The notes under the pieces are model-generated. The model was not told the DNA's origin. It was given only the letters and a program-made list of their open reading frames with translations, and made no database searches. Shown here piece by piece: positions 1-64,000 of a stretch of 64,000 nt of DNA (position 1 is its first letter; every line of letters starts with the position of its first letter). Made by a program: the position numbers and the translations under genes. Source of the stretch: Ginglymostoma cirratum (Eukaryota); NCBI GenBank assembly GCA_024137785.1, contig JAHRHZ010000048.1, forward strand, positions 10,582,661-10,646,660, written 5' to 3'.

Positions 1-1644
1 TCTTCAAGTTCCACATGTAACGGATCGTACCCTATCATGTTGATTTCTAAAACTCCAGAGCGCAAGAATTCGCTCCCAAACAGCACAGGGGTCCCACAAT
101 AATATTGATCAGAAGTCATGCTGCGTTTAGAATCTGCCCTGTCAGTCTAGAAACGCGGTGATTTTCAAACTTTTTAAGTGAAGGAAACTGGCCTGATATA
201 AAATAATTCACAAAAGGACAAAGTTATTGCCTCCGGCACATCTCCAGCCTGTTGCCTGCACCGGCTCCTACCCAAATAGGAACCGATTAGAATTCAAGCC
301 TGTTAGCAGCTTTCGTAACCTTTCCCATGAAAGATTTGACGTGTTGTTTTTAGATAATATTTCTCTGATGGAAATCCACTTCTTGTTCAGTGGGTAACAT
401 CACGAAATCAGCACCGGAAGACTGCAAGAATTATCATGCGCACTTACACGTCCTCAATTTCCCCTCTGGGTATTCCACACCTCCCAATAGGTACAGGTGT
501 GTTAAATGTCAAGGGCAATTTGGAACTTCACAAAGTATAACATTAACTCTTACTGCTTCTCCGACAGTTCTACTTGTGCATTTTCCCTTCAGTCAAATTG
601 CCAATTACACCTTACAGACAAGTACAAAACCTGAATCGCTTTCAGAAACAATGGTTTCAAAACAATAAAGGGGCTTAAAGGATAATGAATGGCAATTCTG
701 TGAATCGAGGCTGCGAACATCAACTGCACTTTTATATCTTTTTCGCTTTTTTGTTCCTCATTTCATTTCAAGCACGTCTTATTTCTGCTGTTGTGGAGGG
801 GAAAGATTGTCCACTTTCCCGCTTTAATTTGTATTTAAATCGCATCAACCATTGCGACTACTGTTGTTAGAAACTAGAATTGGATCATCCTCGTCTTTAA
901 CCTTACAAACTCTTGACAATACACAAACTCGCTTCAGTCTTGGGTGAATGTCAGTTGACCGCACTGACATTTCAATCAAAGATTTGCAGTTGGTGAATAT
1001 TCATGCGGTGCAGTTAGCGTTGAAACTGCTCCAACTCTTGAAGTTTTACCTCACAGTTAGCATATTGCTGACATTATTCACATAAACCTGTTAGCATTTG
1101 TTGGCTCGTCATAATTTTGTTAATGTAAGTGTTACAACAATTGATCGATGGAAACTTCGGGCTGAGAAGATTGCATCTTGTATTGAAATTTCCTTGGATG
1201 TACGTCATCTCCGCAAGACGTAACTTAAGATTCTGTTTAATTGTTGCACTCAATTTATAGTGCTACACCATCAATTGTTCATCTAAGATTTGCCAATCTA
1301 TCGCGCTGTTGTGTTTAAAAACTATGTAACTATGTGGAATGATGCTTACTCCAAGGCCATTGTCCATCCACCCTGCCCTACTCAGACTTCATGGTCTCCT
1401 ATTCCCGCCAAACTCTGCTGGAAATGACCAGACTCTTCTAGCCAACCAAACAATTAGCGTCGGTATCCGTTTCCCCCCAATGATGAACAAGGTGTAGAGC
1501 CTATGGACACCCCAATACCTGTTTTTATTCTAACGCTAAATGCAAGTTGAGTCAAATCTCATGTCCCGCTATGAAACTGCAAGTGCTAAGAGCCTCCTCG
1601 ACAAGCAACCCCAACCCCCCATCCCCATCCCCAATCACGCATCC

Positions 1645-1767
1645 ATCTACGGGTTCTGACGAAGGGCGAGTGGACCCGAAACGTTAACTCTGATTTCTCT
1701 CCACAGATGCTGCCAGACCTGCTGAGCTTTTCCAGCAATTTCTGTTTTTGTATCGATCTACGGGTTC
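1645..1767 (+). mobile_element. Short Penelope-like element (PLE) 3'/pLTR fragment with 12-bp direct repeats
   Basis: ctgacgaagggcgagtggacccgaaacgttaactctg...gatgctgccagacctgctgagcttttccagc resembles shark PLE ends. Flanked by atctacgggttc at 1645-1656 and 1756-1767. Confidence 0.8.
1651..1690 (+). ncRNA. Minimal type-I hammerhead ribozyme motif
   Basis: GGGUU (helix I) - CUGACGA - A - GGG/CCC (helix II) - GAA - ACGU (palindromic helix III) - U - AACUC (helix I'). Matches the minimal hammerheads described in PLE terminal repeats. Confidence 0.65.
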
Positions 1768-4700
1768 CGTTCAATGGCTAGATTTCAGTTTAAACCTAAA
1801 ACGTTCTAAAGCAGTTTGGAGAAGGCAGATGTGATGCTTTTTACTTCTATACTATAACCCTAAATGACATTTCCTCCTGTTAGCTTGGGTTCAACTGTGT
1901 CAAATAAGCAGAAGGGAAATGATGCAATGAAGCAGAAAAGTTACTATATAAGTTACATTTTTGTTTGCACGTGTCCCATTGAACTATCAGTCTTCAGCGA
2001 TGAGCCATTTATTTCATTTGCTTTACTGAGGGAGAATGCACAGTTGCCCCTCTCTTCTTGTTGTTGGGGTTATGTTAATTATCTTAGTTTTCTGGTCTTT
2101 CTCGTCTGCCCGTGATCACTCTCAGAGGCATTTATTGTGGTTTTGATTGCTTCACTTTTATGTTCAATCTCATAAAGTTATGAAACTTTGCACCACGCTC
2201 CCTACTAGTTATTGATTATCTTCTTTGTCCACGTTATAGGAAATATTAACCAGGGAGAGATTTTCTGTTTACTTCAAAAAGCGAGATGCCTTTTACCTCT
2301 GCTTGCTGATCAGATCAACTTGAACATGATAGAAATGTAGATCATCTTGATTGCTCCTTCGTCTGAGGTTGGAGTTAAGCTGCAACAAGTACAATGTCTA
2401 ATTAGTGCGAGACTAGGCCCTGGAGATAGACTAATGCAACTTTTGTACAGCCAAGGCGTTCTCAAGTCTTAGGAGTAGTTTGTTCAGTCGATACACTGGT
2501 CCAAATGATGAAAATTGCTATAATATCTAAATGTGACGCGGTCATGGCACTCTAAGGTTGGGATTGGATAAACAAGACGATATCCTTATAAGTTGTTAGT
2601 TTCTTTAATGCATAAATGCCGTTTAAGTGCATAATTTATTTTCCACTCCCTGAGAAATTCCAACATCATTACTTTTGGAACAAAACTTTCTTCTAAAGAA
2701 GCATTCGCTTTAAAGGAAAGCGGCATTTCTGGCATTTGGTTCGTAGTTTGTATAAAGTTGAATATCCCTCAAAGTTACCAATGAATGACAATAACTGAAA
2801 CCTTTTGTGAGGGCTCATACGTACGCATTATTACATCTGATTCACCTTAAGATATAATGTCAACCCCATTACAACGTATTAGGGTAATTCAACAACACTG
2901 ATCCGAAATACATCAATAGGTGAAAGTAAAAGAGTGAAAGATTTCAAATAGTATGCCCTTATTTCGATTGGAGGACGCTGGAATGAATATTTAACTATTA
3001 GCATCTACGAGGTGGTACATGCTGATATACACTAACAGAGACTATGCACCCTGTAAAATGTATTGACAAAATAACTTTGCGATATTCATTTGACGGTACT
3101 AGCCATGCCGGAAACTTAGTAGTGTTAATGTACAGTGATAAAATTGCTACCTGCTAGTCTGAGTACAGAGCACTTTCTTTCCGAGGTGAATTTGAGTGAA
3201 CTGATATCACCGAGGTTACACAAGATGAATACGCCCCGTTAGCTTCGGCCTCACAGGTTTGATTGGCTGTGTTTTGTATATAAGAGCGAGTGAGACAGGC
3301 CGATTTGTTGTTTTTCTCTCCAGCAGGCTGTTTATTCTTTGAACGCCAAAGCTGTATATTTTGTGCGTGAAATTTTATCGAAATATCAAGTGTACTTCAT
3401 AAGAATAACTTATTGTATAAATGGTTGAGTGCAGGCTATCCTGCACTGTCGAGCACGTGCAGTGCAAACGCTTTTCTTCCTGAACGTGGAGCCTCTTGCT
3501 GATTAATAGCGAGCAGCTAAAGGCAGCCAGGCGTGAGACTATTAGAAAAAAATTAAACAGCTTGTGGTAGAGGTTCGCCACAGACAACACAACTAGGATA
3601 CTGGGCAATAATTTAATGGTAATGTCAGCTACAAAAAACTGGTCATCAATCAGGACAGAGCTTTATCTCTGGCCCCCTTCTATCTTACTTTCCTCAGACT
3701 CACACTTTCTCTCCTCTGTCAACTCTTGGCCTCCCCTCCATTTTTGCTTATTGCATAAATTGTTTGTCACTCTTGCTTTCTTTTTTTCTTGTTCATTGGG
3801 CTACATTTTTAAACCAATTTTTTTCTTCAGCTTTTTGCATCTGGTGGGTTTACAATAATTCATTCTTTACTTAGCCGTTCTGTACTAATGCTGGTGTCCA
3901 ATGCTCCTTGGTCCTATCTCTTACTCTCGGTCGCTACGTACCTTACATCGCTTTAGTTCAACATACCTTTATTACCCCCACGCCTTTTACCTCATCTTAT
4001 CCTTATTTCTTTTAATCTGTGTTTCATTTTCCATCAATATTGATGTCATTTTTAAACAAAATGTCCATGTGAGCTAAGTGGCTTTTGCCATACATGGGAG
4101 AGTATACATTTAATTACAGTTTTATTGATATACAAAATTACAAACAAAGCAACTAATAAATCTATTGAAAGGGAGTTTCTGGGAAGTCCTCGCTCTTTTA
4201 TCTATTAAATCTGCAACTCGGTTACAATACCATGTTGCCACATGAAATGTTACAAAAAGAGACATTCGATTCCATCCCCCAACATCAACCTCTCCCCCGC
4301 TCCCCTACCCACGCCCCACGCCCCCCACCCCCCACCCCGGCCAACTTATTTGACTTGTGGTCCAGTACTAATTAAGACAGTGAATCTCGTTTCTTGCCTT
4401 TTCCCAAAACGCGTCGTTAGTTTGTTTGGTGAAGAAAACGCCCACGTGTATTTGTGAAGCTGGATTAAATCCTTCATATCTGTAATGCCCCGCACAATAA
4501 GTCATTAAGGTTTCAATAGCGATAGATCTCCATCACAAATAGTGATGTATGAAAGATTAACCGACGCCCCAAAATTCAATGTCTCCGCAATGATACTTTT
4601 ACACGAAATTTGGTAGTTGGAGAATGATAAAACTAATGGCAAATTGCAATGCTTTAATGGGATATTGACGTCCCTTTTATAGACTATTGCTGATTGCCTG

Positions 4701-6929
4701 GCTTCAAACTTTTTTTCCTCAGCGAAATTACTGCCGATGGTTATCATAGAGCCAACTATTTTCGTTAACATTAGCAAATGATAGTATCTGATTTGATAGC
4801 TTCGAGCTGCAGGCATTGTAAGATTTCCAACTGATAATTGTCTTTTCATTACAATGTGCTATTAATTTTGCAAGTTGGCAGAGGACATCCATTTTTAATA
4901 TTCCGGATATAATTATTTGGCTAATTCACTTTTGCATCAAACCTTTCTTGCAGCATCTTCTAGCATGTGACGTCATTGATGCAGCCGGCAGAATGCTGCT
5001 TGAAAACAAAGATGTTGCTTTCAACGTCACTGGCTATGACTTGTTTAGAACTGTACTGGATGTCCTGTGTTCCCCTCTGATAGCAGACCCTTTTCCTCAG
5101 CGTGTGGACCCTTTTCTTTTCAAAAAAGAATGCACGAGTGTGGATGGAAACTGCGGGGCTACTCTCGCAAGCAACTCGTGCTCAGAAAAAAAGAAAATAC
5201 TCATTCGGCATTTATTTCGGACCACCACTTAATTTGATTCCCAATTTTCGCTAACTCCGGCTTTGATGGTCGAGAGGTAACAAGACAGACAGCAAGTTCC
5301 TCTTTTCTCAGCGAGACCCGTCATACCAGCGATCACAGACGTGTCAGAACAGTGCTTTCCAAATTCACTCACCCTACAAGACATCTCTGTGCATCAAAAT
5401 GCAGCCCAGCTACAGACCTCAATTTTTTGATTATGAATCCACTGATCTTGTTTTGAAATGCGAATCAGTAAGCCTATAAGCCTTCAAACGTGTGAAATTT
5501 TGAAAGATCTCAAGAAGCAATCTCCGACTGCCTGACCCCTGACAATCAGTCTCTTCTGCCTGTCTCTCTCTCTCCTCTCTCTGTCTGTCTGTCTCTCCCC
5601 GGCAGTGCTTCCTTCGCTACAAAATCTGTTAGACTTGCGTGTACATTGAACATCCATAGATGGTCGTTCCTGGTCTTAGCAAATCTTCATCGTTGCACAA
5701 ATTTAGGATCTGTCAACTAAATCATTATGTAACTTGAAATTCGTGGGCATTCTATCACGCAATTGAAAGTAAACATTCTAAAATATCGCCTTAGCCATTT
5801 GATTTTACTTCCATCGCGTCTAAGTAAGGTGGGATTAAATCACTTGCTGTCAGGGAAGTTCCGTAGGGCAGGTCAATCAGTTCAGTTGCAGAGTGAGTCT
5901 CTTGTCAATTTTAAACAGTATCACGTGGTCCAAAAACATAATTCTGACATGCTAACTAAACATGACAAATAATATTAAACCCCGTTAAATAAATGTTGTT
6001 CAATAAGTTTTTTTCTCTTAAAAGTTAAATATTTAAATAATGCTACCAATTCAGTCAACTTGTCTTCGTCAATAAAGGCACCTGCTGCAGAGTCCTCTCT
6101 CTGAATTGCAAAATCTGCTATGTAACTACCTGCTACGTTTTCGTTAAAATTCTAATCAATGAAACGCTGAAGCATACTCTACAGAGGCCGTATAAATCTT
6201 TCCTTAAGGGAAAAAAAGGACGTTGAAACAGTAAAATGGAAAATCGATCACGAAGTATTTCAAGTGAGCCCACGTCTGTGCTTATTTGTCGCAGTTTAGA
6301 TAATAATTACAAAACCTTTTAAAATACTGGATTTTTTTTATCCATCTCCCTGTACAAAGCCAATACGCTATAGTTGCTTTTTCCATGTGTCAGCTTGTCG
6401 GGTTGCATTTAACACGTTAGCCTTTGTTTTTTTTTGCCTTGATGATGAAAGAAAGTTCTACCAAGTAATCAGTGATTTGCAGCCATATTTCTGTTGGATG
6501 TCATAGTTCTCCTTTGATTTTTTGATTATCGGTTCCTCAAATTTTGTGCAAATGCAACTAATTCAGTCTCAGCTGTCAGTCCATTTTACAAGGCGCTTGT
6601 CAATGTCCCGTCAGGCCAGAAAGGGACATAGATTTCACTAATCACTCACAGCTATCAATAACTGTCATGAAATCAAAATAAGCAGGGGTTGCTCTCAGAT
6701 GCATATTTGGACAGACTGAGATAGTGCATTCGGTATGAACTTTAAATTAAAGCAGACAGGTTGAGAATCGGTACCTTCACTGTAGCCTGCAACTTTGCAG
6801 GTAGATGTGTTGTAGGGTTCTATGTGAATGCAATCAGTAAGCCCCGCACCACTCCCCACCCACATCCCCCCCGAACCATGAGCCCCACGGCACCCCGCCA
6901 CCATCACTATCCCCTCCCACCCAACCCCA

Positions 6930-6962
<33 letters not shown>

Positions 6963-6968
6963 AACACA
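6930..6968. repeat. (CA)n microsatellite following a C-rich tract
   Basis: acacacacac... run visible directly. Confidence 0.9.
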
Positions 6969-9900
6969 GTTTTGGACCGTAGACTATGCCATTAGATCGA
7001 ATGGCAAGTCTTTATGAAAAGTGTTTTGCATAATTACATACCATAGCCAGAATACTAACCCCGAAATTTTATGGGTCACAAAACTTTAACAATTGCCACA
7101 TTATTGTCCAAGATACGAAGTACGCCACTATCGGCTCGAGGAGAAAGTAGATTTAGCTACATCTATGAATGTGAGGCCGAAATTTTCTCAGAACCCAAAG
7201 AAGAGAGATTATTCCAATCTGACAACTTGTTTACTTATAGCTACCGAGTTCAGCGAACTTCAGGCTTCCCCGATTCAGAACTTCATCGTGATCCGATACA
7301 GAAAACCATCAAAGTAACAGACCGAAAGGCTCCTTTTACAAATCTTATTTTTTTTAGAATCGTTACCTTTGTGTCGCTATAATTAAGATATTCTTATCTG
7401 AGGAGACAGTTTCTCTGGTAACTGAATAATATTGTGTCTTTGATGTAAACTTTTGACAGATATCGCATCAGGTTGAACAATTTACCCCGATTTCGGCTGA
7501 TAGATTGTACGAAAATTATTAAAGCAAGAATTAAACAACGCATTGATTCAGATGTTAGTGGAGACTGGTCCTTGGCATAAATTCGGCTTAGTTTTATGTG
7601 TTTTGATGTAGGGTATTAAATTATATGAATTGCTTAATTTAGGCAATTATTTCGATTCTCACAATCCTATATTCCCAAAAGTTTTCTTTTCTTTCAGGGC
7701 TGGGGAATTCGCGTTATATTAATATTTAATGCATCCTGGATCTTTATAAGTCCTCGCGATCTGTGTGGTGTAGAAATCACGCTATTACGAACCTAACCAT
7801 GTTAAAATTATTATTACTTCACCTTACAAAACATCATAGCGATCCTGTGTTAAAACAACTACTGATTGTTTTTAGTATTGAGGTGGTCGTGCCTCATGTG
7901 TTTTTTTTTCTATATTAATCTTCCATTCCAGGCTTTAAGGTCTTGCGAATGTGATGAATTTTTAGTGGACTCTAATTGGGTTTGTGCATTTTGGCTTAAT
8001 TCACGTGAGCGTGAGATTCCCTATGCAAAACAAAATACTCCCCAAAATTCATTGCCTCTAGAGTCCTCTATTGGGAAATGAGGGTATGTTGGGAAGGGAT
8101 GGGGGAGCCGCGGGAGTAAAGGAAATTGGACTGGAAATAAATGCTGCAATGCATCAGTTGCGGCTATACCTTCCTTGCTGTATATTGCTAAAACAAGAAT
8201 GTTGGACATTTTGATCGAGATGTATTTGATTTTTTTATGCAGGAGAGTGCTGTCAAGCTATTTTCCATTGCCCAAAGCTTATAAGTAAATTATTTACAGG
8301 GGGTTCATTGTACCTGTCCCACTTGAAACTTTTCCTCCCAAGCGAAATACGCTGGAGCTTCCAGCACCTGTAACAGTGCCATCTGTGGAGTATTGTTAAA
8401 AAAGAGAGATTGAACTGTTAGCGATATGAATTGTTGATTAGATTCGAATTTCGCTTAAAAAATCAGCAGGAGGCACTTGTGTCGATCTTGACAGCTTTTC
8501 CGCAATGTTGACATTTAAAAGTGGCTGCTAGATTTTAAACTACTGGAGAAGGGAGAAGACGGAAGAACGCAAACGGTAACTTGTGAAACAAAATACCAAG
8601 AACGTCAAAAAGAAAGTTGTTAAGAGGCTGAAATGTTCAATTCGATGCCGTTTGAGTTATACGTTCATTTGTTTCATGCCTAAATTTGGGAAGCTACGGC
8701 GCAGCTTTCGCTAGTTATTCGTTCTAGATACGCAGAGTTCTTTTATTTCAATTCAAGTTAGGTCACTATTAACTCCAGAAGTTATACAATTTCAGTTAAC
8801 GGAGATCTAGGTTCGCAACCTAAATGATATTAGCTATAGGCAATAAAATACGTTAACTTTCCACATTAGCAGATATGGGATGATTTCAAAGCTTTGATAT
8901 ATTTAAATATATTGCCTGGGCGTCGGTATTGATACAATCAGCAGTGAACTTGTCAAAGGTGGTTCTTCAACAGGTGATTTGTAGAAACTTATGCCCTAAG
9001 TAGCTCTGACGTATGCCAACCGCATGTTTCTGAAACACCTTAAGTCTCGCTTAAACAAACTTTATTTCTCTCCATTATGCCACAGCCGTCGATTCTGTCG
9101 TAATAAACTTTAAAATCTATTTATTAAACATGATTCAAAACGTGTACTATTTGATAATGCCGATTCAATAGCCGAATACAACACTACAATACAGAAAACA
9201 ACGAAATATGTCCTAATGGATTTGGAGGGGTTTTTTTTGCCTGAACGGACACTAACTGATTCATAACATCCCATCTTCCGTGAATACAAATTTATAGAAC
9301 TGCAAATTTACCCACTCATACGCAGCAAAACAAATGCCACTTTTCATGCTGTGTTTAGAAACTTGATGCAGTCAAACAAAGAACACAACGTATAGGCTCG
9401 TAGAGCCCAATTAGCCTGAGTGCAGGAGTTTAGATTAGAGCATTATTGTTAATAGTTAATATCCTACGTATTCCACGTAATATCGTTGTTTGGATACTAT
9501 AGATTTTGGTGTGAACATCTCATCAGTTGATCACGACATGGAGGAAAAGAATAGGAAAAAAAACTATGCCCTGCATGATAACTTTCTTGTTTTAATTATC
9601 AATGTGCATAGTGATTTCCCATACCGTCATCCAATTTACTTTACCTTCAAGGCCATTTTTGAAAGAAATATCAACAGATAAATGAGTTCAGGTAACTTCG
9701 AGAAAAACAAAGCCTTGTACATCTACCATAGTCTGTTAGGCATCTTCAAATGAAATACGATGAAAGTTATTTTTTTAAAAAAGAAGTTGCGAATTTGTTC
9801 TTGCTGACTTTGTCCCTTTATAGCTAGCGGGAAAATGTACGCTTCACGTGCACGCACATTTTTCGATAGGATAATAGGTCTATAATAAATACAAAGATTG

Positions 9901-12900
9901 TGCTCCCTGCTGTAATATTTTAAAACGTTTGATCAGGCCATTCCATAAATAATATTAAAACATGCATTATTTAAAAAAAAAGACTGTTGTGCTTTTAAGT
10001 CTTGGATCGATTCTTAAAATATGACGCCAGCATTGGATTCTGGGATTTGAACTGAGTCTGTAATATGATGATTAAAAATGCTTTTCTGAGCACTTTACCT
10101 TTTCGCACGTTAGTGATGGAAAATTAACTAGACCAAGACATAATTTCACGGAGAAAAAATGCAAACACCCCGTTTGTCCATTTTCTTGAAATCTGCAAAT
10201 AAATTAGCCTGTTTTATAACATGAAATCAGCTTTCAAAAAGGATCAAAATGCAAAGAACAAATTGATTTACTCTGGACGTTATTATATTGATGCAGGGAA
10301 GGTGACAACCTGACGATTACAAAGATTATAAGAAAACAGGAAATTAGAAAAATCACCGAGGACTATGAGGCTCAAAGAAATTGATGCTGGGAACACAGAC
10401 CCATAACAGACCACTAGTGGATTGATTTGCAATTTTTGACAACTGTTCCATCCTTGGTATATACCTGCAATTTATTTTAATAAGAAAAATTGAAAGTTAA
10501 TTCGAATATCAGGATTTTTGTGAACTGTTATGTTTGTGAGTTAACAATATTCAATACATTTGGACAATAAATTTCCCGCAGATTATTGCTTCGAACATTT
10601 TTTCTGCATAACATCTAGTTGAATAGTTGTGATTCTAATTCAGTGCCAAATTGTACAAGTTCATCCATTTTCTTTCAATTTTTTAACGTGTAGAACAGTT
10701 ATTAGTGCTTTTCTTATCGTTTCAACAAAGCGAGAAGCATTTCATTTATCAATTTGAGGATCTTAACATGAAATGTTTAAAAGTTTGGCGGTAGCATGTG
10801 TTAATGTGTTTTTGCCTGGTAGTCGCTTGGTACGGTTAGATTGGCGCTCACTTTTATATCTGCTCTTTTCAATTACGATCTGTCAGTTCCCCAACCGTCG
10901 TGGAGAAAATATAGTTGCATTGATTAGCCTTTTCGTCTTTTGCTGGTTTATTTATCAGGACCCCGAACAAATCCGTGGTACGACTTCACTTATTACATTT
11001 AAGAGATTTTAATGTTGGAATGTCACTTTTAATTTCACAAGACAAACAACATCGTTGACACATAATATTCAACGAAACTAGCACACCGATGAATGATTCA
11101 GCCCATTTTGCACTGATAAACCAAAAGAAATATACAGACACTGTCTTTCTTGCTTTTAATTCATAACAGAGGATATATCTTTTAAATTAAAATAAAAGCT
11201 TGATTTAGTTTATGCATTTACAAAGGATGCGCAGATAATTCAGCAAAGCCATTTTGATAAGGCGCCCTTATTAAATTATTAAAGATAATTTAATTCTGCA
11301 ACCAATAGGATTTAAAATAACACCGGGCGATGCGATTTTTTTTTACAATTAGAGGTACGTTGGCTTTCATTCCCAAGAATTTAATCTTAGGATTTGATAT
11401 CACCTTCTATTCACACTACCTAGACAAAGAACTGTGCTTTTTAGCGCATAATTTTGTATAGGAACCAGCGCCTCCTAGTACCTGACTGAGTAATAACTCG
11501 AACAGTTTATCCTGCAGATCCACAATATCTCACAAAATAAAATAAACTAACACGATCAAACGCGAAGAAAGTGGACAGGCAACAATTGTGCGTATGCTAG
11601 CGTCAGTTTGCTGCAAAATTCCAAATTCCAAATTTTACCGCTAAATGAAACGAACTGGGAAGCTTTGTGCGATGACATGAACTCTGTCTGAAATCAAACG
11701 ATTCTCCACTGAGAAAAAAACTATATTCATAATTAAAGTGTTTCACGTTTGTTGGCGATTGACGAAGTTGCGCCGAAAAAAAAATTAAATAAATACTAGC
11801 TGTGGAAATGTCTGCCTTTTCTCTATCATGTGCTTTTAATTGGGTGGCATGAATGAATATTCCAAGATTTTAGGTTAACTCAGAATTAAATGAATTCAAC
11901 ACACCATACAAACTCAATCTTATTTAGTTGTGGGCATTTAGCTGCTACAGGTTCCAATCACCAAACTTCACCTGCCCGACTTTCCTCATGTTTTCCAGTA
12001 TAACGTAAAAATAACAAGTAAACGTTTCGTGGCTAAAAAGGGTGCCAATGGGGAGTTAAAAACATCAGGTCTTAAAAGATCTTGGGGCGTGGTGAGTTAA
12101 TACATAAGGGTTAATCGCTTTTATTTTACATTTAGATGCTTTCCTATTTGATAACTTTCACGAAACAAAAAATAATTCGCAATGAATCTAATGGAAGAAT
12201 CATTTTGAATGAACGGTTTGTTCTACAGTTTAAGATGTGTTTATTTTTTCCAATACCTTATAGCTGAGTTCATTCTGTTCACTGAAAGGGGCAAATATGC
12301 AAAGTCAATCATTACACGTAAAGGCTCTGTACAGTTATTGAATACAGATTTGTATTCCCGGGGACTGTTTAACAAAGCAAAATCAAAATTATAATCTAAC
12401 TAAATTCGGAGACGCCACAGTTTGTCAGATACTCCGCATTTGAAGTAAAGATAGTTGACAAACAGGATCAAATTAAGGGAACCCCTTTATGCAACACATC
12501 GGATTCGCTGCGCTACAATATTTCTTCCAACATTGTTAAAAAAAAACTTTTACTCTGCAAAACTCTACTGCAGCTGACAGTCAGCAATGTTAATGCTCAA
12601 ATTGTGTGCAGGTCGACACAATTTTGTTTCATAAAGATCCACAAAATCTGTGTGGAATTTTGTCACATTTTACGCACCCCCCCCCAAACAAATTCAATCA
12701 TGTAAAATTCTTTTGTGCTTGATTGTACTACACCATTTTGAAAGTACAGCAGAGAAACCACAGATATTAGCGCCACCCCGCTGTCATTTGTGAGATGTGC
12801 ACACCAAAAGCAGTGAGCAGATCAAACAGTCTCTCAAACATGACACACACATCGTTACCCTTTGCAACTTTTCATTAAATTATTGAACCTTTTATTAGAC

Positions 12901-15900
12901 ACCAGCAACAGCATCTTTTTTGACGTGCTGATCCTGAACCGCTCACATTAAAGTATTGCTTTACTCGGACGCTCAGTGGTTTATCTGCTAATGGCAAAGT
13001 TATATAATGCCAATTAATTCCATTAGCAATCCATGTTAAACGATACAAAAATGAATATGAAAAAAGTAATAACACACATCCCATTGAATCGTAAATTCAC
13101 TCTATCCCTCAATCCAAATTGAAGGATGATAGGGCAAAAATGTTTGATATATATGCTATATTATTTTTCACTTATAAATATCATAGTTCGTCGGAATTTT
13201 TATGATTACAATTTAAACAAAAGAGTGAGGATGAATTCTGCTGCTGTTAAACTTCCTGCCACAAAATGCAAAGCAAGACTGAGGAGTTTGTATTACAACT
13301 GTGTCATAGTGTTACACCGATGCAAAACATGTAGCCAGAGGGGCTGCTAATGATTACAGTATAAAACCCGGCTCCAACAGAACAGGCAGCCGAGAAACTG
13401 GCCATTATTAATTCAGTGGTCAGGCACTTATCCAACTCTCCCTGGACTATAAAACAAGAAACACATAGCACTCCAACATAAAGATTTTTTAAAATATGAT
13501 GCTTTATGTCCCAACGCTAATTATAAACTTTTTCCTCTTCTTTTCAAACCCCGTCCCACTCTTTAGCCAGCTGATTTCCTCTCCGGCACCATGCTACAAG
13601 ACGATTAGCAGCAAATTATCCCTACGTTTTTGCTATTACATTACAAATTTATTTTATGTGACGCGCCGTCAGACCTTTCCAGCCGCATTTCACTGAATGA
13701 GTAATTGTGGAGATCCAGATGGAATAGATTTTCTACATTTGACAAGACATTTGTCATTTTTAAAGTACCAGATACAGAGTATCAGTCAGGCCTTTTTTGT
13801 GCATCAAGTTTCCTAACAATTCATATGATATTTAATACAGGAGAATCAAGAGATTTTATATTTTGACAGTGCAAAATTAAAAAGGCAGAACCGAATTCAT
13901 TGCAAAATAGACACTTATTAGAGTTGGGGACTTATTAAATCTAGTTGGACGCGATTGTGCAGGCTGTAAATCATCGACCATCGTTTTATTGGAAAGGAGC
14001 ATTTGAATTCATTTCTAAGTGTTGGAGAGTGTGGAAACATTTGTAATAATGAACAGAGGGCGGAACTACTTTCTGGACATCTCTTCAGGTGTTATTTATC
14101 TGAGAGGAAATGAGGACTCTTTCAGTTCTTTATCATACTGATAAAAACCCCTCTGCTGTATTAATGTAAATTATACTGGAGCTCTTTTTTTTGGTAAACC
14201 TGAATATATATTTAGCGTCAGGATCAATTCTACGACCGCTCCTGAAATATATTTCTAATTCGTGAAGTATTTAATAGAGTAACCTAGCGAATTTGGCCTA
14301 CTGCAGATATACGTGCTTATCATTGCTCTCGGAGAGACTACAACAGCCAAGAGTTATAAGTCCATTTCGGAAGACTTTTTTTTACAAAATGCATCGTTGT
14401 ACGAATCAATTTTCAGTTTCAGAAGATGCAAACGTTAGAACTTTGGCATCTCTGCTTCTCTATGCTGTACCAAATAGGTTGCAAATTTACTGACTCCCAT
14501 CCACCTTTTTTTCCTATCATGCGCGTGGTGATTAGTAAACACAATGCCATGGTATCTAGTTCTAAAACAAATATATAAGCATGTTATTTTTATAAATATA
14601 TTGAACAACGGACTATAATGATATGAAATATTAATCACACAATACAACAGCCCCGATCTCAGTCATTTGTTCTTTGCCTATTCAAATGAATGCAGTGTGT
14701 TCGATATTTTAATAAGACTTGGTATATGTTTGATTGTCTTGATATTGTAATAAATGCAATTGTTCGGAGTCACGTGCCGGGCCAGGATTCCAATCTCAGA
14801 TCCGATTTAATCTATTCACTCTGAGCGCGGTTTAATCGTCGGATCTTCGGGGAGAAGGGGGCAAATCATAAATTAAAAAGAGATCCATATTAAAACACAA
14901 ACACACAAAGCACTAAAGGTACATGTTGTCTATTCGAACGTCATATTGGGAAAGGATCGGAGCTGTGGGGTCAATCCAATGGACATCTAGAAGATGAACC
15001 GAGATTCCAGATATACTTTGAGACGTGCATCAATATATACCAAAAAAGTCATTCTACAGGAACAAATAAAATGCATGCAGTATCTGAGATCAATATGTTC
15101 TGGGATATTAAATATATCTCCGCTATCATTGATTATGCTGGAACTATGTAGGCCAGTCTACTTGGGTAGCTGCTCAGCGCGGTCAATTTATGAAAGCAAA
15201 TAACCTGCCCTGACTATTTCCTTGATATATCGGCAGAGTGGCATTGTATCCAGTGAATGAAATTGTTTTTAACTGCACAGCAGGTACATGTTATTCCACT
15301 AGTTTTAATTCCAACGCAGTTCTTTTTGGTTATTGTTTTGTTCTTCTTAATAAAATCTGAAAATGACGATAAAAATACTGAACAATGCTAGCCGGAATTA
15401 TTTATTAATACCAGTAATAAACAGTCTCATTTATCCGCGTCCACGGAATGGCGGCAGTTGATAACCTGCCACAGAGCAGCCATTTTTTTAATCGCTTAGA
15501 AATCGTGCCTGGTGAAGTATTGATACTATAAAATGATCTGCCTAACAATTGAATCAGATTTTATATTGCTAAATAAATGACTGCAAACATACACATAAAT
15601 ATTAGTCTCTGCTCGAGCCTTAGAAGCCAGAGTGTCAATCTAAAACTACGACAAGTAATGCTGTAGAGGGGGCTAAATGTTTTAAATATAACCCCATAGC
15701 ATTGATCCTAATTAGAAAGAGCATTCTATGATTTCAATGACCGCCTGTGTTTCTTTCCTATCCTGCGATACTCATCAAAATCTGCTGTAATGGTTTGTTT
15801 TTTGGGGGAATTAGTATCAGTTAACTGTACCAAATTAATTGGGGACTTAATTGTAACATAACCCTGCTTTTATAATTCGGGAGAACTGGAGATATAATTT

Positions 15901-18900
15901 CAGCCCCATTTAGTTGCTGTACTTAACATACAATTTTCAATTAGAAAGTGGAAGTATGAAATGTATTTAATTGTGATTCTACAATCATGGCACCAGCAGA
16001 TACACTTCCACACTTTCACGGCTTGTCACACTTCCTAATAAATATTCTGCATATTTTGGCAATGATTTTACTGAAGATTATATTGTGCGTAATCTGCAAT
16101 ACAGAAATCCGCGAAGACTTCAGTGAGACTTTTTTTGGGGGGGTGGAAACTGTTTTACAGATTCTGCTTGTTACTGGAAGGCAGTAAGCAGATGTGGTTG
16201 AAAAAGATGTCATCAATAGGCAAGATGTGCGACTCACTCTGTAAATAAATTATTGCTGGCCACCGATTTCACAACCAAATTTGAGTGGATGTTATGAGGA
16301 CTAACTCCTTGCTATTTCACCATATGATTCCTTATTCTGACTCCCAAGCGAATGATAATGGAAGTTTAAACTTTCTGTTGGGCCTGATGTGTAGATTCTT
16401 TACTCCTTAGTACCAAATCAAGACGGAGAAACGAACCAGATCATTCAGAAGCAAGGAGTTCTTGAAGGATGTTGTTGTGCTTTAAGGGTTGTGCTTTTAA
16501 TAATAAATAAATGTCCCTCGATCAATCAGGATACCATTTAGGCCAATGCATTTTCGTGAAGCCGACTTCTCCTTACTATTATCATATAGCCAGTTACACA
16601 TGAAGTGCAAATAATGCACCAGCAACTCGCTGAAACACATTTTATAGCACCTTTATTACAAAGACTTAAAAGCGTTTCCCTGATTCATGTCTTTGAACAA
16701 ACTGTTTACTGTTGAAGTGCATTTTGTGTGAGTTCTACTATATGACATAGTTAGATATTCCATTCATACTGTGAACGCCCAATGTGCGCCATTTGTGTCC
16801 CTGAAATGTCTCAATATAATTTCTGTTCAAATGAACTGAACTCTTCAGCAGGTTATATGAGACCAGATCGTCAAGGTAGTATTTAGCAGTCGTTCCAATT
16901 TTCTTATTTCTTGAATAGTTTTGGGGGTGCCAGGCTTTAAAGTAATGGGACAGTAAATTGCCAGTGACCCTGAACTATCGCTAGGTCTGCTTGAAAAGCT
17001 TTGCTCCCAAACCCAGACAAAGGTTTCATGCACACAAATACAACCTATTTAAAGACGAGTCACAATACGCGGCAGATTGAATTCCTCATATATATATGGT
17101 CCCATTGATGTTGCAACTTCCATTTAAATTTAATTTCTGCAGAAAGTTTGTTTCGCACAAGCACGTTTGTACTTGTAATCTGAAGATTGATAAAGTAAAT
17201 AAAATAGATCCCTGCTTGCTCCTACTTAATATGGCAGATTCACCAAATTCGTGCGAGCTGGATGTTCCTGGATTTAGTTTTGAAGCAATTAGGAATAAAA
17301 ATGGATACCCTGCATATGTATATAAATAATAGATTGTCAGAACCTAGTGAAGCCGCTGGAAACAGGATGAAACAATAGATGTTCGTAGAACGAGGGAACT
17401 TTGCAAATCTTAGTTACTGTTTTCCAATAGAAAAGTGTCAGAATCCGCCAAAGGGCTTAAAGGCTTAACGCTGGCAGTAAGTTCATCATCAGAGCGAGCT
17501 ATTCTTTCAGGCTTTTTAACCATCCTTTGAGACGATTGAAACCGCTCTCTCCCCGGCTTTATCCCAAAAGAAAAAAAAACCAAAGGACCAGAGGTCGAAG
17601 TTTAACAGTATTCTCTTGACTTCCAGGTGTTCTACATGCCGTATTGAAGCATCAGCACCTCGGCACAGCACTTCGGGTGATTTCTTAAAATAATAAATAT
17701 ATTGGAAGGTACATTGATCAAGGCAACTGTCGTGTGAAGTATCTATGGAAATGTTGACTTGAATAAATAAATATGGGACTCTAATAAGTGCTGTACTGTA
17801 CCACTCACTGTAGTGGACAGACATGCAGAATACATTGACATTTTACATTCTGTTGCGATAGAAATTTTAACCCTGCGGTCGCTTTTTATCTAAAGGTTGC
17901 AGTGATAATCCCTCTAACAACAGCAATAACAAAAAAAAATGCATTTGTTTCATTAAGTTTGCCCTAACAGAAAGCTACCAGTCTGCATTAATAGTCACAT
18001 AGCCAATATCGTGGTTGCAACACTATCTACATCAGCGGAGTATTAATCAAATCAATCAGTGTTGACAAATTAGTAATATTTGAAGGAACGCGTTAATTTA
18101 CAACTTTGTTATTAGTTAAAAATCATCAGCATTGTAGTGGCAATTAATAACGCTCTGAGTGGAACACTGAGAGAGGATTGATGCCTCCTGTACCGATAGT
18201 GGTAAGCACAGCTGTCCCACAATGATGCCCAATGATAGAAAGATTCAACTAGGGCGGGGGTGGTAATGGTGGGAGGAGGGATGAGAGTGTTGTAATAGTG
18301 GACTGGGACAACGTATTAATAATGAAACGTTCGCAGGTAGGAAAAGAAAGAGAAGGAAGCAAAGGAGGAGAGCGATGAGAAAAAAGGAGGGAAAGGGAAA
18401 CAAATAGGTGGTGATTGGAACACCGGACGACGCAGCGGATAGTCCATACGCAGTCGAAAGAACATTTTATGGTTAAAATTATTACTGTAGGTTCCAAACG
18501 TACATAACGAACGGGCAATCACATACCAATAACTCAACGATTAGTTTTAAAATAAAACCAAACCCGCCCTACACAAAAAAGACTCACTTACAAGAATAAA
18601 ATACACAAATTCATCACAGTACGGGAATGACCAGTCTAACAGTCATGGTTTAATGGGATCCTGATATTTCCATTTACAGCCGGAGAGTTTTGCAGGCCAG
18701 ACCTTTAATGTTAAAACTTTCTCTCCCCCGCTCTCTCTCTCTACTCATCCCTTCTCGCGCATGCACAACATTTACAAGCCCTTCCCCCATTCCCCCCCCC
18801 TTTCCCAATTGCTGACAGTTCGACATAAACTTCGGCTAAAAGATTCTTTTTCGCGTGTGCGTGTCGCTGTTCACCTCGTTTACAAGCATGCTTTTCAAAT

Positions 18901-19454
18901 GACCATTTATTTTAAGTATTTCCTATTTGCTGTAACTCTCTCTCACACCCTCACTGTCCTTCGTCCCGTTTCTAACCACTCGGCTCACTCACAGCAGGTC
19001 CTAACTACTTGAAATTCACCAAAATAATGACCGTTTCGAAACGATAAATCATCGTCTCCGTGTAAACCTTGAAGGAGGTTTTTAGAAAATAGCTTGCTTA
19101 CTGTGCATGTGCGCGCTCCGTTTCCACTTCGATTGCTTCCTCGATGCCTCCTGTGAACAGCCAGTCCCGCACTTTACACTGGAATCTGATTTTTTTTTGT
19201 TTGCTTTAAAAGTTATACTTTCTATCGGTTGCAACTTTTGTTTTCCTACTTTTTTTTGTTGTTGAACGCACACTTGGCTTACTAAGTCGTAGCGCGCTGC
19301 ACAAAAGGAGCTACGGAATGAGATTTATGGCTTTCCAAATGAAAAGATTCATTCGACATAAAAGGTTAACACAAAGTTCGTATGACCGTGACTTGCATTG
19401 GCAAGAAGCAGCGCCGACTCAGCACAAAGGCAGTTCAAAGAAACCTTTAAAATA

Positions 19455-19620
19455 CACGCAGACACACACACACATACAGACACACACAGACACACGCACA
19501 CACGCATACACACACCAGTCGAAACTGCGGTTTTCATATCCATGCTATAGTTTCCAAGCCCAGGCATCCTTTTGTTCGTCTTGATGGAGTTTTTTTTTCT
19601 CTCTCTCTCTCTCTCTCTCA
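19455..19620. repeat. Imperfect (CA)n (19455-19515) and (CT)n (19598-19620) microsatellites
   Basis: Visible directly. Confidence 0.85.
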
Positions 19621-22600
19621 CCCTCTCCCTCAATCTGAACTTTGCCACTTTGGTGCCGACGAAACCTCGTCTATTTCACAGGGCAAACAAAACATCAAGG
19701 CGCTGGGATATAGAGAAAGAGGAAGGGTGAGGGTGTGAGAAGACAGAATGTGGTTGGACGTCGGGGATGAAGGGTAGAGAAAAGAGGGGAAAAGAAATAA
19801 TAAAACAAAAAAAAGGTGGAATTGAGACAAATACTTGACTGGAAAGCAAGGAATCACTGGGTGTCTTCGTGTGTTTTTTTTCCACATCTAGCAAAAGGCA
19901 CACACACACACAAAAAGATAAGACTTGTGTTTTCTGACTTGGGCAAGGCGTTATTTTTTTAAAAATTAAGCACAGAGCAGATGTGTTAGTTGTCAATCTG
20001 TAGGTTTGTGCAATGGGAATGCTAATGAGAGAAAATTAACCCGTCCTTTCGTTACATAGGAAGGGATCGATGGTTGACCCTCAGATCCCAGAACATCTCA
20101 TTTATGGTGCGTAGCAATGATATAATCAGCCTCGTCTTTAGCACGCACCTACTCAACAACCAGCAACTTTTGTTAACAATTTAGGCTCAATCTCCGAAGC
20201 ATTTACATAACCTCGTCTAGCAATTAGAAACAGGCAACAAAAATGCTTGCTTGATTGTAAAAACCCGTCCAAACTCTAGGGTCTGTTTAATTATTAGCTC
20301 TGAGTTATTTCAGTTAAGTGTTGGGAATAACGACTGAAATTTGGAGGAATGTTTCCTATACCCTTGAGCCCGTTTTGGGGAATATCTGCTCTCCAATACG
20401 AGTTGCTAAGTGTTTGCAACGAAATTCTCGAACCGGAGCGCCAAAGTCACAAAACTTGTTTCCTTATTAATGTACTCGGCTCAGTGTACTTGTCTGTGCA
20501 TTGACATCAGTTCCAACGCAAAAAAAAACTGTTGGTGTCTGATACCATTCAATGTACATTGGTGTGTTCCTCTCATTAGTAGGATGGATATAGAAGTGCC
20601 CGTGGACTCAAAAGTCGAAGAAACGGGGAAACACTTCTGATAATACGAGGATGATTTGTTTAAATTCTCGCTTAGTGGGTAGAGCAAACGTAATCCCCTC
20701 ACGCCTGCGAATTATATCCCTGTGCATTACTCCTTTAGTGTGTGCGCACCTTATTCGCTATTAGAAATACCAGAGCTGACGTTTTTTTTAAAAAAACAGG
20801 AACCTGTTTATCCCCGAGGAAACAAATCAGTGATGCCTCATCGTAAAAATAATGGAACAAAATAAGTTATTAAGATATTGCTTTAGCGGTGTTCAAATTT
20901 ATGTGCAACATACACGTTCCTCTAACATTGGTTGCTACATTTCAGGCTAACAGGTGGGTAAGAAAGGACGGGTTTAATCCAACTGAAAATTATTAATATG
21001 AGAAACAGGAGAAAAATCAAGTGAAGCAGTTAACTTCTGTCTGAATGCACGCATTAGGTAATATAGCCTTCCTCCACTTTGAATCAGTCCTGCTCCTGTT
21101 GAGTTTAACTTGTGGTTGAAACTCGAAGTAGGTCCTTAAGTGACAATTCTGTGGATAACGGGTAGATGGCACAATTTTCTAACATTTAGAGAGCACACAC
21201 GCTGAGCACTAAGTCCATTTAGAAGCACTTTCTTTGTGTGCATAGAGATAACTTGACAGACAAGCAGAACAGAGACATCTCAATGAAGCCTGCAAAAAAA
21301 GTTTGCACAAAGGGATTCGCAAATCACTCGTTTATGAGGGAAAAAAATCGGAGGAGTAGAGAGGGGAAACATTATTTCGTGGTGCTGTCAATAAATTAAT
21401 TCCCCTCCGAAGAAATGTCAATTTGAACTGAAAATAAATAGTGTGGAAGCTTTGAGTTGTGGAGGACTGGGCCGCGAACAGCAGTCTGGTGGAGTTGAAG
21501 GCGAATCCCTGGTGGTAAATCCATCATTAGCATTTATTTCCTGTAAGGCGGCAGCTACAGTAAATTTATCCCGTTTTTGTGGCGCTTTAATAGACATTTA
21601 TTAAAAGACTTTAGAAAGAGCGTGGGGAGTCTGATTACATAAATTTAGAATTGGAGCATCAAAGGCGCAAGTTAGTGGTAATCGGGTTATCGTGCTTCCA
21701 AAAAGTGCTTCACCGCATCAAACGGCTATCAAATATATATACACAGGGATATGAATGAACAGCCCTTTTTGGCACGACGGGAGAATCTTTTCAGTCACAC
21801 ACCTTAGGCGGGATAGCATCTGAGTACTCAGATAAAAAGGCCTGGAATTGTAGAGCCCTATATTCCTCTCATAGTGCAGTTTACGTCTCTAAATTAGATA
21901 TTTTAAAATAAACTTACGCCAGTCTTTAGTCTGTAAAGGACACAAAATGCGTGTGTCTGTTTGTGTCTTAACAATGTAATCAATAACACCTCCCTTGTCA
22001 AGAGATTTATGCCATCTCCTCTCAAAAGGTAAAATTGCTAAAGATAGACAACCTCCTGGGGAGGAGGGAGAGGAGGGGTGTCGGGGAAGGGGGAGTGGGG
22101 GAAAGCAAAAAAAAATTGTGTAAAACGTATTGAATCCTAGCTAGTGGTATGTTGTCATCGCTGCAAGCCGAACAGAGGATTTCTTGAAGAATTGCACTTT
22201 ATTTAAAATCCAGACAGCTCTGTTTGTCCATGTTTCGTTCCTGTTGTTGCAATGTCAGTATTAAAAGTCTACACATACTAAGACTGGATGCAAGTGTGTA
22301 CGTGCGTGCGTTGTTCTATTCTTACACGATTATTGGTCAAACTTCTTTTGTTTTTAAAGTGGAAGGTAAGTGACAGAATGCAGCACCATTCCAGATCATA
22401 CTCTTCTTTAAAAAAAAAATCCTCAAGGAATGAAGTGTGTGCGTGTCTGTCTATGTGGATGTGTCCGGTGCTTTACCAGGAACGGCTGGGACTTGGTGCA
22501 AGCCCTCCGCTTTTCCTCAAAGTTTCTGCAGAAGAAAATAAATAAATGTGACATTCGGAGAAGCAAGCGCTCATTAGTTCACTGTACGCTCCTAATGCGG

Positions 22601-23945
22601 GGACATAAGAGCAAATTATAGAGTTCAAACCCAGCACACGCGTTGTCAACTGAAATCAGCCCACGAGAAGCATGATACAAATTGTTGCAAAATTGCATCC
22701 CCAGTCCCTTTGAGGTTGTGAATATAATGGCAATCATCTTTGAGTTGAAAGGTGCATTAAAATGAATTGTGCATTGGACTATATATATAACTCAAATTTT
22801 GAAAGACATCACAGATATTCTCCCGTGCTTAATGTTTTGAAATTAAATTTAAAAAAAACCTTTTCGAGGCCCTATGTTTAAAGAATGTTCAAGCGATACT
22901 TTTAAAAATGTGTATTTACATTGAATGAGCTTAACAGCCATACAAACTTTTTTTCTTAACTAACTCGAATCCTGTTACAACCAACGCCCAGCCTTAACTG
23001 CTTTAAAATTATTGAGTAATTAGCTTTAGTTGCGTTTCACCATTAATTAGGTAACAGCGCAGTAGGGAGGCTTTGAAATTCGAGAAAATGGGGTGGTGGG
23101 AGGGGGGGTGATAGAATCGTCTGAAACAACTTTCAGCCTAGTTTAAATAAATAAATGCGAGCAGGGTTTTAAGATTCTGAGCGTGTCTGCGTCTCGAAAG
23201 CGGTAAATACATTCTCCCCCCTGAAGTCGATGGCATCGCGGATGCAAACTTTGTTTAAATCGCTCGCGTTTTTGGGTCTTAGTTTTGCCCTCACACCAGG
23301 AAAACTGAGCAGCACTGGCCTGAATTTAACCCGTTCGCTCTTTACCACCAAACCCGATTTTGAAACGGAGAAACAGAGAGAGGGTGTATGTTATGAGGAG
23401 CGGAGCAATGTAAACAGATTTGGTAAAGAGACAACTGCCAATGCAAAGAGACACTGCTATTTTGTATCGCTGTGTTTTGCGGCGAGTAAACGGCTCCCCT
23501 ATAAAAGACGATTGCCTTGAGAGGATGGGCGATTTGTTGTTTTTGCATATTTAAATGACAAACCACAATGGGATTGCGTGAAACGCCGGGGCCTTTTTGT
23601 GTGTGTGTGTTTGTGTGTGTGTGTTTCGAGAACTGTTTGCAAGGAATAAAAGCTGGTGGCTTCAGCGGAAAAAAAAGACAACTGCACTTCCAGACCCGAG
23701 GTTCCTCCTTCACCACTACCAACAGTCTACCCCCACCAACCGCAAACACCCCCCCCACCCCGCCAATCCCAGTCCCTTCCCCTTGGATCGCCCTCGCCTG
23801 CGATTGCAAAGGAATAAATAAATAAGCCAGTACATAGATCCTGCTGCTAATCGTTTTATTGGAGCTGCTCTGTAGACGAATAGCAAAAAGGGGTTTGAAA
23901 TGTGTTTCCTATTACAGCTTGCTCGGGCTCGGCAACATATTACAC

Positions 23946-23958
23946 GCCGCCATGTTGG
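23946..23958 (+). promoter_or_regulatory. YY1 consensus site in a downstream CpG-rich block
   Basis: GCCGCCATGTTGG matches GCCGCCATnTTG. Confidence 0.45.
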
Positions 23959-24649
23959 CTTGCTAACAGGACACTAAACGCAGCCGGCTGAACACATACT
24001 TTCACACACTGGATCTCCGGTTACAACTGCACCCCACATCAACCTCCAAACCTCCACTCCCCAAAATAAAACTGCCATTAAAGACACACCGAATGCACAA
24101 AACTTTCTGCAACATTGCAACCGCGTCCTCTTCTTTTAAGAGGGTGAGAGAGAGAAAAAAAAGGCACCTTCAGAAATCGCACTGCATTTGGTGCAGTGCA
24201 GATCGTGTAATATTGAATTATGCCCTCTCAACTGGGCTTTCTGTTTTGTTATTGTTGCTGTTTAAACATCGCCAAGCCTCGTTGTAAAACATGATCTGAT
24301 AGGCCCCCACCCTCAGAATTTGGTCATTAGCGGTGAAAGGCAAATCACTTGGGTTGCTGAGAATGCCGAGTGAAGTCATATTGCACAGACCTCCCTTCAC
24401 TCTCTGCGAAAAAAAAGTGTTTGAGAGAAAGAGAGAGAGAGATTGGGCGGCACGCCGGAGCCATGCAAGCTTGCAGATCATGTTTGACTGGTTTCTTTTA
24501 ACCCCTAGCACAGAAATGCGAAGTAAGATCAGATAAAAAAAGCCGCAGGAAAAATAAATGGACACTTCAGGCGAGCGTCACCATATTTCAACAGCCTCAG
24601 ATCTCGCCAGTTAAAGGACAAGCTCGTCAATTTCAATCCCTTTTGTCAG

Positions 24650-27433
24650 TTTCACCCCCGGGTTAATTTTATTGTTCTAACGCAGCTAGAATGGGGGTAA
24701 CTTTTGGAGTGGGGTGGGGAGGGGAAGGAGATCGCGTGTTAGTATTTATAAACTAACCTAAACTAAATGTAGAACATTTAATCTTGCAATCAAACTTTGC
24801 TGTACAGAGATAGTTTCATATTATGTATTGACGACATTATGTACAATAGTTAGTTATGATCAAGGCCTCCGGTTACCAATATTTAAATTAAGAAAATAGG
24901 GAATAAAACAGTGAGAGCCTTCGATTCAAAGCCATAAATTATAATTTAATACCAAGAACAATTTACAACAAAAACGCTGTATACAATAGCTAACACAAAC
25001 AGGAGTCTGGCGTAGTAACTCCATACACATATTACTTGCAATAAAAAAAACATCTGAAAAGGCTCGATCTATAAGTTAGAACAGCGTAGCAATACCCTGA
25101 AGTAAAAAAAAAACGTGGGTCAGCTGCAAAGTGTTAATAATCACAACCATACATCATTTCTGGTCCAGATCTGTCTCTACAACAGGTAAAGATCACTGTT
25201 CCATCAACTATACAAAATGATTCTTTTTTGTGTGCGACCACAACATGATGTAGTATGTGGCTGGGTAGCCACACACACAAAAAAAGTTTTTTTTGTCTTT
25301 TTTTTTGTAAAAGGGACAAAATGCAAGTTTTCACACTGCAGTGTAGGTAGCAGCACTACCAGAAAAGCTTGGAACAAATGGCTTGGCCAACTCAAACCAG
25401 CTCGCTCTGTTTTTTTTTGTGTTTTGTTTTTAATACAAGGGTATATGGGAGCACTGAAGGCAAACAATCGCCAAAATGTATATCTTCTATACAATCCAAC
25501 ATTTACATGTATGTAACAAATGTAAAATGTGTTAGCGACCTGTGGCCATGCTCTCACAGTCTATTCCCATATATAAAAAATCAAATGAATTTATATTTAT
25601 ATACATTAAATCAGGCTCACTTATAGTGCTACACATCAAACGTCAGTCACATCATCCTCAGTTTGAAGAACTTTCAATAACAAAAATTGGCAACCACATT
25701 TTTCCAGACATACTTTTTGAATAAATCTCATTTAATATATTTTATTTACAATCAACACTGTTCCTAGTAGCAATTGCTTGTTTAAGTGTGTTCTGTGCGT
25801 GAACTTTAGACACAATAAGCTTCAAAACAAAAACTTGACCATTAAAACACATAATGATCCATGCTTCCTAACACCTGTCTAATGTACATTGGTTGCACAG
25901 GCACTTAAGTTAGAACTAAATAAGGGTCGGTGGTCAAAATCCCTATGGCATTTTGAATTTAAAAGGGGATGAGAACGGCGTCTCATGTTGGGGTCGTTCG
26001 ACTGCATCTTTAAGGTGTTACTGCTAAACCCAAAAAGCAAGGTGCAGCATGAGTCCACGGTTTATCCTTTCATTGAAAGAGCATGTGGTTTGCCCACTAC
26101 TACAGACAGTGGTAGTAAACTATTCAGGTATATTGAGTAAATAAGACAAATAATCCACGAATTGTAATGACTCCAGTAAACTGCGATGTTTGACCATTGT
26201 AATGAGTATTTTTTTTCCTTGGGTGAACATACAGTTGTAACAGCGAAAAAGTTCCATATATCAAATAATATTATAATCTCCGAACACTTTCATTTTTCTT
26301 GAATATAACACACAGGACTGACCAAACAATCCAATCATAACTCTTACAGTACAGAAATGTTGCACTTCTCAAAAAAACCCTTCAGCTTGTACACACGACT
26401 GTAAACTCTAGATACTTAATTAACCACATGTCAAATAGTAAGTGCCGACATAGAGTTCCATGCTGAATCCAAGAAAAGAAACTGTGGCGTTACTTTTCCT
26501 TTAAAAGGGCAACGGGTTGATAATTGTTACAAATGTGTCGGAAATATACAAACAGGCGCTCTTTCTGGAGCCTGGTCGGACTCTATACTGCAACAGGGAC
26601 TAAATGGAGCCACATTTAGATCACTAAAATTTCCTTAAATTTAATGAAACAAAATTGTACTGTGTCTTGGACACATAAAAGATTTCCGCTTTAGAAATAT
26701 ACGAACAATGTAGTCCTCCACCCCCCCACCCCGCCCTCTCCACAAGTCAATATTAACGAGTTTTCAACAATGGATTTTTTAAATTACAAGTGTGTATCAT
26801 TTAATATAGGTCTGCCGTCCCTTTTCCCCAAATTAAACGTCTTATGAGTTAACACTATAAGTGCGTTTCCAGCATTAAGTTTCAATCCTGTCAATAAAAC
26901 CTTTCGTCTAACGTTTTAGTGGATTCAGTTTTAATTCTTGCAGAACATATTTACGTGATACACCGTATCTGATAAGAAGCAATGGTTATATCAAAATCAT
27001 TAGTAGAGAATCACAGAGGAGACTGGTTTGAAACCAGGAAAAATACAAAACAGCTATAGATACATAGACACAGGACAATTTATAATAATTTGGAAAATGT
27101 TATTTTCTTTCCTCCAAATTTTGAAATTCTTGTTTAAATGCACTTATCTTTATATCGATATTTCTCAAAAGTTTACAAAATAAACCAAAATAAAAGACTA
27201 ATTTCCTTTTGTTACAAAAATGATAAGTAGCAAGTTGTTCTGAACGACACAGGAGAGTTTTGAACGCGTTTTTTTCTAAGTTCGTGAACAGTCATTGAAA
27301 TCCACAGTCCTTTTTTCTTCCCTCTCTTCATTTTTTGTGTCACATAGGTAAACTTGTAACAGCCTTTTATTTCCTCCCAATACAGAAGGAATTTGCTAAA
27401 TAATGTCACTTGCATTTTTTCTCCCCCTTCTAT
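24650..27433 (-). other. Probable NR2F2 3'UTR with alternative poly(A) signals
   Basis: AU-rich sequence after the stop. AATAAA on minus at 27366-27371, 25741-25746 and 24668-24673. Multiple miRNA seed matches. The distal end is inferred. Confidence 0.55.
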
Positions 27434-27757
<324 letters not shown>

Positions 27758-29069
27758 TTAGAAAAAAAGTGTAGGATTAAATAAATTACACCCATACTTG
27801 CATAGGACCTTTAATTAGAGAGCATAGGTTATGACCTGACCTAACCATTGCATCTTGCAATGCTCTAAACCCAGCCCAATAGACGCATATTATTATAGGC
27901 ATCAAAGCAAAACACAAAGCACAGATACAGCAACCATTCACAACCACATTTTACATAATACTTTTGGGTTTTCTAAACTTAAACCAGATTTGGACCATCT
28001 CCGGCGAGCAACGTTATACATCTATGCGTATATATTTTTCTCCCGATAGCGTGTTACAGCAAAGTGCTCACAAAACAGTGAGTTTGCTTCACTGCACACA
28101 AGGCCTGACATTTTACAAATAGTAATAAATTAACTGCTATGGTAATGTCATCGATTGCTCTTGGTTGAGTAGGATCAAGTAGACTGAACAAACAAAATAA
28201 AACCGCACAACATTTAAAAGTATTTCCAAGTCGGTTAGTAATTCAAGTATAAAAAAAAGACTAAAAAAATACTACTTCATAAAAACTGGCATGTGATAAC
28301 TTAAAGCAAACACACAACACGTCACCCCCACTTAAACTCAATCGCTCGGATTTTTCCCACTAACAAAATGTTCGCTTCTAATTTGATGAGTTTTTTTTTA
28401 TTTTTGAAAAAGGACGTGATGGAAAAGCATCTCCTTTTTTTAATGTGTGAAGTAATAATATAGAAAAGGAAGCTTGGGTCACGACCTAAGCATTGGAAGG
28501 GGTCCAGGGAGTCCTCTGGATACCCAGATCACCCTAAGACAACAAGGAAAGGATTGTGAACCTTTTTCCCACATAAACTGAAAATTTCTGTTTCCTGATA
28601 TCAACCCCTGAAAGCTTTATACTCAGCCCAGATGAGTGATTGCGCTACTGTTGCAACTTAACTGCAGCAATTCTGCACACAATGTGAGGGACATTCGACT
28701 GAGCATATAATGTTTGTAAACTGACAAAATACAGCTATATTTTAATCGCTCCCAGATTTTCATTTGCCCGTAGTTTTATATAAATATTGTGATAGGTATG
28801 TAAAATGTGCAGTAACTGCCTTTGAGAAAATCATCACTAGTGGATAAACGTATTTTTCAATAAATATTTTCATCATATTTTAAAACTGACATTGTACTAA
28901 AATATAAAAGCGTTCTAGCCCCGTCTATTTTAATATAGAGGTTATAGAAAGGATACATGACATTACATTTAGATGAGAGCTGAGTATACGACTGCATGCT
29001 CATTCAGATCTGATATCATGGCTGTTCTGATTACAGATCAGCCATATTCTGGAATTAATATCTGCCTAC

Positions 29070-29597
29070 CTGAAGTGAAGAGAACGATAGCCTTTAAGCA
29101 GCTGTACTCTGCCGAGTCGACATGCAAAGCTTTGAGTTTCTCGACCTGCTCCTGGAAGATCCTTATGTGATCCATGAAAGCAACGACCCTGTCTGCAGAC
29201 ATAGGAGACGCGTGCAGCCCAGCGGCGGCCAAGAGAGGAGCCACATGAAGAGGCATGGAGCACTGGGCAGCGTTCAGAACAAACAACTCACTCCAGGTCA
29301 GCCTCAGCAGGGCTACCTGGTCCGTGATCTGCAGATCCGGGAAGAAAGGAATATTCCTCGCCCATTCCACGGCGCTGAAGAGCAGCCGAGCAGCCAGTTC
29401 ACAAATGTTCTCAATGCCCATGATATTGTTCGGTTGCATGCACTGACTGCCGTAGCGGGAGGTCGGGTAGGGCTCGGCCCGCAGTAACAGGGAGATATAT
29501 CCCGATAAATAGGAATGGCAGTTGAGTGGATCTCCGTTTGTCAAGGCGAACTGGCCTGGAGTCGGTTGTGTAGGTGGCATTCTTCCCCTTTGGACTG
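29070..29597 (-). CDS. NR2F2: NR2F2 coding exon 2 (hinge and most of the ligand-binding domain)
   Basis: Acceptor ...cactgcag|CAGTCCAAAGG gives (A)[49 protein letters not shown]...IVLFTS. Donor TCAG|GTAGGC. Length 528 nt. The [14 protein letters not shown] string and MAMVVSTW start fit NR2F2 rather than NR2F1. Confidence 0.98.
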
Positions 29598-30316
29598 CTG
29601 CAGTGCGAAAAGAATAGACTACAGATATTGAAACCTGAATCTTACCACATTTTCAGACAGTTTGCATACAATACACACCCCTAACCATTTACAAACAACA
29701 AAAGCTGGTGCAAACACGATAATTTTTGTTTTAATTCCCACCGACTGTACAACATGTTTTAAAGCTAGACTGCATATTTTAAGCCGAGAACTGCTATGCT
29801 ATTTTACTATGTCATTTCCCTAAAACATGCAAAAACTGATTATTTTACAACAATGGCTGATTTATTTTCCTAGCTGAACTTTACTCAGCAAACTGCTCCA
29901 ACTTGCACCGTGCATTCTCAACACTCTCCCCTCTTTTCTTGAGAAGTTTCATGTGTAGCATAACAGATTTTTCAAATTAGATTGCAATCAAAGCACACTT
30001 TCTACGGTTAGTCCTGATCTGACTATTTTCAAACATACACACACATAGGCTCTCCCTCTCTCTCAAACACACACACACAGACAGTGACATCAAGGAAAAA
30101 AAAATAACACTTATAAGACTTTCTCGACCCCAAGCACCCTGCGAAGTACAGAGAGGTGATAGCAATTGATTTCAACTAGTATTCAACAACACAGAGCAAC
30201 TTTATAGAATGGAAGTGAGAGCTTTTTGCTGCTGGGTGGGGTGGGGTGGAGGGGGTTGGGAAGTAAGGGGCTGGCTATGGTAGCTCAAACATTTTAAATA
30301 AATGAATTCTCAATAC

Positions 30317-30737
30317 CTTCCCGTCTCATGCCGACTTTGAGGCATTTTTTCAGGCGACAGTACTGACACTGATTGCGGTGGTGTTGGTCTATGGGGCAGT
30401 TCCTGTTGGCACGACATGTGTACGTCAAGTTTCTGCGCACACTTCTCTTAAAGAAACTCTTACAACCCTCGCAGGTGAACTGGCCGTAATGCTTGCCGCT
30501 CGATTTGTCTCCGCACACCACACACTCGATATGCTGCTGCTGCTTCTCGCCTTGTTGCTGGCTCTGTTGGTTGGGCTGGGCCGGGGTTCCCGGGGCTCCC
30601 GGCTGGCCTGGGGTCTGCGGGGTAAGGGGTGCTCCAGAAGGCGGCTGCGGTCCTTGCTGAGGAGGGGGTGGCTGTGTGCCCTGCGCTCCGGCCACGTCGT
30701 CTTGCGGGTCTCGCCACGTACTGACTACCATTGCCAT
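30317..30737 (-). CDS. NR2F2: NR2F2/COUP-TFII coding exon 1 (Pro/Gln-rich A/B region and both C4 zinc fingers of the DNA-binding domain)
   Basis: Translates as [17 protein letters not shown]...[72 protein letters not shown]. Start context gatATGG. Phase-1 donor GAAG|GTATTG at 30317/30316. Length 421 nt. Confidence 0.98.
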
Positions 30738-31395
30738 ATCTCGGGCAGAGTGTTATCAGACAAAAAAAATGTCTTGTCTTTTGAATCGGCAGATGAGGTG
30801 GTGTTGGGTGGGGGGGGGGGGGGTTGGAGGAAGAATGAAGAAAGAAGAGTCGATTAGCTGACAACAACGGAAAAAAAATAGAGGGAGGGAGAGAGAGAGA
30901 AAGAGAGAGAGAGAGTAGCAGTTCAAACCCGATCGGCAGAGAAGAAGCGAATGTCGGGGGGCCAGGACCAGGGAAGCACGCAGTCAGCCATTCAGGAAAC
31001 CCATAAAAAAAGGACGAAGGGGGATGAAAGGTTAAAGATTAAAAAACAAAAAGAGAGAGAGAGAATCGACTCTTGAAGGCAGATGTACGATCCGGAGTAG
31101 AAGTGCCCGAACATCAACTGATCATAAATTCTCCGCCGTACTGGTAGTGGTAGAACTGCACACACATACACGCGAAGAGAGTCAACAACTCGCCAGCAAA
31201 AAGAGAGAGAGAGAGAGAGAGAGACTACAAAAAAAAAGGAGTCGACGTCGTGGAAAAAAAAAGGAGCTATAGAACCTCTCTCATGCGAGAGGAGGCAAAA
31301 TAAGGGAAGAGAGAGAGAATCAAACTGATCAAATATGCAAAAGGGGGTTGGAAGTGAATCCGATTTGAACGAGCGGGCTTGCGGAGTAATTTTTC
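30738..31395 (-). other. Long 5'UTR of NR2F2 with (CT)n/(T)n tracts and several uORFs
   Basis: Lies between the inferred TSS (about 30 nt downstream of the TATA box) and the start codon. GA repeats on + at about 30882-30915 and 31202-31224. TSS position is inferred. Confidence 0.7.
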
Positions 31396-31423
31396 TGAAA
31401 GGGGAAATCTGCGCGGATGGCTG

Positions 31424-31607
31424 TATATAGTGAACTTTGACACGACTATTGAAACTGACACGTTTCTATGGAGATGCTTTCCTTATATGGCGCTGCCGAG
31501 TGACGGAGCCAAGCGGCGGCTGCTGGCGACTGACAATCAAAGGCGACTGGTCAGAGCTTTAGGTTCGAGGGGCTGGGACATCTGGCCCGCCCCCTGCACC
31601 GCATTGG
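31424..31607 (-). promoter_or_regulatory. NR2F2 main promoter: TATA, DR1 nuclear-receptor element, CArG, TCF/LEF, GC box, CCAAT
   Basis: Minus strand GTGTCA-A-AGTTCA-C-TATATA (DR1 31431-31443, TATA 31424-31429). CCTTATATGG 31481-31490. ATCAAAG 31536-31542. CCCGCCCC 31586-31593. CCAAT (minus) 31603-31607. CpG-rich. A DR1 of this form next to the TATA box is known from mammalian COUP-TFII promoters. Confidence 0.85.
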
Positions 31608-31741
31608 ATAGGCACCTTACTTATTATCCAGCACGTCCTGGCCGGCAACAAATTTACATTACATCCATGCGCAGAGGTCTACTTCGAAAAAATAAGTTTT
31701 TTATTTCTTACACCCACCTCCCTCTCCTAACCAGACCCCCC

Positions 31742-31745
<4 letters not shown>

Positions 31746-31781
<36 letters not shown>

Positions 31782-31790
31782 TACATACAC
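31746..31790. repeat. (CA)n/(CATA)n microsatellite just upstream of the NR2F2 promoter
   Basis: Visible directly. Confidence 0.9.
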
Positions 31791-34343
31791 CCAGATTTTC
31801 TTTTTTAAAACTGCAAAGAATTGGGTAGCAGATAGAATGAAATGTTTTAAACGTCACTTTCACAGATTAACATATGGAGATTAAATAATCTTATAAAATT
31901 ATACAAAAAAAGGGCTCAGGAATGCAGCAATATTGAACAAACCCAGTTCAGACTAATGTTAAACACGTTCTTTATTTGAGGTGAAATCTTGCACTATGAA
32001 AATCTTACTTGACATCAATAAAGAATCCACGGTAAAGCTTGCAAGACTATAGCTATATTGTATATTGTTGTTCTATACCATACATATATGTAATTTTCTA
32101 CTCTCCTGCACCAAGCAAATTCCCGAATGCTAATGCACTATTAAAACCGAAAAACCCATACTGTTCACAAGTCAGCTTTGCACTAAAAAAGTTAATATTG
32201 AAGATGCAACATTGGAGGCGATGAATTTCCATTGATTGAGACATCCTTACGGGAGCTTTTAGAAGTGTGACGGGGATTATTAGAGGTTTTATGAAAGTAT
32301 CCAAATGAAATTAAGGACCGCTATGTCAGAAATGAGCTACGCTGCTTTTATGAAGAAAAATTGTCCCTTTACATTGCAGAAGGTGTGTAGCCTGAGAAAA
32401 AAAAAGAATGCTCGAGAGGGTCTTATTCATCTGATGAACCATTATTAATACGGATAACTATCACGGTTACTTTGAAATACTTAAAAGTGAAACGAGCTTT
32501 GAAGTGTGCAGGTACTTAGTGAGATACATATAGACGTCTAGAGATGCGTACAGGTTATTAACTAATTTCGAATTAAAATACCCAAAACTCTGTGGACGAG
32601 CGGCGAATCTTTGGAGCGGAGCTGCCCCGATTCCACGTTCTCTCCCTGCCCCTGTGTAGTAATGGATTCGAATTTCCAGTGTCTTTATTTTGGAAGAAAG
32701 ACAACTCTATTTATACGCTATTATATTTAGTGGTCATTTCGGTTGTATGGGGTTAGTCTATTGGCAGCGCTACCAGCATTATCTAAGAAATTGATGATTC
32801 AACTGAACAAAATTGGCAAATGTTATGTTCGCGAGTAGCATATAAACTCAGGTAAACTCAATGGTTTTGGAGGCTCGAGCTGCATTGTAATTTATACTTA
32901 ATTGTAGTAATGGATAGCTTGCGAAAATACGTCTGCTAAATAAATGCATGCAATTGTATGGACAGAAAAATAACGAGAAATATGTTATTGGAGGAAATTG
33001 CCATGTGTGAGATTTAGCTGGCGCTGGGCTCTAAATGCGCATTTCAGTGTTTAACATGCTATATACACTTCCGCACGCATTTTAGAAGGAATCCTGTGTA
33101 TTTGACAAGTGAGTCTTGAAAATGCAAAGTACGTGTTACTGATAATGTTCAAACATTTCCGTGCTAAAACGACCATTGCATGGTTCCCCAGCTAATATAT
33201 AAAATGTGAAATTAGGGACACGTTGCATTAAACAGGTGTTCCATTAGAGGTGCAATGGCTAGTAGCCTAAATACCGTTACTTGAGAGGAATTATTTCTCT
33301 CTCTGCCGTGTCGACTTTCTTTCAAAAACCTACTTGAACGCATATACTAATTGGGACCAGCCTCTTCGCAATGTGCTTACAATTCAATAAAGTGATTAAA
33401 AAGTATAACCGACGATGGTCTGGTTACTTGAGGGTAAACAAATTCAATTTCGTCTTGATGTTCACTTGACAAAGCAATCACACAGAAACCACACTCACAC
33501 ATCAGCCAAGACTGGACAAAATCTTCAGCACAGCAGCTACAGTAATATGTTATAATCTGGAAATTGCATGCATCTTTTCAAATTTAACTTTTTACAAAAG
33601 GCCAGACAAAAGACCAGAATGAGGTATTGACATTCAACAGTCTAAAATGCAACATGCAGTTAATTTTGTGAAACATGAAGTGAATGTCTTTTGTTACTAA
33701 TTAAATCATCGTGCCATGATATCAATGTTATCAGATGAATGGTGCTTCCTGCTAATAACTTTTCTCGAGAAAAGTTTGGGTTTGTTATCTGTGAATGTTA
33801 TCCCTGTTTTCTTTATTACAAGTGGACAGGTTGCGCTTTGTAACCATTTCAAAAGTTACTTTGGTTTACTGTGAAACAAAACAACGTGTTAGTTAGAAAC
33901 CAGTCCCTCTCAAATTAAATGCTTTCTAAAGGGTTGAGCGAAAATATACGGTTTTTCTAAATTGAATATTGCAGCGGGCACAAACCATGGCATGGCCAGA
34001 GAAACTATTTATAACACGGACTGGATGCCACTTACTTCCCAGTTGTTCCCTGATAACCAGCTAGATCTATTGAATTTGTGGTCTCTGTGAATTTGCCCTG
34101 TTTTTTCTTTCTCTCCCCCTCACTCCCTCCCCCCTCCCCCCAACACTACATTACAACACAATAAATGGGGAAAGTGATTCCCATTGTGTTCCGGTGATCT
34201 CAAAGTCATTGCAGTTTTTAAGCGGTGACTTGTGGCACTTTGATAACCGCCGGGAGCTGTCAGTGAAGCGGGCTTCTGAAAAATTTACAGTGCTAAATCG
34301 CAGCATATGCTGGAGAATTTGTCAAAATCTTGTACAGTATCTG

Positions 34344-34358
34344 GCTGCCACCTAGCGT
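34344..34358 (-). promoter_or_regulatory. Candidate CTCF site
   Basis: Minus strand ACGCTAGGTGGCAGC, one mismatch to the CCGCTAGGTGGCAG-type core, inside a CpG-rich block. Confidence 0.55.
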
Positions 34359-35567
34359 ACGGAGTGTCGCTGTAGAACTCCAGAGGAGAAAAGCCATTCA
34401 AAGGGAGCGCGGCGCCTGCTCGCTCGCAACGTGTTTTTATACACCACCCCCCCACAAAAAAAAACTTCTGCACTTTTAATGTGATTAATTCTTTAGGATT
34501 TTTGTTCTAATTGACTCGGACGTTGCCGAGCGGGACTGCTGATCTCCGTCGCTTTGTGTTTCTTCCCCCTCTAGATCTGCCTGGCCACTGGCCTGACTTA
34601 GATGACTGGGCATGTGTCTTATTTCTAAAACAACCGATTGGTAACAGATTCGCTTTTTCTCCCACCGCCTCGCGGCCTCCCCCCCCCCCAAAAACGCGGC
34701 TTCTTCTAACGCAGCAAAGCCAAATCGAAGCCGGGTGCTTTATTTCCCAATAAGCAAATATACTCTTTCTTTAAAAAAAAATCCCAAATCATCAACCGCT
34801 TCCGAGGATCTAGGTAAAAGTGGTGAGTACCAATTTATTGTGAAATTACAAAAAAAAGTCTGTTGATTGTAAATACAGCTATTTTCTCTCTTGAGACGAT
34901 TCGGTGATTTATTTATTTTTAACAAGAAAGTTTTAAATGTGAACTCGTGTTGTAAATCAAATCACTATTACACAACAGTTTAACCACGAAGTAAAATTTA
35001 ACTAAAATCCAGTTCATTGAAACGCAGGACAAAGATTCTTTGGGTTTCTATGCTTACAACGGGCCACATCTTGAGTGGGAAAAAAAACGAAGTTCCTTTT
35101 AATTCTAAGTTTTCGAGATTTGTCATATTTCTGGTCGCAAGGTTGTCTATCCACATTATTGCAGAGCGGGTGAGAGATAGCGACACGTTCCGCGGTACGA
35201 AAGTCCGGGGCTGATCGCTAGTAACTTAGCAGGCAATGAACGCAACAATCCGGTGGTTTATTATCAAGAAGAATCCAAACATAGAGAGAGATTTTTTTTT
35301 AAAAAAAGCACGAGCCTGATTTAATGTCCCTTTTTTTAAAAAAAAGAATCTAACATTAATTAAAGCAAAAAATCCCTAATTGTCTTAACGGATATTAAAT
35401 ATCCTCCGAATTAGAACATGTGTTGAAATTCAAAACCTGCCTGATGTTAAGATAACAGAAATGGATTAATACATATAGGTGTTTAAGAACGATCGTGTAT
35501 TGACTAAGAAAAAAAACACCTTCCCTCCCCTAAGTAAAATACATATATTTATTTTAAGAAAACATAC

Positions 35568-35845
35568 CAAACATCATCGCTTGCAATTGTCTTTGTTCAC
35601 TGTCCGAAATTATTTGCGTCGTGATGGGTTCGAGTCTCCTCTGGACACAGGAAGTTGTGAATCTTGGCGGAACTGAGTTGGAAACTACTGAGTGAGATGA
35701 ATCTCTTTTTTTTTCTGGCAGGTGAACTAAAGGAGGGCCCCGTCTCCTCCTCACCTGATCTATTTGTCTATTGAAGAGAATCATTCATTCCATCGGCCGT
35801 CATCTGTTTGCGCGACCGATAGTGTAAACTGATAGAAGGCTATGC
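35568..35845 (-). other. Candidate alternative first exon of NR2F2 (DBD-less isoform)
   Basis: Ends ...TTG CAA GCG ATG ATG TTT G|GTATGT, a phase-1 donor compatible with exon 2. TATA-like TATTTAT upstream at about 35872-35878. CpG-rich context. Confidence 0.5.
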
Positions 35846-38800
35846 CTTTGGCGAGAAGCGAGAGGCTTTACATAAATATTCAGAAAGCGGGGAAGCACTT
35901 TCGATTTGCCATTTCAACTTTCGCCCAATCTTTTGGTGCACTTTCAGGGAGTCCCGCGGCCGCTGGAGCTGGTGGAAGTGTAGCGGAATGCGAGACGCAT
36001 TATCTAAACAACACTCCCCCACCACCAGAACCAACGACACCCCCCACCCTCTCACGCTGCCCTGTCCTGGGCAATTTTCGCCCCCTTTGCTATGATCAGT
36101 TCCACAGCTTTTTACTACAATTCCCAATCAATCTTTCGCATTGGAAAACCAAAAGTGCACGAAAACAGATCAAATCGTAGGCTGATCACAGTCACTTTAA
36201 CGTTCAGTTAGAACTCGAGGGAAAGATAGAAAAATTAAATTGCAACCCTTTTTACCATCTCCGCTCTCCGAAATGGTAACTGATTTGATTTGGTAACGGG
36301 AGTTTAGAGAACTTTGTTCGGTCAAAATAAATCTGGTTTCAGTACATTCCTTCTATAAAGTTGTTTGAGCCTCGGAATACAAATGTAATGATTTGCCCCA
36401 ATATTTAACCGCCCCCACCTCCTCGCCCCTTCCTCCCTCACAGCTTCAGTCCTTACCCCATCAACGCTCCTGTGGAAGAGCGAAGATTACTTTGAGGTTT
36501 TGAGATGAATTGTTGACATAGAATGCGGTTTGTGCCCGGTGTAAAATTATCTGCGCGTTTTCGAAAGGCTATCTGTGGCTGATGGAGAATCTCCCAGCCT
36601 CAGGCCTTTGTCTTGGCAGAGTGGAGAGGGGATTGTGTGTGAATCGTGTGAAAAGGACGGCCAGGGTCGCTGCAGATCGATTTTTATTTGTCCCCTCTGT
36701 CTTTTCGGATCAGTGCCCTTCAATGGACACATAGGCGCTCTTTCAAGAGAAAAATCTTGTGCAACATTTCTGGCCTGATTGCAGCTAAATACTGCTCACC
36801 CTCCGGTTTCTGGGCTAGGAATCTACCGCAATTAAATCATTAAGTACATGTGCACTTCCAAATCTTGCCAGTATTAGCCGCTCCACTACGTTTCCATACA
36901 GCCATTTCTAATGACACAAAAGATATGAGAGCTTCAACGTGAAATAGATATTTCTACTGGCCTTACATATACACATACACAGACAAAATACACCGCTTAT
37001 CCAGGGGCGATTTCTTGATGCTTTTGTGTTTTAGAAAAAAAAGCAAATCTGCAAGTAAAATGGCTAAACGAGGGGAACCAATTTAAAGATCTTTGAACAT
37101 ACCTATATCCTGGTGTATTTTCAATTGTTAAGGATGCTGAATTAACTGGATATGTTTCAGGTGTCTAATGTGTGCAGCCTAACCTCAGCTAGATATCCAT
37201 TTTGTTTCACATTTCTCAAAAGGCACGAGGTGGTTCAGTTGTGGGGAAGCTAACTGACAAGCGAAGTAATTTCTGCGCAAAGCTGATATTTCTGCAGTTG
37301 GAGATGGGGTGGTTGTGGCGGGAGCAGGTTCCTTTTGGCTTCACACATTTAATTATTATCTTGAGAAATACATTTTAAAGTTGACAGTGGTTGCATCCAG
37401 TGGTGTATGCTTAAAGTGAAAGCATGTAACATTATGGCCTAATTGAGCAGAAATAGTAGTAACGTAAGGATCAAACATAATGCTAACCCTCTGGCCTCGC
37501 CAATATAAAAGTTGACATTGCAGCATTACGTTTCAAAATGAAATGTCTCCTTGATTTCTAAGTTCTCTTTTAGCAAGCGTTCCCACTCAGATAATCACCA
37601 TGTACGAACTGCGGTGCATCTGCCGGTTTCAAAACCGAAAAAAAATTCTAAGAAATAACACTGCTTTAACAAGACGAAATGTATCGTATTGTGGAAGACA
37701 AGCACAATTCATGGATTGGCGGAGTTATTGTCTTTTTGAACGCACGGCATTGCAAAACAAAAAAATCAGGTTAACATTAAATCTTCTGTGTTATCCAGCG
37801 ATTATGTACAGTCTAGCCGTAATAAGATTCACCCAGTTTCATGAATGGAAAGTTGCTGATAACGAGACATGTAGCTTATTAAGAATCGTGTCGCATTAAA
37901 TGGATACTGGGCGTGACTCCGAGGTTGAGTCAAGAAGAAACTGAGCTTAACAGAAGAGGAGACAGAATAAAACGAGAAAAGGGCTAGAAAAGGTACAACA
38001 TGGAGACAGTAGTTGTCTACAAATTACAACACGCCGCCTATTGGGTCCTGTATCGATTGGGAGGGAAGCTGAAGATGTCACCAGGCCAAATATTTACTGA
38101 TCACACACAAATAACACAGGCATATCGATTGGTTTTTCGTTGGTGAGCAGAGAGCAAAGGGGTAAATCATTGTGTGTAAAGAGAGAGGTTTTAAGGACAT
38201 GGTTCAGGTGTGGAGAAACAGGAGAAAAAGAAGTGCTGAAATCGATAGACGCTGATTAGGAGGTGATTTCTGACAGTGGGAGAAAGTGTCATGTTGACGA
38301 ATTTAAAAAGCAGGCTGTCAACTAAAATTATAGGAAAAAAGAGGAGACGGAAATAATCAGTATGAAAGATATTTGTATAAGTTTCAATCTACTAAATACA
38401 ATTTGACTGAAGTGTAAATACATAAAAGGAAAGGGTCTGGAAAGATACAGTCCATCCCTCTATATAAATACTGTATACCTATACATTCCAATGCATGTGC
38501 ACACACATAATGCTAGGTGTCATAACGTTGATGCAAATAGATATACTTTGGAAAAAATAAATCCCTGCAGGATACCGAAGCAAAGCTGCATGTTAACATT
38601 TTAAATAAATTAAGTTTCGGTCTATATTTAGCTGTAAAGCTGCATAGAAGCGAAAAGGCAAACCACATCCCGGGCTATCTTGGAAAGTCTAATTAGCGAT
38701 TTGTAGAGTGTCATCTCCTGTTTTGCACTCCCTAGAGATAAACTGAGAGTTGCAGGTGGAGAGGATGGCGGTGCTAGAGAGGATGAGAGAGATAAAGAGA

Positions 38801-39097
38801 AAGTGCGTTCACCCTCACCTTCCAGGAACCCAAGAAAATATCCCACACTCCAAGCGCAGGACGGGGCCCCTTTGACCCCAGGCCTCACGTGCTGCCCTGA
38901 TTAACCCATACCGGCCCAGGATCTAGAAAAGGTTAACCAGGCTAATGAACACGTAAAACAAATCGGATGGAGTCTGAAGGCGAGGCGGAAAGGTGCAAAA
39001 TAGACAAGAATGTTGATAAGAACTCCCTGATGCTTTTCGTTCGCTAGAGAGTAGAGGATTAGAATTGTTCCCTTGTGATAAACTTCTCTAAGGTATG

Positions 39098-39194
39098 AGA
39101 GATAACAAGCATGGGGCTGGATGAGCACAGCAGGTCAAGCAGCATCATAGGAGCAGGAAAACTTGACGTTTCGGGCCTAAACCCTTCATCAGAA
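39098..39194 (-). mobile_element. PLE terminal-repeat fragment containing a hammerhead core
   Basis: Minus strand reads tCTGATGAagggtttaggcccGAAACGTCaagttttcctgctcctatgatgctgcttgacctgctgtgctcatccagc...ttatctc. Same family as the copies at 56.6 and 58.6 kb. Confidence 0.8.
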
Positions 39195-40789
39195 TATGGT
39201 TCAATGTGAAACTATCAGAAAGGAGAAGGAATAAATGGTCAGGTTAGCTTCAAACTGCATAGCGATTGGGGTAATCAGAATTTCAGAAACAGTTCACTCT
39301 GTTTAGGTTCTTGTAAAATTCCAGGTTAGTAATTTTGTTTTGTTTTTAATTTTGGCTATTTTTATAATCATTTTTATAAGTTCAACGCGACTTTCCAGAT
39401 AGACTGTGCACAGATTATGTTACAGAATCCGCACATTTTGCGACCCAAGGCACAAATGATAATTGGCAACACGTGTAGACTCCTTCATTCAAGTCCACAT
39501 TGAACATCTTCTTTGGCCGATCAGACTTGCGACGCAGTTTACATCCACTTACGTCGCACCATAAATGATGTTGAAAGGCAGCGTGGAGTTGCGATCGATA
39601 CACACAGACCCAAGAAACAAACAATAAACAGAAGCTGTCAACAGGGGCTGACAGAAAGATGATTTGCGACGAAAAAAAGTGGAAGTTTGGTTAACAAACT
39701 GATGGACGTTAAGATATGCTCTCAATACAGAGTTAGAAACGGAGAGCTAATGTAAATGAATAAAGTAAATTGTGTGCTGAATGTTCCTGTCTGGGAAATG
39801 AGAACAAGCATGTTTATTTAGAGCTGCGAGAATTGACTTTTTTTTAGAGAAATGAAAACTTTTTTTAAAAGAAAACTTTGTATATAACTTTGGAAGTTGC
39901 TTTCAGACTGCTGCAGACACGATTTGTGTTACCGATGTAAACCAATTTGTCACTGTCCGCTTTAATTATTGGGGAAACGCCAGGGTTCAGCAGCCTTTCC
40001 ACTTAATATATTGTTTAAAGGTTTCACTCGCCTGCCTGGATAGCCTTTCACCACATCACTTCACCCATCTCCTGATCTCGGCCGTCTCTCACGTAAAGTT
40101 TTCTGAGCCCAAGTTTGTTCTAAATGTGGGATCAAACCTCAATGAAGCATTTATAGCAAATGATTAGACTATCCTCACGCCAACAACCCCATGCCCCCCA
40201 ATCGCAACAAGACCATCGTTAATACAAATACGAAATTAGCTTTCCATCCCTCTCCCTCCTATTTATTAATCATTAGAAGTTCTCTTGTTTGCAACTGGCT
40301 CCTATTCATGTTTAAGAAAACAGTCTCTTTCGGGTAATTTTAAATAATCATGTTTATTTTGTCACGTGCTCAAGGTACGGACATATACAACCGCTTATTT
40401 GTAATTCATTTTTACCTATAATTGCCGGTTCTAGAACGGTGTCTTTTTTTTTAAACTACAGTACCATATTGTTTATTCAAGGTATAGGAAGCATGCAGTG
40501 GCCCGTTTCACCTGCTGTCTGTCTTGTCTTTCTCTGTGAACAGTCAGATCAGAGCTCGTTTTAACTTTCATTAATCAGTGAGTTGGCTGCTGCTTCAACT
40601 TTCCGGTTTCTTGTATTGTTTTTACATTTCGTCCGTGAACACTTTGTTGTTCATTTAAAGGTGCAGGTTACAGGCGCTTTCTCTACCCCCACACCACAAC
40701 CCCCCCCCCCCCCACCCCCTTCCCTTCTCTATCTGTCTCTGTGCCCTCAGGGCCAATCTGAGAACATGCAGCCAGTAGATTGCTTTCAG

Positions 40790-42420
40790 AGGCAGGCTCT
40801 GCGATGATGGATTGCCATGTCAATTTAACCGGCGAAGGATTAATTTGTTTCAATGATTTCTCTTTAGGCAGAACGCCAGCATTTTTCTATCTCTTCCTTT
40901 CCCCTTCTCTCTCCTCTTTACAACCAAAGTAGATGTAGTTTGTAAGGGTGATAATAGTAAGAGATAAGTTTGACTCGGCCGTGGCGTGACATTGCAATAA
41001 CGCTACACAGTGATGTTCTATCTCCTTAAAATGACTGCTAGCTATCTGATCTTAACTTTACAATCACATTTATTATGTGGATGCTTGTTTATAACTCACC
41101 ACAGAACAATTTCTGCATGGTGTCTGTTTTTTAGCCTAACGCCATTTCAATGCCAAAAGCAAAAAAAAAGTCATTTTAAAGTTCTGCATAAAAACATTGA
41201 TGATCAACTTATTTCCGAAGAACTATTAAACCAGAGGGGATTGTGGACCTGACATTGTCTGTACACATAGGAACAATGCACTGATGCAGGCAAATTTATC
41301 AAACTCCAATTTTGCTCTTTGTAAAATAATGGCTTAGATGATCTGCTATCCTAAATGACTGGCTATTAGCAAGCCTCGATCCACAATCAGCCTCCACCCC
41401 TCCCCCGCCCCCACCATCCCATCCCGCCACACATCCGTCCTTAATGCATGTAACTTGATTACTTGATTCCATCGTGCACAATTACTTGCTGAAATCTTGT
41501 TTCTTCCTAATTATTTCGGCTAATGAGTTGGTCTTCTCGTTTCTCTTAAACGGACGAGTTAATCAATAAGACTCCATAATGCATATAGACAAACGTTGTT
41601 TCTATATTTCTGTAACGTCCTGCACATTGACCGGCCTAGACTGAAGATCCTGCACCCTCCCACCACCCCGCCCCCCCATTCTTATTTACATTACGCATGA
41701 ATATTTCGGTTTAAGGTATTAAAGTATTGATCAATTCGGATGAAAATAGGTCAGTTATTCGATTTTACTTGTACTGTCACTGGCACTGCATAGGCAGAGT
41801 GGTTTAGGCTGGAAGCTCCCTTCTGCCCTTCTAGATGACAATTTATATGTTACTAGATCACATGGCGCAAATAGCTGTAGACTCCCATCGAAAACTTGGT
41901 GAAGAAGATTAATAGGACTCGTCAGAGCTATGAAAGCACAGCTTTGCAGTAAATTTATGCTCCAGGAAGATAAATTGCTGATGAAGATTTTAGTTATCAA
42001 ACATCTCCAGGCCTCGACGACTAGATTTAATTAGAATTTTTTTCTCTCCAAAATCTGAAATTATGTAGTGCAGAAATCAACTTCGTAGGATCATTAAAGC
42101 ATTTCAAACGGAGCTCCTTTTGACTTTTTTTTGGGCCAGCCTCGCATTTTTGTCTAATGGATGAACAGCCTCCCCCATTCCGCCTTGTTTTATTTGAAAT
42201 ATCATGCTGGCCCTTTAATTTTAAGCAGGCATTATTCAAGTCGCTGATTTATGATCAATAGCAACCGACAGAAATGTGTGTATTAAGTACCTCCTTCTCT
42301 AGTGATGGAAATGGCTGTAAGGAGAAAGTATAGCATATCCTTCATGCCAGGGAGTTTAGTGGTCACAATAGAAGCCGCGCGGTAAAGTGCGTAATAGAAT
42401 GATAACTTCGCATAAGCATT
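40790..42420. promoter_or_regulatory. Putative cluster of conserved non-coding elements/enhancers upstream of NR2F2
   Basis: Non-repetitive, non-coding blocks dense in homeodomain, Pbx-Hox and Meis-like words (TAAT, TGATTTATG, TGACA). NR2F2 loci are known to be surrounded by CNEs. Conservation itself cannot be seen from one sequence. Confidence 0.4.
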
Positions 42421-45400
42421 GTCAGATCCGCTGCTCTCAAAACATTGGCTGCCAACTTACGCGCATATCCTCCATCACCAGCTTTTCACCAGAGTAACTG
42501 TTTCAGAAGTCCCAAGTCAGGTGAAAATTTTGATATCGTCTGGCAATTAGAATCTCCAGAGACTAACATCTGAAGTTTGACTGGGGGCTGGACGCAAACC
42601 ACTTGGAGAAAATATGCCTTGGGGAGTGAGAAATAAAAATCCCTTTAATGTAGTTGTGTTATGAATCTAGCGAACTGTATTGAGAATCCCTGACAGCGAG
42701 TGAATTAGGGTCTGAGCTCCATTACAATGTGTTGTGTTCAAATCCGTCTGCTCGTCCCTCCAACTTTGCAGCTATTGACTTAGCAAGTGAACAGAACAGG
42801 CGAGAAAATATATAGTTACGATTTGGCGCATCATTTCATCCAGGAACATTTTGGGACCTTTCGCATTTTGCGATTGGACACAAGTAAAATCAATTATTAC
42901 ATCTCATCTGTTTGGATTAGTGAAAATTGGAAATGATGAAAAATTGGAACTTTATTCATTTATATAAAGCTTTGAGAAATGGTGAGATTTTGGCACGGAG
43001 TGCGTTATAATAGAAAATAGGTCACTTCACAGTACTCGTATTCATTACACACAAATCTGGGAGTTCATTGCGAAATGCATATTTAACGCAGTACTTTTCA
43101 AATCTGTTGACTTAAATATCATTTTGACCATGCTTTATTTAAACCTGGCACATACATCTGTTTGTTTTCTGCCAATTAATTTGTGACTTTATTATGGCAA
43201 ACGCTGGAAAGAAGCGAATTCATGCGACACTAATGGGGAACGTTTTACTTTATTAAAATATTAAAAGTTGGTAACTCGCCCTTTCCAGAGCGGGCTCACT
43301 TCGCGGTGAGCAACATCCGACCGAACCACTTGAACACCCTATGTACTCTTTCTTCTTTTGAAATGAAAATGCAAAATGCTGCCGGAAGAAATTAAAATAA
43401 CAATTCCATCATTTACAACTATCAATTTGAAACTTTTTAAATAACTTTCTCAACCAATTTAAATGATCCCGATCCTAACTGTTGCGCGATATTCGGACAG
43501 TACAACCGCTCCAGTGACTAATAGCAAGTTTTAATGCGGAGGAAGACGCATTATCCTTGGTGGTTGTAAAGCTAATTTGCCAGTTAATAGCACTTAAGAT
43601 AGATACTTTAGAACAAAATAAAAGTGCCTTGGCTGTACATTGTAAAATTTACTGTTAAATTGGAAGGATCCAATTGTTATATTTTTATCTATATATTTCC
43701 ATTTTTCACGGTGCAGGTTAACAGAGTTAAAACAAATTTGGTGCTTGAACACAAGCAGAAAACCCAAGAAAGTTGTTCCACAAGGATATTTACGTACCTT
43801 CATCATAACAAAAGTTACCTTTATCTTTACAGCTATCCTAGAATCCACCATTATATGGTAAGTTGATGAAATGAGTTTTATAATTAATTTGTTTTAGATG
43901 TCTTTCCAGGATTGTGCATCCACTTCCCTGAAGAAGAGTAACCATCCCAAACTACACACAGCATGGTTAAAATGCCAAATGTATTTTCCTTGAAAAGTTA
44001 CTTTTTTAATCTAATTAATCAAATCTGATGGTAGTCTGATAATTTCAGAAACTGCACCATATATTTCATGACTTTAACAATCGACTTCCTGTCCCATCTC
44101 AAGAGTCTCTCACCAACTTGAGTCAATTTGGATGCAGTCATGAAATTGATCATATTGTGCAAACTGACCCATTTTCTCACACAAAACATGACAGAATATC
44201 ACACCTGTGAAATTTCTTTCCATTCTTATCTAGGCAAGGTAGGTCAATGTCAATCTGTCACTAGATGCAGAAGATTCAATATGTTCTCTTAAATTGTTGA
44301 ACTTCAGCTGGAAAATTTCACTAATGGGATAGTCTAATTATTATGCAATCTTTTTATAGTTGAAAGATACCTACTGTAACCTACTGTAACTGCTATAACA
44401 ATGCTCAACTAAAATTGGTTTAATGTGCCCCATTCCTAGTCTAAATTACAGGCTGAATGCATCCCTCAAAACCCATAAATATTAACTTTGCAATCAAATT
44501 TCTCCTATATGTTAATGTGTGAAATAACAGGTTTGTTTACATTCAGAATGCCATGATTGTTTAACTTACAGACAATTTTTAGAAAAAATACAAAAGCATG
44601 AATTACAATACAATTAAATTATGTCTGAAACTGCATCTTTACCTTCTGAAATGTTATTTAATGACAGTGCAGCACCTCCTGCAAAAAGTAGTGTTCTAAT
44701 TTAAGATAATGAGCCTTCCACCTCATCAGCTTTATATGTAAAGTATATGTAACTGCAAATTGTGAAATCCTAAGTTATACATAATTGGGAGCCAAGAACA
44801 AACTTTTTGAGTGAGTTGCATTGATATTCCGATATGTTATATATGATTATGATATATGATAATAATGTAACATATTATGAACAATGGCTGTGTGGAACAG
44901 TGCCACTCTTAACCAATTTAAAAGATCCTGATTCCCATTTTTGTGCAATTTTTGGACACTGTAACAGATCCGTGACCAACAGCACATTTTAAGGGTGAAG
45001 TATTTTCTCTGCAACTGTGATCACAATATCATAATACTTTGATTTGAGTTGTACATCTTATGCTTTGCAGTTGTGAAAATATTGAAAGATGCGTACATCA
45101 GTAATCAGCCTGTTCTTCATGAGCGTTCTGCCTAAATTCCATTTAGGAGCAAAGCTAAGTGAAGTGTTATCATTTGACATATATCAGTGAAAAAAAATCA
45201 GTAATTAAAATTATCATTTAAGCTCACATAATTTCTGCTGAGATTTCTTACACCAAAGATATTTTGAACATTACAACTGCTATTCAGAAACTAATATAAC
45301 ATTACTCATTTCTGCGCGTTAACAAAAAGAATTTATCTTTAATGTTGTTTTTAAAGACAGGAGGAGTTTTATTATGTTAAGTTTGAACCAGTTTCTGTCT

Positions 45401-46222
45401 CAGTGGATCAGTGAAAACCTTTTCAAATTCTTGGTGAAAACATAATGAGAAATTAAACACATCTGCATATATACTTTGCTGTGTTCTGGAATGAAAATGG
45501 ATACCATCATTATTAGAGAAAGGAACAGCAATTATCAAAAGAGATGAGAGTTTTAAACCGATATAACATTTTGTATGTTCAACATTGACTTCAATCCAGC
45601 TGAGTTTGCTTGTTCATTTTAACAGATGCTCAAGTATATGTTTCTGAAGCTTTTGTTGTTCCTTAGTTTGTTTAACATATTGCCTTTGATCCCATTGATC
45701 TTTTTTTTAAACTCACTGCACACTTCAAAATCATCACATTTCATGTCTCAGATCTATTGCATCTGGACTTTTGACCAGTTAGTTTTCTCATTTCTGAGCA
45801 TTGTCAATTGCTCCACAGCAATGGCCAATTACATTAATCAATGTAAGGATCTCAAAAGAGACCCTGAGAAATATTCAGAAACATATGTTCTAACAATTTT
45901 GTGACTATGAATTACCAAATGTTAGTTCAGGGAACATATTTCCATTTCCATTATCAAAGTACAAGAGGCCAATGTATTGGATTGAAAATGATGGCCTCCT
46001 AGAGTCTTTTGATCATGTGTTTTAGGATCTAATTTAGAGGAGCATTTCCAATACTGGTGTGATATTTTCCCATGTTTCACTGAAGTTATCCTGAGATTCC
46101 TCCATACCATTTGATAACAGTTGTACTAAATTTTGACAGGTTTGCTTTGTGTGTCCAGGGGCCACTTAAAATTAGGCTGAGGTGTTTTTGGCAGAACTTT
46201 ACTAACAACAACAATCGAGAGC

Positions 46223-46700
46223 CATAGAGTCATTAAGTCATTCAGCATGAAAACAGACCCTTCAGTCCAACCAGCCCATGCCGAGCACAATCCCAAACTA
46301 AACCAGCCCCACCCACCTATTCCTGGTCCAAATCTATCCAAATCTTTTGTATTCTTGCACTTATCTAAGTGTCTTTTAAACGTTGTAACTGTGCCCCCAT
46401 CCACCACTTCCTCTGAAAGTTCATTCCACATGTGAACCACCCTCAGTGTAAAAAATTTGCCCCTCATGTCTTTTTTAAATCTCTCTTCTCTCACCTTTAA
46501 AAAATGCCCCTTAGCCTTGATATCTCCCATTTTAAGGAAAAGACACCTACCATTAACCCGACCTGAGCGCCTCATGATTTTATAAACCTTTATAAGGTTA
46601 CCTCTCATCCTCCTATGCTCCATTGAAAGAAGACCTAGCTTTTCCAGTTTTTTTTTTACAACGTTCCATATCCGGCAACATCCTGGTAAATCTTTTCTGA
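46223..46700 (-). mobile_element. CR1-type LINE 3' fragment (ORF2 C-terminus and tail)
   Basis: Translation LEKLGLLSMEHRRMRGNLIKVYKIM...KFFTLRVVHMWNELSEEVV...FKRHLDK is the typical CR1 ORF2 end, followed by a short-repeat tail. Confidence 0.9.
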
Positions 46701-46769
46701 TCAACTTGTATTATATATTGTCTTGAAAGTAGTAAACTTCCCAAAGTACTAAAGAAAAATCCTGTCAGA

Positions 46770-46932
46770 TAAAACTTGGTGCTCAGTCACTTCAACATAT
46801 TGAGCCAGGTGACTTAAAGCTTGGCCGATTTTGAAGAAGGACAGAAAGCAGTGGAGAAGCTGTGAGGTATGGGGAGATAATTCTGCAGCTTAGTGCCTTG
46901 GCAGTTGGAAGCACAGCTGCTAACAATGGTGA
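46770..46932 (-). mobile_element. Degenerate L2-like LINE fragment
   Basis: caggtgacttaaagcttgg...ttctgcagcttagtgccttggcagttggaagcacagctgctaacaatggtg resembles, from memory, a common old shark LINE segment. Heavily diverged. Confidence 0.35.
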
Positions 46933-48807
46933 ATGATGTCTTATCAACATCAGATCTCAATTAGTACTTAAAGTTAAAGATAATGAATTCCATCACATTC
47001 AACTTAGAATATTCCAATATACTAGAGGTAGCAAATTATTACTGAATATTGAAATTCAAAGTGTCATAATAGGGATAGCTGCAGTAAACTGCCAGAGGAT
47101 AGGAAATGCGAGGCGTTATTTACAGTATTCCTGTTTTAGGTTGTCAGAATACTGCTGCTGTCTTCAAACAGCAAAGATAAAGAATAAACATCAGTTAACC
47201 ATCATGCCTTTAAGCAATTAAATTTTCATATGCAATTGTCTACATGACTGAGATATTTTAAAAAACAATGTGATAATGTATTGAGTCTGAAGGGCTTGTT
47301 TGGCAAATGTTCCAGACAATTTGAGTTCTAACACAAACAAACTAATTTGATTGTTTAAGGGTATTAGATGCTGGCTTATTCAAACCTCCTGCAGTTCTTT
47401 TGCATTATGAGCGCTGGATTCCTTTGTGGCTTTAAACTTTCAAGCCATGTTGGATGGAAATTGTACTGTGAAAATGTAATCAAAATCTTTAGTTAACAAA
47501 GATTTAACTGCAAGTTAACAGGTTTCCAGAACTTGAGATTTTTTAAATGGTCACATTTTTAGACTGCAAGGCACCCAAAACTGAAGAAATATTCTGTGTA
47601 AGAGGTGAAGCTAAAGTATCACACAAAATACAAAACACAATTAGATAAAATTATGAGCAGAAACATGAATTTTTGTTCCATGCTCACCAAAATTGTAAGT
47701 GACTGGAGTAAGTTCTCCAATCTCTGAGCTAGCCAGCAACAGCTCTGTGTATGAGAAGTTAATATAATACCACATTATCGTACACTTCTACAGAAATCAT
47801 ATGTGGTAAAGGCAGATAAACATGCATTTTATGAATGTTCCTCCGTAAAAGTAGCTTAGGGCTATTTCATTCACAACGTTTCAAATTATACCGTCTTCTT
47901 TTTAGAAGCTGTCGTTTTGATACAGAAAAGATTTGCTTCCCTTCATTATGCTGAAAATGTTAAAGTATGAATGTATATAGATGGAAACTGATGACCTGAA
48001 TTCTTACTGGTAAAGGAAATTTGTCTTCATAACTATAATGGACAACATGGCTTAGATAATATGTTTTAAGCCACAACTAAATCATTTGTGGTTTCCTTAG
48101 TTCTTAACTATACATCTTAAAACCCCATGTGTAGATCACAGACTCAATTAGTTGAAACCTTCCGATTTAGTAAAAATCAAACATAAATCTTTATTTATGG
48201 TAAAATAATTTTTACAGCCTTAGTTGCCGGTTTTTTACTTCCAGAACATGATAGAAGAAAGTAGTTGTCTCTTGTTATTTTTTCTGAAATTTAGTCACAG
48301 AATACTGGACACATTGGAAAGCACCTGGAAATAAAAATATTTTCACAAGTATTCAAACGAGCCTAATTCTAATGAAGACTTTAGGGATACAGAAGTAATG
48401 ACCACCGATCCAGGAGTTATGCCTGCCCTGTAAGTACATCCAGACAAATTTCTGAAAAATCACGGATAGCAGATGGAATTACAATTTACAAAATAATCAA
48501 TACTTGATGAAAAATATGTGCATGACTATACCAGTTTATGTTTAAGCATTTATCTGGAACCAGAAAATCATTTAGATATTCCTCAGATTTTGTACTGGAT
48601 TATCACTACTTAAATGTTTTTAATTGTTTATTTTCACTGCTTTACACTGAAGTAAGTTATTTCAACTAATAGACAGAAGGGTTCACCTTTAGGTCTCAAG
48701 ACTTGCCAACCATTTGTGTTCCTCAGGTGTCTCCAGGAATTGAAAGCTATTCTCTATGAATCTAGGGATAAAAATGTTGAAGTATTAGGAACATGTGTGT
48801 ATTTCAG

Positions 48808-49706
48808 AGATGGCATGAACTGCAGATACTGGAGTCAGAGACAACGGGTGGCATGGTGGCTCAGTGGTTAGCACTGCTGCCTCACAGTGCTAGGGACCCA
48901 GGTTCAATTCCAGCCTTGGGCATCTGTCTGTGTGGAGTTTGCACATTCTGCGTGTCTCTGGTTTCCTCCCACAGTCCAAAGATGTGCAGGTTAGGTGGAT
49001 TGGCCATGCTAAATTGCCTGTAGTGTTCAGGGAGGTGTGGGTTAGCTGGGTTGTTGGGGGGGGTGGGATTCTCTGAGGTTCGGTGTGGACTTGTTGGGCC
49101 AAAGGGCCTGTTTCCACACTGTAGGGATTCTATGATATTCTAACATAGTGTGGAGCTGGAGGAACTCAGAGGAGCAGGAAAGTTGATGTTTTGGGTCGGG
49201 ACCCTTCTTCAAAAATGGGGAGGGGGAAGGGAGCTGTGAAATAGAGAGAGGAGGGGTGGGGCTGCAGAAGGTATGTGGGATGGTGATAGGTGAGTGCAGG
49301 TAGGGAGTGATGGGGATTGGTCAGTGAGGTGAGAGGGATGGACAGGTTGTGTCAGGTCGAGGAAGCAGGGATGAGAGGCTGGGTTGGACATGGAATGAGG
49401 CAGGGGATGGCAGATTTTAAAACTGGTGAATTCCATGTTTAAGCCATTGGGCTGTAGACTCACGAGGTGTTGCTCCTCCAGTATATGTGTGGCATCATTG
49501 TGACACTGGAGGATGCCCAGGATGGACATGTCACCCAGGGAGTGAGAGGGGGAGTTAAAATGTTTCATGACCGGAAGGTGTTGTCTTTTGTAACATACCG
49601 AATGCAGATGCTCTATGAAACAGTCTTTGAGTCTATGCTTGTTCTCACTCATATAGAGGAGCCCACATCGGGCTCGTAGACGAGCTTGATGGATGTACAG
49701 GTGAAC
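48808..49706 (-). mobile_element. Penelope-like element 3' portion with decayed GIY-YIG endonuclease, interrupted by a SINE
   Basis: ORF 49209-49652 gives ENKHRLKDCFIEHLHSV...LPVMKHFNSPSHSLGDMSILGILQC...LEEQHL..LQPNGLNMEF, the C-terminus of a PLE GIY-YIG domain. It is followed by a C-rich tract, a degenerate hammerhead box (about 49185-49212) and the pLTR/tail, which is split by the SINE at 48846-49140. Confidence 0.88.
48846..49140 (+). mobile_element. HE1-like tRNA-derived V-SINE
   Basis: A box TGGCTCAGTGG, B box GGTTCAATTCC, V-domain-like ctgtgtggagtttgcacattct, CR1-like tail gggccaaagggcctgtttccacactgtagggattctatga. Confidence 0.9.
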
Positions 49707-51727
49707 ACTTTTGTTTATTAGTTAAAAAGTTCATGTATATTGTATATTAGTTAAAAGGGGCATTTTAAAAAAACTGAGTGGGGTTGCATAAAGGCAGAAA
49801 GTTATGCATTGAACCCATCAGGAATACACCCAAATGAAGTTGGCAAATGTCTTCGTGCTTTCGTGTGTCGATACTTCCTTGATTCAGCTATTCGATTGAT
49901 GGGTAAAATATTAGTCCAGGACCAAGAACAGAGAAAAAAAAGGCATTGATGATCCTCTTAATGCCTTTTAAAATATTTTTTGGAAGAATGTCTGGGTGAC
50001 ACCAAGCAATGCAGAACTCTACAAATGCTGTTTGAGCAGTTGATCATGAAACACAAATAAATGTGGGAAAAAAGTCTATGTGCTGGTATTCGATGTAAGA
50101 TAGCATTTGGGATCAATTAGGCGAAAGGAATGTTGAAGTTTCTTGTTTACACATTCCTTCCCTTGATCTGTGGTTATAGTCACAGAACAGTCCAAGGTCT
50201 GAGGACAGAGACCAGCAAAGTCAGAAATCAATAAATCATCCCTAAATTTATAATGGACTGTAAAAAGGAAACAAAGAATTAGCTTTAAACAGTATTTAAG
50301 TTCTACCCAAAACTATTCCTGTCTAATAAATGTAACATTTGGGGAATCAGTGCAATTAATAGAGCAGTGGTTGCATTATATTAATTCTTAAAACATTAGA
50401 AGGAAAGTTTTGCAATAAAAGTTGTCCCTTAACCTCCAGTTGATCCTAATTAGAACGGGTGAAGATTTATTTTCTCTGAGTCCTCAGTAAATGGCTTTGG
50501 TCAGTATTAATTTACTTGAACTGGCTGTAAGTCCACAGCATAAAATGATTCTCAGATCTGGCATAGTTGCTTTTTTGTTAATTAGAAAGGCCATGTTGAT
50601 AAGTAGTGAAGGGGATGCAAAAGGTGTGTGTGTGTGAGTGAGAGAGAGAGAGGGAGACGGAGAGAGATCTAAGTGCTCTGGCATAACAATATGGAAGGAG
50701 CTGCTAATTACATTAAGTCCTAATTTTTACCTTTCTTGATTGTGCTTGATGCCGTTACCAGGTACAAAATGAAAACATTTTATTTCCACCATACTGTCAA
50801 TCCTCACAAATACATGAAAACACAATGTTAGAATATAGACCAACCTCTGTAACAAGATCTTGTGCACAATTTCAGAATACATAGAGATGAGTTTATGGAC
50901 TATCATATTCATGCTGAGATTATTCATATTTACTGGTAGAAAAGCAGGTCTATTAAAATGGAAAGTCCTCTAGCAAGGAAACTAATGCCCTCTTTAAAAC
51001 ATCAATTTACAGTCATATTAAAAAAAGTTTTAAAAATAAAATTTATAACCAGCAGGTTGACAATCATTAACATTGTTATGTATTCAGAGTTGAACTGTTT
51101 AGAGAACATACAAAGGGATTTTGTGGATGAGTTCAGGCATCTACAGCAGTGAGACTACAATTTATTTGATACTATTAATAATTCCTAGTCCATGACTGAC
51201 AAGGTGTGGAATATTATACAAATGTTACAAAAGAATCAAATGGCTAATAATTTAAGTAATACAGAGTATTTGCATCATGTTTCAATGATTGCTCTCAATG
51301 GTGCTGTTATATTTGTGTTGTGTTGGAAAATTATATTTTCCTTTTGCCTCCAAAGAACAAATTAATTTGAAATGCTTACCCATTGCACAATTTTTATGCA
51401 CATTAATTCAGCTCACAACTTTTCCCCACATGCTTTCCAGATTGGAATTTGATTTAAACTTTCAAACTAATTCAAAGATGGATTTTCTTGTACTTGATTT
51501 TAGAAATCTCAGGGGTCAGTTACTCAATTTTGTGACATTAAGAAATCTCTATTATCAAGAGCATTGCCCTAGCCCTGTAAAGCTACCTTGCTGTATAACT
51601 GATGGGAGAATAAAAAAAAGTTCCAATATATCAGAGGTATATATGCCACACACATATGCAAGTTGCAATTGTTGTATTCCATGATCCTTTGTACAAATTT
51701 AATTAAAATAATTGTATCGCAGCGTTT

Positions 51728-51945
51728 TCTGTTATTCATTTATGGGGCATGGGTAGCAAGTCCAGTAATTATTGCTTGTCCTTAACACGCATCGAGAAGT
51801 TAGTGGTGAGTTGTTTTCTTGAATCACTGTAGTCCATGTGATGTAATTACAACTACACTACTGTGAGGGATGGAGATTCAGGATTTTGATCCAGCAACAA
51901 TAAAGGAACAACATAATTCCAAGTCAGGATGGTAGTGACTGGAGT
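51728..51945 (-). mobile_element. Degenerate LINE 3' end (CR1/L2 group) whose terminus resembles the tail of the SINE at 60.8-61.2 kb
   Basis: ttattcatttatggggcatgggtagc...ttattgcttgtccttaa is a diverged reverse complement of that SINE's tail. It continues into LINE-like ggattttgatccagcaac...ttccaagtcaggatggt. Confidence 0.6.
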
Positions 51946-52709
51946 AAGAACAGAAGAAGAAGATCCATGTGTGTCACATTGGTACCTTTGGTCTGCTCAA
52001 CTGGGTTGTAAAATCTTTATTTTAAAAAATGCTTTTTGTCAGATTTTACTAACATCAAAGTATGTTCACCATAAATACAATATATAATGACAATGATAAA
52101 TAAACATAGCAGATATTCTCTTAAAATATCAAGCAAATTCACTACTTCTGCCCCAGTGATAAAAATTCAAGTAAGTGCTTCATTGATTCACAGGTTAAAC
52201 AATAACATAAGATTCAACTGGGTGCTTCCTAAACCATTTCTATTGTGATCCCATATTGAAGCTTGAAAATTATTGTGGCCCTTCAGCAATACTGGAAGTG
52301 GAGTGGAGAAGCTGTGAGAGCAAGGGCCTGTTAGACTGGGAGTACAGCTGTTACAGTGTGGTCAGTGCCCCAGGGTAGTTATTGTTACCACAGAACTCCT
52401 GGGTGTCTCCACTTCGGGAAACCCTGCTTGAACCATGGAAAATCCTCTCTTTTTCTCTTAGTACTGGAGTTTGGAGTATGAAATAAAGTACTGGAAGAAT
52501 TTTAACTTGAGAAAACAGTGGTCCTGAATGAAGATGCCAGGTTAACTGAAAATCTGAATGCTTCAGGAAACTGGTTGCAACTGCCAAGTTCTAGTTTTTA
52601 TTGAGGTGGAACAAGGTACAGGCAGCAAAGATGTTCTCAGGATTCAGACTGGCATTTTAAGTATGTTAATGAGCCTGAAAACCTCGGATTTAACCAGTTT
52701 TGCAGATTT

Positions 52710-53047
52710 GGGTGGCGCAGTGGCTCAGTGGTTAGCACTGCTGCCTCACAACACCAGGGACCCGGGTTTGATTCCAGCCTTGGGTGTCTGTCTGTGTGGA
52801 ATTTGCACATTCTCCCTGTGTCTGTGTGGGTTTCCTCTGGGTGCTCCAGTTTCCTCCCACAGTCCGAAGATGTGCAGGTTAGGTGGATTGGCCATGCTAA
52901 ATAGCCCATAGTGCCCAGGGATGTTTAGGTTAGGTGGGTTAGACATGGGAAATACAGGAGTAGAGGATTTAGTTTGCTCTTCTGAGGGTCAGTGTGGACT
53001 TGGAGGGCTGAATGGCCTGTTTCCATAGTGTAGGGATTCTATTCTAT
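52710..53047 (+). mobile_element. HE1-like V-SINE (near full length)
   Basis: A box TGGCTCAGTGG, B-box-like GGTTTGATTCC, V-domain, tail ...ggcctgtttccatagtgtagggattctattctat. Clearly homologous to 48846-49140. Confidence 0.92.
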
Positions 53048-53270
53048 TTAATCACGGATGGCCAAGCAATAAAAAAAATCCCAATGGCCTGCCATGTAAT
53101 AATATTCTTGTATTACCTAAATGTGACAGAAACAACGTAATCTCCAGACACATCCTAGATGTTGAGTGCTACAGGGAAGATAGACTGTGGCCTATTGTCT
53201 GGGTATTTCACTTATTTTCATGTTGATTTCATAAATGGATATCACTGTAAAGGGTATATCGCAACATGCC

Positions 53271-53623
53271 ATAGAATTTTAGAATCATGATGGTATGGAA
53301 GCAGGCTATTTGGTCCACTGAGTGCACACTGACCCTCCAAAGAGCATCATACCCAGACCCACCCCCCTACACTAACCCTGCATTTCCCACGGATAATTCA
53401 CCTAGGCTGCAAATTCCTGGATACTGTGGGCAATCTAGCATGGCCAATCTACCTAACCTGTGCATCTTTGGACTGTGGGAGGAAACTGGATTATCCAAGG
53501 AAACCCATGCAGACACAGGGTGAATGTGCAAACTCCGCTCAGACTGTCGCCCAGGGTTGAAAACAAATCTGGGTCCCTAGTGTTGTGAGGCAGCAGTGCT
53601 AACCACTGAGCCACCGTGCCACC
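53271..53623 (-). mobile_element. HE1-like V-SINE (near full length, reverse)
   Basis: Reverse complement begins ggtggcacggtggctcagtggttagcactgctgcctcacaacac. Same body and tail as the + copies. Confidence 0.92.
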
Positions 53624-54349
53624 TCCTGCCTTGTGGGCTTTTGAAACAGGGCAACAGCAATGAAGTGAGAGCAGGTTCAAGAAGAAGGTTAGTCCCTTCA
53701 CCATGCTGCATGTAGGCCAGGCATGCTTCCTCTTTGCATCCCAATCTCCACAAGAGAAACTCCCCTACTTTTTCTCCAGATATCAAGATCGGACACTTTC
53801 CTGAAATTAGACCTGTTCCACCTGTATTGGTAGTTTGTCTCCCATTTCAGAACTAGACCTACATAAGCCTACAGCCTATCCCTGTGTGTAGTTTCTACCT
53901 GCCAAACCTGACTTCTGAACAGGGGCTCATTAGGGGCAACTAATTGCAATGCGTGGAATTAAAATTCAACAGCGGGTGGGGAAGCTCAGATTTCTGTATT
54001 TATCACCAGCATCTACACTCCACTTATCCCCAAAGCTTCCATGACACTGGCAAGTAGAAAATCCTACCAGCTGTCACGAATATTTTGCATTTTCATTGAT
54101 AACTGCACTGGCAGTGCATCATTCCTGTGTTCATCCCCCCATCATAAATCGTTAGTAAAACACCACCCCAGCATTGATGGGAAGATCAAACTCAAAAGAT
54201 GGTTTACAAGTACTGCAAGACATCTGATGAGGTTTTGTACTAAAGGTCACTAGCTAAGCTTTATGTTGTGGCATTCAAGACTTTGGCTATGGAGACAAAA
54301 GTGACTGAAGAATAGAGAACAGTAGACACAGGTAGGAGGTCAACATACA

Positions 54350-55200
54350 GATGGGGAAGCATAGAATGGGGTGCCCAAAAGTTCATTATTAAAGTCAATA
54401 CTATTTATAATTTACTTCAATGGCCCAGTTGTTGAAACTCAGTGCAAGTTGGTTAAATTTGTAGGTGATACCAATTTGGACTTGAAGCATCTATCTCAAG
54501 AATTGTAGGACGAAGTAAGCAAAATGTGTAAGTGAAAGTTAATGTCATCAGAAATAAAGTAAAACCATAGGAAGGGAAAAAGGGAAACAACGCATATGCA
54601 GCAAATGGAACTGAAATAGCTAAAGACTAAAAATTTATAAGACAATAGTACACTATATGCTCAATGTGTCCAGCAATGGTCTACATAGCCCACAACACTG
54701 TGTTACAATTCAAAGGATAATACAATGCATTGGAGTAAATAATCAATTCATACAGTGATCTGACCAGATGAACAATGGGAATTTATGTTTGCTGAGAAAC
54801 ATAGGAGAGACTCAAACATTGAAGATGATGAAAAGAAGTCTGACAAGGTTAATCATCATAATCTGGGTCTACTTTATGAGGAGAGATCTGGGGAGAACTG
54901 AAATCTTCACCCTGGAGGGAAAGCAACCAAATGGTGAGAAAGTAGAGGTAAATCAGACAGGAAAATATTATCTAAATAGCAAACATCTAAATATCACCTG
55001 ATATTGAACTGCAGGTTAAAACAAAAGGCACATAAATTCAAAGTAGCAAAATTGAACGTGAGGATTAATATTAGGAGGCAATTCTCCACGTAAAAAGTGA
55101 TCAAGATTTTGAATGGTCTTTTGGAAAGAATGTTGGAATCATGTAAAAAGTAATTAAAGGCAATAATTGGGAATGTAGGGTCAAGCCGGCTAGATTAATG
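54350..55200 (+). mobile_element. Old, highly degenerate CR1 LINE fragment
   Basis: ggggtgccca (GVP), aaatttgtaggtgatacc (decayed KFADDT), and later attaggaggcaattctccacgtaaaaagtgatcaagattttgaatggtct, resembling the ORF2 C-terminus. Confidence 0.5.
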
Positions 55201-56549
55201 TCAATTAAATAGCCTTCCTTATCCAAAAATATATTGTGCTCATGTATGGTTTTAACTTCAATGAGCATAGAACCAATTTTATTTAAGTATGTGTCCTAAT
55301 AAAAGACCTACAATAGATTATCATGCATTTGAAAACAAACTGAATAAAAATCAGAATTAAAACTGATTAGAAGGCAATTAAAATTCACTGTATTAAAATA
55401 CTGTAGTATTAAAATTCACTGAATTGGCTAGTAATAGGAACAACCAATAATTTATGTGTTGAAGTCAAGCTGAATTTCAATGCCAGTTTAAAAATGAGTA
55501 GCTAGGGACTTAAGGGCTGGTAGATAAAGGACATTAACTGTGCAGTATGGAACAAAACTCGTATTCCTTAAAATGTCCATTACATCTGTTGGTGAGCAGT
55601 CAGCCAATCTGCCAGAATGTTAAATCATGAAACAGTACGACTTGAGATCAAACTCAAGCTTCATCACACTATAACTCATGTGACTGTGAAGCTTTTTCAG
55701 CCAAGGTCAGGGGTTAAAGGGAAAATAAGAATGAACAACTCAAGAACATGTATGCACTCCTGCAGTGGGAGTAGGTAATCTTAAAGAAAAGTGTCTCGAT
55801 TAATTGTCATCAATTGAGTTTAATTTTGCAAAATTTGAATCCACACAGGCAAGTCTTTCACAGTGGTCGTACAATATATGTGTATAAAGTTTGTGCCTTT
55901 CCCTTAACACTTAACAGCACTTTCAAACTGGTGTAAAGTTATGAGTTTAAATAAAGTTATGAGTTGTGACAGAAGAAATTTTTTTCAGGTACATCTGACT
56001 TATTTACTTCATTGTAAGGTAACAAAATCTTCAATCAGAGTTAGTCTGTCTGCCAAGATCAGTTACTTTTGGCGGGAAATTGGAAGAGCCAGAATTTGGC
56101 ATTTTCCTTGGGAGATCTCATAAAAGCAACTCATTCTTCCATGATACTTTCATGACTGTGTAATTATAATATTACATATTTAGTAAAGATAGCCAATCTG
56201 TTTGTCAAATAGACATGGAATTTTACAGAATGGCTCCGAGCCATCCAATGAGCACCCTTAAGGTTTTCAACTGGTATTGGAACTAGACTTATGAAGAAAT
56301 CACGACAGGTCTTTTGAAATTCAATGAACATTTCTGATGGTAAACAGGAACTCCCCAACAATAGGTCCCCTGGAGGTGTGAATAGTTCTGCCTTGTTCAC
56401 CACAACCTGATAACAAAAGCCATTCAAGTAATGGCTAAGACAGTTAAAAAGATTAATTATCTCAACCAGAAGACCACACATAATCTACAAACACACGACA
56501 ACAGTTTTGGGATATCAGCCATTTTAACTTTTGATCAGTATAAAACAGG

Positions 56550-56748
56550 CTATGAGTAACCATGAGATAACAAGGTGTAGAGTTGGATGAACACAGCAGG
56601 CCAAGCATTTCCGAAGAAGGGTCTAGGCCCGAAACATCAGCCTTCCTGCTCCTCTGATGCTGCTTGGCCTGCTGTGTTCATCCAGCTCTACACCTTGTTA
56701 TCTCAGATTCTCCAGCATCTGCAGTTCCTACTATCTATGAGTAACCAT
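56550..56748 (+). mobile_element. Miniature PLE insertion: inverted pLTR + pLTR + tail, with 14-bp target-site duplication
   Basis: ctatgagtaaccat at 56550-56563 and 56735-56748. 56563-56607 is the reverse complement of 56661-56705 with one mismatch. About 30-nt unpaired 3' tail. Degenerate hammerhead box ccgaagaagggtctaggcccgaaacatc. Confidence 0.9.
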
Positions 56749-57715
56749 TTTGTGTAGAACCCACAAGGAAGAACTGTGGAAGACACCAACAAAAAAAAGG
56801 GTTCCCAGCCAAAGGGAGTATAACCTTCATCTTTATGCATAACTATTATCTTTAATTACTTTAAAGTTTTGCATCTCTATTTTATCTCTATGGGCGTACC
56901 ATTTTTTAATTGTACAGTGTTTTTCAATACTTTAGCAATAAACAAACCTTAATCTTGCTTAAGACTAAAGCCTTGCTGCTGATTTATTCAAATTAAAACA
57001 CTTGAAAACTAAAAGGGAGCTATAAAAGAGGTATGCAAATTTAGAACACTATGAGCATATGGCCAGTGTGGTTCTAACAATATAATGATGTTTGGAAATA
57101 AATGATACCGTTATGTTGGGTCCAGCAAACAACAGGTTGCTACTTGAATCCTTTTCAACCAAAATAATGGACCTTTTAAAACTTGCTGCTCCAAATTTAG
57201 GATAGTAGTTTTATTTTCAGAGATAGTCAAACGATTCGACGCAGATAACTCTGAATTATGTGCAAGCAAAATATATTTGGCCAAAAACATATAAAATAAT
57301 GCAGGGTGCTCTGAGCAAAACATGGCTCTCACACACCAACAATCAATGGATTGAATTTTTGGTGACTATTGGAATCAGGCTTTTGGGCAGATGGGGCTGT
57401 AATTAGGCTTGCTAGCTGGCATTCCTGTTTCATGGCATGTAGTGGGTAGCCAATTTACCTGATTAAGGATTATTTAAACCCAATTAAAGAAGACAAGTTG
57501 GAATGTTACGATCAACCTTCCATTACCCAGCAGCGAGCTAGGGCCAGCTTGGTCCAATATTTCAGGTGAGCCTAGAGGGCTCTCAACATTACAAGAGCAG
57601 CTACAGGCTATCTTTTGGATCCCCTCCTGCACCTGCCCTGACTCCCCACAGTGCTGGTCTGTCTGCTGAATCTAACTTTTAGTTAAAGTTTTCAAAACTT
57701 GGAGAAAGTGCACCA

Positions 57716-58100
57716 TCACAGAGTCATAGATTCATACAACAAGGAAACTGATCTTTTGGTCTAACCGGTCCATGCCGAACATAACCCCAAACTAAAATAA
57801 TCTCATCTGCCTGCTCCTGGTCCACATCCCTCCAAACCTTTCCTATTCATGTGCTTATCTCAGTGTCTTTTAAACATTGTGATTGTACTGACATCCACCA
57901 CCTCCTCAGGAAGTTCATTCCGCGTGAGAATGACACCGTAAAAAAATTACCCCTCATTTCTTTTTAAAATCTCCCTCCTCTCACCTTAAAAATGTGTCCT
58001 CTAGTCTTGAAATCCCCCATCCTAGGGAAAAGACACCTACCATTAACCTTATCTATACTCCTCTTGATTTTATAAACCTCTATAAACCTCAACCTCCAAC
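57716..58100 (-). mobile_element. CR1-type LINE 3' fragment
   Basis: Aligns visibly with 46223-46600 (ccatgccga..a.aa.cccaaactaaa; tctcacctt.aaaa; ggaaaagacacctaccattaacc). Confidence 0.9.
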
Positions 58101-58547
58101 ACACCCGTGAACAAGTCCCATGCTGAAGCACCCTATCTGTCACTTGCCTCCTGTTTCAGCCTGCTATTTCTCTCAAACTAGAAGGTCTCCGATTTGGCTC
58201 CCAGCTTTGAGAGCACACCCCTCCCCTTTATTTGGACTGAGAATTTGTCTCCATGCCAATTTCACGCTGCCATTAAAATCCCAATCAGCAACTGTTTTGT
58301 CTGGATGGAAAACTCAGCCCAATATGCTTGTTGCCTTCAGTAGTGTGATGTGCTCCATTAAATCACTTAGTTTTATACGGATCACACAATTCTGATTCAA
58401 TGCTGCAGTTGATCTCATTGGATTGTATATGATACATTCTTTTATAGTTGTACAACTTTGGAAATGTCACAGGAATTTTAACAAAAAGAAATAAACCCAT
58501 GAGGACTGGTTGAAACTGAAAAGAACAGCTGAGTCACAGCAAGCAGT

Positions 58548-59125
58548 AATACCTGAATGATGAGATAACAAGGTGTAGGGCTGGATGAACACAGCAGGCC
58601 AAGCAGCATCAGAGGAGCAGGAAAGCTGANNNNNNNNNNNNNNNNNNNNNNNNNNNNNNNNNNNNNNNNNNNNNNNNNNNNNNNNNNNNNNNNNNNNNNN
58701 NNNNNNNNNNNNNNNNNNNNNNNNNNNNNNNNNNNNNNNNNNNNNNNNNNNNNNNNNNNNNNNNNNNNNNNNNNNNNNNNNNNNNNNNNNNNNNNNNNNN
58801 NNNNNNNNNNNNNNNNNNNNNNNNNNNNNNNNNNNNNNNNNNNNNNNNNNNNNNNNNNNNNNNNNNNNNNNNNNNNNNNNNNNNNNNNNNNNNNNNNNNN
58901 NNNNNNNNNNNNNNNNNNNNNNNNNNNNNNNNNNNNNNNNNNNNNNNNNNNNNNNNNNNNNNNNNNNNNNNNNNNNNNNNNNNNNNNNNNNNNNNNNNNN
59001 NNNNNNNNNNNNNNNNNNNNNNNNNNNNNTGCTGCTTGGCCTGCTGTGTTCATCCAGCCCTACACCTTGTTTTCTCAGATTCACCAGCATCTGCAGTTCC
59101 TAGTATCTCCAATACCTGAATGATG
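58548..59125 (+). mobile_element. PLE insertion with inverted termini and 15-bp TSD, spanning an assembly gap
   Basis: aatacctgaatgatg at 58548-58562 and 59111-59125. The left arm tgagataacaaggtgtagggctggatgaacacagcaggccaagcagca is the reverse complement of the right arm 59030-59078. A tail follows. Confidence 0.88.
58630..59029. other. Assembly gap (400 N)
   Basis: Run of N characters. Confidence 1.
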
Positions 59126-59467
59126 CTGTTTCCTCCTCAATTGACCATCTCATGTTCCTTCCATTTAACTAATACTCATTTTCTACTAGTACCTCCCTTC
59201 TATTCTGTGGTTATGCTGGCTCAATGTAAGTTAGAAAATAACCCTGGCTTGTTAATTCAGATCACATTAGTTAATAATCATGTCATAAGTCACTGAACCT
59301 AGTACTGTCTGCTACAGTGACATAGAAATATATTAGAGTATATTTGAGCACACTGCCTTACAACTAAATCCTTGATACTTGCCATTTGGCATTCAAGATC
59401 AACTCAATCAGCAAGGCAATGGTGATATGTTGCAGAGAGCAGAAAGAGGTGAATCATTCATTTCCAC

Positions 59468-60795
59468 AAACATAGAAACATTGAAGATAGGAGCAGGAGT
59501 AGGCCACTCAACCCCTTGAACCTGATCCACCATTCATTATGATCAATGCTGATCATTGACCTCAATAACCTAATCCTGCTCTCACAACATATCTCTTGAT
59601 CCCTTTAGTCACAACAGCTCTACCTACCCCCTTCTTGAAAATACATAATGTTTTGGGCTCAACTATTTTCCATGGTAGTGAATTCCATAGGCTGACTACT
59701 CTCTATGTGAAGAAATTTCTCTTCATCTCTGTCCCAAAAAGGCTTGTCCCTTATCATTAAACTATGACCTTTGGTTCTGGACATCCCCTTGCCACCACCA
59801 TTATTGGGAACATCCTCCTTGCACCTAACCTGTGTAGTCATGTTAGAATTTTATAAGTTTCTATGAGATCCCCCTTCGTTCTTCTGAACTCCAGTGAATG
59901 TAATCCTAACTGACTCTCTCCTCGCATACGTCTGTCATGCCATCCCAGGAATCAATCTGGTAAACCAATGCTGCATTCCCTCTATGGCAAGAATGCCCTT
60001 CCTCAGATAAGGAGACCAAAACTGCACACAGTATTCCAGGTGTGGCTTCACCAATGCCCTGTGTAATTACAGCAAAACATCCTTGATCCTGTACTTGAAT
60101 CTTCTTGCTTTGAAGGCCAACACAGTTTGCCTTCTTTTTTGTCTGCCGCACCTGTGCACTTATTTTCAGCAAATGGTACATGAGGACACCCAGGTCTTGT
60201 CGAACATTTCTCTCTCTCAATTTACAGCTATTTAAATAATAATCTGACTTCATATTTTTGATACCAAAGTGGATAACCTCACAATAATCCTCATTATATT
60301 ATATCAATTCACTCACTCAGCCTGTCCAAATCACACTGCAACATTGCTGCATCCTCCTTACACCCAGCTTTGTGTCATCTGCAAATTTTGAGGTGCTACA
60401 TTTAGTTGCCGCATCTAAATCATTAACATATATTGTAAAAAGTTAAGTACCATGTACCAATTCCGGTGATAGTCACAGTGATTTAGTAGTCACTACCTGC
60501 CATTCAGGAAAAAAGAACTCCCATTTATTCCTACTCTTCCTTGCCTGTCTGCTAACCAATTTTCTATCCAGCTGAACACATTATCTCCAATCCCATGCTC
60601 TTTAATTTTACACATTTATCTCTTCTTTGGGACTTTGTCGAAAGCCTTCTGAAAGTCCAAATAAACCATATCCACCAGCTACCCTGATCGATGCAGAGAG
60701 TTACGTCTTCAAAGAATTCATGCAGCTTTGTCTAGGATTTGTAAATCCATGCTGGCTGTATCCAAATCCACTGTTTTCTAAGTATTCCAAGCCCA
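59468..60795 (-). mobile_element. CR1-type LINE fragment (RT region to 3' end), pseudogenised
   Basis: gtgtcatctgcaaattt encodes KFADDT on minus. cacagtattccaggtgtggc encodes PHLEYC. gaaagcctt gives KAF. Tail catagaaaca...ggagcaggagtaggcc. Frameshifted. Confidence 0.9.
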
Positions 60796-60828
60796 TTTCT
60801 GTTGAGTGAAAAGCGTCTGTTATAATTT

Positions 60829-61188
60829 GGGGAGGCAATGGCCTAGTGGTAATATTGATAAACTATTAATTCAGAGGCCCAGACAATGTTCTGCAGACCT
60901 GGGTTCAAATTCTGTCAAAGCAGAGGATGGAATTTGGGAAAAGAGAATCTGGAATTAAGAGTCGAATGATAACTGTGAAACCGCTATCAATTGTCAGGGA
61001 AGAAAAAAAAATCTGATTAACTAATGCCCTATAGGGAAGAAAATCTATCATCTTTACGTCGTCTGGTCTAGATGTGACCCTGAACCCACAGCAATCTGGT
61101 TGACTCATTACTGCCCTCTGAGCAATTAGGGATGTGCAATAAATGCTGGCTTAGCCATTGACACCCACATCCCGTGATTGAATTAAAT
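60829..61188 (+). mobile_element. Second tRNA-derived SINE family
   Basis: A box TGGCCTAGTGG, B-box-like GGTTCAAATTC, a body unlike HE1, and tail gcaataaatgctggcttagcc..gacacccacatcccgtgattgaatt. Confidence 0.8.
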
Positions 61189-61423
61189 AGGATCCTGCCA
61201 TACTAACTGGTTGTTATTAATGTTTTTATATTTCAGTATCAAATATTCAGTATCAAGTCATAAGAATGTTATTTGCTTTCTTCTACACTTTAATATCTTC
61301 TTTTCAATGAATAGGTGGATCAGAAGGTAGCAACTAATACATAAAAGAGAGCATTAGACCCAAATAGACATAACATAAAACACAAAAACCTCTTCAGTTA
61401 TGACCTAAGGTAAGTAATACATA

Positions 61424-61640
61424 TAGAGTCATAAAGGCATAGAACTCCACAGCACAGCAAAAGGCCCTTCGGCCCATCGAGTCTGACCAGTAAAAAGCAA
61501 CCACTTCACTATTCTAATCTCATTTTCCAGCACTTGGCCCACTTAGCCTTGGCATCACAAGTGTACACCTAAATGCCTCTTAAATGTTATGAGGGATTCT
61601 CTAAGGATGCCTCTACCACCCTTACAGGCAGTGAGATTCT
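61424..61640 (-). mobile_element. CR1 3'-terminal fragment
   Basis: atagagtcata...cagcacagcaaaaggcccttcggcccatcgagtctg...tgcctctaccacccttacaggcagtg, a typical CR1 tail in reverse. Confidence 0.75.
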
Positions 61641-63004
61641 AGTGAGTTCAAAACTCATCAAATATGATGTATTAATGAGAAGTGTAGCAGAAGTGGTAGA
61701 TATGATTTCAATTGATTTCACTTCCATTGTTGCTAGAGGATTTCAAAATATACATTAATGAAGATGCACTCAATTCTTTAATTACATACCATCAAACTGT
61801 ATTATTGCAAACTTGCAAGAATCATTAAAGTGGTTTGCCTTATCAACATTTGAATTATTGACAGCACTGGAGCTCCCCAGTGGCACCAGGGAAAATGTTT
61901 AAAGAATGAAAGTTGGCCATTACTGAGTTTATATTTGTGGTACACATATTTGTTTTACTTATCATTAAGATTTTAGATTTTCATCTAATCATAGTCTATT
62001 TAATTCTGTGACAAACACAGCACCACTCCCACCTCAAAATTGTAAGATTTGTTTTATTGCAGGAATGTTAGAATGGAAGGAATCCTGGATTCATACATGG
62101 TTTTTCGAATTTTTGTATCTAATATTAAGCCAGTAAACAAAACTAAAAATTTTGTTGTGTATGAAAAATTAACTGCCCAGATTACTTAATTAGTTGAAAT
62201 TCGTGGTCACATCATTGCTCCTTACTCTTGAATGCATGCTCCCAAAAACCTTTTTGCAAATGTGGCAAAGAAATAATCTGTAAAGTTAACCCTGAGCTAA
62301 GTAAGCACATGAAAATGAAAGCATCCGAATAATGTAACATATAATATATCTATTTTCATATTTTAAGATTCTAGCTACTATCAAAATAGGCACTAATGTT
62401 GTACGCAGATGAAAGGCAGGATTTAAATTTTCTGGCGTGACTTCCACTGATATTTCACAATGACAATCATTAAAAGGCACAGCTGGTAGCCAATTGTACA
62501 ATAGTGAAGTGTAGTGTACGATGCAGTGCAGTGTGTTAATTTATCCTTATCACTACTAGTCATATTTTAAAAATGAATTATAAAAAAAATGAAATCTAGA
62601 TCATAGTTTGACCCATTCTAGTCACATAGGAGGGAGCGCTTAAAATCCAGGTGCCACCAGGGAAATAAATTTATCTGGTAACTTCTTATTACATTGGAAA
62701 AAGAGAGTAAAATTATAAGTCTCATCAAATTCCTGTGGTTATTCCAAGTTGAACATTCTGACCATTTTCTTTCAAATCGTATATGTATTTGAATATTTAT
62801 AATACTTTTAACTTAGTCGAATGCCAGTACCTAATTTAACTTAATTCATAGGAGACTCACAACTTGACATCTTGGCAAACAGTTCAATCTCACTTTAAAG
62901 TATGTATATGTTTTAAGGCATTTTTAGAGGCAAAGACAAAGGATAAATAATGTAAAAATGTGGGTCCATAATAGTTCTGTTAAGTTTAGGTCAATAGCTT
63001 AATG

Positions 63005-63306
63005 AATATTACGGAAATGACTATTACGAGGGGGCTTAATTTAAAGGTGAATGGAGGAAGGTATAGGGGAGAGGTCAGAGGTAGATTCTTCACACAGAGA
63101 GTGGTGGGCGTGTGGAATGCGCTGCTGGCAGTGGTAGTGGAGCCAGATACTTTAAAGACTTTTAAGCGATTCTTGGATAGGCACATGGAGGATAGTGAAA
63201 TGTAAGGTATGCAGGGTAGATTGATCTTAGTAGGATAATAGGTCGGCACAACATCATGGGCCGAAGGGCCTGTACTGTGCTGTACTGTTCTATGTTCTAT
63301 GTTCTA
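63005..63306 (+). mobile_element. CR1 3' fragment with (GTTCTAT)n tail
   Basis: TRGLNLKVNGGRYRGEVRGRFFTQRVVGVWNAL..VVE..TLKTFKRFLDRHM*, then ggcacaacatcatgggccgaagggcctgtactgtgctgtactgttctatgttctatgttcta. Confidence 0.92.
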
Positions 63307-64000
63307 AGTTCCAACTTGTGGTTTCACAGACTCACTCTTGAGACTTCAAGCTGAATCCAACTCATGGAGGTGGGGAACAAATGTCGGGACTGTTTTGCAT
63401 CTCAGACTTACCTTTGCTAGGAAATGAATTAATTTTATGTGGATGATGTTGTAATTAGCATGGAGACATGGAGGTCCAGTTAAGGGTGATGGGCAAGCTT
63501 CCGAAGCTGAAGGGTCAGCTAGATGGTTTTCACATTCAGAGCCACACTCAGCTCCAATGCAAGGTTATTAACTGGGACAGTACTTCAACAAAAAAATGCC
63601 ATGCATTTAAAAAAATTAATAACAAGACAAAAAATAGCCAGGTCACTACTGCTGGAGGGAACCCCTCTATAGAGTGCCTTTTGACTATTTGACCCAAGCA
63701 CAAGGAGGGCCTCCTAATTCCTCATTTTTCAACGTGCCATCATTCAGATAGAATTCCAAAGAACCTCTTAGGTGGACCCTATGACAACAATTGAGGAAGG
63801 GCATGAGATGTTGTTGTGTTTTTGGGCAATATTTATCGATTGACTAATACCAATGCTATGGCATTTTGAGTTAAGAACTCATTTTTTGGGCCAAATCTCA
63901 TAAGAGTTTGAGCAATGTGGCGAGATTGGTGGCAAAGAATCCAGCAAGGTCTATCTTAATGTGGGGGATAAACTTATTGCATCCTTTCTGTATATGCGAA

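What the first reader, a model, noticed from the sequence alone, without database searches (positions are those of the whole stretch)
1645..1767. Intact-looking minimal hammerhead ribozyme in a ~100-bp PLE relic, with helix I completed by the target-site duplication
Seen: GGGUU-CUGACGA-A-GGGcgaguggaCCC-GAA-ACGU-U-AACUC (1651-1690). GGGUU pairs with AACUC (4 Watson-Crick pairs plus one G-U). Helix II is GGG/CCC, helix III is the palindrome ACGU and the cleavage triplet is GUU. The 12-mer atctacgggttc brackets the insertion (1645-1656 and 1756-1767), so the 5' strand of helix I and the first core C lie inside the duplicated target sequence. Established: PLE terminal repeats carry minimal hammerheads with palindromic helix III thought to cleave as dimers. 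Inference: 5' joining by microhomology rebuilt the ribozyme, and the CpG-retaining domain protected its CpG-containing core. It is one of only two TE relics I see in the first 43 kb.
Basis: partly seen in the sequence, partly recalled or inferred. Interest (0 to 1): 0.7.

Follow-up and report, generated by a model that had tools for sequence, protein, structure and literature searches.

The report
Decayed Penelope stub with hammerhead motif
This 99-base insert is an old, ordinary stump of a very abundant Penelope-type jumping gene whose self-cutting RNA motif belongs to the family and has partly decayed here; most sister copies stop at the same spot, likely because the element's RNA starts at the motif's first base.

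Summary
The hammerhead core and the 12-bp target duplication are real. The insert (1653-1751) is one of roughly 100,000 short end-fragments of a Neptune-type Penelope-like element. It was not rebuilt: GTTC are family letters, and most copies begin there anyway. It is less intact than claimed: its only 3 differences from its closest relatives cut helix II from 5 to 3 pairs, and target bases add a competing hairpin. Two related species carry the same insertion, so no empty site was found; CpG protection is unproven. The scan found such stubs before on other DNA, leaving open why they stop before the ribozyme. New here: that boundary lies on an initiator-like motif with a TATA-like box 31 bases upstream, in two divergent families. 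The stubs are likely run-off cDNAs of the uncleaved RNA's 5' end, with transcription starting at the ribozyme's first base. No RNA 5' ends were measured. Locus ordinary; family-level mechanism testable.

The parts
1645..1656 (+). Left copy of the target-site duplication (exact 12-mer; 15 of 16 from 1641)
   Evidence: duplications of 9-16 bp in 20 of 67 direct copies, 0 in shifted controls
1653..1751 (+). Penelope-like pLTR stub, short class (no 30-40 nt tail); 3' edge may reach 1754; lacks the family's upstream TATA/initiator-like bases
   Evidence: parent element with RT and GIY-YIG-type ORF in L181
1653..1656 (+). 4-nt microhomology shared by target duplication and element 5' end (family letters)
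1651..1690 (+). Minimal type-I hammerhead motif: helix I 1651-1655/1686-1690, core 1656-1662, extra A 1663, helix II 1664-1666/1675-1677, GAAA 1678-1681, palindrome 1681-1684, predicted cut after 1685
   Evidence: architecture as in PMC4209133; covariation across families
1667..1670 (+). Three substitutions against the closest relatives; two break helix II pairs 4 and 5
1650..1678 (+). Predicted competing 7-bp hairpin (1650-1656 with 1672-1678) that uses target-derived bases and sequesters C3, G12 and the 3' strand of helix II
   Evidence: minimum-energy fold, 4.1 kcal/mol below the hammerhead fold
1756..1767 (+). Right copy of the target-site duplication (15 of 16 from 1752)
39096..39202 (-). 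Second stub, of a related hammerhead family (family 2); also begins at its helix I
27434..30752 (-). Context: COUP-TF (NR2F) nuclear receptor gene, three coding exons, about 26 kb from the stub, in the CpG-rich repeat-poor domain

Best explanation
The insert is an old, passive end-fragment of a Neptune-type Penelope-like retroelement whose hammerhead motif is family-encoded and has lost two helix II pairs, and it was likely made by reverse transcription running off the 5' end of the uncleaved element RNA. Shown: family membership, the shared 5' boundary of most copies, two 3' end classes about 35 nt apart, 9-16 bp duplications, presence in two related species. Inferred steps: (1) the terminal repeat holds a Pol II core promoter (TATA-like box at -31, initiator TCAGTTC) that starts the RNA at the A of AGUU, the first base of helix I; (2) the element's endonuclease nicks the target with a stagger of about 12-16 bp; (3) its RT starts internally about 100 nt (this copy) or about 135 nt (tailed copies) from the RNA 5' end, as shown in vitro for the anole element (PMC11167929); (4) the cDNA runs off the RNA end and is joined to the upstream target through GTTC microhomology (here) or to a second, inverted cDNA (about half of copies); (5) the promoter is not copied, so the stub is dead on arrival and then decays at the rate of its flanks.
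For: Family: 1,061 exact intact-core 33-mers, 16,706 copies of a 23-mer; 13 copies in 383 kb of readable random DNA. Parent ORF: RVT_1 E=1.4e-6, GIY-YIG-type clusters at 0.96-0.98, C-X4-C-XX-C linker and CxxC before YIG (defining motifs per PMC8557442); the near-full copy L181 also starts about 8 nt inside the motif. Boundary: 70 of 123 start at -5..+2, 22 continue upstream, 26 start inside +3..+11, 5 at -6..-11; genome counts fall 16,706 > 9,506 (AG) > 6,606 (CAG) > 4,340 (TCAG) > 2,456 (CCATCAG). Uncleaved template: 6 of 97 copies anchored only downstream start near the cut site, 41 at the motif start. Promoter: initiator 7/7 in 39 of 41 and best TATA match at -32..-30 in about 29 of 41 upstream-continuing copies; in family 2 initiator 7/7 in 11 of 11 and a 6/8 box at -31/-30 in 10 of 11, with 29 short copies ending at the same A; it is the only such pair in 3.3 kb of L181, background 0.01-0.09% of positions; spacing as tabulated in PMC4581360. 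Old and unselected: insertion contiguous with the left flank in organisms B (29 differences in 599) and C (58 in 598); by subtraction about 2 of 37 sites in 1646-1682 differ in B, like the flanks.
Against: No RNA 5' end was observed; the promoter is a consensus match only, and the family-2 TATA match is weak (6/8, tied with -27). The boundary is ragged over about 5 nt and the C before the A is enriched (43 of 101 vs about 21% background), partly from fold-back geometry. Family 1 also has an AG and a branch-point-like word at this boundary. In D. virilis Penelope the start lies about 120 nt upstream of the motif, with an intron between (PMC2377424, PMC4209133), so the geometry is not general. 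Copies of one family are not independent, and families 1 and 2 are related. The positions of the differences in B and C inside the motif could not be read.
Confidence: 0.7

Rival explanations
1. One reading: joining by microhomology rebuilt a working ribozyme that the CpG-rich domain preserved, possibly with a role near the COUP-TF gene.
For: Core, both CpGs and palindrome are unchanged; 0 of 56 unselected copies were fully intact by the same test; target G's lengthen helix I to 5 pairs, reached by 6 of 81 short copies; old insertion kept in three species.
Against: Helix II cut to 3 pairs and a competing hairpin; no partner copy nearby for a dimer; no promoter; 0 reads on the flanks in 2,103 Mb of one RNA run and 1 read (1440-1528, none on the motif) in 1,934 Mb of another; about flank-rate change in organism B; min-HHR monomers did not cleave and dimers only weakly in PMC4209133.
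Confidence: 0.05
2. The shared 5' boundary is a 3' splice site (as in D. virilis Penelope, where the intron ends at helix I), and stubs come from spliced or mis-spliced RNA.
For: Family 1 has a pyrimidine tract, a branch-point-like word and AG right before TTCTGA; PMC4209133 reports this layout in D. virilis.
Against: No shared upstream exon: duplications or inverted copies abut the boundary; family 2 has the same boundary without any AG; family letters extend into the supposed intron (G 63, A 49 of 101).
Confidence: 0.08
3. The boundary is made after transcription or during integration: a nuclease or the element protein trims a longer RNA at helix I, or the RT falls off or folds back there.
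For: Ragged ends and many fold-back junctions centred on this base; the element protein acts on the hammerhead region in the anole element (PMC11167929); self-priming was proposed in PMC3846280.
Against: Does not explain a TATA-like box at -31 held by different sequences in two families; an RT arriving from the 3' side would stall before, not after, the helices; the hammerhead's own cut site shows no peak.
Confidence: 0.12
4. The stubs are a self-propagating non-autonomous mini-element (SINE- or retrozyme-like) with its own RNA.
For: About 100,000 copies of similar length with fixed ends; retrozymes are reported as PLE derivatives (bioRxiv 10.64898/2026.07.22.740005).
Against: Stub letters equal those of long ORF-linked copies of each subfamily; no head-to-tail arrays among the copies viewed; the stubs lack the upstream promoter-like bases; both 3' classes also occur on long copies.
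Confidence: 0.05

Closest known systems
Minimal hammerheads (min-HHR) in pLTRs of metazoan Penelope-like elements (Cervera and De la Pena 2014, PMC4209133; parts 1-2 of 4 read)
   Same: Type I, no helix III loop, palindromic 15.2-16.2, extra nucleotide after A9, G10.1-C11.1, short helix I, mostly single dispersed motifs from truncated elements.
   Different: Family helix II is 5 bp (7-8 in Schistosoma) and only 3 bp in this copy; in the parts read, no link between motif start and transcription start is made.
Poseidon element of the green anole, internal RT initiation (Frangieh et al. 2024, PMC11167929; parts 1-2 of 4 read)
   Same: Two 3' end classes 30-40 nt apart (tail); uncleaved RNA as template; initiation about 100-140 nt after the motif.
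   Different: This family is Neptune-type by its linker motif; the parts read do not describe a fixed 5' end at the motif or mass-produced short copies; here many duplications overlap the element's 3' letters by several bases.
EN+ Penelope insertion units with inverted pLTR, tail, duplication and microhomology joints (Arkhipova et al. 2013, PMC3846280; passages read)
   Same: 8-10 bp duplications, palindromic junctions, solo pLTRs, 5' microhomology, TATA plus initiator-like words in the pLTR.
   Different: Few copies there; here about 100,000, and the initiator coincides with the commonest 5' end and with helix I.
D. virilis Penelope promoter (Schostak et al. 2008, PMC2377424; passages read)
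   Same: Promoter lies in the 3' part of the upstream copy, so single copies lack it.
   Different: TATA-less, with an intron between the start and the hammerhead; here TATA-like and predicted to start at the hammerhead.
Non-LTR retrozymes (bioRxiv 10.64898/2026.07.22.740005; part 1 of 5 and passages read)
   Same: Short, non-coding, type I hammerhead, PLE-related.
   Different: Defined by tandem arrays with a motif in each unit; this copy is single, with a duplication and no tandem.

Membership tests
EN+ Penelope-like element (Neptune/Nematis type), parent of the stub | RT followed by C-terminal GIY-YIG endonuclease in one ORF region | tested here: met
   L181/L184: RVT_1 E=1.4e-6, just under the curated cut-off; endonuclease part has no Pfam hit but nearest Atlas clusters carry GIY-YIG at 13-27% of members, score 0.96-0.98; frames are broken in these copies
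EN+ Penelope-like element (Neptune/Nematis type), parent of the stub | CCHH motif in the endonuclease and CX2-5CxxC linker | tested here: met
   Read by eye in translations of L181, L183, L184; definition from PMC8557442
EN+ Penelope-like element (Neptune/Nematis type), parent of the stub | Clade placement by RT phylogeny | not tested
   No reference RT set was held; Neptune vs Nematis not resolved
EN+ Penelope-like element (Neptune/Nematis type), parent of the stub | pLTR at both ends, optional 30-40 nt tail, inverted 5' copies, variable duplications | tested here: met
   Repeat at both ends of L181; 3' ends at +95..109 in 89 and +125..144 in 77 of 181 copies; duplications in 40 of 73 inverted copies, 5 in controls
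PLE minimal hammerhead | CUGANGA, extra nucleotide, G10.1-C11.1, GAAA-N-N'-U-H with palindrome | tested here: met
PLE minimal hammerhead | Helices I and II kept by compensatory change | tested here: met
   16 natural copies of 4-5 families: 93% of cells paired, 8 of 9 pairs changed on both sides, score 0.70 vs 0.23 shuffled and at most 0.17 slid; copies were picked by a helix II filter, so this leans towards the structure
PLE minimal hammerhead | Stable helix II in this copy | tested here: not met
   3 of 5 family pairs left; pairing probability 0.51 alone, about 0 with flanks
PLE minimal hammerhead | Self-cleavage as dimer or with protein help | not testable with these tools
   needs a bench assay
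Rfam hammerhead families | Covariance-model hit | tested here: not met
   no hammerhead hit to E=10 in 1-6000; expected for loopless helix III variants (inference)
Non-LTR retrozyme | Tandem units each with a hammerhead | tested here: not met
   single copy; no second copy nearby
Host-domesticated ribozyme | Excess conservation across species and transcription on the motif's strand | tested here: inconclusive
   about 2 of 37 sites differ in B, at most 3 in C, by subtraction; positions unread; no reads on this copy in two RNA runs

The most novel reading that the evidence does not exclude
In these Neptune-type Penelope elements the transcript starts exactly at the first base of the hammerhead, set by a TATA box and an initiator that doubles as helix I. 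The roughly 100,000 short stubs per genome are then strong-stop-like cDNAs: internally primed near the RNA 5' end and run off it. The stubs would be a fossil map of the element's RNA start and priming sites, and the ribozyme's role would be to cut the 34-nt capped leader off its own RNA rather than to release the element from a longer precursor.
Probability: 0.5. Interest if true: 0.55.

Novelty: new member of a known kind. Interest (0 to 1): 0.3.

Why it matters
The locus itself matters little: it is one decayed copy among very many. The family pattern bears on an open question, what Penelope hammerheads are for (called unclear in PMC8557442) and how pLTRs, solo stubs and fold-back insertions arise. 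If the RNA starts at the ribozyme's first base, cleavage would decap the RNA instead of freeing it from a precursor, only uncleaved RNA would be copied, and single full-length copies would be born promoterless, which would explain the need for partial tandems. One CAGE or 5'-RACE data set from gonad tissue tests it.

Tried and rejected
Rfam scan: no hammerhead; the one weak snoRNA-like hit (1911-1980, E=9) was dismissed. Fold z-scores of the insert are unremarkable (-0.3 to 1.2). Empty site: not found, because both related species with usable contigs carry the insertion. No RNA holder listed in the run search; the two raw RNA runs laid gave 36 partial reads from other copies and 1 flank read, too few to show RNA ends. 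Positions of orthologue differences inside the motif could not be read: family contigs swamped them and the end filter hid them. Cap-derived extra G before the A was looked for and not seen (G in 19 of 101). Start at the ribozyme cut site rejected (6 of 97). Double-hammerhead dimer energies were 13-16 kcal/mol above the free fold for this copy and L112 and 7 for L011, so they do not discriminate well. PDB search with the RT fragment found nothing. Luense et al. 2017 is not held; it is known only through a review passage. No paper supplements were opened; those of PMC4209133 and PMC11167929 may show shark motifs or 5' ends. Literature searches for a printed link between PLE transcription start and hammerhead start, or for shark PLE hammerheads, listed nothing on it; the library lacks most subscription papers and Repbase/Dfam notes.

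Full report
1. Observation. The 12-mer duplication is exact and extends to 15 of 16 bases; chance is about 2e-4. Rfam gives no hammerhead hit. The first 44 kb have CpG o/e 0.58-0.92 against 0.13-0.32 beyond; the rich domain extends about 20 kb left of the window. It surrounds a COUP-TF (NR2F) gene on the minus strand. Against all fetched loci only two interspersed repeats lie in the first 43 kb, this one and 39096-39202; repeats absent from that sample would be missed.

2. What it belongs to. A DNA search gave 1,117 candidates, 40 scored. Exact patterns gave 1,061 copies with an intact core, 4,315 CpG-decayed ones and 16,706 for a 23-mer. Sixty evenly placed 10-kb stretches (383 of 600 kb readable) held 13 copies, about 1-1.5 x 10^5 per genome; 111-117 thousand contigs from each of three runs of related species were laid on the repeat. 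Four copies continue 1.47 kb or more upstream. L181 is a near-full 3.3-kb element with the same repeat at both ends, an RT (RVT_1, E=1.4e-6, below the curated cut-off; Atlas 0.97) and a C-terminal endonuclease-like region (no Pfam hit; Atlas clusters with GIY-YIG in 13-27% of members) with CxxC before YIG and a C-X4-C-XX-C linker, the marks of Neptune/Nematis elements in PMC8557442 (passages). Its frames are broken.

3. Was the ribozyme rebuilt? No. Upstream-continuing copies read ...CCATCAGTTCTGA, so GTTC is the family's own sequence and family helix I is AGUU/AACU (33 of 35 continuing copies have 4 pairs). The target adds two G's, which lifts helix I pairing from about 0.09 to 0.45 in the short fold, but the same bases allow a 7-bp hairpin 1650-1656/1672-1678 that is 4.1 kcal/mol more stable than the hammerhead fold. 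Among 81 short copies 32 have 4 or more helix I pairs and 6 have 5 or more. Of 20 direct copies with a clear duplication, 2 overlap the element's 5' letters as here, so the microhomology is real but not unique. The copy differs from the majority of its 29 best relatives at 3 of 99 sites, all at 1667-1670; two break helix II, leaving 3 of 5 pairs. Helix II probability is 0.51 against 0.99 or more in 4 of 4 family copies of equal length, and near zero with flanks; in the longer context helix I is also poorly formed in 3 of those 4 family copies, so the energy model is a weak guide. Across 16 natural copies of several families the structure is kept by compensatory changes in 8 of 9 pairs; these were preselected for helix II.

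4. Age, CpG protection, expression. Contigs of organism B (two individuals) run from the left flank into the stub to 1698 with 29 differences and from 1727 across the right duplication; a contig of organism C does so to 1697 with 58 differences. The insertion predates these splits; no empty site was seen. In one search the B contig has 11 differences in 1441-1682, of which 9 are placed in the flank, leaving about 2 in 1646-1682, as expected at the flank rate; C leaves at most 3. Their positions are unknown. Both core CpGs survive in 8 of 56 unselected copies (8 of 64 rows dropped for indels); the two other copies in the CpG-rich domain (L185, L186) lost the palindrome CpG, and a copy in the CpG-poor flank (L188) kept both. 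Passive protection is plausible but not shown. RNA: no flank read in 2,103 Mb of one run, one read at 1440-1528 in 1,934 Mb of another.

5. The family pattern. Numbering the G at 1653 as 0: of 123 copies not selected on their 5' end, 70 begin at -5..+2, 22 continue upstream, 26 begin at +3..+11 and 5 at -6..-11 (3 or so of the 'continuing' calls are chance matches). In the 101 non-continuing copies the family letter is present at T+2 83, T+1 72, G0 63, A-1 49, C-2 43, T-3 25 times, then at background. Genome-wide counts agree: 16,706, 9,506, 6,606, 4,340, 2,456 as the pattern is lengthened to AG, CAG, TCAG, CCATCAG. 58 of the 101 have an inverted copy upstream, often as a palindrome centred on the A. 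With an anchor only downstream of the cut site, 41 of 97 start at -6..+4, 18 continue, 6 start at +30..+36: the template was uncleaved, as found for the anole element (PMC11167929). 3' ends fall in two classes, +95..109 (89 of 181) and +125..144 (77 of 181); this copy is of the short class. Duplications of 9-19 bp were found in 20 of 67 direct and 40 of 73 inverted copies (controls 0 and 5).

6. Why there? The A at -1 is the +1 of a perfect initiator match (YYANWYY 7/7 in 39 of 41 continuing copies), and the best TATA match within -70..-9 lies at -32..-30 from it in about 29 of 41 (ties shared), the spacing given in PMC4581360 (passage; I scored the recalled variant TATAWAWR, the paper lists TATAWAAR). 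A second family in the genome, with different upstream sequence and no AG at this point, shows the same: initiator 11 of 11, a weaker 6/8 box at -31/-30 in 10 of 11, and 29 short copies whose family letters end at that A. The pair is the only one in 3,290 positions of L181 at 6/8 stringency; at 7/8 it was found in 4 of 7 family-1 copies scanned; background is 0.09% and 0.013% of 380,671 positions. In the alignment of the two families the boxes at -31 are not the same bases. The inference is that the RNA starts at the first base of helix I, RT primes internally 100 or 135 nt downstream and runs off; priming in the 3' repeat of the same RNA gives the upstream-continuing copies. The promoter is never copied with a stub. 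A splice-acceptor reading fits family 1 and D. virilis (PMC4209133) but not family 2, and no common exon is present. No RNA end was measured.

7. Comparison and novelty. Every element of the locus is described: min-HHRs as single dispersed motifs (PMC4209133, parts 1-2 of 4), tails and internal initiation (PMC11167929, parts 1-2 of 4), duplications, microhomology joints, inverted and solo pLTRs, TATA and initiator-like words (PMC3846280, passages), promoter in the upstream copy (PMC2377424, passages), dimer cleavage (review PMC6765202, passages). Earlier scan notes report the same stubs in other genomes and in this one; one leaves open why copies stop before the motif; a word search for a promoter explanation returned nothing, and my reading was written down before those notes were seen. 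Paper searches listed no report of a start site at the hammerhead, within a limited library and without supplements.

8. Verdict. Locus: new member of a known kind, passive and partly decayed (about 0.9). Run-off from a start site at helix I: about 0.6-0.7 for the boundary, 0.5 for the full novel case. Interest 0.3.

Noticed in passing
window 27434-30752 (-): COUP-TF (NR2F1/NR2F2-like) gene with three coding exons inside a CpG-rich, repeat-poor domain of about 60 kb (from about 20 kb left of the window to 44 kb), with a sharp CpG o/e step at 44 kb; paralogue not settled.
   Followed up: partly
window 39096-39202 (-); L185; L186: The few repeats found inside the CpG-rich domain are short Penelope hammerhead stubs (two in the window, two in the 20 kb to its left), perhaps the only insertions small enough to be tolerated.
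   Followed up: partly
window 1752-1763: The start of the duplication resembles the element letters that follow the 3' end (6 of 8), and in 50 copies with clear duplications the overlap with family letters was 3 or more bases in 21 (no control); hints at primer-template pairing at the internal start.
   Followed up: partly
window 1691-1709 and L181 3230-3370: Pyrimidine tract, CAG and ATG follow the motif, with a branch-point-like word over the cut site; in L181 this ATG opens a short frame and the long ORF's first ATG lies about 120 nt further on. Possible uORF or splice acceptors, untested.
   Followed up: no
L005, L048, L127, L181 (family 3); L007, L050, L133 (family 4): At least two more hammerhead-bearing repeat families in this genome, with different helix I and II sequences; family 3 has a TATA-like word about 48 nt before the core.
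   Followed up: partly
window 49042-49721 (-) and 56542-56745: Further Penelope pieces in the CpG-poor part: an endonuclease-end fragment with terminal repeat, and a fold-back stub; both lost core CpGs.
   Followed up: partly
window 1667-1670: The three clustered changes resemble the reverse complement of a family loop variant, so a single loop inversion between the helix II arms may have caused them.
   Followed up: no
window 600-2900: Several small contig sets of the same species (200-900 Mb, library type unrecorded) hold 57-95% of this intergenic stretch, which may reflect enrichment of the domain; not interpretable.
   Followed up: no
window 1911-1980: Weak snoRNA-like Rfam match (E=9), probably chance.
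   Followed up: no
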